NCBI GenBank assembly: GCA_902615855.1
Contig: CACMQN010000005.1
Coordinates: 8,596-72,595, forward strand
Direction of reading: 5' to 3'
Length of the DNA: 64,000 nucleotides
Source of the DNA: an uncultured Candidatus Actinomarina sp.
Lineage (GTDB): Bacteria > Actinomycetota > Acidimicrobiia > Actinomarinales > Actinomarinaceae
Part shown: in pieces, positions 1 through 64,000 of the stretch
Layout of the letters: every line of letters begins with the position of its first letter
How positions within the stretch are numbered: the stretch's first letter is position 1
Notes under the pieces: model-generated
Seen by the model: only the letters and a program-made list of their open reading frames with translations
Database searches by the model: none
What the model was told of the DNA's origin: nothing
Position numbers and translations under genes: made by a program

Positions 1-280
1 TGCTCCATAGGTCTACAGCTATAATTCGCAATCCATTAATTGCATGGCCAAGAACAGCAGCCATAAGACCAATTTCTGCGACTCTAAAGTAAAAGTTTTT
101 ATAAATTGCTTCAGCTCCCTCATAAATCTCAGGACCAAGAAGGATCAACGCTGTTGAAATGATATGTAGTAGAAGATATCCAAACAAACCAACACCGGTT
201 ACTCTATGAAATATATAGAGCCACATTCCAGTTTTTCCTTTATATACTGAACCGGTAGAAACAATTCGTTGATATGCCAT
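1..280 (-). CDS. sdhC: Succinate dehydrogenase cytochrome b556 subunit (3' end runs off the window; not in ORF track)
   Basis: Manual translation from ATG at 280: MAYQRIVSTGSVYKGKTGMWLYIFHRVTGVGLFGYLLLHIISTALILLGPEIYEGAEAIYKNFYFRVAEIGLMAAVLGHAINGLRIIAVDLWS. Contains the SdhC motifs HRxTG and HAxNGLRI; AGGA RBS upstream. Confidence 0.93.
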   Translation of the reverse strand, partial: MAYQRIVSTGSVYKGKTGMWLYIFHRVTGVGLFGYLLLHIISTALILLGPEIYEGAEAIYKNFYFRVAEIGLMAAVLGHAINGLRIIAVDLWS

Positions 281-336
281 TAATTAATTATCCTATAAAA
301 GGTATATTACTGTTAATTAATAAAGAGATTCAGCCC

Positions 337-365
337 TTGACATACGGATTTAACAATAATAAATT
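337..365 (+). promoter_or_regulatory. Sigma70/SigA-type promoter of whiB
   Basis: TTGACA (337-342), 17 nt, TAAATT (360-365); AAGGGG RBS before the GTG at 407. Confidence 0.7.
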
Positions 366-406
366 ACACATATGTAATTTAGTTTTTCTTTAGTAAAAGG
401 GGTAAT

Positions 407-688
407 GTGGAAAATTCAATAATCGATGAACTCATAGGTGGAATGCCACCTTGGACAGAAGAAGCAAATTGTAAAGGAGCAGATGCAGATATTTTCTTTC
501 CCGAAAGAGGTGCCTCAACGAGAAAAGCTAAATCTATATGCAGAGCTTGTAGTGTACAGGAAGATTGCTTGGAATTTGCAATAGAAAATTCAGAAAAATT
601 TGGAATTTGGGGTGGATTATCTGAACGTGAAAGAAGAAGAATCAAACGTCAAAGGATACACGATACAGAAATCAGAGATGTTGGTTAG
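407..688 (+). CDS. whiB: WhiB-family Fe-S transcription factor (WhiB/WhiB2-like)
   Basis: Four Cys (C..CxxC-x5-C), FFPERG and FGIWGGLSERERR motifs; family essentially restricted to actinobacteria and their phages. Confidence 0.95.
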   Translation: MENSIIDELIGGMPPWTEEANCKGADADIFFPERGASTRKAKSICRACSVQEDCLEFAIENSEKFGIWGGLSERERRRIKRQRIHDTEIRDVG

Positions 689-1143
689 GAAATACTAAAT
701 TTTTCCCTGTAATCTTCAAAGTCTCTTTCAACACCAATCTGATCACTGTTTATAATTTCCGTAATTACATTATTTTCGTCAGTTATGTACGTGTACCTTA
801 ATGAAATACCGGCCACATCATCAAAACACCCAAATTGTTTTGATACTTCACCGTGAGGCCAAAAATCAGCAAGGATTGGAAAATCTACACCATGATGATT
901 TGCCCAAGCCTCATTTGTTGGCCTAGCTGAGACAGTAATCATAACTGTGTCAGTTTCTGCAGATTTAAATGAATCTATATTATCACGTAACTCGCATATT
1001 TCTTTATCACAAACTGAACTGAATGGAAATGGCATGAAAACGAACATAGTTTTGCTCCCAAGAAAGTCTTCTGATTTCAAAGTTTCTTTATCATGATTTA
1101 CTAATAAGAAATCTGGTATTTTGTCACCGATTTTTAAGCTCAT
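685..1143 (-). CDS. Peroxiredoxin, AhpC/TSA family (AhpE-like)
   Basis: PFPFSSVCDKE peroxidatic-Cys motif; LADFWPHGEVSKQFG typical of AhpE-like Prx; GGGAG RBS. Confidence 0.88.
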   Translation of the reverse strand: MSLKIGDKIPDFLLVNHDKETLKSEDFLGSKTMFVFMPFPFSSVCDKEICELRDNIDSFKSAETDTVMITVSARPTNEAWANHHGVDFPILADFWPHGEVSKQFGCFDDVAGISLRYTYITDENNVITEIINSDQIGVERDFEDYREKFSIS

Positions 1144-1180
1144 ATTTTTTCTCCCTTTGTATTAACTCTAACATTAATGA

Positions 1181-2230
1181 CTAAATAGGAGGTAAAGATG
1201 TTCTGGCTGCCCATGAAATAGGATCATACAATTCATCTAAAGTTGGAATTAAATCTGTAGAACTTAGAATATCATCTAAGGAAAGAATGTTTTGGGATTC
1301 ATTAATATAATCTAAAAATTTATCAGAATAACTCTCTAATTCAGAAATTTTGATTTCAATATCTCTCGTTGGGGATTCATTATCTGAAAATGTTAAATCC
1401 ATGATTAAATCAAACAAACTATTGTCTTGAAGCATATTCAATGCTTTAGATTTTTCTTTAATGACAGATCTATAAAAACTTAGAGGAGCCGCAAGATCAC
1501 CAAAAATTTGATTAGGATCTAATCCTTCTACTCCAGAAATATTTGAAAAAATTTCTTGTGGGCTATTTATCATTTCAGGGTTCATATCTAGATCGAGTTC
1601 TTTTAAAGAATTAATCATTTCTTCTGAGCTTTTTGTGATCGTATTCATAACATTTTCAAACGGCTGGGTATACTTCCCTAGACATAAGGTAATAAATTCA
1701 AGAGTGATGAAAGCTAGACACAAATCATTTTTATCGCCCTCAAATTTGTTTATCTTAGAATTAAAGTTTTTGAGATTTATTCCTAAGATTTTTGATTGTG
1801 GAAGGATAAGTCCAAATTGACTTAATCCCCATGAGAACTTACCAAGCAAACCGGCTAAATTTCCAAATTGCATACCAAGCAAAGATGATTTCATGTTGCT
1901 GCCACCAAGCCCAGCAAACATTGACATTTCTGGAGATTCTACATTTTCAAAATTGAAATGTTTTATAGATTCAATAAACCAGAGACCATAATCTTTTGAG
2001 TTAAGAAATTTAATGTCACCTGGTGAAAGTTGATCAATCTCTTTTTCTGCATTTAGTTGAATGACTCTAAAAATTTGCTCAAAATTAGTTGTTTCATTTG
2101 AAAGCTCTAAAGGCAATACTTCTTCATCTTTTGTTATGTGATTATTGATTTGTTTCGCAAGTTCCCAATTTACACCAGATTCTTCATTATTAAACAGATT
2201 GAAAAATTGTGAGAAAATATCCTCAGACAT
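1181..2230 (-). CDS. DUF2342 / zinc-dependent metalloprotease-like protein, apparently lacking HEXXH
   Basis: N-terminal GVNWELAKQI and C-terminal LIPTLDELYDPISW resemble this actinobacterial family; LEFIT sits where HExxH is expected. Confidence 0.65.
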   Translation of the reverse strand: MSEDIFSQFFNLFNNEESGVNWELAKQINNHITKDEEVLPLELSNETTNFEQIFRVIQLNAEKEIDQLSPGDIKFLNSKDYGLWFIESIKHFNFENVESPEMSMFAGLGGSNMKSSLLGMQFGNLAGLLGKFSWGLSQFGLILPQSKILGINLKNFNSKINKFEGDKNDLCLAFITLEFITLCLGKYTQPFENVMNTITKSSEEMINSLKELDLDMNPEMINSPQEIFSNISGVEGLDPNQIFGDLAAPLSFYRSVIKEKSKALNMLQDNSLFDLIMDLTFSDNESPTRDIEIKISELESYSDKFLDYINESQNILSLDDILSSTDLIPTLDELYDPISWAARTSLPPI

Positions 2231-3435
2231 TATATATCAGAGGGCCTTAAATCAAGATTAAAAATCAGCTCAATAATGTTCTCATTTCTTTCAATTTCAA
2301 TTGTAATTTCATCACCAGCACGCATACTTCTCAAAATTGTTATTAGTTGATCTAAAGTAGTGACATTAATATCATTAACTTTTTTAATGATATCACCTGG
2401 TAAAGCTCCAGCTTTTCCTATGGCATAAATATCATCAGCTGGTCCGTATAGTTCTTGAATTAATACTCCAGAGAATATTCGTGCACCATCATCAGCTACC
2501 TCAAAATACTGTGCTCCTAAGATTCCTAAAAATGCATGTAAAACTTTCCCATCATCCAAAATATCTTTAACAATGCTCATTGCTAAATTAATCGGTACCG
2601 CAAATCCTAAACCTTCTGCTCCAACATCAGCCGTTGCTATGGCTGTAGTAATGCCTATTAATTCTCCATTTTGATTTAATAAAGCACCGCCGCTGGAACC
2701 TCTTGTAATTGGAGCATCTGTTTGAATTAATCCAAATAAAGTTACGCCTGTATTCATTGCGTCACTACCAACATCTAATCTTCTATCTAATGCAGAAATG
2801 ATACCTGTTGTTACTGTAGGGGCCGCACCTAAAGTTAATGGATGTCCAATTGCCACAGCAAGATCACCGACAAGAATGTCTGAACTGTTTCCAAAAGAAA
2901 TTGGTGTGAGACTTTCTATATTAATTTTTATTACACCTATATCTGTCAACCTGTCAGATCCAATTATTTCTGATTCATACATTCTTCCATCTTCAAAAAT
3001 TACTCTTACATCTGTTGCATCTTCAATTACATGATGGTTCGTAATAATAAGACCATTTTTTTCAATAACAACACCCGATCCACCACCGACAGAAATAAAA
3101 TCTCCATTCTCGTCTTTTTCACCTACTTGCACTTGAACTATTGTCTTTGTTGCAATCTCTGCAATTGATACAACTTCTGTTGAGTCTATGCGTGGTAAAA
3201 CAATTTCCTTTTCTTTAACTGTCTCAGTGATTGTTATAGGATCAGGTAGGACAACTTCATTTTCATCAAATACTCCAAAGAAAAACAAAAATGATAAAAC
3301 AATAATACTCGTCAATAAAGAAGATATAAAAACTATGTTAAATGAGGATTTCTTTTTTGTTTTTTCCTCAACAAGATCAGAAATAAATTTTTCAGTCTTA
3401 AATAGCTCCTGTTGTTCAAAGTTATCCATATTCAT
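2230..3435 (-). CDS. htrA: HtrA/DegP-like membrane serine protease with PDZ domain
   Basis: N-terminal TM; catalytic triad motifs ITNHHV, TDIGVI, IQTDAPITRGSSGG; C-terminal PDZ. ORF is open to 3468; start 3435 preferred because TAATAT lies 7 nt upstream. Confidence 0.9.
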   Translation of the reverse strand: MNMDNFEQQELFKTEKFISDLVEEKTKKKSSFNIVFISSLLTSIIVLSFLFFFGVFDENEVVLPDPITITETVKEKEIVLPRIDSTEVVSIAEIATKTIVQVQVGEKDENGDFISVGGGSGVVIEKNGLIITNHHVIEDATDVRVIFEDGRMYESEIIGSDRLTDIGVIKINIESLTPISFGNSSDILVGDLAVAIGHPLTLGAAPTVTTGIISALDRRLDVGSDAMNTGVTLFGLIQTDAPITRGSSGGALLNQNGELIGITTAIATADVGAEGLGFAVPINLAMSIVKDILDDGKVLHAFLGILGAQYFEVADDGARIFSGVLIQELYGPADDIYAIGKAGALPGDIIKKVNDINVTTLDQLITILRSMRAGDEITIEIERNENIIELIFNLDLRPSDI

Positions 3436-3534
3436 ACAATACATATTAAATACTTCGTGTTTGTACATGAATTTAAAAGGATGAACCTAAAGAATTTAGA
3501 AAATTCGATCTAATAAGTTAAAGTTATAAGGTAA

Positions 3535-4323
3535 ATGTTATCGGTCAAAAACCTTGAAGTAGTTTATCAGGATGTGATTTTGGTCCTGAGAGGAATTTCG
3601 TTCGAGTTAAACACAGGAGATATTGTATCCCTGCTTGGGAGTAATGGTTCTGGAAAAACAACCGCTTTAAGAGCAATTACAGGCTTGCTAGATGTTCAAA
3701 ATGGAGATATAACCAAAGGTAGTATTCATCTTGATGATAACGATATAACAAATGCGAAACCATCAGATATTGTAAATTTAGGTATAGCCCAAGTTTTGGA
3801 AGGAAGAAGAATTTTTTCTGAACTAAGTGTTATTGAGAATTTAAAGATTGGAGGTTTTACTTCAAGCTCAAATACAAACAAGAACACCGAAAGAGTATTT
3901 GAACTATTTCCAATACTTAAAGAAAGATCAAAAAAAATAGCAGGGTATCTCTCTGGTGGAGAGCAACAAATGCTAGCAATTGGTCGAGCCTTGATGTCTA
4001 ATCCTAAATATTTGTTACTTGATGAGCCAAGTTTAGGTCTTGCTCCGAAGCTTGTAGATCAGATTGCAGATTTGATTTTAGAAATTAATTCACAAGGAGT
4101 TTCAGTATTGCTTGTCGAACAAAATGCAAACATGGCATTAAAAATATCAAACCATGGTTATATTATGGAAACTGGAAATATTGTGATGGACAACGATTCA
4201 AACAAACTCTTAGAGGATCAAGACGTTAAAGAATTTTACTTGGGTATAAACCCAGAGGGTAATGATAGGAAATCATTTAGAGATGTTAAGCACTATAAAA
4301 GAAAAAAAAGGTGGCTTTCATGA
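3535..4323 (+). CDS. livF: HAAT/Liv-type ABC transporter ATP-binding subunit (LivF-like)
   Basis: Walker A GSNGSGKTT, signature LSGGEQQ, LLLDEPSLGLAP. Confidence 0.9.
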   Translation: MLSVKNLEVVYQDVILVLRGISFELNTGDIVSLLGSNGSGKTTALRAITGLLDVQNGDITKGSIHLDDNDITNAKPSDIVNLGIAQVLEGRRIFSELSVIENLKIGGFTSSSNTNKNTERVFELFPILKERSKKIAGYLSGGEQQMLAIGRALMSNPKYLLLDEPSLGLAPKLVDQIADLILEINSQGVSVLLVEQNANMALKISNHGYIMETGNIVMDNDSNKLLEDQDVKEFYLGINPEGNDRKSFRDVKHYKRKKRWLS

Positions 4324-5093
4324 GTTCTGCTATAAAGTTTGATAACGTAAGTTTAAATTTTGGAGGTGTTCAAGCTTTATCAAATGTATCTTTTGAAATA
4401 CCTAAAAATTCACTCTTCGCAATTATTGGACCTAATGGTGCTGGAAAAACATCTATTTTTAATTGTATTGGAGGAATCTATAAACCTACTTCTGGCGAGA
4501 TAAAAGTACTGGATAAAAATATAAGCAACCTTAAACCAGATAATATTGCTAGCTTAGGCATTGCACGTACTTTTCAAAATATTGAACTTTTTGAAAATAT
4601 GACTGCATTGGAAAATATCCTTATTGGTGCTCATAGACATATTAATTATGGAACTATAGCTGGCTTTCTTTATACAAAGCAAGCCAGGTCAGAGGAAGAA
4701 AAAGCAAGAAAGATTGCAGAGGATATAATCGATTTTTTGGAAATTGAAGAATATAGATTTTCATATATTTTGTCGTTACCTTATGGAATACAAAAACGGA
4801 TTGAGTTAGCAAGAGCACTAGCAATGAAACCAAAAGTTATATTACTCGATGAACCTGCCGCAGGAATGAATAATGAAGAGACAGAAGATATCGCTAGATT
4901 TATACTTGATATACATGAAGAATTAGGAATAACAGTTGTACTAGTTGATCATGATATGAATATGGTTATGGATATAGCTAGTGAAGTAGTTGTTATGGAT
5001 TTTGGTAAAAAGTTGTTTTCTGGCCTTCCTCAAGAAGCAGTCAAAAATTCAGATGTCATTGAAGCATACTTAGGAGTTGAAGAAGACAGATGA
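4320..5093 (+). CDS. livG: HAAT/Liv-type ABC transporter ATP-binding subunit (LivG-like)
   Basis: GPNGAGKTS, IARTFQN, LPYGIQKRIELARAL, LLDEPAAG; start 4320 gives an ATGA overlap with the upstream stop. Confidence 0.9.
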   Translation: MSSAIKFDNVSLNFGGVQALSNVSFEIPKNSLFAIIGPNGAGKTSIFNCIGGIYKPTSGEIKVLDKNISNLKPDNIASLGIARTFQNIELFENMTALENILIGAHRHINYGTIAGFLYTKQARSEEEKARKIAEDIIDFLEIEEYRFSYILSLPYGIQKRIELARALAMKPKVILLDEPAAGMNNEETEDIARFILDIHEELGITVVLVDHDMNMVMDIASEVVVMDFGKKLFSGLPQEAVKNSDVIEAYLGVEEDR

Positions 5094-6931
5094 TTACGAT
5101 TAAAGAAATTTTTGAAGATATAGAAAAGAATGGCGGTTTTACTCCATCAAGACGAGTTCGTGATATTGCAACAATGTATCCAGACAAAGTTGCTTTTAGG
5201 GATAAAAGATTTGGTATATGGAATGAAAGCACTTATGAAACTTTTTGGAACGAAGCACAATATGTTGGTAATGCATTAAACCATTTTGGTGTAAACAAGA
5301 ACGATAAGGTTGCCGTTCACTCAGAAAATAGACCAGAGTGGTTAATAGCCGATGTTGGAATACAATCTAGAGGTGCTGTTACAGTTGGTCTTTACCCCAC
5401 AAACCCTGCACAGGAAGTAAAGTACTTGCTTGGCCATTCTGAATCAAAGATTTTATTTGCGGAAGATCAGGAACAAGTTGATAAAGCACTGGAGGTTATT
5501 GATGATCTTCCTGGATTGATAAAAATTGTTTATTTTGAGGACAGAGGACTTACAAGATATCCAAAAGACAAACTTATGTCATGGGATGAGTTTTTATCAC
5601 TAGGTAGAGAGGAATATTTGAAAAATAAAGATTTTATTAATGATTGTGTTGATGAGATAAAAAGTGAAGATGTAGCAATGTTAATTTATACTTCCGGTAC
5701 AACTGGACCACCTAAGGGTTCTATGTTGACACATGGAAATTTAGAGTGGACTTCTACTATGATCCCAAATTTATCATTTACCCCAAGACTTGATAGCCCA
5801 GAATTTTTGTCTTATTTACCCCTATGCCATGTTTTTGGTAGATTGGTTGATTTACTTATTGGCACAACAACAATTGGTACTATAAATTTTGCAGAATCAA
5901 TTGATACCGTTCAAAAAGATCTTGCTGAAATTCAACCATCTATATTTCCAGCAGTTCCAAGAATTTTGGAAAGAATGCATGCTGGAACATTAGTAAGAAT
6001 GAAAGATGCTTCAAGATTAAAAAGGTTATTGTTCAAATTGGCTTGTTTCTTTGGTGATATAACCGCTGAGAGAAGATTAAAAAATGGAAAATCTGACTTA
6101 TTAGCACATATTACAAACCTAATTGCACAAGCTTTGGCATTTAGGTCTCTAAGAAAGAAACTTGGATTAAAAAACATAAATAATGCAGTTTCTGGGGCAG
6201 CCCCTATATCAGCGGAAATTTTGAGATTTTTTATGTCAATGGGTGTTCCAATATATGAAGGATATGGAATGACAGAAAACTCGGCAATTGCAACTGGTAA
6301 TACACCTGAAAAAGTCAAGTTAGGAACTGTTGGTATTGCCCAACCTGGAGTAGATCTAAAACTTGCTGATGATGGCGAAATTTTGGTTAGGCATCCAGGA
6401 GTATTCAAAGGATACTTTAAAAATGAAGAGGCCACTAAAGAAGTTATTGATAAAGATGGATGGTTATACACCGGAGATGTAGGTGAATTTGATGGGGAAT
6501 TTCTAAAGATAGTTGATAGAAAAAAAGACATAATTATTACAAGTGGTGGTAAAAATGTTTCTCCTTCAGAAATTGAAAACAATATTAAAACATCTCCTTA
6601 TATTAAAGAGGCAATAGTAATTGGTGATGACAGAAAATTTTTGTCCGCATTAATTGGAATCGAGTTTGAGATCGTTTCAAACTGGGCCATCAGAAAAAAT
6701 ATACCTCACACAACTTATAGGAATTTATCTGAAAATCAAGAAGTTAAAGATTTGATATGGGAAGAGATTTTAAAAGCAAATAAACTTACATCTTCTCTTG
6801 AAATCAGAAAATTTAGAATGATTACTAAAGAACTTGATCATGAAGACGGCGATCTTACAGCCACGCAAAAAGCAAAGAGAAACGTAATTATGGAAAAATT
6901 TTCCGAATTAATTGATGAGATGTATTCATGA
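5090..6931 (+). CDS. fadD: Long-chain acyl-CoA synthetase (AMP-binding) embedded in the ABC operon
   Basis: IYTSGTTGPPKG, YLPLCH, EGYGMTE, GWLYTGDVG and DRKKDIIITSGGKNVSP motifs. Confidence 0.9.
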   Translation: MITIKEIFEDIEKNGGFTPSRRVRDIATMYPDKVAFRDKRFGIWNESTYETFWNEAQYVGNALNHFGVNKNDKVAVHSENRPEWLIADVGIQSRGAVTVGLYPTNPAQEVKYLLGHSESKILFAEDQEQVDKALEVIDDLPGLIKIVYFEDRGLTRYPKDKLMSWDEFLSLGREEYLKNKDFINDCVDEIKSEDVAMLIYTSGTTGPPKGSMLTHGNLEWTSTMIPNLSFTPRLDSPEFLSYLPLCHVFGRLVDLLIGTTTIGTINFAESIDTVQKDLAEIQPSIFPAVPRILERMHAGTLVRMKDASRLKRLLFKLACFFGDITAERRLKNGKSDLLAHITNLIAQALAFRSLRKKLGLKNINNAVSGAAPISAEILRFFMSMGVPIYEGYGMTENSAIATGNTPEKVKLGTVGIAQPGVDLKLADDGEILVRHPGVFKGYFKNEEATKEVIDKDGWLYTGDVGEFDGEFLKIVDRKKDIIITSGGKNVSPSEIENNIKTSPYIKEAIVIGDDRKFLSALIGIEFEIVSNWAIRKNIPHTTYRNLSENQEVKDLIWEEILKANKLTSSLEIRKFRMITKELDHEDGDLTATQKAKRNVIMEKFSELIDEMYS

Positions 6932-7848
6932 CACTATTTTTACAATCAACAATTGAGGGATTATCTCTTGGAGCAGTTTATTCCCTAGTGGCTATTGGAT
7001 TAGTAATCATATATAAAGCAACAGACGTTCTAAGTTTTGCCCATCCTGCAATTGCTGTAGTTGGAGCTGGCCTAATAAGTTATCTTGCTGTTGAAAGAGG
7101 AGTTTCATTTTGGATAGCATTTCCGGTTGCTCTTCTTTTAATTGGATTTTTAGGACTAATTCTTGAGAGGACCTTTTTAAGGCCTATGGTAGGTAAGCCA
7201 GTTTTCTCAGTTGCTATTTTAACAATTGGAATAGATATTTTACTAAGGGTTCCACTAAATAATTGGATTGGAATAAATCCTAAATTCATGGGTGATCCAT
7301 TTTCTACATATGGTAATTTTGGTTCATTTACAATTAATGAAATCACAATTAAATATCTTGAATTGGGAGCTCTAGTCACAGCGGTTATTTCAATAACTTT
7401 TCTATCTATATTTTTTAAGAGGTCTAGATATGGTCTTGCCATGCTTGCAACATCTTTTGATCAAGAAGCATCTTTAGCACAGGGTATAAATGTCGGAAGA
7501 ATATTTGGAATGGTTTGGTTTATAGGGGCAATTTTAGGAGCATTATCAGGATTTTTCTTCACAGGAGGATTTAATACACTAACTCAAGCAAGTTTTGTTA
7601 CAGCACTGAGAGCTCTTCCGGCTGTTGTTATAGGAGGTCTTGATTCTTTTGCTGGAGCAGTTGTTGGCTCTTTAATCATTGGTTTAACGCAAGGATATAT
7701 AGCATACTATCAAATCCCTCTCGAGAGTTTTTTAGGTATTGAGTTTGGAAGTGGATTTAGCTTACTTGCTCCATACTTGATAATGTTTGTTGTTTTAATA
7801 ATTAGGCCCGATGGATTATTTGGAAAAGAAGAAGTTGAAAGAGTATGA
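6928..7848 (+). CDS. livH: HAAT/Liv-type ABC permease (LivH-like)
   Basis: GAVYSLVAIGLVIIYKATDVLSFAH, multi-TM, VVIGGLDSFAGAVVG. Confidence 0.88.
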   Translation: MTLFLQSTIEGLSLGAVYSLVAIGLVIIYKATDVLSFAHPAIAVVGAGLISYLAVERGVSFWIAFPVALLLIGFLGLILERTFLRPMVGKPVFSVAILTIGIDILLRVPLNNWIGINPKFMGDPFSTYGNFGSFTINEITIKYLELGALVTAVISITFLSIFFKRSRYGLAMLATSFDQEASLAQGINVGRIFGMVWFIGAILGALSGFFFTGGFNTLTQASFVTALRALPAVVIGGLDSFAGAVVGSLIIGLTQGYIAYYQIPLESFLGIEFGSGFSLLAPYLIMFVVLIIRPDGLFGKEEVERV

Positions 7849-8948
7849 GAGGTAGACCAGATCTTTATATACGATATAAAGATGAAAATGCTATTTTTAA
7901 AAATAATTTTCAAAAAATTTCATTTTTATTTTTTATAATTGGTATTTTTTACGTCGGAATAATCGTTGATGATTATTGGATTTTACTTTTATCATCAGCA
8001 ATATTTATAAGCATTGCTACATGGGGAATTAATATTGTATCCGGCTATGCAGGTCAAATTAGTCTTGCTCATGGTTTCTTTGTTGGAGTTGGCACCTACA
8101 CAGCAGCGATTATCGGCGGTGTAGCAACTGATAGAGTAATTGGGTTAGGGCTTGACATGGCAGTTTGGCTTCCTTTAGCTGGTTTAGTATCTGCATTATT
8201 TGGAATTGCAATTTCTCCATTGGCAGTGAGACTAAAAGGGTTGAATCTAGCACTTGTAACAATTGGCATTGTTTATATTGGTGCATATTTATTTTCCAAA
8301 TTTAAAAGCATTACAGGTGGGTCTGGAATAGGAAGAAAAACGGCTGAGCTTATTTTGTTTGGTATTAATTTTGAGGATGGATTGTATATTGGCGATTATT
8401 ATCTTAGTAGATTTAAGTTAGTGTATTTTCTTGGATTAATTATCACAATATTTATGGGACTTGGGATGAAAAATATTGCAAGGTCAAAAATTGGCAGAGC
8501 TTACGCATCAATTAGAGATAGAGATATTGCTGCAGAAGCAATAGGTATTAATTTATCTAGATATAAGACATCTGCCTTTGCTCTTTCAAGTTTTTATGCT
8601 GGCATAGCAGGAGCCCTTTTATTTGCTTCCAATGGAGGTGTTGATGTTGAAACTTTTGGCCTCTACTATTCAATCACTTTTGTTGCAATTTTAATAATCG
8701 GAGGTGTTGGTACTGTGTTGGGTCCATTATTTGGTGCTTTATTTTTCGCAGTTTTGCCTGGCCTAATTCAGTTAGCAGTCGATAACAGTGAGTTTGTAAG
8801 GTCATCGATTCCTTTATCTGTTGCTGAAATTGAAAGAATGATATTTGGTCTATTAATAATTGGTTTTTTAGTATTTGAACCAAGAGGTATATGGGGAATT
8901 TGGTTTAGGTTACGAAATTATTTTAAAGCTTGGCCTTTTTCCTACTAA
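7845..8948 (+). CDS. livM: HAAT/Liv-type ABC permease (LivM-like)
   Basis: GYAGQISLAHGFF, GRAYASIRDRDIAAEAIGIN, EPRG motifs. Confidence 0.88.
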   Translation: MRGRPDLYIRYKDENAIFKNNFQKISFLFFIIGIFYVGIIVDDYWILLLSSAIFISIATWGINIVSGYAGQISLAHGFFVGVGTYTAAIIGGVATDRVIGLGLDMAVWLPLAGLVSALFGIAISPLAVRLKGLNLALVTIGIVYIGAYLFSKFKSITGGSGIGRKTAELILFGINFEDGLYIGDYYLSRFKLVYFLGLIITIFMGLGMKNIARSKIGRAYASIRDRDIAAEAIGINLSRYKTSAFALSSFYAGIAGALLFASNGGVDVETFGLYYSITFVAILIIGGVGTVLGPLFGALFFAVLPGLIQLAVDNSEFVRSSIPLSVAEIERMIFGLLIIGFLVFEPRGIWGIWFRLRNYFKAWPFSY

Positions 8949-9005
8949 CTCAATAAATATTCGCTATCCTTAGATTATTAGTACTAATAAATATAGGGGG
9001 AAATT

Positions 9006-10400
9006 ATGAAATCATTGCGAAAGCAACGAATCATTATATTTTTACTTCTCTCCCTTATTTTAGCTGCTTGTGGAGGCTCAGATACAGCTGAAGAAGAAAC
9101 CGTAGAGACAACTGCTGCTCCAGCAGAGTCATTGGATTCTCCTTCTGTAACAACTGCTCAAGCAATTAAAACGGGAGTCGGAGTTACCGAAGAAGCATGT
9201 CCTGCTTCTTATAACGTTGGGGGAACTGATGTACCTACAGGAGCAAATCCTGACCAAGGTTGTATTTATCTAGGATTGTTAAATGACTATACAGGTCCTT
9301 ACGCTGCGGCAGCAGGCGCACTTGAATTAGCACAACGAGCTTTTTGGCTCTGGGCTAACACAACAGGTGGAATTGGTGGTTACAGCGTAGCTATCATTGA
9401 TGGTAAGGATACAGGTTATAGTCCTGCAAAACATCTTGAAGGATACAATGCAATAAGAGACGAAGTGGCAGCTTTAGCTATGTCTCTTGGAACAGTTCAA
9501 ACACTTTTTATCATGGATGAAATGGACAAGGATAACATGGTTGCCGCTCCGATGAGCTGGTATTCAGGATGGGGTTATAAGTCCTTTGATCGTGGTCTTG
9601 TTGCAGAGTTTGGATCAGCATATTGTGTTGATGGAATGAATGCACTCGACTGGGGATTAGAAAACCTTCCAAAGGAAATTAACACTGTTGGAATTATTGC
9701 TTATGCAGGTGAGTATGGAGATGACTATGCTGCAGGTGTAAGAAAAGCAGCAATAGCAAACGGAGTAACAGTTGCTTGGAGTTATGTACCTCCAGTAGCT
9801 GAGTTTGATGTTGCAGCTGCTTTAGGCTTGATGTTAACTCAGCCTGTCGATGCAGTATTCTCAGGAGCACCATTATCTGCTGGACCACAAATAATTGGTG
9901 GATATTACCAGCAGACCGGAGCATTGCCATTTATTTTTAATGCCGCTCCGGCATACAATGATGCATTTATTGCAGAAGGATTCCCAGTAAGAGATCTATA
10001 CCTATCTGGAGCCGTGTACAACATGGCTTGGGTTGGTCCTTTTGAAACTGATACACCAGGTCATGCTGCTATGAGAGCAACCTGGGGTAACTTTAGTGAC
10101 TCTGCTAGCTCTTATGTTGTAGCAGGTTGGTCATCACAGTATCACATAAAAGGAGTTCTTGAAGCTGCTGCTAAAGGTGGAGACCTTACAAGAGCAGGAA
10201 TAAGAAGAGCTGCAAGCAATGTAACGGTTGAATCAGACGGAATGATGACACCTAGAGAGCTTGGACTAGACGGACCAGATCCAGAAAGTACAATAACCGC
10301 TCCAGACGCAAGTGTTGGTAGTGGTAGTGCTACAGTAAAAGCTAATTATGCTGGACCAACAGCATCAGCTTATGACTGGTCACAAGGACCATGTTCTTAA
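9006..10400 (+). CDS. ABC transporter substrate-binding lipoprotein (type I periplasmic-binding fold)
   Basis: Lipobox LILAAC, Thr/Ala/Glu-rich linker, GLLNDYTGPYA and DTGYSPAK motifs; strong RBS (GGGGG); visibly higher GC than its neighbours. Confidence 0.85.
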   Translation: MKSLRKQRIIIFLLLSLILAACGGSDTAEEETVETTAAPAESLDSPSVTTAQAIKTGVGVTEEACPASYNVGGTDVPTGANPDQGCIYLGLLNDYTGPYAAAAGALELAQRAFWLWANTTGGIGGYSVAIIDGKDTGYSPAKHLEGYNAIRDEVAALAMSLGTVQTLFIMDEMDKDNMVAAPMSWYSGWGYKSFDRGLVAEFGSAYCVDGMNALDWGLENLPKEINTVGIIAYAGEYGDDYAAGVRKAAIANGVTVAWSYVPPVAEFDVAAALGLMLTQPVDAVFSGAPLSAGPQIIGGYYQQTGALPFIFNAAPAYNDAFIAEGFPVRDLYLSGAVYNMAWVGPFETDTPGHAAMRATWGNFSDSASSYVVAGWSSQYHIKGVLEAAAKGGDLTRAGIRRAASNVTVESDGMMTPRELGLDGPDPESTITAPDASVGSGSATVKANYAGPTASAYDWSQGPCS

Positions 10401-10416
10401 AATAAGACAAAATTTA

Positions 10417-10449
10417 AAAGAGCCAGGTTTATCCTGGCTCTTTTTTTTT
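10417..10449 (+). terminator. Intrinsic terminator of the ABC operon
   Basis: Stem GAGCCAGG / loop TTTAT / CCTGGCTC followed by T9; preceded by an A-run, so potentially bidirectional. Confidence 0.92.
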
Positions 10450-10480
10450 ATATATAGGTCTACAAGGATAAAATATTCTT

Positions 10481-11485
10481 ATGAATTTAAATAAGCTATC
10501 TAAAGCAAAAAAGATAACTCTAATACTAATTTTTGCAATTCTACCGTTCGGTTTGATGAAAACTGATTATTACTTTATGTCACCGGGACCACCATATCAA
10601 TGGGATATTGAAATTGATGGTCAAGAAGTTTTTGATTTTGATGGTAACCTCTATCAATTAACTGTAAGAAGAGATGAAGCCAATTATTTTTCATATGCAT
10701 GGGGATTGATGAATGATAATGTTGATTTATTTCCAAGAGAAGTCATTTTACCAAAAGGTGTTACTCCAGATGAATTATCTGATATTAGTTTACAAAATAT
10801 GAAGAATTCTGAAAATGTAGCTATTGCGGTTGCTTTAGAGTCTTTAGGCTACAAAGTTGATACAGAAGGAGATGGTGTTTTGGTAGTTGGTTTGATGGAG
10901 GATTCACCAGTAAAAGAAAAATTAATTAAAAATGATTTAATAATATCCATCAATAAAGAAAAAATTAAATCAACGTCGGAATTTATATCTTTATTGAGGA
11001 CATACGATATTGGTGAAGAGATTTCAATAGAATTTATTAGAGATAATATTGAAATGTCAATCAAAACAATTTTGATTGAACATGTTGACTATGAGGATGA
11101 GCCAATGGTTGGATTTTTAGCATCAACACCAAATCAACGTTTTGCATTTCCATTTAACGTAGATATAAAAACAGGTAACGTGGGAGGACCATCTGCTGGA
11201 TTAATGATGACACTTAATGTTTACAATACATTAACAGAGGTTGATATCACCAATGGAAAAAAGATTGCAGGTACCGGAACCATAGAAATTGATGGTTCTG
11301 TAAGACCAGTAGGAGGAGTAAAACAAAAAGTTATTGCAGCAAAGCGTGCTAATTCATCATTAATTCTTGTTCCACAATCAAATTATGATGAAGTAAAGAT
11401 TTATATTGATGAGAATACAGACATCATTGCTATAAATTCTTTTGAAGAGGCTTTAAATGTTATTTCAGACTTTAGTTCACGTTAA
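10481..11485 (+). CDS. YlbL-like PDZ / Lon-type serine protease
   Basis: N-terminal TM, SPGP, PDZ domain, GGPSAGLM (catalytic Ser), AGTGTI, GGVKQK (catalytic Lys). Confidence 0.88.
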   Translation: MNLNKLSKAKKITLILIFAILPFGLMKTDYYFMSPGPPYQWDIEIDGQEVFDFDGNLYQLTVRRDEANYFSYAWGLMNDNVDLFPREVILPKGVTPDELSDISLQNMKNSENVAIAVALESLGYKVDTEGDGVLVVGLMEDSPVKEKLIKNDLIISINKEKIKSTSEFISLLRTYDIGEEISIEFIRDNIEMSIKTILIEHVDYEDEPMVGFLASTPNQRFAFPFNVDIKTGNVGGPSAGLMMTLNVYNTLTEVDITNGKKIAGTGTIEIDGSVRPVGGVKQKVIAAKRANSSLILVPQSNYDEVKIYIDENTDIIAINSFEEALNVISDFSSR

Positions 11486-11513
11486 AGACGAAAGACAAAT
11501 ACAATATTTATAG

Positions 11514-14333
11514 ATGGTTAATTTAGGAAACTTAAATACAAACTCTGAAAGAAGAGGCTTTTCGTTTATTGTCTTTATAGCAATTATTGGGTTTTCTGTT
11601 GCTCGGGGTCTTGCAAACTTTTATACAAACTATTTGTGGTTTGATTCTATTGCATTAGAAAGTGTTTGGATAAAAATTTTACTGACAAGGACAGCACTTG
11701 TTGGTGCAACTTCCCTAGTCGCATTTATTTTTATATTTTCTAATTTGAGATTGGCTACAAGAGCAACTCCAGTAATGGACATCTTTGAAGCATTTGACTC
11801 TGAAGATCCCCTTGCTAGATTTAGAAATTTTGTAAGTGAAAGATTCGCTAGGTTCAGATTAACTGGTGCGATAGCTCTTTCTTTATTTTTGGGTGCAGGT
11901 GCGTCAACTCTCTGGGAACAAGTTTTATTGTTCTTAAATCGTGAAGGTTTTGGAGTAAGTGATCCAGTATTCAATTATGATGTTGCAAGCTACGTTTACG
12001 GACTTCCTCTTTATAGATTATTTGTTTCTTGGGGATTTCAACTTGTTACTCTTACTTCACTAGTTGTAATTCTATACTTTATTGCTACAGGAGCTCTCCA
12101 ACTAAGACCTGGGCGTTTACCAGAAGTAAGCAGTGGTGCAAAAGCCCATTTGTCTGTTTTACTTGCATTTATAGCTTTACTTAAAGCAGTTGCTTACAGG
12201 CTCGATGCTTTAGAGTTACTTTACTCACCTCGTGGAAAGGTGTTTGGTGCTAGTTACACAGATGTTGTAGCTCACTTGCCTGCCCTGAACCTTTTAATTT
12301 TAATTTCACTATTTGGAGCAATACTTCTATTGGTAAATATTAGAAGAAGAGGATGGCTACTACCTACTACGGCAATTGGTTTATGGTTGGCAGTTTCAAT
12401 CATAGTTGGAGGAATTGTTCCAGCAGCTATACAAAGATTTAGGGTTGTTCCTGATGAGTTGAATAAAGAATTACCTTTTGTTGAAGATCATATTAACTAT
12501 ACAAGATTAGCATATGGACTTGACAATATAGAAGAGAGACAATTTGAAGCTTCACCCAATCTCTCTCAAAATGATATCAATAATAACTCTCAAACAGTTG
12601 ACAATATCAGATTATGGGATCCGACAGTATTAGCTGAGACCTACAGTCAGCTTCAAGAAATTAGAGCTTATTATGCCTTAGATGAAGTTGACGTCGACAG
12701 ATATATGATTGATGGTCAATTAACTCAGGTAATGGTATCAGCAAGGGAATTAGACCAAACAAACTTACCTGCTCAGGGCTGGGTTAATCAAAAACTACAA
12801 TACACCCATGGTTTTGGAGTTGTGTTCAGCCCGGCAAATAATGTTGCTAGTCAAGGACAACCAGACTTTTATGTTAAGGGTGTTCCAGCAAATACAAGCG
12901 TTGCTGAGCTTGAAGTAGACCAACCAAGAATATATTTCGGTGAGTCAGCAGACTCAGATGAATATGTTGTTGTTAATTCTCTTCAAGACGAAGTAGATTA
13001 CCCATTGTCAACAGAGGGGCAATCTGTTGCATATACAAATTATTCAGGAGACGGTGGAGTAAGCATAGGTTCGTTCTTTAAAAGACTCGGATTCGCACTA
13101 CGTTACAGTGAATTAAACCTACTTATATCAAATCAGTTGAGTGATGGTTCAAAGTTAATTATGGAAAGAAACATTATCAGTAGGGTTAAAAAAGCTGCTC
13201 CTTTCTTATATACTGACAATGATCCTTATTTAGCACTAATTGATGGCAATCTATTTTGGATTATTGATCTTTATACCTTGAGTGATAGATATCCTTATGC
13301 TCAACCAGCTGACACAACAAGAATTAATGACAGGTCTGGACTACCTATAAATTTTAATTACATTCGTAACTCTGTAAAAGCAGTCGTTAACGCCTATGAC
13401 GGAACTATGAATTTCTATATCTTTGATGAGAATGACCCATTGATTAAGTCATATGCTGAAATCTTTCCATCTCTTTTTGATGATAAATCAAATATGTCTG
13501 AAGATCTATTGAATCATATTAGATATCCAGAAGACCTCTTTACGATTCAATCTGACATGTACAGAGATTATCACATGACTGATCCAAGAGTGTTTTATGC
13601 TGATGAAGATCCCTGGGTAATTCCTACAGATTCATCCACTACACCAAGACTTGCAACTTTAAGAGGTGAGTTCACTGAAATTGGTTTCAAACCAATGCTT
13701 CCATATTATCTTTTGATGTCGTTACCAGGAGAGAGTGATCTGAGTTATCTTATCTTCCAGCCATTTAACCCGGAGAATAGACCGAATATGCAATCCTTCC
13801 TTGTTGCGGACGCAGATCCAGAAAACTATGGACAGATAATTGACTTTAAATTACCTAAAGGTGAATTTGTTGATGGACCAAGTCAGGTTGCAACAAGAAT
13901 TAACCAGGATCCAGATATATCACAAATATTTACATTATTAGATCAACAGGGTTCAAGTGTTATTAAAGGTAACCTTTTTGTGGTGCCGATCAATCAGTCT
14001 GTGCTTTATTATCAACCAATATATCTACAGGGTGAGCAAAATCCATTGCCTGAATTTAAATTTGTTGTTGTGGTTTTCCAAGACAGAATAATAATGGCCG
14101 AATCACTCACCCTTGCTCTTGAAGGTGTATTTGGTGACCTTGAAATCGATCTCGATTTAGATGTCGATGATTCAGAGGGTATAAGTGCTATTGATTTATT
14201 AGATAAAGCTAGCGATTTATTTGATCAAGCTCAAAAAGCATTAACAGATGGAAATCTTGGTAAATATCAAGATTTAATAATTCAAGTTGAGGATCTTGTA
14301 AACAAAGCTCTGGAAATTCTTAATCAACAATAA
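11514..14333 (+). CDS. UPF0182 family membrane protein
   Basis: 939 aa, multi-TM N-terminal half, IRLWDP, YTHGFG, PRIYFGE, NYIRNSVKAVVNAYDG, GNLFVVP; typical position next to YlbL and tRNA-Met. Confidence 0.93.
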   Translation: MVNLGNLNTNSERRGFSFIVFIAIIGFSVARGLANFYTNYLWFDSIALESVWIKILLTRTALVGATSLVAFIFIFSNLRLATRATPVMDIFEAFDSEDPLARFRNFVSERFARFRLTGAIALSLFLGAGASTLWEQVLLFLNREGFGVSDPVFNYDVASYVYGLPLYRLFVSWGFQLVTLTSLVVILYFIATGALQLRPGRLPEVSSGAKAHLSVLLAFIALLKAVAYRLDALELLYSPRGKVFGASYTDVVAHLPALNLLILISLFGAILLLVNIRRRGWLLPTTAIGLWLAVSIIVGGIVPAAIQRFRVVPDELNKELPFVEDHINYTRLAYGLDNIEERQFEASPNLSQNDINNNSQTVDNIRLWDPTVLAETYSQLQEIRAYYALDEVDVDRYMIDGQLTQVMVSARELDQTNLPAQGWVNQKLQYTHGFGVVFSPANNVASQGQPDFYVKGVPANTSVAELEVDQPRIYFGESADSDEYVVVNSLQDEVDYPLSTEGQSVAYTNYSGDGGVSIGSFFKRLGFALRYSELNLLISNQLSDGSKLIMERNIISRVKKAAPFLYTDNDPYLALIDGNLFWIIDLYTLSDRYPYAQPADTTRINDRSGLPINFNYIRNSVKAVVNAYDGTMNFYIFDENDPLIKSYAEIFPSLFDDKSNMSEDLLNHIRYPEDLFTIQSDMYRDYHMTDPRVFYADEDPWVIPTDSSTTPRLATLRGEFTEIGFKPMLPYYLLMSLPGESDLSYLIFQPFNPENRPNMQSFLVADADPENYGQIIDFKLPKGEFVDGPSQVATRINQDPDISQIFTLLDQQGSSVIKGNLFVVPINQSVLYYQPIYLQGEQNPLPEFKFVVVVFQDRIIMAESLTLALEGVFGDLEIDLDLDVDDSEGISAIDLLDKASDLFDQAQKALTDGNLGKYQDLIIQVEDLVNKALEILNQQ

Positions 14334-14339
14334 AAAAGC

Positions 14340-14367
14340 TTGAGTTAAAAAAAATCTTAATTACTAT
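14340..14367 (+). promoter_or_regulatory. Putative promoter of tRNA-fMet
   Basis: TTGAGT, 16 nt, TACTAT, ending 10 nt upstream of the tRNA. Confidence 0.5.
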
Positions 14368-14377
14368 TGATATTCAG

Positions 14378-14454
14378 CGCGGGGTGGAGCAGTCTGGTAG
14401 CTCGCTGGGCTCATAACCCAGAGGTCGTAGGTTCAAATCCTACCCCCGCTACCA
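14378..14454 (+). tRNA. tRNA-fMet (initiator), anticodon CAT
   Basis: Cloverleaf CGCGGGG..., C1:A72 mismatch, GGG/CCC anticodon-stem pairs, loop CTCATAA, encoded CCA. Confidence 0.97.
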
Positions 14455-14456
14455 AA

Positions 14457-14594
14457 TCATCTTATAAATAAATCTATAAGTCTTTTTCTTCCAGTAGATG
14501 CTGCAATAAGTTTTAAAGTGAATATACCCATTGCACCTAAAAATCCTAGTGTCCCAAGAACGAGGACAATTCTCCAAATTATTATTGCATCCAT
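14457..14594 (-). CDS. 45-aa single-TM small protein (not in ORF track)
   Basis: MDAIIIWRIVLVLGTLGFLGAMGIFTLKLIAASTGRKRLIDLFIR; perfect TATAAT 6 nt upstream of ATG; TM followed by a basic tail. Confidence 0.65.
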   Translation of the reverse strand: MDAIIIWRIVLVLGTLGFLGAMGIFTLKLIAASTGRKRLIDLFIR

Positions 14595-14625
14595 GATTTA
14601 ATTATAAGCAGAAACTGTATTAGTT

Positions 14626-15117
14626 CTAATTGACATAATCAATAATCATCTCGTCCGTTATAGGACCGTTAAATGTATTGATTACAACAAAGTCTTTGTT
14701 TAATAATAGAGTTGTTGGAAGTCCACTCCAGAAAAATTGAGTGATGAATGATTCAACTTTTTCTTCCGACAAAATATTTTCATACGTTAAGTTATATTCT
14801 TTTATAAATTCAATTGCATTGGTCTCAGAATCATCGACCAATAATCCAACTACAACAAATTCATCCAGTTCATTTAATTTTTGAAGGTATCCCACTTCTT
14901 CGATACATGGTGTGCACCAAGTCGCCCAGAGGTTTATAACAATATATTCCTCACTGATAAGGGCAATATTCGTATCTAGATTTTCAAAAACAACAGATAG
15001 GTCTAAATTTTCGTTGTTTGGTAGCACTTCGACATCAGTATTTTCCTCTTCAAATGTTGTTGAGATTACAAGAACTAGTCCAACTAGGGACAATAGGATA
15101 AAATTTCTTTTCAACAT
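14626..15117 (-). CDS. TlpA/ResA-like membrane-anchored thioredoxin
   Basis: N-terminal TM, NLWATWCTPC (WCxxC), GLPTTLLL cis-Pro motif. Confidence 0.88.
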   Translation of the reverse strand: MLKRNFILLSLVGLVLVISTTFEEENTDVEVLPNNENLDLSVVFENLDTNIALISEEYIVINLWATWCTPCIEEVGYLQKLNELDEFVVVGLLVDDSETNAIEFIKEYNLTYENILSEEKVESFITQFFWSGLPTTLLLNKDFVVINTFNGPITDEMIIDYVN

Positions 15118-15158
15118 AAGTTTAATTTAATAAAGTATTGAACATACAATACATAAGT

Positions 15159-16187
15159 ATGGAATTTGAAAAACTTATTTATCCTGGATTCAATAAGACA
15201 TTCGGAGAGCTTGAGTGCATTAAATTAGACAAAAGTAATCAATTAGAGGTTATTGATTATTTCAATATAGATTGGGTTCGTTCAGCCGTTGAAGAGCTTG
15301 TAAAAACTGTTGATGAAAAGATAAAAATTGAGTTTATTGAGCCAACCACAGTAGATATTGAATCTGCATCAAAATTAGTGAAAGCAGATCTATCTGTAGA
15401 GGATGCAAAAAAAGACTTTAGCAAAGGTAAGAGAATTATTGGTATCTCTTCTGGAAAAGGTGGCGTTGGAAAATCAACTATTTCATCTTTACTTAGCATG
15501 GCTTTCGCAAAACAAGGAAAAAAAGTTGGAATTCTTGATGCTGATATCTGGGGATATTCAATACCAAAAATGTTGGGAGCAAAATTTCCTCCAATCCCAT
15601 TCAATAACAGAATTTTCCCATCAAAAATAAATGATCTCAGCGTTATTTCAATGGAGTACTTCGTAAAACAAGATGAGGCAGTAATTTGGAGAGGACCAAT
15701 GCTTCATAAGGCTATTGAACAATTCCTGTATGAAGTTTTATGGCAGGATATAGATATCTTACTTATCGATATGCCACCCGGAACAGGTGATGTCTCGATA
15801 TCCCTTTCTCAATTTCTTAACTTTTATGAAACGATCATTGTTACGACACCTCAAAGCAATGCGACAACCGTTGCAGAGAGAGCAGGAATTATGTCAAAGA
15901 AAGTAAACTCAAGCATCATTGGTGTTATTGAAAATATGTCTTATTTAGAGAATGGGAGTGAGAAACTATATCCGTTTGGTAAAGGCGGGGGAGAAGAACT
16001 CTCAAAGAACCTAGGTGTCGAATTTATTGGTAGCCTTCCGTTATATGATTCTGTATCAAAATATTCAGAGGATGGAAAACTTCTCGAATTTGGTGCAGAT
16101 AATGATTTCAAAGTTGTCGAGGAAATGGTCGATGCAATTAATGCCATTGCTCCTAAGAAAAAACCAATTGATTTAAAAATTAATTAG
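15159..16187 (+). CDS. mrp: Mrp/NBP35 (ApbC) Fe-S cluster carrier ATPase
   Basis: SGKGGVGKST, LDADIWGYSIP, WRGPMLHKA, DMPPGTGD, GVIENMS. ORF open from TTG 15138; ATG 15159 preferred. Confidence 0.92.
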   Translation: MEFEKLIYPGFNKTFGELECIKLDKSNQLEVIDYFNIDWVRSAVEELVKTVDEKIKIEFIEPTTVDIESASKLVKADLSVEDAKKDFSKGKRIIGISSGKGGVGKSTISSLLSMAFAKQGKKVGILDADIWGYSIPKMLGAKFPPIPFNNRIFPSKINDLSVISMEYFVKQDEAVIWRGPMLHKAIEQFLYEVLWQDIDILLIDMPPGTGDVSISLSQFLNFYETIIVTTPQSNATTVAERAGIMSKKVNSSIIGVIENMSYLENGSEKLYPFGKGGGEELSKNLGVEFIGSLPLYDSVSKYSEDGKLLEFGADNDFKVVEEMVDAINAIAPKKKPIDLKIN

Positions 16188-16935
16188 CTATAAAACAGAA
16201 CACGGAAAGTAATAGACAGTAATAACCAAAATATTGCAGTTTTGAACTGGTTGTAAAATTAATTAAAACTCTTATCGCAAGTAGTCCGGTAAACATAGCA
16301 ACAATTGTTGGGAGAACAATATTTGTGTTTACTTGAAAGGAATCATTGATAAAGGTTAGGCTCCATGCTCCAAATATTGTTGGGATACCTAGCAAGAGTG
16401 AATAATAAATTGCATCAGCTTTTTTTACCCCGAGATAAATAGCTGTCAATAAAGTTACACCAGATCGTGAAACTCCAGGTAGTAATGCAATAGATTGAGC
16501 GATCCCAATAACAAATGCTTGGCTGACGGTTATATCTCTGATGCTTAATGCTTCACTATTATTTATGTTTCCTGAAAAAATTAGGAGTAATGAAAAAATT
16601 AAGTATGAAGCTCCTGTGATAAGAATAAGGTTGGGACTCTCATCGATGATATTTTGTATAGGTGTCAGTAAACCAATGAGAACCGCTGGAATAATACCAG
16701 CAAGAATTATTTTGAAATAAAAGATAAAAGTCTCTAAATCTTCAAATATCTCAAAAATTCTTTTTCGGTAGAAAAATACTATTGAGAATAAAGTGCCAAT
16801 ATGCAAGAAGGCAATGTCATTGGTGTTTAGGTCAAGTTCAGAACTTAATGATGAAATAATGACGAGATGACCACTTGATGATATCGGTAAGAATTCTGTT
16901 AGTCCCTGTAAAACACCAGTTAAAATTTCAAGCAT
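16180..16935 (-). CDS. uppP: Undecaprenyl-diphosphate phosphatase
   Basis: QGLTEFLPISSSGHL and LLPGVSRSG motifs. Confidence 0.95.
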   Translation of the reverse strand: MLEILTGVLQGLTEFLPISSSGHLVIISSLSSELDLNTNDIAFLHIGTLFSIVFFYRKRIFEIFEDLETFIFYFKIILAGIIPAVLIGLLTPIQNIIDESPNLILITGASYLIFSLLLIFSGNINNSEALSIRDITVSQAFVIGIAQSIALLPGVSRSGVTLLTAIYLGVKKADAIYYSLLLGIPTIFGAWSLTFINDSFQVNTNIVLPTIVAMFTGLLAIRVLINFTTSSKLQYFGYYCLLLSVFCFIAN

Positions 16936-17085
16936 CTATTTTATACTAGCTAAATGCCAGTCGTTGCAATCACCACATCTATAAATATTGAATTTCTGAT
17001 TGTACTCTGACTCAGCCCAGCCTCTTTCTTTTCTTGCCTCGTTTTCAGATTTAAATCTTTTTTTTGAACAGCTCTCTATATTCAT
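16936..17085 (-). CDS. 49-aa putative CCCH zinc-binding microprotein (not in ORF track)
   Basis: MNIESCSKKRFKSENEARKERGWAESEYNQKFNIYRCGDCNDWHLASIK; C6, C37, C40, H44; its TAG directly abuts the uppP ATG. Confidence 0.75.
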   Translation of the reverse strand: MNIESCSKKRFKSENEARKERGWAESEYNQKFNIYRCGDCNDWHLASIK

Positions 17086-17165
17086 CTTTACCAATATCTA
17101 CAATAAATTAAAAATACATCAATGGAATAAAAACTTATTTAAATTTAAGTAAGTAGAATCTAATC

Positions 17166-17765
17166 ATGAGCATTGTTCCCGTGATTGCAAGCTATCTAAT
17201 AGGTTCGATTAATTTTGCTTATATTGTTGCAAAATTCAAAAATATCAATATTCAAGAGATTGGAAGTGGAAATCCAGGTTCTTCAAACGTTTTGCGAGCA
17301 CTCGGAAAAAAATATGCAATAATCGTACTCGTTGGTGATTTATTTAAGGGAATAGCTCCATTTCTGATTTTTGGAGGTGAATTAGAGACATTAATCTATG
17401 CGTCTCTCGCCGTTATAGGGCATTGTTTTCCAATATTTTATGGATTTAAAGGCGGAAAGGGTGTCGCAACGTATTTAGGGACAGTAATAGGATATATTAT
17501 TTTTATTGCACCAGATTTAGGGTTTTTATTTTGGGAAATTGCCCTAATTTTTGGATTTATTGCACTTTATTTTGGAATATTCTTCATTTTTAGAATTTCA
17601 GCAATATCAAGTCTGTTTACATGCTCAGTTGGTGCACTTTATGTCATTTTTCAATCACCAGAAATTTACATCGTTGGGTTTCAACTATTTATTTTGTTAC
17701 TAATTTTCTATCAGCATAGAGAAAATCTATCACGACTATCAAAAGGCGATGAGAATAAATTTTAA
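17166..17765 (+). CDS. plsY: Glycerol-3-phosphate acyltransferase
   Basis: SYLIGSI, GSGNPGSSNVLR, GHCFPIFYGFKGGKGVAT, HRENL. Confidence 0.95.
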   Translation: MSIVPVIASYLIGSINFAYIVAKFKNINIQEIGSGNPGSSNVLRALGKKYAIIVLVGDLFKGIAPFLIFGGELETLIYASLAVIGHCFPIFYGFKGGKGVATYLGTVIGYIIFIAPDLGFLFWEIALIFGFIALYFGIFFIFRISAISSLFTCSVGALYVIFQSPEIYIVGFQLFILLLIFYQHRENLSRLSKGDENKF

Positions 17766-17826
17766 AACTTAAGAATAAAACTTTTATTTGTTGTAATATA
17801 TTTTTAAGAAGAGTTGAGGCAGGGCA

Positions 17827-18201
17827 ATGAGTTCAACATTAATTTTAATAGGGTTACTTTTATCACTATCGATGGCAGTGATTCTTCCCGAGATACAGAT
17901 ATCGAAAAATCAAAACAATTACGCCTATTTTATCTCTCCCGAATATGACTCCATGGTGAATAAACAAAGAAGAGGGTATTTAATTTTAGGATTACTTGCG
18001 GTCTCAACATTCTTCGTATCTATACAGACCATGTCTGTACCATTATTTATTTTTCATCTTATTCTTGATTGTGTATTTGGTATTTATGCGTTCCTCTCCT
18101 TTCAGGTGAGAAAATCCATGCAGGTACAAAATAATTTTACTATGGGGTACCAAGTAGAAAATACAGTAGAGGAAGAAAGCTACTTCAAAGAAGCTGTTTA
18201 A
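17827..18201 (+). CDS. Hypothetical 3-TM membrane protein (weak resemblance to compact SepX/GlpR-type proteins)
   Basis: N-terminal TM, then QRR followed by two TMs with HLILD; family assignment is from memory only. Confidence 0.6.
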   Translation: MSSTLILIGLLLSLSMAVILPEIQISKNQNNYAYFISPEYDSMVNKQRRGYLILGLLAVSTFFVSIQTMSVPLFIFHLILDCVFGIYAFLSFQVRKSMQVQNNFTMGYQVENTVEEESYFKEAV

Positions 18202-18204
18202 AAC

Positions 18205-18819
18205 TTGAAAACACCTGAGCAGATTACAAATAGTCTCGTTAAAGAGTTTGATAAATTAAACGATATTAGAGAACAGTCCCTAAAAGTTTCCAGAGAGATC
18301 ATAAAATCTTGTTCTAAGTCAATCAGGAATGTCCACCGTAACAATCTAGGCGAGGCAAAACAACATCTAGACGAGGCAAATAAAAATTATCAGGATTTAC
18401 GTTCTTCTTTGAAAGATATTCCAGAATTGCGATTTGCAGGCTATGTAAATGACTCGGAAAGGGAGTTAATTGAGGCATTTTTAGTTTTCGAATTCGAGAA
18501 AACTAATTCACTTCTCAAATTTGAGGGAATGAATGTGTCTGCCTCAAACTACATACAGGGACTTGGTGATGCAATCGGAGAGTGGAGAAGAAAAGTTTTG
18601 GATAGTCTCAGAAAACTAGAGATTGAAGAAGGTGAGAAGTACTTGGCTATTATGGAGGCCTCTATGGAAATCTTTAACGAGTTAGACTACCCTGATGCAT
18701 TAACTGGTGGTCTAAGAAGATATGCCGATACTGCCAGGGCGATCATTGAAAGAACAAGGTCTGATCTGACAAATGCTATAGTTAGTGAATCACTTCGTAA
18801 AGATTTGAAAGATAAATAA
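18205..18819 (+). CDS. Translin/TRAX (C3PO) family protein
   Basis: All-helical; RE..LK.SR, ERELIEA (E87, E90) and NYIQGLGDAIGEWRR (D122, E126) match the TRAX catalytic acidic pattern; LRRYAD. TTG start. Confidence 0.85.
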   Translation: MKTPEQITNSLVKEFDKLNDIREQSLKVSREIIKSCSKSIRNVHRNNLGEAKQHLDEANKNYQDLRSSLKDIPELRFAGYVNDSERELIEAFLVFEFEKTNSLLKFEGMNVSASNYIQGLGDAIGEWRRKVLDSLRKLEIEEGEKYLAIMEASMEIFNELDYPDALTGGLRRYADTARAIIERTRSDLTNAIVSESLRKDLKDK

Positions 18820-19322
18820 TGGAATACAAATATATAACTGGAAAAGTTTTAGAGATTACTGGTTCTGGCTGGCCTGATGGAACAGTTCTTCAAGAAATTT
18901 ATCCTGATACCTCATTTGTCAGTGGTGTTGAAAATCCAAAAGGCATGAAGATGGTACCTGTAATCAAAGATAGAAAAATTTATGCAAAATATATATTTGA
19001 AAAAAGTTTCGAGGGAGGACCTGGTCTCGTTCATGGAGGAATTCTCTCGACAGTACTCGACGATATGATGGGTTATGCAACATTTACGCAAAATCTATTT
19101 TGTGTTACTGCAAATCTTAATGTAAATTTTAGAGCGCCCTCACCAGTCGATAAAGAATTCGAACTTTATGCCTGGGTTAAAGAGGTTGATGGTAATAAAG
19201 TTTACGCAGAATCAGTTATTCAATCCGAAGACTCAATACATGTTGAGGCAGATGGTTTATTTATAAATATAGGTCAAGATGGTGCACGACAATATTTCTC
19301 ACCTGAAAAGCAATATCCGTAA
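18819..19322 (+). CDS. PaaI-family hotdog thioesterase
   Basis: ENPKG, FEGGPGLVHGGILSTVLDD, VTANLNVNFRAP. Confidence 0.88.
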   Translation: MEYKYITGKVLEITGSGWPDGTVLQEIYPDTSFVSGVENPKGMKMVPVIKDRKIYAKYIFEKSFEGGPGLVHGGILSTVLDDMMGYATFTQNLFCVTANLNVNFRAPSPVDKEFELYAWVKEVDGNKVYAESVIQSEDSIHVEADGLFINIGQDGARQYFSPEKQYP

Positions 19323-19323
19323 T

Positions 19324-21165
19324 TTATAGTTTTGACATTAAAAAATGACTTGTTGACTGTATTGTCACCATTGGATTAACTCCAGAACAACGAGGAAACA
19401 CTGAAGAGTCAGCAACATAAACATTATCTAATCCATGTACTTTTCCATCAATATCAGTAACTCCTAGATTTGGATCTGGATTCATTCTTGCAGTTCCCAT
19501 TTGGTGGGCAGAACCAAGCAGCATTCTAAAAGGCTGATTTTTTATTGCTCTGATGTCATTTATGAAGTCTTCGATATCTTTATTTGATGATTTTTTCCAA
19601 TGCATTGTAGGAGAGGCTGCAACCATAATTTCTTCTGCACCAGCCAAATAATTTGCTCTTACAAGGTTTTCAATTCCATGCATCAAGTTCTTATGATCAA
19701 AATCGTTTAAGTTATAATCCCATAAATGTTGGGGATTCTTATTGATGATCGATCCAGAGCTAGTATCTGATGTGAGAACTATCCCTCCAGACCAATGATT
19801 GTAGCTTTCAACAAAATCATTAAATTTATCAGTGTTGTTTGGAAAAAATGGGAAGAAAAGACTTGGATGCATAGGCAGTCCCTCCAAGAGGTATCCATAA
19901 TTATCTTTCATAAACAAATTGTCATCTGAGTAAATACCCTGCATTGTTCCTGCCCATGGCTTTTGTTCGTCTGAGAATTTTCCTGCGACACCAGAAACAG
20001 GATGTAGTTTTAAATTATGTCCAAGATGTTTATTTTTATATCCACTATCAAGCAATATTTTAGGGGTATTTAGGGAGCCAGCAGCAAGAATGACCTTATC
20101 GACGGCAACTTTATGTAACATCCCGTTATTTTCAACATTAATATGTGTTGCTTTTCCATCTGATATATCAAGGTTTTTGATATTTGTATCACTAAACACA
20201 TTGTTGGGTTCAAATTTATCTTCTGAAAACCAAACTTTGTTAGTGGAGTTGATGCTTTCGTCGTAACGACCAAAAGTACTAAAGCCAGATTCTGTGCAAT
20301 CTGCATTACTGGTGTTTCTTGGGATAATTTTATAACTTAAATCATTAAGCTCTAAACCCTGAGCCAATTTCTCTTCTTTTTGTGGGATTCGATTATTTTC
20401 TACATCGACATTTAATTCTTTACAGACATAATCCATACTGCTTTTAAATTCACTGGAGTTGAAATAGTTATCTTGTCCTGTAAGTGAGTCCCATTCACTT
20501 AATATATTGTCAGGTGTTCGAAGAGAAGTTGTCCAATTTACACTCGTACCTCCACCAATTCCCATTCCAGCCAAAAGTAAGACTTTATATCCTCTGGTTT
20601 GTTGTATTCCGTTAGTGTCATAGAAGTTGTGATATCCGAATGTTTCATTGTTTGTCTCACCATTTCCATGACTACCTTTTTCGAAGAGACCTACTTCATA
20701 TTTTTCATTGAGAATATTGGCTGCGACACCTCCACCAGAACCACTTCCAATTACTGCTACTTCGATACTTTTAGGAATTGATACATCTTTTTTTTCTATT
20801 GTTGTATTTTTATAGATCGGATAATCAAGATGTTTGTATACAGAGCCCTCACCGTCAAGGGATCTTGCAGTGCTCAGTCCAAACAATGCTGTTATGCCTG
20901 AACCAAGTTTTCTGAGCAATGACAAGTTTGAGCTTTGTAGATTTTTAACAAATTTTGGAATATTTTTGTCTTTTATGAACACTTTTCTTATTCCAAAAGA
21001 AAAGATAAAAAAGACTATTTTTAGCAGTACGATCTCTGATTTATCAGGAAAATTTGCAAGGATAAAATTAAAATATTTTTCGGAGTTTTTTGTTTCTCCT
21101 TCATTGAAATTTGGATACAAATTAGAAAAGATGATTCTAAATGATTTAGATATTCTTTTATCCAT
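19324..21165 (-). CDS. GMC oxidoreductase, long-chain alcohol oxidase-like
   Basis: VIGSGSGGG FAD motif, GMGIGGGTSVNW, NLKLHP, LGSAHQMGTARM, GVNPMVTI. Confidence 0.88.
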   Translation of the reverse strand: MDKRISKSFRIIFSNLYPNFNEGETKNSEKYFNFILANFPDKSEIVLLKIVFFIFSFGIRKVFIKDKNIPKFVKNLQSSNLSLLRKLGSGITALFGLSTARSLDGEGSVYKHLDYPIYKNTTIEKKDVSIPKSIEVAVIGSGSGGGVAANILNEKYEVGLFEKGSHGNGETNNETFGYHNFYDTNGIQQTRGYKVLLLAGMGIGGGTSVNWTTSLRTPDNILSEWDSLTGQDNYFNSSEFKSSMDYVCKELNVDVENNRIPQKEEKLAQGLELNDLSYKIIPRNTSNADCTESGFSTFGRYDESINSTNKVWFSEDKFEPNNVFSDTNIKNLDISDGKATHINVENNGMLHKVAVDKVILAAGSLNTPKILLDSGYKNKHLGHNLKLHPVSGVAGKFSDEQKPWAGTMQGIYSDDNLFMKDNYGYLLEGLPMHPSLFFPFFPNNTDKFNDFVESYNHWSGGIVLTSDTSSGSIINKNPQHLWDYNLNDFDHKNLMHGIENLVRANYLAGAEEIMVAASPTMHWKKSSNKDIEDFINDIRAIKNQPFRMLLGSAHQMGTARMNPDPNLGVTDIDGKVHGLDNVYVADSSVFPRCSGVNPMVTIQSTSHFLMSKL

Positions 21166-21403
21166 ATATACATTCTACAGGTTGTTTGAAGAGGGCATAA
21201 TTGACTTTTGGTAGTTTTGGCAGTGATAAAGACAATTTTGTAACTGCGGATACGCAAAAAAATTAAGAACATTGATATTTTCCTTGTAAGTAAGAAGTGA
21301 CAGTTTCAAATCTTTAAATATACGTGTTGCTCTAGCGCACATTAAAACCAGACAATTACATTGAAATACATGATCTCGAGAAACTTTCAATTATCTTTAG
21401 AGT

Positions 21404-22861
21404 ATGAACCAGGGCATTAAGTTCTATAAAACATACGATATAAAAAAAATATCAGAGTGTCATCAATCTCTTGGTCCAAAAACTTTAACACCAAATTCTC
21501 GTTTAGATCGATGGAGTGGGGTTCATAATGCTATATCTGATTGGCTATTAAATGATGCAAATGATGAGGTTGCGGTTAAGGTTGCAGAAGAAAACTTTCA
21601 ATTTTATGACCCACTGCAAAGAAAAATAATGTCTGAACTTTTTGAGCGATTTAGAAGTTTGGTTCCTAAACCATTACCTCAGGTCAATATCGATTTTTAT
21701 AGACAAGAGATCATAAGAGAGATTGAAGGTGAAGAGAAGGGTATGTATACATCCTTTCAATATCAACTTGAAGATGAGGATAATACTGAATATATAAAGC
21801 TTAAAGCAGGAGTCTCCGATATTGAGGATATAGACAGAGCCATTGTTGCAGAAACTAAGCTAGAGGGTGAGACTTTTCTAACTGCTCAGCTTATCCATGA
21901 TGATTTTGATGAGATAAAAGAACCAGAAAATTCAAAAGAAATTATTGATAACTATTTCAATATTATTCAAGAATTTGAAACAAATAGAAAACAAGCAACT
22001 CCTGGACTTCATTGCTATATGTGTTCTAGACCATCACGGTGTGGTCAATATCCTGTGGTAGATGGACAAGAAGCTAAGTCAAATAATAGAGCAATTTTAA
22101 TTAGTAAGTCAAACTTGTTAAATCTTGAGACTTGCGAGCGATGGACGTCTTGGAGAGCACAATATGCAATACCAAAAGATATCGTAAACGAATCATTTGA
22201 AGCTGAACTTGGACAAAAATTTCACTCTTATTCACAAAAGATGCTTGAAAAAAATAAAGATATTTTTGGAGATAAAGAAATTGAGAGATTAAAAAAGCTA
22301 CTCGTTGATGAAGAGGAAAAATTTTCGTCTCAGATACTCAAAAAATATGAGGAACTCATCCAAGCCTTAGATGATGAGGTTGAAGATCAAAACGAGTTAG
22401 AAATTAAATTATCAGAGTATGGTCTTGGATTTTCGATATTAAAAGATGGAATAGTCTCAAATTCAAAAATGGAGTTAAGAGAAGATAAAGTTGCAGTAAC
22501 ATTTATGGGCCAAGCTGATCTTGTTGGAAGGTACAAAGGAAAAGGTCTTGTAATTGAACTAAAAACGGGACAAGAAAGCAGTGATGACCTTACAGAGGCT
22601 GAATTATATGCACTTGGTGCAAAATTGTTACTCAAAGAGGACGAGGTCTACGTTTTTCATATATATACAAATAAAGATGGTGGAAAACTTAAGAAAAGAA
22701 AATTTGGAGAAAGTGAGTTTGATTCAATCATTAAAAAGTTCGAGGATAAAGCCCAGAGAGTTGCCAATTGGAACCCTAATGATTCACTATCACCCCCATT
22801 TAATGTTGGTGATTGGTGCTCAAATTGTGATTATCAAACCACTTGTCCAGAGTATAGATAA
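21404..22861 (+). CDS. Tandem double PD-(D/E)XK (Cas4/AddB-like) Fe-S nuclease
   Basis: Two 1+3 Cys sets (C19+C204/207/213; C244+C472/475/481); C-terminal domain has GQADL and IELKTG; N-terminal equivalents are degenerate. Confidence 0.8.
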   Translation: MNQGIKFYKTYDIKKISECHQSLGPKTLTPNSRLDRWSGVHNAISDWLLNDANDEVAVKVAEENFQFYDPLQRKIMSELFERFRSLVPKPLPQVNIDFYRQEIIREIEGEEKGMYTSFQYQLEDEDNTEYIKLKAGVSDIEDIDRAIVAETKLEGETFLTAQLIHDDFDEIKEPENSKEIIDNYFNIIQEFETNRKQATPGLHCYMCSRPSRCGQYPVVDGQEAKSNNRAILISKSNLLNLETCERWTSWRAQYAIPKDIVNESFEAELGQKFHSYSQKMLEKNKDIFGDKEIERLKKLLVDEEEKFSSQILKKYEELIQALDDEVEDQNELEIKLSEYGLGFSILKDGIVSNSKMELREDKVAVTFMGQADLVGRYKGKGLVIELKTGQESSDDLTEAELYALGAKLLLKEDEVYVFHIYTNKDGGKLKKRKFGESEFDSIIKKFEDKAQRVANWNPNDSLSPPFNVGDWCSNCDYQTTCPEYR

Positions 22862-22899
22862 GGTTTTAGTAAGAACTATATGAGAATATAATTAAAACG

Positions 22900-25161
22900 A
22901 TGGATTTATCTGTAACACCAGCAAGTTTAGTTTCTTCAGTTTATGAGAATCTAACTGAGAATATTAAGAAATTAAGAGAGAGAAAAAATGCTCCTCTCAC
23001 TCTGGCTGAAAAACTTCTCTTTGGACATGCAACAGATATCAACTCTGTTTCTCTAAATAAAGGAGAAGACTACGGAGACTTTGCACCCGATAGAGTTGCA
23101 ATGCAAGATGCAACAGCACAAATGGCTCTACTGCAATTTATGCAAGCAGACCTTCCAGAAACAGCAGTTCCAACAACTGTACATTGTGATCATTTAATTC
23201 AAGCTTATGAAGGAGCAGCTAGTGATCTTCAAGTTGCAAATAAAACTCATAAAGAGGTTTTTGACTTCTTAAGAACTGCTTCCGAAAAATATGAAATAGG
23301 TTTTTGGGGACCTGGGGCTGGAATTATCCATCAAGTAGTTTTAGAACAATATGCATTTCCAGGTGGAATGATGATCGGTACGGATAGTCATACTCCTAAC
23401 GCTGGAGGTCTATCCATGATTGCAATTGGTGTTGGAGGTGCAGATGCAGTTGACGTAATGGCTGGTATGCCTTTCAATACAAAAATACCTAGCTTGATTG
23501 GAGTGAAGCTAACTGGTTCACTGAGTGGCTGGACGTCTCCTAAAGACATTATTTTAAAAGTTGCAGAAATCTTAACGGTTAAAGGTGCAACGAATGCAAT
23601 AGTTGAATACTTTGGAGAGGGTACGAAAACCATTTCAACCACTGGAAAGGCAACTATTACAAATATGGGTGCAGAGATTGGTGCAACTTGCTCAATATTT
23701 CCATATGATGAAAAGGGAAGTGCTTATCTAAAGGCTACTGGTAGAGATGAAATAGCTGAATTAGCAGACTCTAGAATGGATTTACTCACTGCTGATGATG
23801 AAGTATTAGAAAACCCAGAAGAATTTTTCAATCAAGTTATAGAGATTAACTTAGATGAACTAGAGCCTCATATTGTTGGACCACACACACCAGATTTAGC
23901 TAGACCAATTTCTGGATTAAAAAAGGATGCAAACGACAATGAGTATCCTGTAAAAATCTCAAGCGCATTGATTGGATCTTGTACAAATTCATCATATGAG
24001 GACATTGGTAGAGCTGCTTTTATTGCTAGAGAAGCTGCAAAGCATGGTCTTAAGGCAAAAGTACCATTGATGGTTACTCCTGGCTCAGAACAAACCAGAG
24101 CAACAATAGAACGGGATGGATACTTAAAGGATTTAGAATCTATTGGAGCTACTGTCCTTGCGAATGCATGTGGTCCTTGTATCGGTCAATGGAAAAGAGA
24201 CGACATCAAAGAAGGGGAGAGTAACTCAATCGTCTCATCGTTTAATAGAAACTTTCCTGCTAGAAATGATGGAAATGCAGAGACACTATCATTTATTGGT
24301 TCACCAGAATCAGTTATAGGTTTGGCACTTGGTGGTACATTAGATTTCAACTTCTTAAGCGACACTCTTACTACTCAAGATGGAGAAGAAATTTTACTCA
24401 ACCCACCTGTTGCTGATGAATTACCTGATAAAGGTTTTGAAGAAACACTAGAGGGATTTATTCAACCAACACCTGGTGATGATGTTGAAGTAATAATTGA
24501 TCCAGAATCAAATAGACTTCAAAAACTTACCCCATTTCTTCCACCTAATGAAGAAGACTATGTTTCAATGAGCGTCTTAATGAAGGCAGAAGGAAAATGT
24601 ACAACTGACCATATTTCTCCTGCTGGTAAATGGTTACAGTTCCGAGGTCATCTTGAAAATATTTCACAAAACTTGTTCAATGGAGTCAATAATGCATTTT
24701 CTGAAAAAGCAGGTGATGGTGTAAACATACTCACAAAGGAAGTCGATACATTGCCAAACATAGCAAAGAATTACAGTGAGGAGAATGTTAGCTGGGTAGC
24801 TGTTGGGGATGAAAACTATGGTGAGGGCTCATCAAGAGAGCACGCAGCAATGGAGCCGAGATTTAGAGGCTGTAAGGTCGTGTTGGTAAAAAGTTTTGCA
24901 CGAATACATGAAGCAAACTTAAAGAAGCAAGGTATTTTACCTCTAGTCTTTGAAGACAAAAATGATTATGAAAAGATAGAACAGTTCGACAAAATGACTA
25001 TCGGTAGCCTAAAAGATATTGCAGTTGACACACCCGTTGAGATTATTCTCGAAAAAGAAAATGGTGAAACAGAGACAATCAAAGCAAATCATTCTCTATC
25101 TGAGGATCAGATTGCTTGGTTTTTTGCTGGTTCTGCATTGAACTATATCAAATCAAAATAA
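22900..25161 (+). CDS. acnA: Aconitate hydratase (compact, mitochondrial-like type)
   Basis: DRVAMQDATAQMALLQF, HCDHLI, GTDSHTPN, IGSCTNSSY, NACGPCIGQW, TTDHISPAG, NYGEGSSREHAA. Confidence 0.95.
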   Translation: MDLSVTPASLVSSVYENLTENIKKLRERKNAPLTLAEKLLFGHATDINSVSLNKGEDYGDFAPDRVAMQDATAQMALLQFMQADLPETAVPTTVHCDHLIQAYEGAASDLQVANKTHKEVFDFLRTASEKYEIGFWGPGAGIIHQVVLEQYAFPGGMMIGTDSHTPNAGGLSMIAIGVGGADAVDVMAGMPFNTKIPSLIGVKLTGSLSGWTSPKDIILKVAEILTVKGATNAIVEYFGEGTKTISTTGKATITNMGAEIGATCSIFPYDEKGSAYLKATGRDEIAELADSRMDLLTADDEVLENPEEFFNQVIEINLDELEPHIVGPHTPDLARPISGLKKDANDNEYPVKISSALIGSCTNSSYEDIGRAAFIAREAAKHGLKAKVPLMVTPGSEQTRATIERDGYLKDLESIGATVLANACGPCIGQWKRDDIKEGESNSIVSSFNRNFPARNDGNAETLSFIGSPESVIGLALGGTLDFNFLSDTLTTQDGEEILLNPPVADELPDKGFEETLEGFIQPTPGDDVEVIIDPESNRLQKLTPFLPPNEEDYVSMSVLMKAEGKCTTDHISPAGKWLQFRGHLENISQNLFNGVNNAFSEKAGDGVNILTKEVDTLPNIAKNYSEENVSWVAVGDENYGEGSSREHAAMEPRFRGCKVVLVKSFARIHEANLKKQGILPLVFEDKNDYEKIEQFDKMTIGSLKDIAVDTPVEIILEKENGETETIKANHSLSEDQIAWFFAGSALNYIKSK

Positions 25162-25812
25162 ATGGACAGTATATCTGACAAAGTTAAAAAAATTAGGGTT
25201 GAGTACGAAGACAAGCCACTAAATATCGAAGATCTAGATACCAATCCTTTAGAGCAGTTTAATGTATGGTTTCAAATTGCTATTGACGCAGAGGTTAATG
25301 AAGCAAATGCAATGGCGATATCTACTATCAGCGAAGAGGGAACACCAAGATCAAGGTACGTACTATTTAAGGATATTGTAGACAACAAACTTGTTTTCTA
25401 TTCAGATTATGGAAGTAGCAAGGGTCGGGAAATGGAAAACAATCCAAATATTTCGGGATTATTCTTTTGGCCTGAGTTACATCGTCAAATTCGACTTGAG
25501 GGTGTAGTTTCTAAAACATCCAATGTGGTATCTGATAACTACTTTGCTTCAAGACCGAGGGGAGCACAACTAAGTGCTATTGCATCAAGTCAAAGCACTG
25601 AAATTGAAGGAAGAGAAACGGTTGAAGACAGGATTAAAGAGTTGGAAATAGAATTTGAAGGAAAAGATATTCCAAGACCAGACAATTGGGGTGGCTATGC
25701 AATTGATATTAGTTTCTGGGAGTTTTGGCAGGGTAGAAGAAGCAGAACCCATGATCGCTTTATTTATGCTAAAAATGATAATTCATGGGAAATAACTAGA
25801 CTATCACCTTAA
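25162..25812 (+). CDS. pdxH: Pyridoxine/pyridoxamine 5'-phosphate oxidase
   Basis: SRYVLFK, FFWPELHRQIRLEG, YFASRP, WGGY, EFWQGRRSRTHDR. Confidence 0.95.
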   Translation: MDSISDKVKKIRVEYEDKPLNIEDLDTNPLEQFNVWFQIAIDAEVNEANAMAISTISEEGTPRSRYVLFKDIVDNKLVFYSDYGSSKGREMENNPNISGLFFWPELHRQIRLEGVVSKTSNVVSDNYFASRPRGAQLSAIASSQSTEIEGRETVEDRIKELEIEFEGKDIPRPDNWGGYAIDISFWEFWQGRRSRTHDRFIYAKNDNSWEITRLSP

Positions 25813-25823
25813 GAAATAGATTT

Positions 25824-26492
25824 ATGAGAGATATTAAAGTAACCAAAGATTTTATTAATTCAGAAAACACTTCAGTGCTCTATGAGTCTGGAAACACGAA
25901 AGTTTTGATTACTGTTTCCATTGCTGACAAGGTCCCAAGATGGCTTGAAAACTCTGATAAGGGTTGGTTAACAGCAGAATACAATATGTTGCCTGGATCT
26001 TCAGATCAGAGAATATCAAGGAAATCATTCGAAGGTGGAAGATCAAAAGAAATCTCAAGACTAATAGGTAGGTCACTCAGATCAGTTTGTGACTTAGCAA
26101 TACTCAATGGTTATTTAGTAACCGTTGATTGTGACGTACTAGATGCCGATGGGGGAACTAGAACTGCATCAATTAACGGTGCTTGGATCGCTCTGAATGA
26201 AACATTCAATAATCTTGTTGAACAAAAGAAATTAGTGCAGAATCCCCTAACTAATCAAATTGCTGCTCTATCAGTAGGTATTGTTAATGGCGAATTCATA
26301 GCAGATCTAGATTACGAGAAAGATTCCAATGCTGAAGTTGATTTAAATCTTGTATTAAACGATAAATATGAAATTTTGGAAATTCAAGGAACTGCAGAAC
26401 AGAAGCCTTTTTCAAAAGAGAGTCTGGATAAACTTTTTGAAATAACAAAAGACGAAGTTAATAAAGTATTTGATATTCAAAAAAGTACATGA
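25824..26492 (+). CDS. rph: Ribonuclease PH
   Basis: GWLTAEYNMLP, EISRLIGRSLR, DCDVLDADGGTRTASING, DLDYEKDS, EIQGTAE; followed by rdgB. Confidence 0.94.
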   Translation: MRDIKVTKDFINSENTSVLYESGNTKVLITVSIADKVPRWLENSDKGWLTAEYNMLPGSSDQRISRKSFEGGRSKEISRLIGRSLRSVCDLAILNGYLVTVDCDVLDADGGTRTASINGAWIALNETFNNLVEQKKLVQNPLTNQIAALSVGIVNGEFIADLDYEKDSNAEVDLNLVLNDKYEILEIQGTAEQKPFSKESLDKLFEITKDEVNKVFDIQKST

Positions 26493-27055
26493 AAATTTTA
26501 TTTGCCAGTAAAAACAAAAATAAATATAACGAAATTAAAGAAATTTTAAATAATAAAGATTATGAATTTGTTTTTAAGAATGATCTAAAGGATGTTGAAG
26601 AAGACAAAAATACAATATCAGATAATGCAGAAAAAAAGGCAGTCGAAACATTTACAACATACAACTTACCAATTATTTCGGATGATTCAGGTTTATTTGT
26701 CGAGGCATTGCATGGAAGACCAGGAGTAAGTACAGCAAGATATGCTGGCCCAAGTGCTTCTGACGAAGAGAATATCAACAAGTTACTTTTCGAAATGAAA
26801 GAAATTGAAAATAGAAAAGCATTTTTTAAAACAGTTCTATGTTTTTTTGATGGAGAAAAAAAAATATTTGGCGAAGGTATTTTACATGGGGAAATCACTA
26901 CTTTTAAAAAAGGATTGAATGGATTCGGATATGACCCTATATTTTTAGTAAATAAAAAAACATTAGCGGAACTAACTATTTTTGAAAAAACTAAAATCAG
27001 TCATAGAAAAAAAGCAACTTTAGACTTAAAAAATAAACTAGATGATATATTTTAG
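26489..27055 (+). CDS. rdgB: Non-canonical purine NTP pyrophosphatase (Ham1)
   Basis: DDSGLFVEALHGRPGVSTARY, GFGYDPIF, KISHR. Confidence 0.94.
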   Translation: MKILFASKNKNKYNEIKEILNNKDYEFVFKNDLKDVEEDKNTISDNAEKKAVETFTTYNLPIISDDSGLFVEALHGRPGVSTARYAGPSASDEENINKLLFEMKEIENRKAFFKTVLCFFDGEKKIFGEGILHGEITTFKKGLNGFGYDPIFLVNKKTLAELTIFEKTKISHRKKATLDLKNKLDDIF

Positions 27056-27719
27056 AAAAATTTTGTTTTTGGTACCGTTTTTGTTTTTAACAAACTGTCA
27101 AGCAAACTGGGAATTTAATCTTGTTGTCGATGAGGGAGGAAGTGGAAATTATACAATTTCAATTTTGATTGATCAGGAAGCTCAACAGTATGCAGTTGAT
27201 ACCGGACTTACACCTATAGGTGGGTTAGATATAATTCTTGAATCCCTTCCCGATGGTTTTGGTTCAAGTATTTTTAATGAAGGTGATCTTTTAGGTATAA
27301 AAATAAGACAAACTTTTGATTCATTTGAAATGCTAAATCAACAACTTGATAGTCTGAAGCAAAATGAAAATACATCACTTTTACTCTTGCCACTAAAAAA
27401 AATTAATTTCCAAATGGACGAAGATAAATACACCATCAATGGAAAATTTGCCGAGTTATTAAACAAAAATCTTTTAGAACCAACAGATGCAGAGCAACTT
27501 TATAATGGAAGCCTGTCAATAAAACTTCCTGGAATAATAGAAGAACCTAAATTAAATGAAATCAATGACAATACAGTTATATTTTTACATGATGGGTTAA
27601 ACGAACAAACCTTTCTTATTTCATCTAATAATGCTAGAAATCAATGGATCCTCGGTCTGATTATTGTAATGTTGTCAGTTATATTATTTTTTGGTAGACA
27701 ATTATTTTATCGACAGTAA
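27042..27719 (+). CDS. LppM-like lipoprotein with C-terminal TM
   Basis: Lipobox LTNC, a ..VDEGGSG.. beta motif, IKLPG and a C-terminal hydrophobic anchor. Confidence 0.55.
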   Translation: MIYFRKILFLVPFLFLTNCQANWEFNLVVDEGGSGNYTISILIDQEAQQYAVDTGLTPIGGLDIILESLPDGFGSSIFNEGDLLGIKIRQTFDSFEMLNQQLDSLKQNENTSLLLLPLKKINFQMDEDKYTINGKFAELLNKNLLEPTDAEQLYNGSLSIKLPGIIEEPKLNEINDNTVIFLHDGLNEQTFLISSNNARNQWILGLIIVMLSVILFFGRQLFYRQ

Positions 27720-27728
27720 TATAGTCCC

Positions 27729-27755
27729 ATGATTAATTTCATAATTATCACTTAA
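27729..27755 (+). CDS. Ile-rich leader peptide MINFIIIT upstream of cimA
   Basis: ATG ATT AAT TTC ATA ATT ATC ACT TAA: 4 Ile in 8 codons, immediately followed by competing hairpins. Confidence 0.8.
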   Translation: MINFIIIT

Positions 27756-27777
27756 GAACAACGAACTAATCGTTGTT

Positions 27778-27804
27778 ACCCTTGCGTTGCAAGGGTTTTT
27801 TTTT
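27778..27804 (+). terminator. Attenuator terminator
   Basis: ACCCTTGC-GTT-GCAAGGGT followed by a T-run to 27804, 12 nt upstream of the cimA ATG. Confidence 0.9.
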
Positions 27805-27816
27805 GGAAGAAGACGA

Positions 27817-29379
27817 ATGAAGATAGACATATTTGATACGACACTTAGAGATGGGTTCCAGCAGGAGGGAATCTCCCCATCAGTAAAGGATAAATTAGCT
27901 ATTGCTAAGTTAATTGACGAATTGGGTGTTGATTTTATTGAAGGCGGATGGCCAGGAGCATCACCCAAGGAAAAAGAGTTTTTTGATAAAGCAAAAAAAG
28001 ATTTAAAGCTCAAGAATGCAAAATTAGTTAGTTTTGGTTCTACTAGAAAATTAAATGTAAAAGTTGAAGACGATCCACAAGTACAGGCACTTATTGATTC
28101 TGAAACGGAGTATGTCTGCATAGTAGGTAAATCATCTAATCTTCACATTACAAAAGCACTAGAGACTGATGTTGACAGTGCAATTTTAATGGCTACTGAT
28201 ACTGTTAAATATCTAAAAGATAATGGACGAAAAGTATTTTTTGATGCAGAACATTTCTTTGATGGCTTGAAAGAGGATTCAGAGACTACTTTGAAAATTT
28301 TAGATGCAGTAGTTAAAGAGGGCGTTGATTGTTTTATATTTTGTGATACAAATGGAGGAACTCTTCCTCATGAGATAACTGATCTATTAACTCCAATTGT
28401 TGAAAAGTATCAAGATCAATCATTTGGTGTTCACTTTCAAAATGATAACGGTTGTGCTGTAACAAACTCACTTGCTGCAGTAAACCTTGGCGTGGAACAT
28501 GTTCAAGGGACTATGAATGGTTATGGCGAGCGTACAGGTAATGCGGATCTTTGTACCCTTATTCCTAATCTCTCTTTAAAAATGGACTTTGAGACGGTAC
28601 CAGAAACGTCTCTTGAAAAATTAACACCAATAGCAAATCACATTGCAGAATTAGTTAATATCGCTATTGATTCAAGACATCCTTATGTTGGTTCATCTGC
28701 TTTCACACATAAGGCAGGACTTCATGCTTCTGGTATGTCAAAAGACAATACTCTGTACGAGCACATAAACGCTAGTCAGGTAGGAAATTATACAAGAACT
28801 ACAGTTTCTGAGTTAGCTGGAAGGGCAAGTGTAATAACTAAAGCAAAAGAATTTGGAATAGAACTTACAAACGATGATGCAAAAAACCTTATTGAGCAAG
28901 TACAGGATCTTGAATATCAAGGGTTCCAGTTTGAGGCTGCGGACGGTTCTTTATATTTATTAATGAAGAAGATCAAAGGAGAAAAGCCATCATTTTTTGA
29001 TTTCGAAAGCTTCAGAGTGTATTCAGAAAGAAGAAACTCTGAAAACGTTGTTTCAGAAGCTGTTTGTAAAATATCTGTAGGTGAAGAAAGATTCGTAACA
29101 ACGGGAGAGGGAGTTGGTCCTGTCGACGCATTAAATAAAGCTTTGAAATCTGCTCTGAATAAGAACTATCCGGATGTAGATAAGATTAAATTAACTGACT
29201 ATAAAGTGAGAATCATTGACTCTTCAGATGGAACTGAGGCAAAAACGAGAGTTCTCGTTGAATTTACAGATGGCGAGATTAACTGGAGCACTATTGGTGT
29301 TCACGAAAATATAATTAATGCATCTTGGAATGCTTTATGTGATGGCTTTAATTATTATTTTATGGAAAGTTCATCATAA
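27817..29379 (+). CDS. cimA: (R)-citramalate synthase (LeuA-like)
   Basis: DTTLRDGFQQEG, FFDAEHFFDG, NGYGERTGNADL, SAFTHKAGLHAS, LeuA-type regulatory domain (GEGVGPVDAL). Track start 27787 lies inside the terminator; ATG 27817 preferred. Confidence 0.9.
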   Translation: MKIDIFDTTLRDGFQQEGISPSVKDKLAIAKLIDELGVDFIEGGWPGASPKEKEFFDKAKKDLKLKNAKLVSFGSTRKLNVKVEDDPQVQALIDSETEYVCIVGKSSNLHITKALETDVDSAILMATDTVKYLKDNGRKVFFDAEHFFDGLKEDSETTLKILDAVVKEGVDCFIFCDTNGGTLPHEITDLLTPIVEKYQDQSFGVHFQNDNGCAVTNSLAAVNLGVEHVQGTMNGYGERTGNADLCTLIPNLSLKMDFETVPETSLEKLTPIANHIAELVNIAIDSRHPYVGSSAFTHKAGLHASGMSKDNTLYEHINASQVGNYTRTTVSELAGRASVITKAKEFGIELTNDDAKNLIEQVQDLEYQGFQFEAADGSLYLLMKKIKGEKPSFFDFESFRVYSERRNSENVVSEAVCKISVGEERFVTTGEGVGPVDALNKALKSALNKNYPDVDKIKLTDYKVRIIDSSDGTEAKTRVLVEFTDGEINWSTIGVHENIINASWNALCDGFNYYFMESSS

Positions 29380-29410
29380 AATTTTTATAATTACGTTAGG
29401 TAATTAAAAA

Positions 29411-31357
29411 ATGTCTGAAAAAATTGAAAATTTACTTGGAGAAGATAGAACTTTTGAACCTCCATCGAGCATTGTAGAGAATGCAAACGCTACAAAAGAA
29501 TGGTTTGACCTAGCCAATGAAGACAGACTTGCTTACTGGCAGAAACAAGCTTTAGAGAGAATCACTTGGTATAAAGAACCCAAAGAGATTTTGGACGACT
29601 CAGATGCACCTTTCTATAAATGGTTTAAGGATGGAGAACTCAACCTTTCTTACAATTGTCTCGACCGTCATTTAGAGACTGATGCAGACAGAATTGCTTT
29701 TTACTGGGAGGGAGAACCAGGAGACTCTCAAGAAATAACCTATCAAGATCTTTATGAGAGGGTCTGTAAACTTTCAAATGGTCTCAAAGAGCTTGGTGTG
29801 AAGAAAGGTGATAGAATCGCAATTTACCTTGGTATGACCCCTGAAATTGTTATCTCCATGCTTGCATGTGCAAGAATAGGTGCTGTACATTCTGTTGTAT
29901 TTGGAGGTTTTTCTGCAGAAGCTCTAGCTGACAGAATTAATGATGCCGAAGCAAAAGTTGTAATTACAGCTGATGGTGCTTGGAGAAGGGGAGATATAGT
30001 TCCTTTAAAACAAAATGTGGATGACTCCCTAAAGCTTACCGATCACATAGAGAGCGTAATAGTTGTAAAGCGAACTGAGAATGAAGTAACCATGGTTGAT
30101 GGTAGAGATTATTGGTATAGCGAACTTGTAGATAAGCAGGAAGCCGATTGTGAACCAGAAGTAATGAATGCAGAGGACATGTTATATATCCTCTATACAT
30201 CAGGTACAACAGCTAAGCCAAAAGGAATCGTCCACACACAGGCTGGATATCTTACTGGTGTTACTACAACACATTCCGCTGTATTTGATGTAAAGGAAGA
30301 TGACATCTATTGGTGTGCCGCAGACTGTGGTTGGGTAACAGGTCATAGTTATATTGTGTACGGACCTTTAGCAAACAAAACAACAAGCGTTATGTATGAG
30401 GGTGCACCAAACGCACCAGATGAGAAAAGACTTTGGAGTATCGTTGAAAAATATAAAGTAAATATATTTTACACTGCCCCAACTGCAATTAGAGCTTTCA
30501 TGAAGTGGGGAGTCGAACATCCCCAAGCACATGACTTAACGTCACTCAGATTGTTGGGTACTGTTGGGGAGCCAATTAACCCAGAAGCCTGGATGTGGTA
30601 CCACGAAAACATAGGAAATGAATCCTGTGCAATTGTAGATACATGGTGGCAGACAGAGACTGGTTCAATAATGATTACACCCCTGCCAGGCATTACGAGT
30701 ACAAAACCGGGGTCAGCATGTGGTCCAATGCCAGGCATAGATGCAGTTGTTGTTGATGAAAATGGAAATGAAGTTTCAAAAGGTGAAGGGGGATATTTAG
30801 CAATAAAAACACCTTGGCCATCAATGCTTAGAACAGTGTTTGGAGATGAGAAAAGATATATTGACACCTATTGGTCAAAGTATGATGGTATGTATTTTGC
30901 AGGAGATGGAGCAAAATATGATGATGATGGATATTTCTGGCTTCTAGGAAGAGTTGATGACGTGATGAATATATCTGGACATAGAATTTCAACTGCTGAA
31001 GTAGAAAGCGCACTTGTTGCACATGAATCGGTTGCTGAGGCAGCAGTAATAGGCAGAGCTGATGAGATTTCTGGAGAAGCTATTGCTGCATTCGTAACAT
31101 TAATCGGTGGTTTTGAGGGCAATGAAGATCTTATATCCACTCTTAGACAACATGTGAGCGATAAAATTGGTCCGATTGCTAAACCTAAAAGTATTGTCAT
31201 TACAAACGATCTTCCAAAAACAAGAAGCGGAAAAATTATGAGAAGATTGTTGAAAGATATTTCTGAAGAAAGAAAACTAGGAGATGTAACCACATTGGCA
31301 AATGCGGATATAGTTTCTGAGTTACAAACAAGATCATCTGAATCAAGCGATGAATGA
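29411..31357 (+). CDS. acs: Acetate--CoA ligase
   Basis: LYTSGTTAKPKG, DCGWVTGHSY, VDTWWQTETG, YFAGDGA, GRVDDVMN, PKTRSGKIMRR. Confidence 0.96.
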   Translation: MSEKIENLLGEDRTFEPPSSIVENANATKEWFDLANEDRLAYWQKQALERITWYKEPKEILDDSDAPFYKWFKDGELNLSYNCLDRHLETDADRIAFYWEGEPGDSQEITYQDLYERVCKLSNGLKELGVKKGDRIAIYLGMTPEIVISMLACARIGAVHSVVFGGFSAEALADRINDAEAKVVITADGAWRRGDIVPLKQNVDDSLKLTDHIESVIVVKRTENEVTMVDGRDYWYSELVDKQEADCEPEVMNAEDMLYILYTSGTTAKPKGIVHTQAGYLTGVTTTHSAVFDVKEDDIYWCAADCGWVTGHSYIVYGPLANKTTSVMYEGAPNAPDEKRLWSIVEKYKVNIFYTAPTAIRAFMKWGVEHPQAHDLTSLRLLGTVGEPINPEAWMWYHENIGNESCAIVDTWWQTETGSIMITPLPGITSTKPGSACGPMPGIDAVVVDENGNEVSKGEGGYLAIKTPWPSMLRTVFGDEKRYIDTYWSKYDGMYFAGDGAKYDDDGYFWLLGRVDDVMNISGHRISTAEVESALVAHESVAEAAVIGRADEISGEAIAAFVTLIGGFEGNEDLISTLRQHVSDKIGPIAKPKSIVITNDLPKTRSGKIMRRLLKDISEERKLGDVTTLANADIVSELQTRSSESSDE

Positions 31358-31838
31358 GAGAACACATTCCTGGGATCCACCTTTAGATATCGCAGAAAAA
31401 CTTCTTAACCTAGACAAAGAAGATAGGCGAAAATTATTCACTGAATTAAAACCAGATTCTTTTGGAATTGGTTCATTAATGGGTTTTAGCAAGATTGAAA
31501 TCGATGAAAAAGGGCAGGCGTCATTTTACTGCGTACCCGAAGAGTTTCATTACAACCCAATTGGTAGCGTTCATGGAGGATTAGCAGCTACACTTCTAGA
31601 TTCTTGTAATAGTATTTCTGCCCAATGTAATTTAGATAAGGGTTTTATTGCATTAACAACTGATATAAAAGTAAATTATTTAAGCCAGATAAGTGCCGAC
31701 ACTGGTGAAATCGTAGCTCGGGGGAAGATTGATAAATTAGGAAGAAAAGTAATTTTCTTAACGGGTGAACTTCGTGATATGAATGGAAAGCTTCTAGCTA
31801 CTGCTTCGTCAACTGAACTTGTTGTAGCAATCTCTTAA
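31350..31838 (+). CDS. PaaI-family hotdog thioesterase
   Basis: HYNPIGSVHGGLAATLLDS, TTDIKVNYL. Confidence 0.88.
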   Translation: MNERTHSWDPPLDIAEKLLNLDKEDRRKLFTELKPDSFGIGSLMGFSKIEIDEKGQASFYCVPEEFHYNPIGSVHGGLAATLLDSCNSISAQCNLDKGFIALTTDIKVNYLSQISADTGEIVARGKIDKLGRKVIFLTGELRDMNGKLLATASSTELVVAIS

Positions 31839-31843
31839 TTTTG

Positions 31844-31926
31844 TGCGGATGAGAGGACTCGAACCTCCACGAGCAAAGCTCACTAGATCCTAAATCTAGC
31901 GCGTCTACCAGTTCCGCCACATCCGC
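31844..31926 (-). tRNA. tRNA-Leu, anticodon TAG
   Basis: GCGGATG acceptor, CTAGA-TTTAGGA-TCTAG anticodon arm, long variable arm, GTTCGAGT; CCA not encoded. Confidence 0.96.
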
Positions 31927-31937
31927 TAAATGTCGCG

Positions 31938-32010
31938 TGGGTCGCCGGGGACTTGAACCCCGAACCTGCGGATTAAGAGTCCGTTGCTCTGCCAATTGAG
32001 CTAGCGACCC
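31938..32010 (-). tRNA. tRNA-Lys, anticodon CTT
   Basis: GGGTCGC acceptor, loop CTCTTAA, GTTCAAGT; CCA not encoded. Confidence 0.95.
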
Positions 32011-32105
32011 TTTTTACAGATTAACTTAACTCATAATACTTAACTATAAATTTTTTGATTTATTGTTTCCATAAAAGCGTTATCATGGAACAATAATTAG
32101 ACGTG

Positions 32106-32180
32106 CGGGCTGTGGCTCAGCTTGGCTAGAGCGCCTGCTTTGGGAGCAGGAGGTCGTGAGTTCGAATCTCACCAGCCCGA
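32106..32180 (+). tRNA. tRNA-Pro, anticodon TGG
   Basis: CGGGCTG/CAGCCCG acceptor, CCTGC-TTTGGGA-GCAGG, GTTCGAAT. Confidence 0.96.
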
Positions 32181-32185
32181 CTAGC

Positions 32186-32256
32186 GCGGGTGTAGCTTAA
32201 TGGCAAAGCTCCAGCCTTCCAAGCTGGCTATGAGGGTTCGATTCCCTTCACCCGCT
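32186..32256 (+). tRNA. tRNA-Gly, anticodon TCC
   Basis: GCGGGTG/CACCCGC acceptor, CCAGC-CTTCCAA-GCTGG, U73. Confidence 0.96.
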
Positions 32257-32262
32257 CAAGAG

Positions 32263-32336
32263 GCTCTCGTAGCTCAAATGGATAGAGCAACAGACTTCTA
32301 ATCTGTAGGTTATAGGTTCGAGTCCTATCGAGAGCG
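32263..32336 (+). tRNA. tRNA-Arg, anticodon TCT
   Basis: GCTCTCG/CGAGAGC acceptor, ACAGA-CTTCTAA-TCTGT. Confidence 0.96.
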
Positions 32337-32340
32337 CCGT

Positions 32341-32416
32341 GGTGATCGTAGCTCAGTTTGGTTAGAGCGCCTGGTTGTGGTCCAGGAGGTCGCGGGTTCG
32401 AATCCCGTCGGTCACC
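32341..32416 (+). tRNA. tRNA-His, anticodon GTG
   Basis: Encoded G-1 pairing with C73, CCTGG-TTGTGGT-CCAGG, GTTCGAAT. Confidence 0.96.
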
Positions 32417-32436
32417 CACCTTATTTAGGAGAACAA

Positions 32437-33753
32437 TTGAAATATAAAATAAAAAATACGAGTGATTTCGAGAAAGAACTTGACCTAAAAGTAGACAATA
32501 AAGACCTCGAAGAATATAAAGACGAGGCAATAAAGAGAATTTCTAAGAATTTAAAAATAAAAGGTTTTAGACCCGGAAAAATACCACCTAATATCGTCAC
32601 AAGGGAAGTTGGTGAAGACGCCATAAACGAAGAGGCAATAGAACTGTTCTTACCAGAGAAACTGTTTTCAATCCTAAAGGATGAAGAAATAAATCCAGCA
32701 ACAAGACCAGTAATTAAGAAAATTGAAAAGAAAGAAAAAAACTTTGAAATTGATGTACTGATTACTCTCTGGCCTAAATTATCTAAACTTCCAAAACTAG
32801 AACAAGAAGTTGAAGTGGAGTCTATAAAACCAACAGAAGAAGAACTTGACGATCAGATAGATAGGGTAAGAACCCAGTTTGCGGAAGTTTCAAAAGTTGA
32901 AAGACCAGTTCAATCAGGTGATTATGCGCTAGTGAATATCTCTGCAAAAAAAAATAATAATGATCTGAAAGATTTTAACTTTCAAGATTATCTTTACGAA
33001 GTTGGATCCAACACTTTGACTGCTCAACTTGATTCAAAATTGGAGGCAGTATCTCCTGGTGCAATCGTAAAATTTAATGAAAATCTTCCACAACTAGGGG
33101 AGGAAAATGTTGAGGTTACAGTTCTCGTAAAAGAAGTAAGAGAAAAAATACTTCCAGACCTGACAGATGAATGGGTTTCAGAAACTACTGAGTTTGATGA
33201 TATTAAAAATCTAAAAGAAGAGTTGGAAAAAAATATTGAGATGATTAAGAAAAGACAAGTAGCTTCTCAGTACCAAGCAGAATTAACAAACAAACTTATT
33301 GAAGAAGCAAAGATTGACTTACCAGAACAGTTAGTGATTGCTGAAATGGATAGTATCCTTCAAAACTTCATTAACGAGTTGGCACAAAATAATATAAAGT
33401 TAGAAGATTATTTTCAAGTCACTGGACTTACAGAGGAAACTTTACGTGAAGATCTCAATAAACAAGCTACAAGAAATTTAACTATGGTTGTGATACTAGA
33501 TAAGGTTATTGAGGATTTAGACATCAAGCTAGAAGATGAAGATAATGCCGTAATTGATGAACATATGAAATCACATGATAACGAAGATGACGTTGAAAAC
33601 ACCACCCACAGACTTAATCTTGAGGCAGAATCCTTAAGAAATAAGGCAATGATCCATGTTTTGAAGTCAGGATCGTCAATAGACAAAAATGGTGAAAAAG
33701 TATATCTTCAAGATGTGTACAATCAAGATACAGATACAAGAGAGGAAGAATAA
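32437..33753 (+). CDS. tig: Trigger factor
   Basis: [10 protein letters not shown] ribosome-binding motif, FKBP-like domain; TTG start at 32437 after AGGAG (track start lies inside tRNA-His). Confidence 0.93.
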
Positions 33754-33754
33754 C

Positions 33755-34372
33755 ATGAAAAAAGAGCCTTCAAATTATGTTGTACCTACTGTTATTGAGA
33801 ATACAAATAGAGGCGAAAGAGCTTTCGATATTTATTCAAGGCTTTTAAAAGATAGAATTATATTTCTTGGCACTCCAATTGATGATGGAGTAGCAAATCT
33901 AATAATGGCACAGCTTTTACATTTAGAGTCAGAAGATCCAGAGAAAGATATCTACGTATATATCAACTCTCCAGGAGGATCGATTACATCATTGTTTGCA
34001 ATCTATGACACAATGAAATACATCAAGCCAGATGTTGCAACTGTTTGTATGGGACTTGCTGCTTCAGCAGGTGCTGTGATTTTAGCTGGTGGAACTCCAG
34101 GTAAAAGATACTCACTTCCACATGCAAGAATTATGTTACATCAACCAGCTGGTGGGGCAGAAGGCACCTCAAAAGATATCGAAATCCAAGCAAAGTTGAT
34201 AACAGACATGAGAAACCAAATAAATGGACTTTTGGCAGATTTTACCAAAAAAGACATAGAACAAATCGCTGTTGATACCGATAGAGATTTCTGGATGACT
34301 GCGCAAGAAGCGTTGGAATACGGTATAGTAGATGAAGTACTAACTCAAAGGGAGTTAGCAGACAAAAAATAA
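33755..34372 (+). CDS. clpP: ATP-dependent Clp protease proteolytic subunit
   Basis: [42 protein letters not shown]; ATG 33755. Confidence 0.96.
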
Positions 34373-34387
34373 CAACAGGGTAAGGTT

Positions 34388-35656
34388 ATGGCTAGTAAAG
34401 AATCATCAACTGATCCGTTAAAATGTAGTTTTTGTGGTAAATCACAAAAACAAGTAATTAAACTCATCGCCGGTCCAGGCGTCTATATTTGTGACGAGTG
34501 TATTGAGCTTTGTGTCGAAATCATTGAAGAAGAAAAAGTTGAGACCCTTGAAGCTACAAGTGAGACACATTTACCTCTACCAAAAGAAATAAACCATGCT
34601 CTTAATGAATTTGTTATTGGTCAATCTGAAGCTAAAAAAACTTTATCTGTTGCAGTCTATAACCACTATAAGAGAATTTATAAAGATGATGAAAAGAATG
34701 ATGATCTTGAAATTCAAAAATCTAATGTACTCATACTTGGCCCTACCGGAAGCGGTAAGACACTTTTAGCTCAAACTTTGGCAAAGATACTTCAAGTACC
34801 TTTCGCAATCGCAGATGCTACAACGTTGACTGAAGCTGGTTATGTTGGTGAAGACGTTGAAAATATCTTATTAACTTTGATTCAAGCTGCAGACTTTGAT
34901 ATAAAAAAGGCAGAAAAAGGGATAATCTACATTGATGAAATAGACAAAATCACTAGAAAATCAGATAATCCTTCAATTACAAGAGATGTTTCTGGAGAAG
35001 GAGTACAACAAGCTTTACTTAAAATTCTAGAAGGCACCACCGCACAAGTACCTCCTCAAGGGGGTAGAAAACATCCTCAACAAGAGTATTTACAAATTGA
35101 TACAACAAACATCTTATTCATTGTCGGTGGAGCATTTGATGGTCTTGATCAGATAATTGGAAAAAGGCTTGGAGACAACTCTATAGGGTTTAACACAAAC
35201 TTGAACAATAAAGATAAGGTCAATGAAAGTACTATTTTCGATAATGTTGAGCCAAAAGATCTAAGAAGATATGGTTTGATACCAGAGTTTATTGGAAGAC
35301 TTCCAGTTGTAACAAGTGTTAATGAATTAGATAAAGAAGCATTAATCAAAATACTTGTAGAACCAAAAAATGCAATTACCAAACAATTCAAAAAAATCTT
35401 TGAGTTGGACGATGTAGAGCTTACGTTTACAGATGGTGCTCTTGAGGCAATGGCAGAACTTGCTCTTGAAAGAAAAACTGGTGCTAGAGGGCTAAGATCA
35501 ATAATTGAAAAATTACTACTCGATGAAATGTTTGAAGCACCATCAAGAAAAGATATTGAAAAAATCATTATTGATAAAGAAAATGTTGTTGATGACATTC
35601 AACCAAAGATGGTTCTAAAACAAAGCAAAGACAAAAAAGACTCTAAACCAGCCTGA
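34388..35656 (+). CDS. clpX: Clp protease ATP-binding subunit
   Basis: CSFCGK zinc finger, [21 protein letters not shown]. Confidence 0.97.
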
Positions 35657-35660
35657 GTCT

Positions 35661-38258
35661 ATGCTTGAAGATTCATATGAGCCATTAAGTATTGAACAAA
35701 AATGGCAATCAGAGTGGGAGTTAAAAAATCAATTCAAACCAGTTGAGTCTGATAAACAATTTTCGATTGTAATACCACCTCCAAATGTAACTGGCTCATT
35801 GCATATGGGTCATGCGTTAGAACATTCAATAATTGATGTAATTGTACGTATAAAAAGACTTCAGGGATTTGAAACATTGTGGGTTCCAGGAACTGATCAT
35901 GCAGGAATTATTACACAACTACTTGTCGAAAATGAATTATCTGAAAAAGGTCTTTCAAAAGAAGATGTTGGTCGTGAGAATTTCATTTCAAAAGTATGGG
36001 AGTGGAAAGAAAAATCAGGTGAAAACATATCAGGACAGATGAAGAAACTAGGTATGAGTTGTGATTGGTCAAGAGAGAGATTCACAATGGATGAAGGGTT
36101 ATCAGCAGCTGTTAGACAAGTTTTTGTAACCCTCTATGACTCTGGGTTTATTTATAAAGGTTCAAGAATGGTTAATTGGGATACAAAACTAATGTCTGCA
36201 GTCTCAGACCTTGAGGTCAATCTTGAGGAACAAACAGGCAAACTCTGGAGTGTTAAATATAAATGTGGTGATGAATTTATCACAATCGCTACTACTAGAC
36301 CAGAGACTATTCTTGCTGATACAGCTGTTGCAGTTAACCCTGATGATGAAAGATATAAGAGCTTTATTGGAAAAACAGCAATTATCCCAATCGTAAATAG
36401 AGAGGTTCCGATTATCGCTGATGAGTATGTAGATAAAGAATTTGGTTCTGGATGTGTAAAGATAACACCTGCACATGATTTTAATGATTATGAGATCGGC
36501 TTGAAACATGATCTAGAAGTCATATCTTGCATGAAGTTAGATGGAACAATGTCTGACGATGACTTTATGCCAGAAAATTATAAAAATTTAGATAGATTTG
36601 AAGCAAGAGACCAGATAGTGAGTGAGTTATCTGAATTAGGCTTCCTTGTTTCCGCTGATGATCACGTAATCCAATTACCAAAAGGAGATAGATCAAAAAG
36701 CATACTTGAGCCAATGATCACCGACCAATGGTTTGTAAAGACAAAAGAGTTAGCTGACAGAGGTATCGCAGAAGTTGAGAATGAAAATATCAAGTTTATT
36801 CCAAAAAATTGGGAGAAAACTTATTTTGAGTGGATGTACAACATACAAGATTGGTGTATTTCTAGACAAATTTGGTGGGGTCATCAGATTCCGGCATGGT
36901 ATGACGAAGATGAAAACATCTACGTAGCTACGACTGAATCAGAAGTTAGAGAAAAATATAAACTCTCAGACGACTTGAAACTATCGCAAGATAAAGATGT
37001 TTTGGATACTTGGTTTTCATCAGCATTATGGCCCTTTTCCACTCTAGGTTGGCCTGAGGAAAGCACAGATTTAGATAAATACTATCCAACCTCGTTATTA
37101 GTAACAGGTTTTGACATAATCTTTTTCTGGGTAGCCAGAATGATAATGATGGGTCTGAATTTTAATGACGATGTCCCGTTCAAGGATATATTGATTCATG
37201 GGCTGGTAAGAGACTCTAAAGGTAGAAAAATGTCAAAGAGTTTAAAAAATACAATTGATCCATTGGAGCTATCTGAAAAACATGGTGCAGATGCATTGCG
37301 CTTCTCATTAATAGAGAAAGCAGCTCCAGGACAAGATGTTCCTTTTGATGAAGAGTGGACAATTGCTGCAAAGAAATTTGGAAATAAACTATGGAATGCT
37401 GCAAAGTTTGTCCACTTGTACTCCCCTGAAGAAAAAAGAACTGATGAAATTAAAGAAATAACTTGTCCCGAAAATGTATGGATTGCCTCTAGGTTTGATG
37501 AAGTCCTAGCTGAATTTAATGAATTATTTGAAAAATATAAAATATCAGATGCATATAAGCTAATTTACAATTTTGTCTGGTCAGATTTGTTTGATTGGTA
37601 TTTTGAGTTTTCCAAAAACCTAATAGATGATGAGAAAACAAAAGATGAGACTATGTTTGTTCTTAGGACTACATTTTTAAAAAGCATAAAAATATTGAAT
37701 CCTGCAATGCCTCACATAACTGAAGAAATTTGGTCAACCTTTGAAGATGATCTTTTAATAAACAACACTTGGCCTGAAGTTGAAGGCAAAGAGTTGAACC
37801 CAGAGGCTAACGACGTTGAAAATTTGAAAGAAGTTATTTCTCAAATAAGAAATTTCAAAGCTACCTATCAATTAAAAAATAAAGAAATATTAAAACTTAA
37901 TTCAAGTAAAGATGTTAGCCCTTGGTTTACAAAACAGCTGGAAAACATTGGCAATGTAGAATTAAATCTTAATTCACCAGAGGATAAAGATAAAAAACAA
38001 GTAGTTTTTCAATCAGGAAACTATGAATTTTATCTTCTAGCTGAAGACTATATCGATATTGATGTAGAAATAAAAAAACTAGACAAGAAAATTGAAGATC
38101 TCTCTAAATCACTAGCTGTCTCTAGATCGAGATTAGAAAATGATAAATTTATTAAAAATGCAAAAGAAGAATTAATTGAAAAAGAAAAACAAAATGTTAT
38201 TGAAGTTGAAAACGAGATAGAGCTACTAAAACAGACACGGGATCAATTCAGTGTCTGA
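35661..38258 (+). CDS. valS: Valine--tRNA ligase
   Basis: PPPNVTGSLHMGHA, WCISRQIWWGH, DVLDTWFSS, KMSKS. Confidence 0.97.
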   Translation: MLEDSYEPLSIEQKWQSEWELKNQFKPVESDKQFSIVIPPPNVTGSLHMGHALEHSIIDVIVRIKRLQGFETLWVPGTDHAGIITQLLVENELSEKGLSKEDVGRENFISKVWEWKEKSGENISGQMKKLGMSCDWSRERFTMDEGLSAAVRQVFVTLYDSGFIYKGSRMVNWDTKLMSAVSDLEVNLEEQTGKLWSVKYKCGDEFITIATTRPETILADTAVAVNPDDERYKSFIGKTAIIPIVNREVPIIADEYVDKEFGSGCVKITPAHDFNDYEIGLKHDLEVISCMKLDGTMSDDDFMPENYKNLDRFEARDQIVSELSELGFLVSADDHVIQLPKGDRSKSILEPMITDQWFVKTKELADRGIAEVENENIKFIPKNWEKTYFEWMYNIQDWCISRQIWWGHQIPAWYDEDENIYVATTESEVREKYKLSDDLKLSQDKDVLDTWFSSALWPFSTLGWPEESTDLDKYYPTSLLVTGFDIIFFWVARMIMMGLNFNDDVPFKDILIHGLVRDSKGRKMSKSLKNTIDPLELSEKHGADALRFSLIEKAAPGQDVPFDEEWTIAAKKFGNKLWNAAKFVHLYSPEEKRTDEIKEITCPENVWIASRFDEVLAEFNELFEKYKISDAYKLIYNFVWSDLFDWYFEFSKNLIDDEKTKDETMFVLRTTFLKSIKILNPAMPHITEEIWSTFEDDLLINNTWPEVEGKELNPEANDVENLKEVISQIRNFKATYQLKNKEILKLNSSKDVSPWFTKQLENIGNVELNLNSPEDKDKKQVVFQSGNYEFYLLAEDYIDIDVEIKKLDKKIEDLSKSLAVSRSRLENDKFIKNAKEELIEKEKQNVIEVENEIELLKQTRDQFSV

Positions 38259-39405
38259 TGAATTCAAGATATATCTAAATTCAAAAATTGGAAAAAGAAA
38301 TAAAAATTTAGAAATCCTAGCTTCTTTTTTCGAAAGTAACGAACTTCAAATTTTAAAGGAAAAGTCAATATCTATTGTTGGTACTAATGGCAAAACATCC
38401 TCCGCATATTATTTAAATGAAATTTTCACTAAGAATGATATCTCATCTGTTTTATTTACTTCTCCTCATTTGGTTGACGTAAATGAGCGAATAAAGATAA
38501 ACAATGAAGTAATTTCAGATGAGAAGATGTCATTGTACATGGATAATTTAAAACAATTTGAATCTGAAAATAACATCGAACTTGCATATTTCGAGACACT
38601 TTTTCTTACAAGTTGTAAATTATTTTTAGAAAGTAAAGCTGATTATTTTATTGTTGAGGCAGGTATTGGAGGATTATATGACACTACTTCGATACTAAAT
38701 GTAGATACAGTCTGTATTACTAACGTAAATTACGATCATGTTGAATTGTTAGGTGAATCGTTAGAAGAGATTTTCCATCAAAAAATCCAAATATCAGACA
38801 ATCCAAAACGTATTATTTTTGGTGATTCTAATTTATATAAAGTTTATAAAACTTATGTGCACGATAAGTTTGATTTAACTGATAAAGATATATATTTGAA
38901 CAATTTAGAAAGCCAAAACAAAATGAATATAAATTTTGGAACAGCAATAAAAATATTTGAATCAATTATTACAAATTTTGACGAAGACAAAACCAGTACT
39001 GTAGAAAGCTATCCCAAAGTTCCAGGGAGGTTTGAAGAAGTTTCAAAAAATCCTGTAAAAATTGTTGATGGAGCCCATAATGCTTCAAGCTTAGAGACAT
39101 TAGTTAATTTTATAGAGGAGAATCATACAATAGATGATTTTGATATATACATTGGCATGAAAAAGGGAAAAAATATTATTGAATTTATGAATAAAATTTT
39201 CACAAAAAATTTTAATCAAATTTATCTTATTGAAAATAATTCATTCTTTGAACAAACTAAAACATCAGATTTTGAGAATTGCTTTAATGAAAATGAACTT
39301 ACCTATGAGGTAGCAACTATTGACGATTTTTATACATCAAAGAATTCATCTATATTGACAGGAAGTTTATATTTAGTTGGTAAATACAAAAAGGAATATT
39401 CATGA
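38251..39405 (+). CDS. folC: Folylpolyglutamate synthase / dihydrofolate synthase
   Basis: VGTNGKTS, TSPHLVDVNERI, EAGIGGLYDTTS, VDGAHN, TGSLYLVG; follows valS. Confidence 0.9.
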   Translation: MSDEFKIYLNSKIGKRNKNLEILASFFESNELQILKEKSISIVGTNGKTSSAYYLNEIFTKNDISSVLFTSPHLVDVNERIKINNEVISDEKMSLYMDNLKQFESENNIELAYFETLFLTSCKLFLESKADYFIVEAGIGGLYDTTSILNVDTVCITNVNYDHVELLGESLEEIFHQKIQISDNPKRIIFGDSNLYKVYKTYVHDKFDLTDKDIYLNNLESQNKMNINFGTAIKIFESIITNFDEDKTSTVESYPKVPGRFEEVSKNPVKIVDGAHNASSLETLVNFIEENHTIDDFDIYIGMKKGKNIIEFMNKIFTKNFNQIYLIENNSFFEQTKTSDFENCFNENELTYEVATIDDFYTSKNSSILTGSLYLVGKYKKEYS

Positions 39406-39800
39406 AAACTTTCTTTATGGTAAAACCAGATGGTGTAAAAAGAAATATTGTTGGACAAGTAATTGACCGTGTTGAGCAAGAGGGATTTAAAATAACAAAA
39501 ATGAAAATGATGACAATAACTACAGACCTTGCTGAGCAACACTATGGTGAACACAAAGATAAACCATTCTTCCAAGATTTAGTTTCCTTCATAACAAGTG
39601 GCCCAGTTGTAGCTATGGAAGTTGAAGGAGAAAATGCTGTAAGTGAAGTTCGTAGAATAATGGGTGCCACAAATCCATCTGACGCAGACCCAGGCACAAT
39701 AAGAGCAGATTTTGCAACCAAGCTAGAAGAAAATGTAGTGCATGGTTCTGATTCAGAAGAGAGTGCTGAGAGAGAATTAGGCCTTTTCTTTAACAATTAA
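39402..39800 (+). CDS. ndk: Nucleoside diphosphate kinase
   Basis: MVKPDGV, GTIRADF, NVVHGSDS. Confidence 0.97.
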   Translation: MKTFFMVKPDGVKRNIVGQVIDRVEQEGFKITKMKMMTITTDLAEQHYGEHKDKPFFQDLVSFITSGPVVAMEVEGENAVSEVRRIMGATNPSDADPGTIRADFATKLEENVVHGSDSEESAERELGLFFNN

Positions 39801-39844
39801 ATTTCTATTTAATTTGATTATTCAGTCTATTAATCTAGATATAC

Positions 39845-40888
39845 ATGGCTGGAATTAATTTAAGAAGATCGCTTTTTGGTGGCAACGACATCGCTATTGA
39901 TTTAGGAACTGCCAACACATTAATTTATGTTAAAGGTGTTGGAGTGATGGTTGATGAACCTACGTTGATTGCTGTAAATAAAGAGGATGGCTCAATCCTT
40001 ACTGTTGGGGAAGAGGCAAAAAACTTGGTGGGTCGGGTCCCTGACTCAATAAAATTAATTAAACCTCTAAGAGATGGTGTGATTTCAGAAATCGAAATGG
40101 CCGAAGAACTTGTAAAAACCTTACTAACAAGAGCAATAGGAAGATCCTATTCAAGACCAAGAATTGTTATGTGTGTTCCAAATGGTGTTACCAGTGTGGA
40201 GCAAAGATCGATAGAAACTGCTGCTCATGCTACAGGTGCATCTGAAGTTTATACCGTTGAAGAGCCAATGGCAGCTGCAATAGGTGCAGGTCTTCAAATT
40301 TATGAACCTTTTGGAAATATGGTAATTGACATTGGTGGAGGAACAACAGAAATTGCTGTTATTTCAATGGGTGACATAGTAAATGCCAACTCTGTAAGAG
40401 TTGGTGGAGAGGACATGACTGATAGACTCATAGAGTGGTTAAGATCAGAACATTCTATGCTAGTGGATGAGGGAATTGCGGAATCTCTAAAGCATGCAAT
40501 CGGATCTGCATATCAATATGACAAAGAACCACAAGTTACAGTAACGGGTCGAGATATTGTAAAAGGTGTCCCAAAACAAGTTCTACTAGAGGCAGCAGAT
40601 GTAAGAAATGCACTAAGTCCAGTTGTCCAAGATATTATTGAGGCAGTAAGAATGTCTCTATCCCAAACTCCACCTGCATTAGTATCAGATATAGATAAAT
40701 ATGGCGCATGGTTGACTGGGGGAGGCTCTCTCTTAAAGCAATTGGACAGGAAGATAGCAGAAGAACTGGGTATTCCAATTAATATGACAGAGGATCCATT
40801 AAGTACAGTTGTTGTAGGTTCGGGCATTTGTTTAGAGAGGTTTGATGATTACAATTCAGTATTAAAATCATCACCAAAACCTAACTAA
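39845..40888 (+). CDS. mreB: Rod shape-determining protein MreB
   Basis: IDLGTANT, EEPMAAAIGAG, DIGGGTTE, LTGGGSLL. Confidence 0.96.
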   Translation: MAGINLRRSLFGGNDIAIDLGTANTLIYVKGVGVMVDEPTLIAVNKEDGSILTVGEEAKNLVGRVPDSIKLIKPLRDGVISEIEMAEELVKTLLTRAIGRSYSRPRIVMCVPNGVTSVEQRSIETAAHATGASEVYTVEEPMAAAIGAGLQIYEPFGNMVIDIGGGTTEIAVISMGDIVNANSVRVGGEDMTDRLIEWLRSEHSMLVDEGIAESLKHAIGSAYQYDKEPQVTVTGRDIVKGVPKQVLLEAADVRNALSPVVQDIIEAVRMSLSQTPPALVSDIDKYGAWLTGGGSLLKQLDRKIAEELGIPINMTEDPLSTVVVGSGICLERFDDYNSVLKSSPKPN

Positions 40889-40890
40889 AT

Positions 40891-41694
40891 ATGAAAGATG
40901 GAAATCTAAGAGTAAGAAACTACATTATTTACGTTATTTTTGTATTGTTTTCATTTTCTATAATGGTCTTGGACTTTTTTTCAAATCAAGAATTATCTTC
41001 TACTATTTCAAAAAGAATAAATTTTTTAATTCCTACAAATGTTAATTTTCCGGATTATTTAGAAATTTTTGATAATGAATTATTCCAAACAAGAAATAAT
41101 TTGATTAATGAAAACATACGTCTGAAGAATGAAGTTTTAGAATTGAGAAAACTGAGAATAGAAAATGATCTCTTGAAAGAAGAATTAGATGCCAACAAAA
41201 ATCTTATCAAATCTGTCGATTCCACAAATTATGTTTATATAAAAACTTCTGCATTCATTAAAAATAGTGAAAATAAATATCTTGTATCAGGAGGCTATGA
41301 TAAAAATTTTGAAAAGAACGATATTGTTATCAATGAAGAGGGTTTTGTAGTCGGTTTTGTAGATAAAATTTTTCAGAACCACTCTGAAATTGTTTTTTTA
41401 GACGATGTAGATTTTTCAATGCCAGGTTTAGATAGATTTGGGAATGAATATTTGATACAAAACAATGGAAACGAAATATTAGTTTATACCACTTCAGTAA
41501 ATGAATTAACATCAAATATTGACTTCATATTTACGGCTTCTATATTTGATCAGCCAGGAAGGTTCCCCATCGTATCTCTATCAAATGCAGAAATAACAGT
41601 AGATGACAACAAGATATCATCAAATTTAGATATTGAAGAAATAAGCTTTTCCTTTACTGACATATATATAGTTAAGACAAATGATTTACCTTAG
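40891..41694 (+). CDS. mreC: Rod shape-determining protein MreC (divergent)
   Basis: TM, coiled coil (LINENIRLK), beta domain with VINEEGFVVG; position after mreB. Confidence 0.8.
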   Translation: MKDGNLRVRNYIIYVIFVLFSFSIMVLDFFSNQELSSTISKRINFLIPTNVNFPDYLEIFDNELFQTRNNLINENIRLKNEVLELRKLRIENDLLKEELDANKNLIKSVDSTNYVYIKTSAFIKNSENKYLVSGGYDKNFEKNDIVINEEGFVVGFVDKIFQNHSEIVFLDDVDFSMPGLDRFGNEYLIQNNGNEILVYTTSVNELTSNIDFIFTASIFDQPGRFPIVSLSNAEITVDDNKISSNLDIEEISFSFTDIYIVKTNDLP

Positions 41695-42151
41695 AAACCT
41701 ATTTTCAATTATTACTTTTGTTTTCTTATTGTTCGTAGAGTTGTTATTAAATACTATTTTTAATTTTGATTATTTTTTAATAATGCCATTTTTCATTGGG
41801 ATGTTCATAATTTCTACTCTAAGATTTTCAAATTATTATATATCTATATTTTTGGTTGCTGGTATCTATTACGATACATTATATTCTTCAAACATCTTAG
41901 GATTTTCAAGTGCAAAATTTTTAATAACAATTATTTTTATGAATTTTATAATTGCAAATCAGCAAAATAATACTTATCTGGACCTTGCTACATTCACAGT
42001 CGGGATATATATTTATAAATTCACATATTCATGGGAATATCTAAACCCTGAGTTTTTATATCAATTATTGATTTCATCTTTGGTCAATTACTTTTTATTT
42101 AGAATTTTGAACATTACCATAGGTAAAAATGTTCTTAAACAAAAGATATAA
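41681..42151 (+). CDS. mreD: Rod shape-determining protein MreD (divergent)
   Basis: 156-aa multi-TM protein with AGIYYD, between mreC and mrdA; call is mainly positional. Confidence 0.7.
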   Translation: MIYLRNLFSIITFVFLLFVELLLNTIFNFDYFLIMPFFIGMFIISTLRFSNYYISIFLVAGIYYDTLYSSNILGFSSAKFLITIIFMNFIIANQQNNTYLDLATFTVGIYIYKFTYSWEYLNPEFLYQLLISSLVNYFLFRILNITIGKNVLKQKI

Positions 42152-43967
42152 TCTCTTTGCACTATTATTAATTGGTTTTTTTATATATATAGTATCTTTT
42201 CTTTTTGATTTACAAGTTTTATCAAGGAATACGGCATTAAGTGCAATAGACAACCAAACTACTGATACATTCTATATAACTCCACCAAGAGGTGATATTT
42301 TTGATGATAAAAACGAAAGATTAGCAACTTCAACAATGCAGCCACATCTTTTTATAAACTTGAGAAAAATTGATAATGACAATATTGACATATACAAACA
42401 GTTCATAAAGTTTAATTTTCCTGATTTGGATCGAGATGACTTTGATAAACTATTTAAAAACAGAAATAGTATCGAGATTGTTGGTAATATAGCTACTTTT
42501 TCTGCAGTTGAGCGACAAAAACTTCTAGAATTAGATGCATTCGAAATCTTTGATTTTCCAATCAGGAAATACAATTACGACAATTTGACATCTCACGTTA
42601 TTGGTTATGTTGGAAAGCCTACTTCTGATGATTTTGAAGAATTTCCACACACCAAAAATACATTGCAAGTTGGTAAAAATGGTCTAGAGAAATATTATGA
42701 AAATACATTAACGGGTATTCCAGGTGAAATTATTTTTAAGGGTAATAAAATAATCGAGTTCACACCTCCACAAAAAGGTAACGATATATATCTCTCTCTT
42801 AATATTGAAATTCAAAAAGTCGTAAAAGAATCTCTTTTGCAAGGAATTGTGCTTGCGAATGAAAATGAAGATGCAAATGATGAAATAATTAGAAGTGCCT
42901 CAATTGTTATTGATGTCAATTCAGGTGCAATAGTTTCTATGGTTTCTCTTCCAGATTTCAATCCAAATCAATTCATTGATGGAATTTCAAATCAAGATTT
43001 TGAACAACTTAATCGTATACAAGCGTTTAATAATTTTGCTATTCAGGGCCTTTACCCACCAGGTTCTGTATTCAAAGTTGTTTCATATTGGCTTGCAGAA
43101 AATGAAGGACTTTTTCCAGAAGGCTTAAATTCAAGAAGAGGAAGAGTCGATTGCAAGGGAAGTTTATCATTTGGATTTAATGATGGTTCTCAACAAGTTT
43201 ATCAAGACTGGAAAGAAGATGGTCATGGAAGAGTAAATTTAAGTTCAGCCATGCAACAATCTTGTAATGTATATTTTTGGGACATAGCCCTTAATATTTG
43301 GAGAACCTATGAAGGTACACAAAATGAATCAATCTTACAAAATTATGCAGAAGACCTAGGTTTCGGTGAACTTACTAATATAGATCTTCCATTTGAAAGA
43401 AATGGGATAGTACCTGATAGAGAAGTTTTTGAAGAATGGAGAGTTTCACGTCCTGATTTAGTAAGACCAGAGGGATGGTTAGGTGGTGACCTTATGAACT
43501 TAATTATTGGTCAGGGAGCAATAACTGTAACGCCTATTCAAGTAGCAAATGCATATAAAACCTTACTTACCTCAACTTCCTCATCTCCATATCTCAATAT
43601 TGCTGCTTCTGATAACTTAAAGTTGAGAAAATACAATGTATCTGACGAATTTGTTAATTTCTTAAAAAATGATTTAAATTTAGTAACTAACAAAAATGGA
43701 ACGGCTTATGCTGCATTTGAAGTGATGGGTAGAGAAGCAAACGATGTAGGTGGCAAAACAGGTACGGCTCAAAATCCTGGAGAGAAAAATAATACTTCAT
43801 GGTTTGTTGGTATTGACTCAGTAAGTAATCCCCAGCATGTTATTGTCACAGTAATCGAAGAGGGGGGTTCTGGAAGTGCTATTGCAGCTCCAGTCAGTAG
43901 AAGAATAATTCAACATTTAATCGGAAGTGATGTTACTCCTGTAAGGTATGGAGAGATTACCGAATGA
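42129..43967 (+). CDS. mrdA: Penicillin-binding protein 2
   Basis: PPRGDIFD, GKNGLEKYYE, PGSVFK (SxxK), SCN (SxN), KTGT (KTG). Confidence 0.93.
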   Translation: MFLNKRYNLFALLLIGFFIYIVSFLFDLQVLSRNTALSAIDNQTTDTFYITPPRGDIFDDKNERLATSTMQPHLFINLRKIDNDNIDIYKQFIKFNFPDLDRDDFDKLFKNRNSIEIVGNIATFSAVERQKLLELDAFEIFDFPIRKYNYDNLTSHVIGYVGKPTSDDFEEFPHTKNTLQVGKNGLEKYYENTLTGIPGEIIFKGNKIIEFTPPQKGNDIYLSLNIEIQKVVKESLLQGIVLANENEDANDEIIRSASIVIDVNSGAIVSMVSLPDFNPNQFIDGISNQDFEQLNRIQAFNNFAIQGLYPPGSVFKVVSYWLAENEGLFPEGLNSRRGRVDCKGSLSFGFNDGSQQVYQDWKEDGHGRVNLSSAMQQSCNVYFWDIALNIWRTYEGTQNESILQNYAEDLGFGELTNIDLPFERNGIVPDREVFEEWRVSRPDLVRPEGWLGGDLMNLIIGQGAITVTPIQVANAYKTLLTSTSSSPYLNIAASDNLKLRKYNVSDEFVNFLKNDLNLVTNKNGTAYAAFEVMGREANDVGGKTGTAQNPGEKNNTSWFVGIDSVSNPQHVIVTVIEEGGSGSAIAAPVSRRIIQHLIGSDVTPVRYGEITE

Positions 43968-45064
43968 ATACCAGAAAAATTACACTTTTAGGACCACAAG
44001 GAACCAATATCTTTATTTTTTTGATATTCCTTTTTTTTATTTTTATATCTTGGTTTACACTTTATACACTTACAGATTTTCAAGGACTTGAATTTGATGT
44101 AGATAATATTTTGACACGACAAGTAGTTTTTTCATTAATATCAATTATTATATTTTTTCTTCTCACATATTTATCAATAGATAATCTACAAAATTACTCC
44201 AATTTTTTATTTTTTATAGTTGTAAGTTTGTTGGGTTCTTTATATTTCACACAACCTAGATTAGGAGTACGTAGATGGTTTGATCTTGGCCCAATTGATA
44301 TACAGCCATCCGAATTTGCAAAAGTAGTTATTGTTGTTTTTGTTGCCAACCACCTTTCAAGAAATTTAAATAAAGGAATTTTGATATTTTTAATTTTTGG
44401 AACAATATTACTTATAAACTTTCAACCAGATTTAGGAACTGCATTAATTATTTCGTTTGTCTTTCTATCAATGTTGCTTTTATCAAATATAAAGTTACGA
44501 TATATATCACTGCTTTTGTTAGTGGGAATATCTCTATTCTTTATATTTTTAGAAATAGGATCAAGAGTTGATAATGTAAACATTGTCACACAGTACCAAA
44601 TCAGTCGGCTGAATGAGTTTTTTTCATCTGATCTTGATTTCTCTCAATCTCAAAGTCGTTTATTAATTTCTAGTGGTGGATTAGTTGGACAATATTTTGC
44701 AGGTGAAAATATTGACAAGGTATTTGTTCCAGTTGAGACAACAGATTTTATCTTTGCAGCATATGCCTACAATTTCGGTTTTTTTGGAATTCTTTTCCTA
44801 CTTGCTCTCTGGGGATTATTGTTTAGTAGGCTCAGAAGAATCCTGACAGTCTCAGATTCAGATTTTGATAAGTTTGTGATTGCTGGATTTATTGCATTAC
44901 TGTCTTTTCAAATAATTGTAAATATATCAACTGTTGTTGGTTTAATCCCTGTTACGGGATTGCCCTTCCCTCTGTTAAGCCTGGGAGGATCATCTATGGT
45001 CTCAATAGCTGTAATCTTTGGGATTACGAATAGAATATTTATAGAAAATAACATCACAATTTAA
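43964..45064 (+). CDS. rodA: SEDS peptidoglycan glycosyltransferase RodA
   Basis: RRWFDLGPIDIQPSEFAK, QPDLGTA, TDFIF, TGLPFPLLSLGGSS. Confidence 0.92.
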   Translation: MNTRKITLLGPQGTNIFIFLIFLFFIFISWFTLYTLTDFQGLEFDVDNILTRQVVFSLISIIIFFLLTYLSIDNLQNYSNFLFFIVVSLLGSLYFTQPRLGVRRWFDLGPIDIQPSEFAKVVIVVFVANHLSRNLNKGILIFLIFGTILLINFQPDLGTALIISFVFLSMLLLSNIKLRYISLLLLVGISLFFIFLEIGSRVDNVNIVTQYQISRLNEFFSSDLDFSQSQSRLLISSGGLVGQYFAGENIDKVFVPVETTDFIFAAYAYNFGFFGILFLLALWGLLFSRLRRILTVSDSDFDKFVIAGFIALLSFQIIVNISTVVGLIPVTGLPFPLLSLGGSSMVSIAVIFGITNRIFIENNITI

Positions 45065-45136
45065 TATTTAAAGCGTATTATTCTCTGACTATGAAGTTTT
45101 TTAATATATTTTCACATCATAATTATGGAGGTTTTA

Positions 45137-46606
45137 ATGTTTGGTATTTTCAAAAAATCGAAAGTAGTACGAAAGAGCGAAGATAAGTTTAGTAATACCG
45201 AAACTAAATGGTATAACGGACAAAAAGTAAAAATTAAATCTGGTACTTCAAAGTCCAGAAATAAAAGAGAAGATTACAGAAAATCTAATCGTCAAACTTG
45301 GTTTAGGGAGACTCCTTTACCAGTCCCTTTTGTCGATAAGAAACAAATGCTTATAAGTTTCAAAGGCGGTTCTTCTAAGATTGCTATTTTGGAAGGCGCA
45401 ACATTAGTTGAATATTACACAGCAGAGGCTAAGTCAAAATCTCTTGTAGGAAATATTTATCTCGGAAAGGTTAAAAATATACTTCCTGGGATGGAAGCTG
45501 CGTTTGTATCTATTGGTGAAGAGAAAAATGGTGTGTTATATGTTGCAGATGTATCTAATGCAAAGCGTAATTCAAAAATAGAAAATCTTTTAAAGCAAGA
45601 ACAGGAAATTTTAGTTCAAGTTGTAAAAGATGCAATGGGTGAAAAAGGTGCAAGATTAACGGGACAAATTTCATTTCCTGGTAGATACTTAGTGTTAATT
45701 CCTAATTCAAACACAAAAGGTATATCAAGAAGATTGCCGGATGAGGAACGCAATAGATTGGATAAAATAATACGAAAAATCAAGCCGGAAGGATTTGGAG
45801 TAATTGTTAGGACTGCTGCGGAGGGAGTAAGCGAAGAATCACTTAAGAACGATATAGATAAATTAATCAGTGAATGGGAAAAGACTTCTTCAAAAGACTC
45901 TGGTAGTTCTCCAGTTTTAATTCATGAAGAACCAGATATATCGATAAAAGTTATAAGAGAACACCTGAGCTCAAACTTTAAAAAATTATTGATTGAAAAT
46001 AATGAAAAATTTGAAGACATAAAGAGCTATATTTCAGATACTTCACCTGAACTAAATGAAATAGTTGAGAAATACTCTGATGATCTAGATCTTTTTGAAA
46101 GATATCATATCGAAGATCAAATTAAGAAAGCCCTAGATAGGAAAGTATGGCTTCCATCCGGTGGTCATTTAATTATTGATAGAACAGAGGCGCTAACAGT
46201 TATTGATGTGAATACAGGAAAGTTTGTCGGTAAAGACAGTCTTGAGGAAACTGTTTTTGAAAATAATCTTGAAGCAGCTGAAGAGATTGCAAGACAGTTA
46301 AGACTTAGAGATATTGGTGGAATAATTGTTATTGATTTTATTGATATGGAAACACAGAAGAGACAACAAGAACTGCTCAGTAAATTCAAACAGGAATTAG
46401 CGAAGGATAAAACCAGAACACAAGTATTTGATATATCCAGATTAGGGTTAGTTGAAATGACTAGAAAAAATGTTTCAGCAGGACTTATTGAAAGCTTTTC
46501 TGATGAATGTGAAGAATGTAATGGTAGAGGGCTAATCATTGGTGACATATTTTCCAATAATTCAGTTGATACTGATTTACTTGAATCTGAAGCCGTAGTA
46601 GAGTAA
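45137..46606 (+). CDS. rne: Ribonuclease E/G family
   Basis: GNIYLGKVKNILPGMEAAFV, EALTVIDVNTG, LRLRDIGGIIVIDFIDM, CEECNGRG; ATG 45137 follows GGAGG. Confidence 0.93.
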   Translation: MFGIFKKSKVVRKSEDKFSNTETKWYNGQKVKIKSGTSKSRNKREDYRKSNRQTWFRETPLPVPFVDKKQMLISFKGGSSKIAILEGATLVEYYTAEAKSKSLVGNIYLGKVKNILPGMEAAFVSIGEEKNGVLYVADVSNAKRNSKIENLLKQEQEILVQVVKDAMGEKGARLTGQISFPGRYLVLIPNSNTKGISRRLPDEERNRLDKIIRKIKPEGFGVIVRTAAEGVSEESLKNDIDKLISEWEKTSSKDSGSSPVLIHEEPDISIKVIREHLSSNFKKLLIENNEKFEDIKSYISDTSPELNEIVEKYSDDLDLFERYHIEDQIKKALDRKVWLPSGGHLIIDRTEALTVIDVNTGKFVGKDSLEETVFENNLEAAEEIARQLRLRDIGGIIVIDFIDMETQKRQQELLSKFKQELAKDKTRTQVFDISRLGLVEMTRKNVSAGLIESFSDECEECNGRGLIIGDIFSNNSVDTDLLESEAVVE

Positions 46607-46613
46607 TTGAGTC

Positions 46614-46940
46614 ATGAGTAAATATGCAGTTGTAAAAATAGGATCTTCTCAAGAGAAGGTAAGTGTTGGGGATGTTTTAACTGTGCCAGCTAACTTTAAA
46701 ATAGAATCAAAAACACCAATACTAATGAGTGCTAGGAAAGGCTCATTGATAACAGACGAAAAAAAACTTTCAAAGTATTCTGTTAATTTTGAACTTTTAG
46801 ATGAAAAAAAGTCTAAGAAACTAAACATCTTTACCTATAAAAACAAATCTGGAATTAGAAGAAAATTAGGATATCGTGAAGATATAAAAATTGTAAAAGT
46901 AAAATCAATCTCAACCGGTAAAGGTGAGGAAGAAGAATAA
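46614..46940 (+). CDS. rplU: 50S ribosomal protein L21 (divergent)
   Basis: YAVVKIGSSQEKVSVGD, FTYKNKSGIRRKLGYRE; immediately upstream of rpmA. Confidence 0.88.
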   Translation: MSKYAVVKIGSSQEKVSVGDVLTVPANFKIESKTPILMSARKGSLITDEKKLSKYSVNFELLDEKKSKKLNIFTYKNKSGIRRKLGYREDIKIVKVKSISTGKGEEEE

Positions 46941-47189
46941 ATGTCAAAAACAAAAGCAGGTGGTTCAACTAGGAACGGAAGAGATTCAGAGTCTAAACGA
47001 CTTGGTACAAAAGTTTTTGATGGCCAAAAAATCTCTGCTGGTTCCATTGTTGTTAGGCAAAGAGGAACAAAAATTCATCCAGGAAACAACGTGCAAAAAG
47101 GTGGAGATGATACTCTTTATGCCAAAGTAAATGGAACCGTAAAATATTCAACCCGAAACGGAAGAAAACTAGTAAATATAATCCCGTAA
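46941..47189 (+). CDS. rpmA: 50S ribosomal protein L27
   Basis: [37 protein letters not shown]. Confidence 0.97.
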
Positions 47190-47193
47190 TGTC

Positions 47194-48387
47194 ATGTTTG
47201 TTGACACAATTCAAATTAATCTGTTATCAGGTAGTGGCGGTTCAGGATCTGTAAGTTTCAGTTCTAAAAGTAGTAAAACCTCTCCAAATGGTGCAAATGG
47301 CGGTAACGGTGGATCAATTATTTTTGTTTCTGATTCTGGAGTATTTGATTACTCAAACTTGAAGTCAAAAGGATCATTTAAAGCAGAAAACGGCGGAGAT
47401 GCCTCAAAAAATTTACAAAATGGTCCCAACGGAAAAGATATGTATTTAAAAATACCAATTGGGACATCTATTATTTCGGATGGAGAATTGTTAGCTGAAA
47501 TAATTGATGAAAAAGTTGAATACAAGATATGTCAAGGTGGAATGGGCGGTAGAGGCAATAAAGATTTAATATCAAAAAGAAATCCAAACCCAGAAATATG
47601 TGAATCCGGTGAAAAAAGAAGAAAAATTACTTTAGATCTCGAGTTAAGTCTTTTAACTGATGTAGCTTTAATTGGACTACCAAATGCTGGTAAGAGTTCT
47701 TTAATCCAGACAATAACAAATTCAAATTCCAAAATCGACAGCTATCCATTCACAACAGTCAGTCCAAGTCTTGGAGTATATGAGAATAATAAAGAAATAA
47801 TTACAATCTGTGACCTACCTGGTCTCATAAAGGGAGCAGCTGAGGGAACAGGTTTAGGTAAATCAGTACTTAGACATCTAAAAAATACAAAATTTATTAT
47901 TTTTCTTCTAGATCCAGTGAATTCCGAATACAACATTGAAGAACAAATTAAGCTATTAGAAAATGAAATTGTGACATATAATCCAGAATTTAGAAATATT
48001 AAAAATTTAAAAGTAGTTAATAAATCAGATTTAGATAAGACTGAAAAAAACTATTTAAACATTTCTACGGTTACTGAAGAAGGAATAAGTGAATTGCTTC
48101 AGCAACTTGATGAAATATCATTTAGAGAACTTAATAGAGTGAACAAAAGCTATGAGAAGATTTTTGTTGAAGCTGATGAATTCAACATTGAAGCAGATGA
48201 AAATATTTGGAAAATTAGAGGAAGAAAAGCAGAAAAAATTACTAATCTTAAGGGAAATTCTCATGAAATATTAAATGAGATATCATACCGATTTGAAAAG
48301 TCTTCCATATCTCAAGAATTAATAAATCAAGGAATTAAGAAAGGGGATATAGTAGATTTAAACGGACACGAATTTTCTTATGAGTAA
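47194..48387 (+). CDS. obgE: GTPase ObgE/CgtA
   Basis: Gly-rich Obg fold, GLPNAGKSS, YPFTT, DLPG, NKSD, C-terminal OCT-like domain. Confidence 0.93.
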   Translation: MFVDTIQINLLSGSGGSGSVSFSSKSSKTSPNGANGGNGGSIIFVSDSGVFDYSNLKSKGSFKAENGGDASKNLQNGPNGKDMYLKIPIGTSIISDGELLAEIIDEKVEYKICQGGMGGRGNKDLISKRNPNPEICESGEKRRKITLDLELSLLTDVALIGLPNAGKSSLIQTITNSNSKIDSYPFTTVSPSLGVYENNKEIITICDLPGLIKGAAEGTGLGKSVLRHLKNTKFIIFLLDPVNSEYNIEEQIKLLENEIVTYNPEFRNIKNLKVVNKSDLDKTEKNYLNISTVTEEGISELLQQLDEISFRELNRVNKSYEKIFVEADEFNIEADENIWKIRGRKAEKITNLKGNSHEILNEISYRFEKSSISQELINQGIKKGDIVDLNGHEFSYE

Positions 48388-49438
48388 TAAAACTATAGTT
48401 ATAAAAATTGGAACAAACACCTTGTTTGAAGAAGATGTTCTTCGAGATGATGTTATTGATTCACTAGCTGTTTCAATAAATGAATTGAGAAAAGAAGGTA
48501 TCAATTTTGCTATTGTCACATCAGGTGCAGTACAGTCTGGCGCAAATGAGTTAAATCTATCAGAACGTCCAAAAAACCTCAAAGAGTTACAAGTAGCATC
48601 TGCAGTTGGTCAAGTCAGTCTTATAAACAAATATAAGGAAATATTTAATTCTCATCAATTAAATATTGCTCAGGTTCTCATCTCAAAAAATGTACTGGAA
48701 GACAGAAACCAGTTCATTAACACTACAGAGGCTTTGAATGGTCTCATATCAAAGGATATTATTCCAGTGATTAATGAAAATGATGTAGTTGCAACGGAAG
48801 AGTTAAAATTTGGAGATAACGATAGGCTCTCAGCAATTGTCTCAATTTTACTTAAAGCTGACAAATTGGTAGTAATTACAGATAAAGAAGGCTTATTTGA
48901 TTCTGATCCTGAAAAGACTGAGGAAGCAAAAAAAATAGAAAATATTGAATATAACTCTGAGGAATTAAATGATCTTATTCCTAAATCCTCATCTGGAAAA
49001 GGTATGGGAGGTTTTTCAACAAAAATTATGGCAGCACAGATGGCAGGTTTTTCTGGAATCGAAACACAGATTATTTCATGGTCTCCGAATTGTATAAATG
49101 AGGTTGTAAAAGATTCAAAAATTGGCACAATCATTAAGCCATCAAAGAAAAATATTAAATTAAGAAAACTTTGGATTGCCTTTGGTATGACAATTGATGG
49201 CGAGATTGTAATTGATGATGGTGCTGTTGAAGCACTTAAAGCTGATGCATCACTACTTTCAAAAGGTGTAATAAATGTAAATAAAAGTTTTGACGAAAAC
49301 TCCGGTGTTGAAGTGAAAAGTTCAGAAAATGAATTAATTGCGAGGGGAGTGGTCAATTTTTCAAGTAAAGAAATTCAAGATTTAAAAGAGACTGAAAACT
49401 CTGTAATTATTCACAAAGACAATCTATTAATTCTTTAA
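48380..49438 (+). CDS. proB: Glutamate 5-kinase
   Basis: VIKIGTN, VTSGAV, INENDVV, FGDNDRLS, GMGGFSTK, PUA domain. Confidence 0.95.
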   Translation: MSNKTIVIKIGTNTLFEEDVLRDDVIDSLAVSINELRKEGINFAIVTSGAVQSGANELNLSERPKNLKELQVASAVGQVSLINKYKEIFNSHQLNIAQVLISKNVLEDRNQFINTTEALNGLISKDIIPVINENDVVATEELKFGDNDRLSAIVSILLKADKLVVITDKEGLFDSDPEKTEEAKKIENIEYNSEELNDLIPKSSSGKGMGGFSTKIMAAQMAGFSGIETQIISWSPNCINEVVKDSKIGTIIKPSKKNIKLRKLWIAFGMTIDGEIVIDDGAVEALKADASLLSKGVINVNKSFDENSGVEVKSSENELIARGVVNFSSKEIQDLKETENSVIIHKDNLLIL

Positions 49439-49477
49439 AAAATTTTACTTTCCATCAAATCAAATTATTCTTGTAAT

Positions 49478-50719
49478 GTGCTTAAAGAAATAGGTAAAAA
49501 AGCTCTTCTGGCAGCTGAAGAGCTAAAAACAATCGATACAGATACTAAAAATAAAGTATTAAATGACATGGCGTCAGAATTAATCAATGACGCTGACGAA
49601 ATCATTGAGGCAAATAAAATTGATTTAGAAAATGCTAAGCAATTAGAGTTAACTGCTGCTTTGACCGATAGATTAACTTTAAATAAAGAGAGAATTCAAG
49701 GTATGTCAGATGGATTAAAAAAGATAATACCTCTTGAAGATCCAGTTGGTAAGGTAACAGAATCTTGGACATCCGATGATGGATTGAACATAAATAAAGT
49801 ACGGTCACCTTTTGGAGTAATAGGGATTATCTATGAAGCAAGACCAAATGTAACAAGTGATGTCTCAGGTCTATGTTTAAAATCAGGAAATGCATCTATC
49901 CTTCGTGGTTCAAGTTATTGTTTGGATTCAAATCTAAAAATATTAAATACGTTACAAAAAGCTTTAGAAAAAAATAATTTGTCCAAGAATTGCATACAGC
50001 TTATAGAGAGCAAAGATAGAGAAGATACAATCGAATTCATGAATATGACTGAGTACATTGATTTGATTGTTCCACGAGGCGGTAGAGGATTAATTGATAC
50101 ATTGGTAAATAACTCAAAAGTTCCATTTATTTTAGATGGTGATGGAAACGTACATCTTTATATACACGAAGATGCAAAAGAAGAGTATATGGTTCCTATA
50201 GTTATCAATTCAAAGGTCCAAAGACCAGGAGTTTGTAATGCTTTAGAAACTTTAATATTGCATAAGGATGTTTATAACAAAAATGGTGAAGAGATTATAA
50301 ATGCCCTTAAAGAAAATTCTGTTGAAGTTTTTATTGATGAAAAAGCAAGTAATGATTATCCAGATTTAGAAATTGCTAATGATGAGCATTATTCAACTGA
50401 ATTTTTGGATCTCAAAATAGCAATAAAAATAGTTGAAAATGAAGATGAGGCAATAAAGCATGTCAATAAATTTTCTTCTGGCCATACAGAAGGGGTTCTT
50501 ACTGAATCTGAACAAATAGCTGAAAAATTCTCAAGCTCAATTGATTCATCTGTGATATTTATAAATGCCTCGACAAGATTTACAGATGGAGAAATGTTTG
50601 GTTTTGGAGCTGAGATAGGAATAAGTACTCAAAAATTACATGTAAGAGGACCTATGGGCCTAGAAGCATTGACGACAGAAAGATATGTAATTAATGGAAA
50701 AGGAACTGTCAGAGGATGA
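49478..50719 (+). CDS. proA: Gamma-glutamyl phosphate reductase
   Basis: PFGVIGIIYEARPNVT, KVQRPGVCNALE, INASTRFTDG, GISTQKLHVRGPMGL. Confidence 0.96.
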   Translation: MLKEIGKKALLAAEELKTIDTDTKNKVLNDMASELINDADEIIEANKIDLENAKQLELTAALTDRLTLNKERIQGMSDGLKKIIPLEDPVGKVTESWTSDDGLNINKVRSPFGVIGIIYEARPNVTSDVSGLCLKSGNASILRGSSYCLDSNLKILNTLQKALEKNNLSKNCIQLIESKDREDTIEFMNMTEYIDLIVPRGGRGLIDTLVNNSKVPFILDGDGNVHLYIHEDAKEEYMVPIVINSKVQRPGVCNALETLILHKDVYNKNGEEIINALKENSVEVFIDEKASNDYPDLEIANDEHYSTEFLDLKIAIKIVENEDEAIKHVNKFSSGHTEGVLTESEQIAEKFSSSIDSSVIFINASTRFTDGEMFGFGAEIGISTQKLHVRGPMGLEALTTERYVINGKGTVRG

Positions 50720-51546
50720 ATAAAGAGGTAAGCATTAGAGATTTGGAAAGTGTAAGTTACTTTTCTAATGAAGATCTTGTAGATGTCGTTAACGCAGCAA
50801 TATTTCTTAAGAAGCCATTATTGATTGAAGGTCCTGCTGGAACTGGTAAAACATTTTTGGCAAAAGCAATTTCATCTCTTTTCAATCTAGAGTTGATAAG
50901 ACTTCAGTGTCATGAAGGAATTGACGAAGATAAGGCAGTTTATGAATGGAATTATAAAAAGCAACTTTTAAGTATTCAACAAGATAAAAATGCAGAAAAT
51001 CTTTTTGATGAAAAATATCTTATCAAGCGACCTATTCTCAATGCATTAACAGCTGAAAAAGATAGTCTATTTCTTATTGATGAAATAGATAGATCAGATG
51101 AAGAATTCGAAGCATTGTTACTTGAGATTCTTGCAGAAAATCAAGTCACTATACCTGAGTTCGGAACAATTAACGGAAATGATAATAGAATTACCATCCT
51201 CACATCAAATGGAACAAGAGAGTTATCAGACGCCCTGAAGAGAAGATGTATTTATTTCTATCTTGATTTCCCTTCAATTGATATTGAATCTAAAGTTTTA
51301 ATGAACAGTATCGAAGAAATATCAGAGGCTCAAGCAAAAAGCTATGCTTCTTTTATATCTTTTGTAAGGAAACTCAACTTAAACAAAATCCCATCATTAA
51401 TCGAGTCTGTAGAGTGGGTAAAATATAACTTTTTAAATAAAAACAAGTCCACAATAGATAACTTAGGTGTACTTTTAAAGGATAAGTCTGATCAAGAGAA
51501 GTACAAAGAACAAATTGAAAATGCAAATGAGCTCATTCAAGAATGA
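50716..51546 (+). CDS. MoxR/CoxD-type AAA+ ATPase
   Basis: LLIEGPAGTGKT, IRLQCHEG, YEWNYKKQLL, LIDEIDRSDEEFEA, LSDALKRRC. Confidence 0.9.
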   Translation: MNKEVSIRDLESVSYFSNEDLVDVVNAAIFLKKPLLIEGPAGTGKTFLAKAISSLFNLELIRLQCHEGIDEDKAVYEWNYKKQLLSIQQDKNAENLFDEKYLIKRPILNALTAEKDSLFLIDEIDRSDEEFEALLLEILAENQVTIPEFGTINGNDNRITILTSNGTRELSDALKRRCIYFYLDFPSIDIESKVLMNSIEEISEAQAKSYASFISFVRKLNLNKIPSLIESVEWVKYNFLNKNKSTIDNLGVLLKDKSDQEKYKEQIENANELIQE

Positions 51547-52888
51547 AATAGTTTCTTTTTCACAGTTTTGTAAAGAACAACAATTTTTTATATCTATTGA
51601 TAAACTCCAAACTTATTTTGGATACATAGAGTCAAAAAAAATCCAATCCTTTGAAGAAAAGATTAGGTATCTCTTTTTCTTAATTCCAAAAGACAAAGAT
51701 GAAAAAGACAAACTTAAACATTTAATCTCAGAATATTTCAATTTTAAATTTGAGGAAAGTACATCCTTCGAATTTAATTTTTTTGATGAATATGATCTCA
51801 ATGAAAATTTTCAAGATGTTCTCATCAATAACGAGAGCAGAGACATTGACTTTTCTAAAATTGCAATAGAAATAATACAAGATTTTGAAAATCTAGACTT
51901 TTCTAGACCCGTTTCTAATGCTTATTGGCTAAATCAGTTAAAGAAAACGAAAGCCTATGAAGATATATTGAGTCTTTTTGATGTTCAATTTGAGGATTCT
52001 TTTAAGAATATAATTAATAATTTAAATAGAGAAAACTTCTCAAACTTTCTCGATTTAAAGTTGTTAGAGCTATTAAAAGAAGAGAGAAATAAAACAAGAG
52101 ATGCCTATCAACCTTCTGAATTAGATAATAAAGATCAATTAAATGAGTTAGATTATCTTTATACAAATAGTGAAGAAAGAAAAAAACTACTTGAACAAAC
52201 GTATGCACTTGGAAACAAACTAGCTATAAAATTTAAAAAGCAGATAAAATTCTCAAACAAAGGAAATCTTAACTTAAGAAAAACCATAAGAAAGTCGATC
52301 CAGTCTGGTGGGGTCCTCCAAAATATTATTTATAAACCCAAGAATAAGAAAAAACCAAAGCTTGTAATTTTATGTGATATCAGCGGTTCAATGGCACTAT
52401 ATTCACTTTTTGGACTTACATTACTCTATGGAATGGTAAGCAGATTCAATTCAATAAAGTCTTTTGTTTTCATTGATGGAATTACTGAAGTAACAAAAGA
52501 TATCAAAAAGCTAAAAAAAACCGAGATAGAATCATTCTTAAAGAATTGGAATAACTTTGTAAAACAAGATGGTCATTCTGACTATTCAAGAACTTTTGAA
52601 GAGCTAGTTGATGAGGTAAAGAAAAGTAATGCTAACTATAAGTGTCTGATAGTCATTGGAGATGCCAGAAATAATTATCGTGATATAGACGAAGAACTTG
52701 TAAATGAGGTTGGTAAATCTTTCAAAAATATTTATTGGTTGAATCCTGAAAGACTTAAGTACTGGAACACGGGTGATAGTTTAATTAGAAAATTTGATAG
52801 AGTTACCAACAATACATCAGAAGTTAGAAACTATAACCAAATGAAAGCCTTTGTTAACTCAATTGATTTTAAAAGAGATCTAAAGTGA
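51515..52888 (+). CDS. CoxE-like vWA domain protein
   Basis: LNLRKTIRKS, LCDISGSM MIDAS, GDARNNY, WLNPE, WNTGDS. Confidence 0.87.
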   Translation: MKMQMSSFKNEIVSFSQFCKEQQFFISIDKLQTYFGYIESKKIQSFEEKIRYLFFLIPKDKDEKDKLKHLISEYFNFKFEESTSFEFNFFDEYDLNENFQDVLINNESRDIDFSKIAIEIIQDFENLDFSRPVSNAYWLNQLKKTKAYEDILSLFDVQFEDSFKNIINNLNRENFSNFLDLKLLELLKEERNKTRDAYQPSELDNKDQLNELDYLYTNSEERKKLLEQTYALGNKLAIKFKKQIKFSNKGNLNLRKTIRKSIQSGGVLQNIIYKPKNKKKPKLVILCDISGSMALYSLFGLTLLYGMVSRFNSIKSFVFIDGITEVTKDIKKLKKTEIESFLKNWNNFVKQDGHSDYSRTFEELVDEVKKSNANYKCLIVIGDARNNYRDIDEELVNEVGKSFKNIYWLNPERLKYWNTGDSLIRKFDRVTNNTSEVRNYNQMKAFVNSIDFKRDLK

Positions 52889-53451
52889 ATAAGATTGGTG
52901 TACTTGGGGGAACCTTTGACCCTCCTCATGGTGCCCATTTAGAAATAGCCAGAAGGTCAATATCTCAATTTGGTCTGAACAAGGTAATTTTTATTCCTTC
53001 AGGAAATCCATGGCAAAAAAAAGATTCTACATCATTTCTTCATAGGTTTGAAATGACAAAAATATTAATCAATGAATCTGAATTTTTTGAAATTAGCGAT
53101 ATTGAAAAATCTGAAGAAAATCCTTCTTATACATACGAAACATTACTTCGACTAGACCATCCAAAGGAGGATTTGTATTTTATCTTAGGTTCTGACACGG
53201 CAATGAATATAAAAACATGGAAAAACCACAGTAAATTACCTGAGCTTACTAACTTTTTAATTGCACTTAGAAGGGAAGACAGTAATAAGACTTTAGAAGA
53301 GTACTTTCCATTTGAATACTCACTTATTGATGGCGAAAAAGTTGACTTAAGTTCAAGCACTATAAGAAATAAGCTTAAAAGAAATAAGTTTAATGATGAC
53401 GATTTATCAAAAGAGATTTTAAATTATATTAAAGATAACAATCTTTATTGA
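52885..53451 (+). CDS. nadD: Nicotinate-nucleotide adenylyltransferase
   Basis: GGTFDPPHGAH, PSGNPWQK, FILGSD, LSSSTIR. Confidence 0.94.
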   Translation: MNKIGVLGGTFDPPHGAHLEIARRSISQFGLNKVIFIPSGNPWQKKDSTSFLHRFEMTKILINESEFFEISDIEKSEENPSYTYETLLRLDHPKEDLYFILGSDTAMNIKTWKNHSKLPELTNFLIALRREDSNKTLEEYFPFEYSLIDGEKVDLSSSTIRNKLKRNKFNDDDLSKEILNYIKDNNLY

Positions 53452-53855
53452 AGTTTTTTCTTAATATCATCCAATTCAAGTTGCATTTCATCAAGTTTTT
53501 CCAGAACATCATCATTCGTGTGATGATCAACAAAATTTTGAATAAATTTGGCTGAAACAATTGCTGTTATCGTAGCAATTAATCCTAATCCAAGCAACAT
53601 AAGAGAACTTGCGACAATTCTTCCTAGAGTTGTTACAGGTGTGATATCTCCATAGCCAACAGTTGTAATAGTTACAAGAGCCCACCATATACCATCACCT
53701 AAGTTTCTTACATCAGGTTCTGAAACATAAAAAAGATAGCCAAATAGGAAAATAAAAAATATTAAAGCAGCAAGTATGGTTCTCAATCGCCTGCTGTTAA
53801 AAAGTGTCTCTAATAAGCCAAAAAGGTTTCTAATTCTTGTCAACTCTCTCCTCAC
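53445..53855 (-). CDS. Minimal 2-TM potassium channel (KcsA-like)
   Basis: GIWWALVTITTVGYGDITP with the TVGYG selectivity filter; C-terminal coiled coil. Confidence 0.92.
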   Translation of the reverse strand: MRRELTRIRNLFGLLETLFNSRRLRTILAALIFFIFLFGYLFYVSEPDVRNLGDGIWWALVTITTVGYGDITPVTTLGRIVASSLMLLGLGLIATITAIVSAKFIQNFVDHHTNDDVLEKLDEMQLELDDIKKKLQ

Positions 53856-53901
53856 TATTAAGAATAGTGTCTTTATTTTTTACATGGTAACATATTTATA
53901 A

Positions 53902-54258
53902 GTGACTGAAAGAAAAACAGAATTTACGAACAATTTTTTCTTTGATAACGTCATAGATATTTTACTCACTCAAAAATGCACAAACATAAAAGCATTTAAG
54001 GTAGAAAAAAATACTTTTTTTGATGTGGTGATTATGTGTAATGTTACATCCAATACTCAAATGGTATCATCTGTTAAAAAATTAAAAAATCTTGTGAAAT
54101 CAAAAAATAAAAACTTTTTCTCTGAGGGTATTGATTCCTCATGGGCATTAGTTGAATTCGAAGGTGTCGGAATACACTTTTTCACAGAGGAAGCAAGAGA
54201 ATATTACAATCTAGAGGATTTATTTTTTGATAGTAATCTAATGCTTCAATACGGGTAA
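53902..54258 (+). CDS. rsfS: Ribosome silencing factor
   Basis: D-VVI-C..TS..QM, EG..SSWALVEFEGVGIHFF..EAREYYNLEDL; position near nadD. Confidence 0.87.
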   Translation: MTERKTEFTNNFFFDNVIDILLTQKCTNIKAFKVEKNTFFDVVIMCNVTSNTQMVSSVKKLKNLVKSKNKNFFSEGIDSSWALVEFEGVGIHFFTEEAREYYNLEDLFFDSNLMLQYG

Positions 54259-54271
54259 CCTTAATTGTATT

Positions 54272-54344
54272 GGGGCTGTAGCTCAGTTGGCAGAGCACGT
54301 GCATGGCATGCACGGGGTCAGGGGTTCAAATCCCCTCAGCTCCA
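54272..54344 (+). tRNA. tRNA-Ala, anticodon GGC
   Basis: GGGGCTG/CAGCTCC acceptor with G3:U70, CGTGC-ATGGCAT-GCACG (A32-U38 loop), GTTCAAAT. Confidence 0.96.
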
Positions 54345-54353
54345 CTTACAAGT

Positions 54354-55607
54354 ATGAACTTAAAATATATAAGAGAAATATTTAATCAAACAAAAGATTT
54401 GATAGGTTCACAATCTTTGATTGCAGTTATCTCGATTATTCAAGTTTCATTTGTAGTCAATCAACTTGGACCTGAAAATTATGGAGCCGCCGTGTTATTG
54501 ATTGCTGTACCAAGTCTTATATTTAGAGCTACTCATGCAAGAAATAGTGACGCGCACCTTTTAACAATAAAAATGGGTAATAGTCTTTTTTTAGAATCAA
54601 TATTGTTTAATGGGTTAACAGGGTTATTTTCCTTATTAATCTGTCTTTTTATCTTCAATAATCAGATAATTATTAATTCATCGATTGGTACATACTTCGG
54701 TTTAGAAATCTTAAGTTTCACATTAGTAATTTATTTATTTTCACGAGTAATACATACCTTCTCAGAAACAGCAAAAGCAATATTGATTTTTAACAATCAG
54801 ATGAGAAAATATTCGATACTTGAGCTTGGTAGTGTTTCAGTAAGATTTATTGCCTTAATAATTTTATTGTTAGATGAACCAACCGTAGAAAACTTCCTTA
54901 TAGCTCAATCAATATATGGAGTTTTTTACGGTCTTTTTGGAATTTATTTATCTGTAAAAGGTTTAAAAATCACAAAATTGAAAAAAAGAGATTTTTTAAA
55001 ATATATTAATGGTGTTAAAAGTGAGTATAAAAAGATAAGATATGATCAAATTATTGGATTGATACCACAACATTTTGATGTAATAATTCTTGCGATAGTT
55101 CTAGATTTACAAACTGTTGGCATATATCAATTCGCTAAAAGATTAGTTGAACCAATAAATTATCTTGTTGTTACTTTTAACCCATGGCTACAAAACAAAC
55201 TTAAAATTCAAGATAAGAACTTTAAGATAAGAAGCTTCTTTTTTCAAATACTTGTACCCTTATCTGTAGTTTTAATCGCTGCTTATAACTTAATTGGTAA
55301 AAATATAATCTTGTTAATTGGTAATGAAGAATTTTTAGATTCATACAATCCAATGTTGATACTACTTGTGGGATTTATTACCTATTTACTTACATTCTGG
55401 ATAAGACAATATTTACTTTTCTATGGTTTGATTCACTTCCATGCTTATGGAAGGATTATTTATTCAATAACCTTTGTTTTATTAGCTCTTTTATTATCAG
55501 AGTCTTATTCCTCATTGGGAATTGCTTATTCACTCAGTGCGGCTATGGTCGTCCAAAAATTATTTGAAATTATAATTTTTAAAACGAAAATAACTAAATT
55601 CATATAG
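54354..55607 (+). CDS. Wzx-like polysaccharide flippase (MOP superfamily)
   Basis: Multi-TM; ..LGPENYG.. near the N-terminus, D.IIL..V...TVGIYQFAKRL; very AT-rich. Track start lies inside tRNA-Ala; ATG 54354 used. Confidence 0.78.
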   Translation: MNLKYIREIFNQTKDLIGSQSLIAVISIIQVSFVVNQLGPENYGAAVLLIAVPSLIFRATHARNSDAHLLTIKMGNSLFLESILFNGLTGLFSLLICLFIFNNQIIINSSIGTYFGLEILSFTLVIYLFSRVIHTFSETAKAILIFNNQMRKYSILELGSVSVRFIALIILLLDEPTVENFLIAQSIYGVFYGLFGIYLSVKGLKITKLKKRDFLKYINGVKSEYKKIRYDQIIGLIPQHFDVIILAIVLDLQTVGIYQFAKRLVEPINYLVVTFNPWLQNKLKIQDKNFKIRSFFFQILVPLSVVLIAAYNLIGKNIILLIGNEEFLDSYNPMLILLVGFITYLLTFWIRQYLLFYGLIHFHAYGRIIYSITFVLLALLLSESYSSLGIAYSLSAAMVVQKLFEIIIFKTKITKFI

Positions 55608-55643
55608 TTAAATGAAAAATTATAACCTTTAAATAGAATTTTC

Positions 55644-56948
55644 ATGATTAACATTGAGAGCATGAAAATAGATAAAAATAATATCTATGTAAATATCATT
55701 TTTATTTCTATTTTCCTGATTTTTCTAGATGCTTATGAAATTTTTTCAATTCCAATATCTTGGATAGGCTTATCTTTTTTATTAATTCCCATAGTTTTAG
55801 AAGGGAAAGCGATAGTAAATAATGGGCTTATTAAAAATATTTGTATTTTAGTAATTTTAATTTCCATTCCACAAATATTTTTTCTTTTTAATAATGAATT
55901 TGATTCTTCATACAGTGTTTATATATTTCTGAGGTATTTAAATATTTTTTCATTTATTTTTCTCTTTTACTTTTCATTACATTTTTTTAATACAAAAAAT
56001 GTAAATTTGGCGATGCATGGTATTAATAGATTTATTACATTTTTTTCTGCTGTAACAATATATATATTTATTGCTCAGATTTTTGATCTTTACGAACCCT
56101 TTAGAAATAGAGCAAATACTGATATTGATGAAATGTCACAGGCTACTTTCTGGCTTTCACAACCTCACCGTGCTATGAGCACCTTTAGAGAGCCTGTAAT
56201 TTTCGTTACATTTTTTCTCCCTTTGGTATTGATTTACCTAAAACATGACGACAAAAAAAATTATTTAATCGCATCAATTGCTGGTTTTGCTCTTGGCCTT
56301 TCAAAGAGTGACCTATTAAGAGTAATTAGTGTCGTTTTAATTCTTTATCTATTACTTAATTATTTATCAACAAAAGAAATTAAAGTTTCGTTTATTCTAT
56401 TAATCTTCTCAATGCTTATCTCTTCAACTTTGGGTCTCTTAGAGTGTAATTTAAACCCGGATAGTAATGAATGTTCAAAATATGAAGAGGATGTACGAAA
56501 AATTAATGATTCAGGGGAAATAAAAATAAAAATAAATTCAACAAACCCAACAAATTTAGATAATGATCGATTAAGTTCAATTAGTTTTTTTCTTAATACC
56601 CTTGCAGATCTTAATCCAGAGGGAATTGGAATGGTAAACATAAAATTTAATGACTTTATGAATGACGAACCCGCAGAGAGTGAATTATCAATTGAAAATA
56701 TGAGAAATGTTCAAAATTTGGTAATTTTTTATACATTAGGTTTTGGTCTTGTCTTTCCAGCTATTGTATTTTTGATTTACTTAAATTTACTATTTTCTAA
56801 AAAAAGAGATTTCAACTTAATGTTTTTTTTCATCATATCGATATTTTTGTTTATAAGTCCCATTGAAGAATTGAATGCTTATTTTGGACTAATCTTAGGA
56901 TTGTCATCTACTTTATTTATAAAAGATAAAAATGCAGCATATATATAA
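55644..56948 (+). CDS. Wzy/WaaL-like polytopic membrane protein (polysaccharide polymerase/ligase-like)
   Basis: About 10 TMs, RAMSTFREP, LSKSD, large extracytoplasmic loop; context with flippase and glycosyltransferase. Confidence 0.6.
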   Translation: MINIESMKIDKNNIYVNIIFISIFLIFLDAYEIFSIPISWIGLSFLLIPIVLEGKAIVNNGLIKNICILVILISIPQIFFLFNNEFDSSYSVYIFLRYLNIFSFIFLFYFSLHFFNTKNVNLAMHGINRFITFFSAVTIYIFIAQIFDLYEPFRNRANTDIDEMSQATFWLSQPHRAMSTFREPVIFVTFFLPLVLIYLKHDDKKNYLIASIAGFALGLSKSDLLRVISVVLILYLLLNYLSTKEIKVSFILLIFSMLISSTLGLLECNLNPDSNECSKYEEDVRKINDSGEIKIKINSTNPTNLDNDRLSSISFFLNTLADLNPEGIGMVNIKFNDFMNDEPAESELSIENMRNVQNLVIFYTLGFGLVFPAIVFLIYLNLLFSKKRDFNLMFFFIISIFLFISPIEELNAYFGLILGLSSTLFIKDKNAAYI

Positions 56949-58005
56949 CTTTTCTCCAGGTCCAGCTAAATTAGATCCTTCTGTAATTAGTAAATCACAA
57001 GACTCAGTAGCTAATTACCAAAATACTGGTTTATCGATTTTAGAGATAGGCCATAGATCTAAAGATTTTGAAACATTAATAAACGCTCTTCAAGAGAATA
57101 TGGAAAATATTTTTAATATTCCTTCAAATTATTTCACTCTTCTTTTGCAAGGCGGAGCAACATATCAGAATACATTTATCGCTAATAACTTTGATAAAGA
57201 AAATAAACTTTTAGGTTGCCTAGTCACAGGAACATGGGGGAGGTACTCAGTTGAAGATTTCTCAAAAATTAGAGATACGAAATTAATTGAATTAAGTGAT
57301 AATGAAATTGAGAATTATATTCAAACACCATGGGATCTAGAAGGTGTTGATTATTTGCACCTAACGTCAAACGAGACAATAAATGGAGTTCAATTAAGGG
57401 AATTCAATAAAATTCCACATGATTCATTACTCATTGATATGTCCTCAGATATTGGTTCTTATAGTTTTGAATGGGACAATTTAGCTTATGTTTATGCAGG
57501 AGCTCAAAAAAATATGGGTATACCTGGTGTCTCAATATGTATTGGAAATGAAAAATATTTAAATTCAGAAGATAATTCAAGATACCTTAATCTTGGACAA
57601 TTGGTAGAAAAGAACTCTTTGTTAAACACACCTCCTACTTTTTCGATATACGTCCTCAAGCTTGTTACCGATTGGATGATAGAAATGGGAGGTATTAAAT
57701 ATTTTGAAGAGAAATCAATAAGACAATCATCAAGACTTTATGAACAATTACAGACCTATGAGGAATTTTTAATATTGCCAGTTAATGACTACTCAAAAAG
57801 TAGATCCAATATTATTTTTAAATTTTTAAATGAGGATTTAGAAAAAAAGTTTCTTATTGAAGCAATCGAAAAAGGAATACTTGGTTTGAATGGACATAGA
57901 AGTGAAGGGGGAATAAGAATTAGTCTTTACAATTCAGTTACAGATGAGATGGTTGATTACTTGTCAGAATTTATGGACAAATTTTTTGCGGGTAATGAAA
58001 AATAA
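56932..58005 (+). CDS. serC: Phosphoserine aminotransferase
   Basis: YNFSPGPAKL, LQGGATYQ, TSNETING, DMSSD, YAGAQKNMG (PLP Lys), NTPPTF, GHRSEGGIRISLYN. Confidence 0.94.
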   Translation: MQHIYNFSPGPAKLDPSVISKSQDSVANYQNTGLSILEIGHRSKDFETLINALQENMENIFNIPSNYFTLLLQGGATYQNTFIANNFDKENKLLGCLVTGTWGRYSVEDFSKIRDTKLIELSDNEIENYIQTPWDLEGVDYLHLTSNETINGVQLREFNKIPHDSLLIDMSSDIGSYSFEWDNLAYVYAGAQKNMGIPGVSICIGNEKYLNSEDNSRYLNLGQLVEKNSLLNTPPTFSIYVLKLVTDWMIEMGGIKYFEEKSIRQSSRLYEQLQTYEEFLILPVNDYSKSRSNIIFKFLNEDLEKKFLIEAIEKGILGLNGHRSEGGIRISLYNSVTDEMVDYLSEFMDKFFAGNEK

Positions 58006-58642
58006 TTATTTCACAACTTATAAATTTGAAAACTACGATGTTGAAGGTCTAAAGCTAGAAATTAATTTTGCAAATGCCGAGTTTTTAGAGATAAAGACCC
58101 ATGAAGAAATAGATACACCAATTGAAAACATCGAAGAATCTTTTGACCCACTTTTGTTTGGAATTGATGAGAATTTAGAAAACATCAGAAATATAGATGA
58201 TTTAAATGGCAAGAAAATAATTCTATTAGACGGACATCATCGATATGAATACTTGAAAAGAAAAGATATTGATAAATCTATTGAAATAGTACTAATTTCA
58301 ACTGTTGATGTAGAAATTCTCTCTTATCCATCACGTTTAACAATCGGAAAAAAAGAATTTGAGAAAATCCTTGAAAATCATAATTTTTTAAATAATGCTT
58401 CTTCAAAATTTTTTGTTTCAATTGATGATGTTAAATTTTTCAACAAAGAAATTGAAGACATCTATCAACTTTATGAATTTAAAAATTTCTGTTACGTCAA
58501 TGAGTATATAAGCTCTACTGTCAATGAAAATCAAGCTGGCGAAAAGGATATGGTGAATTTTACCCCAATAAAAATATCTGAAATTGTAGACAGCGATTCA
58601 CTGTTTCCTCCAAAATCTACATGGATAACTCCAAGATTATGA
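57995..58642 (+). CDS. Compact DUF1015 / ParB-Srx-fold protein (SerK-like)
   Basis: THEEI, ILLDGHHRYE and C-terminal [12 protein letters not shown]; overlaps the serC stop; ATG 57995. Confidence 0.72.
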   Translation: MKNNYFTTYKFENYDVEGLKLEINFANAEFLEIKTHEEIDTPIENIEESFDPLLFGIDENLENIRNIDDLNGKKIILLDGHHRYEYLKRKDIDKSIEIVLISTVDVEILSYPSRLTIGKKEFEKILENHNFLNNASSKFFVSIDDVKFFNKEIEDIYQLYEFKNFCYVNEYISSTVNENQAGEKDMVNFTPIKISEIVDSDSLFPPKSTWITPRL

Positions 58643-59745
58643 AAATTTGTCATGTTATAAATTCCCTAAACAGGGGAGGTGCTGAGTCCCATTTATTGGA
58701 CTTAATTAACGCACAGCTTAATGATGGGATGGATGTCTATGTCATCGTTATCGGCGAAGATAGTATTGAATCATATTCAATTGAAAGTGAATTAATTAAA
58801 AATGGCATAAATATTACAAGACTTAAAGGCCCAAGAATGTTTAATTTATTTTCATATTATTCCATGTATTCAAAATTCAGAAATGAAGAATTTGATATTA
58901 TTCACTCACATCAACCTCGTAGTGATTTTATGGTTTACAAAATAAAAAAATATTTGTCAAAAAAAAGTAAATGGATAGTTAGTGTTCATGGAAAATATGA
59001 TACATATCTCGAAAAAGGCAGTTTAAGTAATAATCTAAGAAAATACTTTATGAAGAGATTATCAAAACATTGGCAATCAGCTTCTTCGATAATCGCAATT
59101 TCTAAAGAGGTAAAAAGTTGGATTGAAAACCTCAATCAAAACTTGAATGTTGTTGTTATCCCTTATTGGATAGATATTAAAAGTGGTGAAACTTTTGAAA
59201 AAAAAGATATCGCTACACTTGGATTTCTTGGAAGACTCAATGTGAATAAAGGAATAGAAGATTTAATTAATGCAATTAATTCAGACCAGCTTAAATCACT
59301 TGATTTTAAATTAATGATTGGTGGAGGTGGAACAGAAGACTATCTAGAAAAATTAAAGAATATGATCGAACAAGACAAGACTGAAAAAGTAAATTTTCTT
59401 GGTTATATCGAAAATAGAGAAGAGTTTTTCAATAATATAGATATTTTTGTATTCCCATCTTTTTCAGAAGGTTTAGGTTTGGTGCTTCTAGAAGCGATGA
59501 GTTTTTCGAAGATTTGTATAACAAGAAATATCTTACCAATGACAAATTATATAGACGAAAGCTCAGGTTATTTGTTTAACGATGTTGATGGATTATCAAA
59601 TTCAATAGCCTCATCTATTCGAGATTTAGAAAACAATATTGAATTAATACAGAAAAAATTGTTTAATATTGAAAAGAAATTAGAAAAATCAAGTAAGGAA
59701 AATATATTTCCAGAATTAGTAAAAGTATATGAACAGTCAATTTGA
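58639..59745 (+). CDS. Glycosyltransferase family 4 (GT-B)
   Basis: [44 protein letters not shown]; ATG 58639 overlaps the upstream TGA. Confidence 0.92.
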
Positions 59746-62167
59746 ATATAAAAAAATAGAAAAGAAATGGCAGGAACACTGGGAAAAAAGTGAAACTGTT
59801 AAGTGTGATTTAAAATCAGACAAACCAAAATTTTACAATCTTTGTATGTACCCATATCCCTCTGGAGATCTGCATATGGGACATATTAGGAATTATACGA
59901 TCGGAGATGTTATTACTAGATATAAGCAAATGAATGGTTTCAATGTTTTATCTCCAATGGGCTGGGATTCATTTGGTCTTCCTGCCGAAAATGCAGCAAT
60001 CAAAACTGGTATTCACCCTAGAGAATTTACGGAAGAAAGAATTGCTAATATGAAATCTCAAATTATCAGATTAGGTTCTTTATATGATTGGGATAGGGAA
60101 GTTGCAGCCCACTCTGTTGATTATTACAAATGGACTCAATATCTATTTATAAAGCTGTTTGAAAATGATTTGGCTTACAAGGAGGACGCACCAGTAAATT
60201 GGTGTAATTCATGCAGAACAGTTTTAGCTAATGAACAAGTTATAGAAGGCTCTTGTGAGAGATGTGATACAGCTGTCGAACCAAAAAATTTAAACCAATG
60301 GTTTCTGAAAATATCCCAATATTCTGAAGAATTATTACAAGGACTTGATGAGATTGGTGATTGGCCAGAAAACGTGAAGACGATGCAAAGAAACTGGATT
60401 GGAAAATCTGAAGGATCTCAGTTTGAATTAAACATAATTGGAACAGACCTTACTTTTGATGTTTTCACAACAAGACCTGATACATTATTTGGGATGACTT
60501 TTGCTGTCATATCTCCAGAGCACGAATTAGTAAATCAAATTATGGAACAATCTGATAAAAAAGATGAGATACAAAATTATTTAGACTCAATTGTAAATAA
60601 GTCAGAATTCGAGAGAATGTCTATTACAAAAGAAAAAACTGGAGTAGATACCACTTTGAAAGTAATGAATCCAATCACAAATGAGGAAGTACCTTTATGG
60701 ATAGCTGATTATGTTCTTATAAATTATGGAACTGGTGCGATTATGGCAGTTCCAGCTCACGATGAAAGAGATTATGAATTCGCAAAAAAATATGATATTG
60801 AAATTAGACAGGTAATTATAGATAAAGAAAAAACAATAAATGTAGACAATGAAGCCTTTACAGGTAATGGAGTCCTTATCAATTCTGGAGAGTTCAATGA
60901 CTTAGGCTCTCACGAAGAAGCAAGTAAAAAGATAAATGACTTTTTAGTAAAAAATAAGATTGGCGATGAAAAAACAACATATCGTTTGAGAGATTGGTTA
61001 ATCAGTAGACAGAGGTATTGGGGCTGTCCAATTCCATTAATCAATTGTGATGACTGTGGATTATTACCAGAAAAATATGAAAATTTACCAGTATTACTTC
61101 CAGAAATTAAAGATTATATAAATACAGATGGATCTCCTTTGTCCAAGAGCAAAGAATTTGTTGAAACTGATTGTCCAAAATGCTCTAAGAAAGCTCTTCG
61201 TGAAACTGACACCATGGATACTTTTGTAGATTCATCCTGGTATTACATGAGATTCTTAGACCCAAAGAACGAAAATGAACCTTTTGAATCTGATTTTATA
61301 AATGAATGGTTACCGGTTGATCAATATATAGGTGGTGTCGAACATGCTATTCTTCACCTTCTTTATTCAAGGTTTTTTGTAAGAGCATTGAGGGATCTTG
61401 GTTTTATGAAAATTGATGAACCATTTCATAATCTTTTCTCTCAGGGGATGATTAACTTTGGTGGGGCAAAGATGTCAAAATCAAAAGGAAATATTGTTGA
61501 TCCAGAATCATATTTTGCGACTCATGGAGCTGACGCATTAAGATTATATATTCTTTTTATGGCACCTCCTAGCGATGGGGTTGAATGGAATGATGGGGGT
61601 ATAGAAGGAACTAAGAGATTTTTAAATAAGTTCTGGGATAATATGGTCAAAATTATTGATGAAAAAGACACCTCTGATACTTTTAGTTCAAAAGATGAAG
61701 AAATTGAGAGAAAAATTAATCAAACAATAAAATCTATTACTCAACATCTTGAGAAATTTGAGTTTAATACAGCGGTGTCTGATCTTATGAAATTAAACAA
61801 TGACTTAAGTGATTATCTCAAGGAAGATAATACGATTCAGATAGATCTAAAAGATTCAATTTTACGAAATATATTAATCCTTTTATACCCAATGTCCCCG
61901 CATATTGCTTCGGAAATATTCCAAGATTATTTTGATAGTGATATAAGTCAGGAGAAATGGCCAACTTTTGATGAAACAAAACTAGAGAATCCTGTTTATG
62001 AACTAGTGATTCAAATAAATGGAAAAAAGAGGCACGCGTTAACTGTTAACACAGGAATTGAAGAAGATGAAGTTAAACAAATTTGTACTACTAATTTTGA
62101 TATTGATTTTTCAAACGCAAAAAAAGTAATATTTATTAAAGATAAATTAATTAATATAGTTCAATAA
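59729..62167 (+). CDS. leuS: Leucine--tRNA ligase
   Basis: [59 protein letters not shown]. Confidence 0.97.
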
Positions 62168-62845
62168 GTGACAAAATTAATAATTACAGAAAACTTAATT
62201 TCAGATATCAACCAAATAAAATCTGAAATAAATATCGATGAAAGTATTGTATCAATTTCTCAAGAAGAATTTACCTCTAACAATACTGCAGCATTATTCC
62301 AAAGTGATAATTTCCAATTTGTATCAGATAGTTTCGTAACATACAGTGATTTAAAAAAAATGAATTATGATTTTAATGAGAAATATATTTTTCAAGTTAA
62401 AAAAAATAATTTAAAAACATTCTCAGCTGTTGCTGAATTAATTGAAACACATTATCCAGTAAACAAAAAAAGTTCTGAGATTTACCCTTGGGACTTGGTA
62501 AATATTATTTTTTCAAAGCAAAAAAAATTAACAAATGAAATTATTGATAAATTCTGTAATGACGAAACAGTGTTTAGACAATTCTTGTCCTATTTCAACA
62601 AAGAGCTTCAAAGATTGTTGTTAGTTTATAAATACGATGAAAAAAAAGTAGCAGAAGTACTTTCTGAAAAAGTAGATTATAAGTATGAGCTTGCTCAAAA
62701 AAGGAGAGATAAATTAAATGTCAAAGATTTAGAAAATTCTTTAAGTATGATTTATAAGATTGAAAAATTAAATACTGATTCGTCTTTTAATCAAGAAAAT
62801 GCAAAACGCTTTGTTGTTTCTATTAAAAATTTATTACAGTTTTGA
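62168..62845 (+). CDS. holA: DNA polymerase III delta subunit-like, strongly reduced
   Basis: Mostly positional (leuS-holA-rpsT-lepA); IYPWDLVN..F and a helical C-terminus resemble the HolA collar domain; only 225 aa. Confidence 0.6.
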   Translation: MTKLIITENLISDINQIKSEINIDESIVSISQEEFTSNNTAALFQSDNFQFVSDSFVTYSDLKKMNYDFNEKYIFQVKKNNLKTFSAVAELIETHYPVNKKSSEIYPWDLVNIIFSKQKKLTNEIIDKFCNDETVFRQFLSYFNKELQRLLLVYKYDEKKVAEVLSEKVDYKYELAQKRRDKLNVKDLENSLSMIYKIEKLNTDSSFNQENAKRFVVSIKNLLQF

Positions 62846-63070
62846 AATTCGGGATTTATTTCTATCTCTATAATTTTTAGTTATTATTCCATTGGAATAA
62901 GCTCTATCTAAATTTTTGATTACAGTATCTTTCTGTTCTTTTTCAACATCACTTTCTGAATTTAATATAGCTTTAATAGATGATCTTAGAGCTGTTTTTT
63001 TGTCCTTATTTCTAAGATTTTTCTTCTCGTCTTGTCTTATTCTCTTTTTTTGGGATTTAATATTTGCCAT
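62834..63070 (-). CDS. rpsT: 30S ribosomal protein S20
   Basis: MANIKSQKKRI..N...KTALRSSIK, LDRAYSNGII.KN...R.KSR. Confidence 0.95.
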   Translation of the reverse strand: MANIKSQKKRIRQDEKKNLRNKDKKTALRSSIKAILNSESDVEKEQKDTVIKNLDRAYSNGIITKNYRDRNKSRISKL

Positions 63071-63109
63071 CTAAAACCTCTTGGTATATAAGATAATAAC
63101 TTATTAAAG

Positions 63110-64000
63110 ATGTTAACAAATAAAAATATAAGAAATATTTCGATTATTGCGCATGTTGATCATGGTAAATCTACTTTAGCTGACAGGCTTATCGAATTAT
63201 CTGGATTAATTACTCCTGGTGATCATAATGACCAAATTCTGGACAACATGGATCTTGAGAGAGAAAGAGGTATTACCATTAAATCTCAACCTATCAGATT
63301 AATCTTTGATGATTTAGTTATAAACTTAATTGATACACCCGGACACGTAGATTTCTCTTATGAAGTTTCCAGAGCTTTAATTGCTTGTGACGGAGCATTA
63401 TTACTTGTAGATGGAACAAAAGGTGTACAAGCTCAGACTTTTGCACATTCCTATGCAGCTATTGAAGCCGGATTAGATATTATTCCTGTCATTAACAAAA
63501 TAGATTCTGTTGATGCTGATATATCAAATGTATCTCAACAAATACACAATCTAATTGGTTCTAAGGATGAAGAAATTTTTAATATTTCTGCAAAAACTGG
63601 AGATGGAGTTCAAGAACTCATTTCAGAAATTCCAAACTTAATAACTGCTCCAATTGAGAAATCCGATAAGGTAAATGCACTAATTTTTGATTCATACTTT
63701 GATTCTTACAAAGGAGTAGTAGCTTCAGTAAGGGTTTTTGGTGGCGAGATTAAAAAAGATATGAATCTAAAGCTTGTTAATTCAGGATTTAAATTTGACG
63801 CAAATGATATCGGATATTTTGATTTGAACTTACAGAAATCTGATAGTTTAAACTTTGGCGAAGTTGGATACATCGTTACTGGCGCTAAAGATTTATCTCA
63901 AATAAGAGTTGGAGACACTTTAGTCACTGGAGAAGATGAGAAGCCAATTATATTGTCAGAATATGAAGAATCTCAACCTACAGTTTTTTCGAGTATATTT
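63110..64000 (+). CDS. lepA: Elongation factor 4 / LepA (3' end runs off the window; not in ORF track)
   Basis: MLTNKNIRNISIIAHVDHGKSTLADR, DNMDLERERGITIKSQ, LIDTPGHVDFSYEVSR, NKID. Confidence 0.96.
   Translation, partial: MLTNKNIRNISIIAHVDHGKSTLADRLIELSGLITPGDHNDQILDNMDLERERGITIKSQPIRLIFDDLVINLIDTPGHVDFSYEVSRALIACDGALLLVDGTKGVQAQTFAHSYAAIEAGLDIIPVINKIDSVDADISNVSQQIHNLIGSKDEEIFNISAKTGDGVQELISEIPNLITAPIEKSDKVNALIFDSYFDSYKGVVASVRVFGGEIKKDMNLKLVNSGFKFDANDIGYFDLNLQKSDSLNFGEVGYIVTGAKDLSQIRVGDTLVTGEDEKPIILSEYEESQPTVFSSIF

What the first reader, a model, noticed from the sequence alone, without database searches (positions are those of the whole stretch)
18205..18819. Bacterial Translin/TRAX (C3PO-like) RNase with an intact catalytic tetrad
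Seen: E87, E90, D122 and E126 in ExxE ... GLGDxxGE context. Known: these correspond to the metal-binding acidic residues of TRAX and archaeal homo-octameric C3PO, which cleaves RNA (siRNA passenger strands, pre-tRNA/miRNA); the family is mainly eukaryotic and archaeal, sparse in bacteria, and often mis-annotated as a haloacid dehalogenase. Inference: retention in a minimal genome implies a real RNA-processing role, for example on tRNA precursors or antisense overlaps. Its in vivo function in bacteria is not established as far as I know.
Basis: partly seen in the sequence, partly recalled or inferred. Interest (0 to 1): 0.65.

Follow-up and report, generated by a model that had tools for sequence, protein, structure and literature searches.

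The report
TRAX-like nuclease gene in Actinomarina
This gene of the tiny marine bacterium Candidatus Actinomarina encodes a genuine relative of the archaeal/eukaryotic TRAX (C3PO) nucleic-acid-cutting enzyme with its active site intact, but the family is already catalogued and common in several bacterial phyla, so the only fresh point is its tight pairing with a cell-division-type membrane protein.

Summary
ORF 18205-18819 (+, 204 aa, TTG start) carries E87/E90 (ELIE) and D122/E126 (GLGDAIGE).

It is a translin-superfamily protein of the TRAX type:
- Pfam Translin scores above its cut-off.
- Archaeoglobus AfTRAX matches at E=4e-21.
- The AlphaFold model (pLDDT 96) superposes on AfC3PO at TM 0.85-0.91.

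The acidic positions are E, E, D/E, E in all 152 relatives compared. The gene is single-copy, present in 21 of 24 genus genomes, and under strong purifying selection (dN/dS about 0.05). The most likely function is a homo-oligomeric, two-metal C3PO-like endonuclease. Whether it acts on RNA or DNA in vivo is unknown.

It is not rare in bacteria. It occurs in 152 of 396 good Actinomycetota genomes and in many Chloroflexota and Armatimonadota. NCBI already names it "translin family protein", and bacterial members were reported in 2012.

The new detail is the gene order. Across Actinomycetota the gene sits directly behind a 3-TM SepX/GlpR-like divisome-type membrane protein, here 17827-18201 with a 3-nt gap. 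Actinomarina keeps this pair although it has lost MoeA/Glp.

In Chloroflexota the neighbours are SSB, DUF3467, a Cas4-like nuclease and RecN.

Verdict: an ordinary new member of a known family, with modest interest.

The parts
18205..18819 (+). TRAX-like (translin superfamily, archaeal-C3PO type) protein gene, 204 aa, TTG start, single copy in the genome
   Evidence: ORF. Pfam PF01997 27.9 bits, cut-off 25.9. AfTRAX 3zc1 E=4e-21. Profile vs PDB: AfTRAX 7e-41, NEQ131 5e-17, human TRAX 1e-7. AF2 pLDDT 96.3. Foldseek AfC3PO TM 0.85/0.91. One PF01997 match in the own genome.
18463..18474 (+). Codons for E87-L-I-E90, the first half of the metal-binding tetrad (ExxE)
   Evidence: Both E are invariant in 152 relatives. 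They correspond to NeC3PO Glu82/Glu85 (PMC5100593).
18568..18582 (+). Codons for D122-A-I-G-E126, the second half of the tetrad (DxxxE within GLGDAIGE)
   Evidence: E126 is invariant; position 122 is D in 59 and E in 93 of 152 relatives. They correspond to NeC3PO Asp117/Glu121 and AfC3PO D114.
17827..18201 (+). 124-aa three-TM membrane protein, a shortened SepX/GlpR-like homologue. Its stop lies 3 nt before the TRAX-like start, so it is probably co-transcribed and translationally coupled.
   Evidence: Sequence. The same family lies directly upstream on the same strand in 34 loci and in 11 of 20 further Actinomycetota families. hhalign Actinomarina vs high-GC members: 96.4%, E=1.2e-9. 20/38 members give sub-threshold NCBIfam SepX/GlpR hits, best 3.4e-8. 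No Pfam family.
18819..19322 (+). 167-aa hotdog-fold (4HBT) thioesterase. Its ATG overlaps the TRAX-like stop codon. This neighbour is found only in Actinomarina.
   Evidence: Pfam PF03061 E=3.9e-9. Present downstream only in the Actinomarina loci (17 loci).
17166..17765 (+). plsY (glycerol-3-phosphate acyltransferase), a synteny anchor shared with other Acidimicrobiia
   Evidence: Pfam PF02660. plsY lies upstream of the TRAX-like gene in L012-L016 and L020.
16180..16935 (-). uppP/bacA (undecaprenyl-diphosphatase), a synteny anchor shared with other Acidimicrobiia
   Evidence: Pfam PF02673. Found near the TRAX-like gene in L012-L015.

Best explanation
The ORF encodes a bacterial orthologue of archaeal TRAX (the single subunit of archaeal C3PO). 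By homology it most likely assembles into a hollow homo-oligomer; an octamer is seen for AfC3PO and NeC3PO. It would use E87, E90, D122 and E126 to hold two Mg2+/Mn2+ ions and cut single-stranded or short duplex nucleic acid inside the cavity. Conserved basic residues (R22, R30, R41, H44, R45, R128, R129) would bind the substrate.

Shown here: family membership, predicted fold, an intact and invariant acidic tetrad, single copy, core-gene status in the genus, purifying selection, and one bacterial clade not rejected.

Inferred: oligomeric state, metal-dependent nuclease activity and substrate.

In Actinomycetota the gene is the distal partner of a SepX/GlpR-like membrane-protein gene. I infer that the two are co-expressed and that the nuclease may act at or near the membrane or division site. 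In this window no tRNA or RNA gene is linked to it.
For: - Sequence: Pfam Translin is above the gathering score. AfTRAX matches at E=4e-21 over residues 13-194. A family profile hits AfTRAX at 7e-41, NEQ131 at 5e-17 and human/Drosophila TRAX at 1e-7 to 3e-5; no translin chain is listed at E<=0.01.
- Fold: the AF2 model has pLDDT 96.3 and is all-helical. The top Foldseek hits are AfC3PO (TM 0.85/0.91, rmsd 1.6 A), NeC3PO and human TRAX chains, then translin.
- Active site: the tetrad aligns with experimentally defined catalytic residues (PMC5100593). It is invariant (with D/E at position 122) in 152 relatives.
- Copy number and retention: one family member per genome, in 21/24 genus genomes.
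- Selection: dN/dS is 0.02-0.05.
- Phylogeny: 79 bacterial sequences form a starred cluster. Holding Actinomarina with them gives a better likelihood, p-AU 0.54.
- Synteny: uppP-plsY-...-SepX-like-TRAX is shared with other Acidimicrobiia.
Against: - No biochemical datum exists for any bacterial member.
- The oligomeric state could not be modelled here.
- The gene's neighbours differ between phyla, so no single partner or pathway is implied.
- The free tree placed the Actinomarina sequences on a long, compositionally odd branch outside the bacterial cluster.
Confidence: 0.8

Rival explanations
1. The protein is a DNA-repair or recombination nuclease, acting on ssDNA or DNA ends rather than as an RNase.
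For: In Chloroflexota (Anaerolineae) the gene sits in a conserved run: SSB, DUF3467, TRAX-like, Cas4-like PD-(D/E)XK nuclease, NAD kinase, RecN (10-20 loci). NeC3PO cleaves ssDNA and dsDNA as well as RNA (PMC5100593). One relative (P0161) carries a C-terminal extension that looks like an HRDC domain by eye.
Against: NeC3PO is at least 10-fold more active on ssRNA than on ssDNA. The Chloroflexota neighbourhood is not found in Actinomycetota. The window's Cas4-like protein is not detectably similar to the Chloroflexota one (E=0.07), and it is separated from the TRAX-like gene by two unrelated genes.
Confidence: 0.25
2. It is a tRNA or other RNA-processing RNase, as the first reader proposed (pre-tRNA leaders, antisense transcripts).
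For: Eukaryotic C3PO is described as processing tRNAs, miRNAs and siRNAs (abstracts). In many high-GC Actinomycetota loci a tRNA-Ala(CGC) gene lies 16-130 nt downstream on the same strand. In archaea TRAX is linked to SepRS, a tRNA-charging enzyme (PMC5424206).
Against: In this window and in all Actinomarina loci examined no tRNA is adjacent; the nearest is tRNA-Met, 3.8 kb upstream. No tRNA is adjacent in the Chloroflexota loci. Earlier scan notes judged the tRNA-Ala adjacency to be inherited gene order; those notes are unchecked.
Confidence: 0.3
3. It is a non-catalytic, translin-like nucleic-acid-binding or scaffold protein, for example a soluble ligand of the SepX/GlpR-like membrane protein with no nuclease role.
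For: It is tightly coupled to a divisome-type membrane protein across Actinomycetota. Eukaryotic translin itself binds but does not cut.
Against: All four metal-binding positions stay acidic in 152/152 sequences, which is hard to explain without catalysis. The profile matches TRAX chains, and no translin chain reaches E<=0.01.
Confidence: 0.07
4. It is a haloacid-dehalogenase-superfamily hydrolase, as the NCBIfam PRK14562 model names say.
For: NF011160 and its sibling models match at up to 194 bits and carry the name 'haloacid dehalogenase superfamily protein'.
Against: Every score is below the model's curated cut-off. The predicted structure is an all-helical bundle identical to C3PO, not an alpha/beta Rossmann-like HAD fold. 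The model name is a legacy mislabel.
Confidence: 0.01

Closest known systems
AfTRAX / AfC3PO of Archaeoglobus fulgidus (PDB 3ZC0, 3ZC1)
   Same: About 32% identity over nearly the full length. Same length class (199 vs 204 aa). Same seven-helix fold (TM 0.85-0.91). Same ExxE...DxxxE tetrad. A single family member per genome, which implies a homo-oligomer.
   Different: The host is bacterial (Actinomycetota). The genomic context is a SepX/GlpR-like membrane-protein gene upstream, not the archaeal TRAX-SepRS linkage. Activity and assembly are untested.
NeC3PO (NEQ131) of Nanoarchaeum equitans (PDB 5JR9, 5JRC, 5JRE)
   Same: Same fold (TM about 0.8). The spacing of the four catalytic residues is identical (82/85/117/121 vs 87/90/122/126). 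The Arg three residues after the last Glu is conserved (R124 vs R129). It also comes from a minimal genome.
   Different: Only about 23% identity. The alpha5-alpha6 linker resembles AfTRAX more than NeC3PO.
Eukaryotic TRAX in the translin-TRAX hetero-octamer (human C3PO, PDB 3PJA/3QB5)
   Same: Homologous catalytic subunit with the same acidic tetrad (Glu123/Glu126/Asp193/Glu197 in HsTrax).
   Different: No translin paralogue is present, so there is no hetero-oligomer. There is no RNAi machinery in the host. The protein is much shorter (204 vs 290 aa).
Bacterial translin-superfamily proteins of Chloroflexi (Gupta, Kale & Kumar 2012, J Mol Evol 75:155, as cited in PMC5100593)
   Same: 36-41% identity. 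On the evidence here they belong to the same bacterial clade.
   Different: Different conserved neighbours: SSB, DUF3467, Cas4-like nuclease and RecN in Chloroflexota, versus SepX/GlpR-like in Actinomycetota.

Membership tests
Translin superfamily (Pfam PF01997), TRAX / archaeal-C3PO type | Significant match to the family model | tested here: met
   PF01997 scores 27.9 bits against a gathering score of 25.9. phmmer to AfTRAX gives E=4e-21. The family profile hits AfTRAX at 7e-41, NEQ131 at 5e-17 and human TRAX at 1.3e-7.
Translin superfamily (Pfam PF01997), TRAX / archaeal-C3PO type | All-alpha, seven-helix translin fold | tested here: met
   The AF2 model has pLDDT 96.3 and pTM 0.89, with helices only. 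The best Foldseek hits are AfC3PO, NeC3PO and human and Drosophila TRAX, then translin.
Translin superfamily (Pfam PF01997), TRAX / archaeal-C3PO type | Four acidic metal-binding residues (ExxE ... DxxxE) that distinguish catalytic TRAX from translin | tested here: met
   E87, E90, D122 and E126 align with the catalytic residues of AfTRAX and NeC3PO. They are conserved in 152/152 relatives, with D or E at position 122.
Translin superfamily (Pfam PF01997), TRAX / archaeal-C3PO type | Single family member per genome (homo-oligomer, as in archaea) | tested here: met
   There is one PF01997 match and one protein match in the 1.07-Mb assembly, which is 82.8% complete.
Translin superfamily (Pfam PF01997), TRAX / archaeal-C3PO type | Octameric hollow assembly | not testable with these tools
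   Only single-chain prediction is offered here. This needs AF-Multimer, SEC-MALS, or cryo-EM.
Translin superfamily (Pfam PF01997), TRAX / archaeal-C3PO type | Mg2+/Mn2+-dependent endonuclease activity | not testable with these tools
   This is a biochemical assay. No report for any bacterial member was found.
HAD superfamily (name of the NCBIfam PRK14562 models) | Rossmann-like alpha/beta core with a DxD nucleophile motif, and a score above the curated cut-off | tested here: not met
   All six PRK14562 sub-models score below their cut-offs (best 193.7 vs 291). The model is purely helical.
SepX/GlpR divisome membrane proteins (for the upstream gene 17827-18201) | Three TM helices (one N-terminal, two C-terminal) with an Arg-rich juxtamembrane segment | tested here: met
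   The sequence and the alignment of 38 upstream proteins show this layout. GlpR is described as having 3 TM helices plus two disordered regions (PMC10522489). The Actinomarina copy lacks the long linker.
SepX/GlpR divisome membrane proteins (for the upstream gene 17827-18201) | Match to the NCBIfam SepX_GlpR models above their cut-off | tested here: not met
   20/38 members match only below the cut-off (best E=3.4e-8, 33.7 bits vs 110). The window's own copy gives no hit. It is linked to the members that do hit by hhalign at 96.4%, E=1.2e-9.
SepX/GlpR divisome membrane proteins (for the upstream gene 17827-18201) | Genomic co-localisation with a MoeA-type glp gene | tested here: inconclusive
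   moeA lies 2-5 kb upstream of the TRAX-like gene in 7 of the 9 TRAX-positive class relatives. MoeA is absent from all 25 Actinomarina genomes. Whether those MoeA genes are Glp-type was not tested.

The most novel reading that the evidence does not exclude
In Actinomycetota outside the class Actinomycetes, the C3PO-type nuclease would be the cytoplasmic partner of a SepX/GlpR-like divisome membrane protein, docked perhaps through that protein's conserved C-terminal acidic + phi-[RK]-phi-phi tail. It would act on nucleic acid at the membrane or division site. Actinomarina, which has lost MoeA/Glp altogether, keeps just this two-gene core. That would suggest the nuclease, not Glp, is the ancestral or essential ligand of the receptor in these lineages.
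Probability: 0.15. Interest if true: 0.6.

Novelty: new member of a known kind. Interest (0 to 1): 0.3.

Why it matters
No bacterial translin/TRAX protein has a known cellular job. Yet the gene is a conserved core gene in one of the smallest free-living marine bacteria, and it occurs in over a third of sampled Actinomycetota. The family assignment itself adds nothing new, because pipelines already label it. What could matter is the conserved, apparently translationally coupled pairing with a SepX/GlpR-type division protein. That pairing survives in a genome that has discarded the receptor's known ligand (MoeA/Glp). It gives a concrete, testable lead to the in vivo role of bacterial C3PO-like nucleases.

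Tried and rejected
- HAD-hydrolase reading: rejected on fold and on sub-threshold scores.
- tRNA linkage in this window: none. The nearest tRNA is 3.8 kb away. tRNA-Ala(CGC) adjacency exists only in high-GC relatives.
- Recent transfer from archaea into Actinomarina: the free quick tree put Actinomarina outside the bacterial cluster. The constrained all-bacteria tree is 2.6 log-likelihood units better and is not rejected, p-AU 0.54. Synteny with Acidimicrobiia also argues for vertical descent. The odd placement is a long-branch and low-GC composition effect.
- Link to the Cas4-like nuclease gene at 21404-22861: that protein is not similar to the Chloroflexota Cas4-like neighbour (E=0.07). Proximity within one genus is not evidence.
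- Natural SepX-TRAX fusions: none were seen among the longer representatives.
- Promoter and terminator scan of 16800-19600: no more sites than in shuffled sequence, so it does not define the operon.
- One literature search returned only unrelated papers.

Full report
**Observation**

The window holds an ORF at 18205..18819 on the + strand: 204 aa with a TTG start, beginning 3 nt after the stop of the preceding gene. A script count places E87 and E90 in SERELIEAF, and D122 and E126 in GLGDAIGEWRR.

**What the protein is**

- Pfam Translin (PF01997) matches at 27.9 bits against a gathering score of 25.9.
- Six NCBIfam PRK14562 sub-models match at up to 194 bits. All are named 'haloacid dehalogenase superfamily protein', and all score below their curated cut-offs.
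- Against PDB sequences the best hit is Archaeoglobus fulgidus AfTRAX (3zc1) at E=4e-21 over residues 13-194. Next is Nanoarchaeum NEQ131 at 4e-5.
- A profile of 64 relatives hits AfTRAX at 7e-41, NEQ131 at 5e-17, human TRAX at 1.3e-7 and Drosophila TRAX at about 1e-5. No translin chain reaches E<=0.01. The protein is therefore TRAX-like, not translin-like.
- An AlphaFold2 model built on that alignment has mean pLDDT 96.3 and pTM 0.89, and is entirely helical.
- Foldseek ranks AfC3PO first (TM 0.85/0.91, rmsd 1.6 A). NeC3PO and the human and Drosophila TRAX chains follow, then translin.

**The active site**

NeC3PO uses Glu82, Glu85, Asp117 and Glu121 to hold two metal ions. Mutating them cripples cleavage. 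AfC3PO D114 is the equivalent Asp (PMC5100593). In the HMMER alignments these residues align with E87, E90, D122 and E126, and the spacing is identical.

In an alignment of 152 bacterial and archaeal relatives:
- E87, E90 and E126 are invariant.
- Position 122 is always acidic (E in 93, D in 59).
- R22, R30, R128 and D175 are also invariant.
- H44 and R129 are nearly invariant. R129 is the counterpart of the NeC3PO substrate-binding residue Arg124.

**Host and retention**

A 61%-identical homologue is named by NCBI 'MAG: translin family protein [Candidatus Actinomarina sp.]'. The best genome-contig loci are Ca. Actinomarina single-cell genomes.

- The assembly is 1.07 Mb and 82.8% complete, and holds one family member.
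- 21 of 24 same-genus genomes carry the gene. The three without it are 73-78% complete.
- dN/dS against close orthologues is 0.02-0.05.

It is a core gene under strong constraint.

**Distribution**

The family is not sparse in this part of the bacterial tree.
- 152 of 396 high-quality Actinomycetota genomes (123 of 254 genera) carry it.
- A motif scan of one genome per species found at least 483 relatives. The best 80 include Acidimicrobiia, Nitriliruptoraceae, Geothermincolales, many Chloroflexota (Anaerolineae, Dehalococcoidia, Chloroflexia, Ktedonobacteraceae), Armatimonadota and two methanogen MAGs (Methanothrix, Methanocellaceae).
- 1301 clusters at 50% identity match at E<=0.001 among 1.84 billion representatives.
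- Bacterial (Chloroflexi) members were reported by Gupta, Kale and Kumar in 2012, as cited in PMC5100593 and PMC5424206.
- Earlier notes of this scan list 81 such findings in 80 genomes, including CPR bacteria. I treat these as leads only.

**Phylogeny**

In a quick maximum-likelihood tree of 111 sequences, 79 bacterial sequences form a starred cluster. Actinomarina sits apart on a long branch with deviant composition. Constraining all bacteria, Actinomarina included, into one clade gives a likelihood 2.6 units higher and is not rejected (p-AU 0.54). Together with the shared synteny described below, this favours vertical inheritance within Actinomycetota over a separate archaeal transfer.

**Genomic context in Actinomycetota**

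The local gene order in the window is:
- uppP (- strand);
- plsY;
- a 124-aa membrane protein;
- the TRAX-like gene;
- a hotdog thioesterase whose start overlaps the TRAX-like stop;
- a convergent GMC oxidoreductase.

Clustering the neighbours of 91 loci shows that the small membrane protein family lies directly upstream, on the same strand, in 34 loci. It also lies there in 11 of 20 further Actinomycetota families sampled.

These upstream proteins share:
- an N-terminal TM helix;
- an Arg-rich stretch;
- two more TM helices carrying a conserved D and Y;
- a C-terminal acidic tail ending in phi-[RK]-phi-phi.

They have no Pfam family. Twenty of 38 give sub-threshold hits to the NCBIfam 'divisome protein SepX/GlpR' models, best E=3.4e-8. 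The short Actinomarina form matches the longer high-GC forms by hhalign at 96.4% probability, E=1.2e-9.

GlpR is a 3-TM receptor of the MoeA-like divisome protein Glp in Corynebacterium, and glp and glpR co-localise in the genome (PMC10522489). In high-GC Acidimicrobiia the order is plsY, galU, moeA, moaC, SepX-like, TRAX-like. MoeA lies 2-5 kb upstream of the TRAX-like gene in 7 of the 9 TRAX-positive class relatives.

All 25 Actinomarina genomes lack MoeA, yet they keep the SepX-like/TRAX-like pair with a 1-4 nt spacing. An earlier agent's note (e1-750808) drew the same link for Acidimicrobiia. My analysis reached it independently. It extends the link to other families of the phylum and to a lineage without MoeA.

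**Genomic context elsewhere**

- In Anaerolineae the conserved run is SSB, DUF3467, TRAX-like, Cas4-like PD-(D/E)XK nuclease, NAD kinase, a B-box/TM protein and RecN, seen in 10-20 loci.
- In many high-GC Actinomycetota a tRNA-Ala(CGC) gene follows the TRAX-like gene within 16-130 nt. Actinomarina and Chloroflexota have none there.
- In archaea the literature reports a TRAX-SepRS operon.

The partners therefore differ by lineage. This fits a general nuclease rather than a component of one fixed pathway.

**Mechanism and rivals**

My best explanation is a homo-oligomeric, two-metal C3PO-type endonuclease (confidence 0.8 for this molecular function). The in vivo substrate is open.
- An RNA or tRNA role is supported by eukaryotic precedent and by the tRNA-Ala adjacency in relatives.
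- A DNA-repair role is supported by the Chloroflexota neighbourhood and by the DNase activity of NeC3PO.
- A division-site role is suggested by the SepX/GlpR-like coupling.
- A purely structural role is unlikely, given the invariant tetrad.
- The HAD label is wrong.

**Limits**

I could not predict multimers. The promoter and terminator scan was uninformative. I found no paper on the function of a bacterial member.

**Verdict**

The gene is a new member of a known, already annotated family. Interest is modest. The conserved pairing with a SepX/GlpR-like membrane protein, retained in a genome without MoeA/Glp, is the one lead worth an experiment.

Noticed in passing
window 17827-18201: The 124-aa three-TM protein is a minimal SepX/GlpR-like homologue without the long disordered linker. 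All 25 Actinomarina genomes searched lack MoeA (and so any Glp-type ligand), while 15 of 16 other genomes of the class have it.
   Followed up: yes
L014 6635-6709, L016 6644-6718, L050 2844-2920, L070 4643-4721, L102 4619-4694, L116 2653-2725 and others: A tRNA-Ala(CGC) gene lies 16-130 nt downstream of the TRAX-like gene, on the same strand, in many high-GC Actinomycetota loci from several families. None is found in Actinomarina or in the Chloroflexota loci examined.
   Followed up: partly
L039 3159-8578 and about 10-20 other Anaerolineae loci: A conserved run is seen: SSB, DUF3467, TRAX-like, Cas4-like PD-(D/E)XK nuclease, NAD kinase, B-box/TM protein, RecN. DUF3467 is always directly upstream of the TRAX-like gene (20 loci).
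   Followed up: partly
L039 4633-4866 and 4845-5414 (and 16-17 other loci): Downstream of the TRAX-like gene in Chloroflexota, the Cas4-like reading frame appears consistently as two overlapping ORFs (about 83 aa and 176 aa). The short one weakly matches the N-terminal part of the Cas4 model. Whether this is a split gene, a frameshift or two separate genes was not resolved.
   Followed up: no
P0161 (309 aa, metagenomic representative): This TRAX-like protein has a roughly 100-aa C-terminal extension that looks by eye like an HRDC nucleic-acid-binding domain (as in RecQ and RNase D). It was not checked against Pfam.
   Followed up: no
window 18819-19322: A hotdog (4HBT) thioesterase gene has an ATG that overlaps the TRAX-like stop codon. 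This neighbour is confined to Actinomarina.
   Followed up: partly
window 18568-18570 (D122) and the 152-sequence alignment: The third acidic position is Asp in Actinomarina and in both solved archaeal enzymes. It is Glu in 93 of the 152 relatives compared, including the high-GC Acidimicrobiia.
   Followed up: yes
L114 2654-3556, L123 2643-3548: In two lower-GC Actinomycetota families the gene directly upstream of the TRAX-like gene is a roughly 300-aa protein. By eye it resembles Hsp33 (C-terminal CxC...CxxC), not the SepX/GlpR-like protein.
   Followed up: no
window 32106-35656: A cluster of tRNA-Pro, Gly, Arg and His genes is followed by ORFs of 458, 227 and 422 aa, then 865 aa. The sizes suggest tig, clpP, clpX and valS, which is typical actinobacterial synteny. 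I used this only to orient on the host and did not verify it.
   Followed up: no

Follow-up and report, generated by a model that had tools for sequence, protein, structure and literature searches.

A conserved 77-nucleotide isoleucine-codon leader upstream of citramalate synthase in Acidimicrobiia: a probable attenuator whose hairpin and terminator share no bases

Introduction

Can a ribosome on a leader peptide control an intrinsic terminator if no RNA helix competes with that terminator? The question is raised by the region upstream of cimA, the gene for (R)-citramalate synthase, in Candidatus Actinomarina (Acidimicrobiia), whose genome is 1.07 Mb in size with 32% G+C. For decades, textbooks have presented leader attenuation as overlapping helices in competition, and the probable cimA attenuator is conserved and class-wide with no overlapping helix. 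Here we describe this element in the window (the whole stretch of 64,000 nucleotides that was analysed) and in related genomes. Acidimicrobiia, the class in which it is found, include one of the smallest free-living marine bacteria.

Organisation of the locus and identity of the regulated gene

The first-pass annotation of this DNA had placed a promoter, a leader ORF, a hairpin (H1) and a terminator (T) within 27695-27816, and re-inspection of the sequence found each of them there (Table 1). The upstream 225-aa ORF (27042-27719) terminates inside the promoter, with its TAA forming the first three bases of the -10 hexamer, and a five-gene same-strand cluster spans 22900-27719. The T run of the terminator reaches 27804 and comprises nine T, the first of which is paired. 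No promoter fits between T and cimA, and with 12 nt separating the U tract from the cimA ATG the gene can be transcribed only by read-through of T. The whole leader unit, including its own 5' end, measures 77 nt. In a search of the window with Rfam 15 at gathering thresholds, which included T-box and amino-acid leader families, only tRNAs passed, and a permissive search of 27600-27900 (E <= 10) returned no meaningful match.

Table 1. Features of the cimA leader region (positions in the window)
Feature	Position	Strand	Details
-35-like hexamer	27695..27700	+	TAGACA; lies within the final codons (GGT AGA CAA) of the 225-aa ORF upstream
-10 hexamer	27717..27722	+	TAATAT (TAnnnT type); 16-nt spacer from the -35
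Leader ORF	27729..27755	+	MINFIIIT; ATG ATT AAT TTC ATA ATT ATC ACT TAA; stop 27753-27755
Hairpin H1	27757..27777	+	AACAACGA 27757-27764 / loop ACTAA / TCGTTGTT 27770-27777; 8 bp, -7.6 to -8.3 kcal/mol
Intrinsic terminator T	27778..27804	+	ACCCTTGC 27778-27785 / GTT / GCAAGGGT 27789-27796, then U tract
Link, U tract to cimA start	27805..27816	+	GGAAGAAGACGA; 12 nt, too short for a promoter
cimA, regulated gene	27817..29379	+	(R)-citramalate synthase, 520 aa; TIGR00977

The gene product is CimA rather than LeuA, as had been proposed, scoring 639.8 bits against TIGR00977 (citramal_synth; cutoff 450), while the best LeuA model reached 275.9 bits, under its cutoff of 517. The protein carries the Pfam domains HMGL-like and LeuA_dimer, and a separate leuA-like gene is found at another place in the same genome.

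The leader peptide and its start

All three Ile codons are present in MINFIIIT, and the Ile run ATA-ATT-ATC (27741-27749) is proposed to be the isoleucine sensor. The leader ATG (27729) lies 6 nt 3' of the -10 hexamer, a distance of 6-7 nt in Actinomarina and 6-12 nt in almost all leaders (the value of 4 nt in four rows arose where the script took an alternative hexamer), which leaves no room for a Shine-Dalgarno sequence. This promoter-to-ATG geometry, both here and in the relatives, is consistent with the earlier suggestion of a leaderless leader, and from it we consider the ORF likely to be leaderless or nearly so, with a predicted transcription start site at or a few bases from ATG 27729. 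Leaderless leader peptides have been documented in Streptomyces (PMC8079986).

Leader ORFs of the 53 distinct relatives are in frame and span 7-17 codons; the N-terminus varies and the C-terminal part is constant, consisting of 2-5 Ile codons, 0-2 further codons and the stop. The frame is always kept from the start codon near the promoter to the stop at H1. Furthermore, ATT, the rarer codon, accounts for 29% of the Ile codons in leaders of the G+C-rich relatives versus 8% in the cimA coding sequence (odds ratio 4.6).

Conservation in the genus and the class

Alignment of the relatives' cimA upstream regions, which the first-pass annotation had suggested as a check, showed that the Ile codons, the frame, H1 and T are conserved across both genus and class. 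Promoter, ORF, H1 and T were all present in 18/18 Actinomarina relatives with usable upstream sequence, the leader peptide being MINFIIII, MMNIIIII, MKKIIIII, MKKIIIIV or MQKIIIIV. The same layout was found at 58 of the ~107 Acidimicrobiia cimA loci, representing 53 distinct sequences and including genomes of 65-70% G+C, where examples of the peptide are MSASIIIIA, MFMPVAIIIIV and MTTNPTWTIIIIE. Across this family the promoter lies 6-12 nt before the ATG, the 7-17-codon ORF ends in the Ile run and stop, H1 starts 0-6 nt into or past the stop, and T follows.

TAGACA is invariant among the Actinomarina relatives, including five loci (L002-L006) with a different upstream gene that stops before it, and the element as a whole stays with cimA at these loci. 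In G+C-rich relatives the -35 position reads TTGACG and the -10 position CATACT; elsewhere the -10 hexamer is TATTAT, TAGTAT, TAACAT or TAAAAT, and the 16-nt spacer is kept. The element also precedes a leuB-ilvE-cimA operon (L111). When the upstream regions of six loci without an adjacent leader were extended, it was found in two and, by the criteria used, was absent from four.

At the level of RNA structure, compensatory changes occur in six of the eight pairs of T across the family, and within the genus H1 has one AU<->UA covarying pair. A whole-family run of MAFFT with RNAalifold recovered T and missed H1 because stems of variable length misalign, and H1 was analysed by per-sequence folds instead. 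These gave a hairpin at the H1 position in every relative despite 29 distinct 5'-arm hexamers, with a mean fold z of -4.5.

Chance occurrence and other attenuators of the genome

The Actinomarina genome contains 160 sites at which at least three Ile codons are followed by at most one codon and a stop, so at 32% G+C an Ile run by itself is weak evidence. The same 1.07-Mb genome has only 28 strong terminators, T among them, and of the 160 sites only the cimA leader has one within 70 nt downstream. The same arrangement is also found in G+C-rich relatives, which have few Ile codons.

These data bear on the simplest alternative, in which there is no regulator: the short ORF would have arisen by chance in an A+T-rich genome, and the hairpins would simply terminate the upstream operon. 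The abundance of Ile codons and the 160 sites would fit this account, as would a promoter scan in which promoter-like sites were no more frequent than in shuffles. However, it is contradicted by the comparative sequence data, since 53 distinct sequences, some from 65-70% G+C genomes in which three consecutive Ile codons would be very rare by chance, share the ORF and its frame, the Ile run, H1 and T, the promoter persists next to a different upstream gene, and there is no other way to transcribe cimA. We regard this alternative as extremely improbable.

The layout conserved in genus and class thus indicates a real isoleucine leader-peptide attenuator, apparently unpublished; our literature search found a cimA leader peptide or attenuator in no paper. 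The Ile codons, frame, H1 and T that are conserved uphold the original proposal of an isoleucine-codon leader-peptide attenuator on citramalate synthase, and we consider it very likely that the element is an Ile-sensing attenuator of cimA, the leader, we infer, responding to isoleucine. The accompanying statement that the genome is almost without other regulatory RNA did not hold, as leader-peptide attenuators also precede ilvB, a DAHP synthase gene and trpB2.

Search for a competing helix

The first-pass annotation had further proposed an antiterminator in which H1 is extended by pairing of TAAG, beginning at the leader stop (27753-56), with CTTG in the 5' arm of T (27781-84). Such base-of-stem competition would have H1 take the lowest bases of the T 5' arm, with a ribosome at the stop blocking it. 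Folding did not bear this out, as the extended hairpin has -8.0 kcal/mol versus -8.3 for H1 alone, a cost of +0.3 kcal/mol in this window, and the extension never appears in the minimum-free-energy fold. Among 17 genus sequences, 92.6% of cells allow the four pairs, but this arises because a change of TAA to TAG merely turns A-U into G-U; two-sided covariation was not found within the genus, where the T side is invariant anyway. Extension of the H1 base over the 53 sequences gains -2.12 kcal/mol versus -2.18 in shuffled flanks. There are examples that favour the idea: in sister species with two leader types (L010 and L017) H1 grows by 2 bp, using the first 2-3 bases of T, as long as the T 3' arm has not been made (-10.9 and -11.3 kcal/mol), the ilvB leader of the same genome overlaps its terminator by 2 nt, and such a model is published for C. 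glutamicum ilvBNC, via a shared GCC trinucleotide (PMC11857589). Nonetheless, with the ribosome halted at the second or third Ile codon of the run, TAAG would itself be covered, and we judge base-of-stem competition to be improbable at cimA.

We also looked for RNA complementary to T anywhere upstream in the leader, and obtained a mean z of +0.4 over the 53 sequences and +0.65 in this window; the same test picked up the antiterminators of three other leaders in this genome, trp (z = -3.15), aro (-2.11) and ilvB (-3.12). H1 and T occur together in every minimum-free-energy fold. The cimA leader has no antiterminator helix that shares nucleotides with T, a result of nearest-neighbour folding, which does not reach pseudoknots or protein partners.

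Three other candidates were rejected. The H1 5' arm (GCAACG) could pair with the apex of T (CGTTGC), but this pairing is not conserved, as the terminator loop varies among relatives (GTT, ATT, TTT, CTT, ATG). Pairing of an A-rich start (ATGAAAAAAA) with the U tract has no counterpart in the lineage of this window, which lacks that start. A hungry-codon frameshift into the cimA frame could run from 27745 through H1 and T here, but this frame is closed in three relatives (G009, G001 and G017, with open frames of 519-520 aa), so its openness in the window is due to chance.

Equilibrium probabilities of T under ribosome masks were ~0.97 in all states and were not relied on, as the classical trp and aro controls also gave ~1.0 and the test cannot discriminate. 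This matters for a further alternative, in which T is a constitutive and partly leaky insulator against the upstream operon and a stalled ribosome acts post-transcriptionally, for example by shielding the 5' end of read-through mRNA against a 5'-exonuclease, with termination unchanged. Lying 59 nt past the stop of the five-gene cluster, T would terminate that cluster too. It also forms thermodynamically in every modelled state, although with P(T) ~1 in the classical controls this is uninformative. Stalled ribosomes stabilise mRNA in the erm leaders of Bacillus, which provides a precedent for the post-transcriptional part. However, it is cimA, not the upstream gene, that the element accompanies, and a stability mechanism has no need of the exact stop-H1 and H1-T placement; we therefore give the insulator reading a low probability.

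Geometry and a possible steric mechanism

The first base of H1 is 4 nt past that of the leader stop, and 0 nt separate H1 from T. Counted from the first base of the last Ile codon, the base of H1 comes 5-12 nt later across the family (mode 7-8), and the H1-T spacer is 0-7 nt, with <=4 nt in 50/53. Longer spacers go with more stable H1 hairpins (Spearman rho = -0.41, p = 0.01, n = 38), a modest relation that is uncorrected for relatedness. With assumed footprint sizes, the share of H1 pairs opened by a ribosome would be 72-96% when its A site is at the stop, ~2/10 when it is on the last Ile codon and nil when it is on the first Ile of the run. This modelling suggests that stalling on Ile would leave H1 folded and directly abutting T, and that a ribosome at the stop would unzip it.

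A mechanism can be proposed from this geometry. Transcription would start at or near ATG 27729 from TAGACA-N16-TAATAT, the 8-codon leader would be translated by a 70S ribosome, and RNA polymerase would have to pass T (27778-27804) to get to cimA 12 nt on. With plentiful Ile-tRNA the ribosome would go to the stop at 27753, where its leading edge would unzip the H1 5' arm, so that T would gain a flexible single-stranded 5' flank and fold fully, ending transcription. With scarce Ile-tRNA it would wait on ATA-ATT-ATC and H1 would remain folded, its 3' end abutting the first base of T and the ribosome parked at its 5' base; T might then be unable to complete its lowest pairs, and the polymerase would continue into cimA. 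H1 would thus be an antiterminator by position, having no bases in common with T, in the manner of the 'tug-of-war' (TOW) for the RNA polymerase exit channel described for riboswitches (Bushhouse, Fu and Lucks, bioRxiv 10.64898/2026.06.17.733018). We put at about even the chances of the whole explanation, that of a ribosome-mediated transcription attenuator tying cimA to the supply of charged tRNA-Ile with H1 acting sterically. The more specific reading, in which H1 is a ribosome-gated tug-of-war antiterminator that transduces the signal with no antiterminator helix, is the one we prefer, but our support for it is tentative, the steric step being one that we infer from placement.

Two features qualify the steric reading. 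H1, with its A-U-rich base, is weaker than T (-7.6 vs -11.4 kcal/mol), so the parked ribosome would need to add to the block; in the TOW preprint simple hairpins had a small effect, chiefly on weak terminators (bioRxiv 10.64898/2026.06.17.733018). Furthermore, H1 would also be folded with no ribosome on the leader at all, and the steric design therefore predicts leaky or default-on expression, unlike that of classical attenuators.

The same placement of H1 could be read differently, as mainly a pause and synchronisation hairpin that holds the polymerase ~10-12 nt downstream for the ribosome to catch up, with read-through under starvation coming from direct or NusG-bridged contact between the stalled ribosome and polymerase rather than from an action of H1 on T. 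A leaderless unit of 77 nt would need some pause for translation to keep up, H1 is placed like the 1:2 pause hairpin of classical leaders, its folding shortens the RNA path from ribosome to polymerase, and tug-of-war switches in B. subtilis are influenced by NusG (bioRxiv 10.64898/2026.06.17.733018). This account leaves unexplained both the tight H1-T spacing and the relation between spacer and stability. In addition, judging by established structures, a stalled ribosome would be ~45-65 nt behind the termination point, past the range of a collided expressome unless RNA loops out. We consider the pause hairpin unlikely as the basis of control.

Discussion

The strict register of Ile codons, stop, hairpin and terminator points to a second route by which ribosomes may control termination, and it links leader peptides to the steric 'tug-of-war' principle that was shown for riboswitches in 2026. 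If the steric reading is true, the cimA leader is a natural leader-peptide switch that needs no antiterminator helix and is class-wide in Acidimicrobiia, and its 77 nt, with the 5' end counted in, would rank it with the smallest complete attenuators so far known. The leader would turn on cimA, the first gene of the isoleucine pathway, when isoleucine is short, placing the threonine-independent (citramalate) route under its own Ile-specific control in this class. A unit so small and modular could serve as a compact amino-acid-responsive part, and attenuator searches that demand an antiterminator will overlook leaders of this type.

Comparison with known systems

Like the classical enterobacterial attenuators (trpL, hisL, leuL, thrL, ilvL/ivbL), the cimA leader has a short translated leader rich in codons for the end product and an intrinsic terminator before the biosynthetic gene, and in both the position of the ribosome decides termination, as is proposed here for cimA. 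In the classical leaders the ORF is SD-led and the RNA is built of four segments, the 2:3 antiterminator using segment 3 of the terminator. In contrast, the cimA ORF is probably leaderless with 8 codons, H1 and T have no common bases, and nothing upstream is complementary to T.

Closer in phylogeny are the leaders of C. glutamicum ilvBNC (PMC11857589; ilvB-II motif, PMC10272879) and the M. tuberculosis ilvB1 uORF (PMC13236596), which belong to the same phylum and likewise have a uORF with BCAA codons followed by a Rho-independent terminator. These actinobacterial ilvB attenuators have 120-170-nt leaders with an antiterminator overlapping the terminator (PMC11857589, PMC10272879, PMC13236596); in C. 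glutamicum the two hairpins are adjacent and the overlap is confined to the shared GCC (PMC11857589). They sense Leu, Val and Ile together and control ilvB, whereas the cimA leader has Ile codons alone, precedes cimA and has no overlap.

An ORF at the 5' end of the transcript, as proposed for cimA, is also found in leuL, trpL and ilvL of Streptomyces (PMC8079986) and in the mycobacterial leaderless polycysteine uORFs (bioRxiv 10.1101/834739). These peptides are 12-18 aa long, with hairpins and in some cases a U tract downstream (PMC8079986, bioRxiv 10.1101/834739), and there is no report among them of one that precedes cimA or consists of a pure Ile run. According to work cited in PMC13236596, the polycysteine uORFs of mycobacteria work on translation and not at a terminator.

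The nearest likeness in architecture is to the TOW riboswitches, in which a stable structure lies 0-4 nt 5' of an autonomous terminator whose sequence it does not overlap; antitermination is ascribed to a steric contest over the exit channel and needs short spacers and balanced stabilities, and ~10% of natural ZTP riboswitches have this design (bioRxiv 10.64898/2026.06.17.733018). TOW has so far been shown only for riboswitches, and neither the preprint nor the other literature searched contained a leader-peptide example. The cimA leader resembles the TOW design in that H1 lies directly before an autonomous T, with a spacer of 0 nt and, as the duplex tests were negative, neither overlap nor complementarity. 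The two differ in what sets the upstream structure: a ligand stabilises the aptamer in TOW riboswitches, whereas in the cimA leader a ribosome would set a plain hairpin, folded when stalled on Ile or unzipped when at the stop.

Organisation of the cimA leader

The promoter, leader ORF, first hairpin (H1) and intrinsic terminator (T) described in the first-pass annotation all match the window, and the gene downstream of T is that of a citramalate synthase. Its assignment as CimA rather than LeuA also held, with TIGR00977 scoring 639.8 bits (cutoff 450) and all LeuA models staying under their cutoffs; the genome has a separate LeuA-like gene at another location. Because the distance between T and cimA is too short for any promoter, cimA can be expressed only by read-through of T.

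Features of the cimA leader, its neighbours and other leaders of the host genome (G000)
Feature	Position	Strand	Remarks
Upstream 225-aa ORF	27042-27719	+	ends within the cimA leader promoter
-35, TAGACA	27695-27700	+	16 nt before the -10
-10, TAATAT	27717-27722	+	6 nt before the leader ATG
Leader ORF, ATG ATT AAT TTC ATA ATT ATC ACT TAA	27729-27755	+	
H1, AACAACGA paired with TCGTTGTT	27757-27764, 27770-27777	+	
T, ACCCTTGC, GTT, GCAAGGGT	27778-27785, 27789-27796	+	T run to 27804
cimA ATG	27817	+	12 nt past the T run
TGGAAA-N17-TATAAT, promoter-like	29363-29391		within the end of cimA
Acetyl-CoA synthetase gene	29411-31357		TIGR02188, 979 bits; 31-nt gap after cimA
Six clustered tRNA genes	31844-32416	two -, four +	last at 32342-32416
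Acetolactate synthase attenuator	G000:C3:132250-132363	+	outside the window
DAHP synthase attenuator	G000:C8:40560-40672	+	outside the window
trp leader	G000:C6, from base 40531 of the reverse-complemented contig	-	outside the window

The upstream ORF had no match in Pfam or NCBIfam searches. It overlaps the promoter (27693-27722) such that TAGACA is coded as (G)GT AGA CAA and its TAA stop doubles as bases 1-3 of the -10, and xxT AGA CAA (V/G-R-Q) is kept in relatives with a homologous membrane-protein tail upstream. The leader ORF is probably leaderless: the gap between the -10 and the leader ATG (6-12 nt in almost all relatives) leaves no room for a Shine-Dalgarno sequence. Leaderless mRNAs are common in mycobacteria. 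In Streptomyces lividans, leader peptides of this kind are on record (PMC8079986).

The cimA frame is open for 24 codons 5' of its ATG, through H1 and T (27745-27816), and a +1 shift within the Ile run would lead into it; as this frame is closed in several relatives (open frames 519-520 aa), its being open in the window is probably due to chance. Downstream, the adjacency of cimA and the acetyl-CoA synthetase gene may be functional, since CimA consumes acetyl-CoA. The GTG listed as start codon for the trigger-factor ORF (32377) falls within the last tRNA gene, and the true tig start is therefore probably further downstream.

Conservation across the genus and class

The host genome (1.07 Mb, 32% G+C; close relatives carry the name Candidatus Actinomarina, class Acidimicrobiia) contains 160 sites with at least three Ile codons, at most one further codon and a stop, and an Ile run alone is thus unremarkable. 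Only the cimA leader among these has a strong terminator within 70 nt downstream (28 strong terminators genome-wide). The decisive evidence for the element is comparative.

Upstream regions of relatives' cimA genes bore out the expectation of kept Ile codons and compensatory stem changes. The same promoter, 7-8-codon ORF, H1, T and cimA were found in 18/18 genus relatives with usable upstream sequence, the peptides being MINFIIII, MMNIIIII or MNIIIII, MKKIIIII, MKKIIIIV and MQKIIIIV. Genus loci L002-L006 have another gene upstream yet retain TAGACA and everything downstream of it, so the leader unit belongs to cimA. The same plan occurs at 58 of 107 Acidimicrobiia cimA loci (53 distinct sequences, most 65-70% G+C): TTGACG-N17-CATACT, an ATG or GTG 6-12 nt further on (mode 9), 7-17 codons that vary at the N-terminal end and close with an Ile run, 0-2 more codons and a stop (TAG in 38/53), H1 starting 0-6 nt past the first stop-codon base, a 0-7-nt spacer, and a terminator with U tract. 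This spacer is 0 nt in the window and ≤4 nt in 50/53 relatives. At most loci lacking the leader, cimA lies directly behind an ilvE-like gene; at one of these (L111:2260-2420; contig G027:C1) the same leader (ATT ATT ATT CCC TAG, hairpin, then terminator) precedes a leuB-ilvE-cimA operon rather than cimA directly, and four other extended loci gave no leader under the criteria applied.

H1 has 29 different hexamers in its 5' arm but folds in every sequence (mean z -4.5), with one AU/UA covarying pair within the genus, and T has compensatory changes at 6/8 pairs. In G+C-rich relatives the rarer codon ATT makes up 29% of leader Ile codons versus 8% in cimA. Ile runs of the G+C-rich leaders L020-L087 also hold the motif ATCATTAT(C), in which the rare ATT has a constant position. 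Their CATTAT and CATCAT are similar to CATACT, the local -10 consensus, which makes a promoter-proximal sigma-dependent pause conceivable there besides rare-codon slowing.

These comparisons establish a real, conserved element in which a translated leader specific for Ile is coupled to a terminator, and they exclude chance or a plain terminator. With Ile leader, frame, H1 and T conserved in genus and class, the element is almost certainly the Ile-sensing attenuator of cimA originally proposed.

Search for a competing helix

The first-pass annotation also placed the element in a genome with almost no other regulatory RNA, which was mistaken, as at least four leader-peptide attenuators are present. 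The acetolactate synthase large subunit gene (570 aa; TIGR00118, 755 bits) is preceded by leader peptide MKKSVNLISLLVLVLM, a hairpin (GCGCTCA/TGAGCGC) from the G of its TAG stop and, overlapping by 2 nt, terminator GCCTCCC/GGGAGGT-T9; the same palindrome occurs in the leader's Leu/Val codons (TACTAGTA) and in the loop of the hairpin, and the two copies could pair. A DAHP synthase gene (339 aa; NF006421, 453 bits) likewise has an attenuator in front of it, whose leader MKINTYFYFRAHI carries the run Tyr-Phe-Tyr-Phe; a classical 1:2 helix is combined there with antiterminator TGCCC:GGGCA, which overlaps terminator AATCGGGC/GCCCGATT-T7. In the trp leader, MKNITNLNWWTST, GTGCCC after the stop pairs with GGGCAC of the terminator 5' arm.

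The antiterminator suggested for cimA, TAAG:CTTG, was not supported. In the window it reaches -8.0 kcal/mol (across an ACC bulge) versus -8.3 for H1 alone and never appears in the minimum-free-energy fold; within the genus its pairs are compatible in 92.6% of cells, with the T side invariant and no two-sided change found. Competition at the base of the stem, as in C. glutamicum ilvBNC (PMC11857589), is kept as a rival, though an unlikely one. H1 of some sister species gains a transient 2-bp extension into T as long as the T 3' arm is still unmade. Across the family the energy gained by such extension of H1 into T equals that of shuffled flanks (-2.12 vs -2.18 kcal/mol). Complementarity of leader and H1 to the T arms was likewise no better than in shuffles (mean z +0.40 and +0.38). 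The same test recovered the antiterminators of trp (z = -3.15), DAHP synthase (z = -2.11) and ilvB (z = -3.12), compared with z +0.65 for cimA, so the lack of a competing helix belongs to the element itself rather than to the method used. When ribosome positions were masked, the equilibrium probability of T was non-discriminating, since controls also give about 1.

Proposed mechanism

Counted from the start of the last Ile codon (its first base), the H1 base lies 5-12 nt downstream (mode 7-8). By geometry, a ribosome awaiting Ile-tRNA would open 0-2 of about 10 H1 pairs, and one whose A site is on the stop codon would open 72-96% of H1. This conserved register of Ile codons, stop and H1 points to H1 as the transducer, its folded form being the probable 'on' state because the waiting ribosome leaves it intact. 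H1 and T have position in common, with no shared bases.

We propose a ribosome-gated form of the tug-of-war antitermination reported for riboswitches, which its authors explain by a steric contest within the exit channel of RNA polymerase, depends on short spacers and a balance of stabilities, and is built into about 10% of natural ZTP riboswitches (bioRxiv 10.64898/2026.06.17.733018). On Ile stall, ribosome and H1 would together sit as a block right up against T, whose basal pairs would stay incomplete, and polymerase would read through; with the ribosome at the stop, H1 would be unzipped, the T 5' flank flexible, and termination would follow. That the parked ribosome adds to the block is our own inference. 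The cimA leader fits the tug-of-war rules, and longer spacers accompany more stable H1 (rho = -0.41, p = 0.01, 38 G+C-rich sequences, uncorrected for phylogeny). H1 might otherwise be a pause hairpin acting with ribosome-polymerase contact, or the stalled ribosome might act post-transcriptionally, and both rivals are kept; the steric mechanism is plausible, with a little under an even chance of being correct. Weak points of the tug-of-war model are the small effects that plain hairpins had in the riboswitch preprint, an H1 that is weaker than T in the window, and the leaky expression that it predicts from an untranslated leader.

Relation to known systems

Leader-peptide attenuation is well known, including the ilvB attenuators of Corynebacterium and Mycobacterium (PMC11857589, PMC10272879, PMC13236596, PMC1262725). 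Our literature search found no paper on a cimA leader peptide or attenuator, and the leader has no Rfam family. The cimA element shares the defining sequence features of leader-peptide attenuators except the overlapping antiterminator, and its novelty is this lack of a competing helix. At the level of sequence it also agrees with a tug-of-war architecture.
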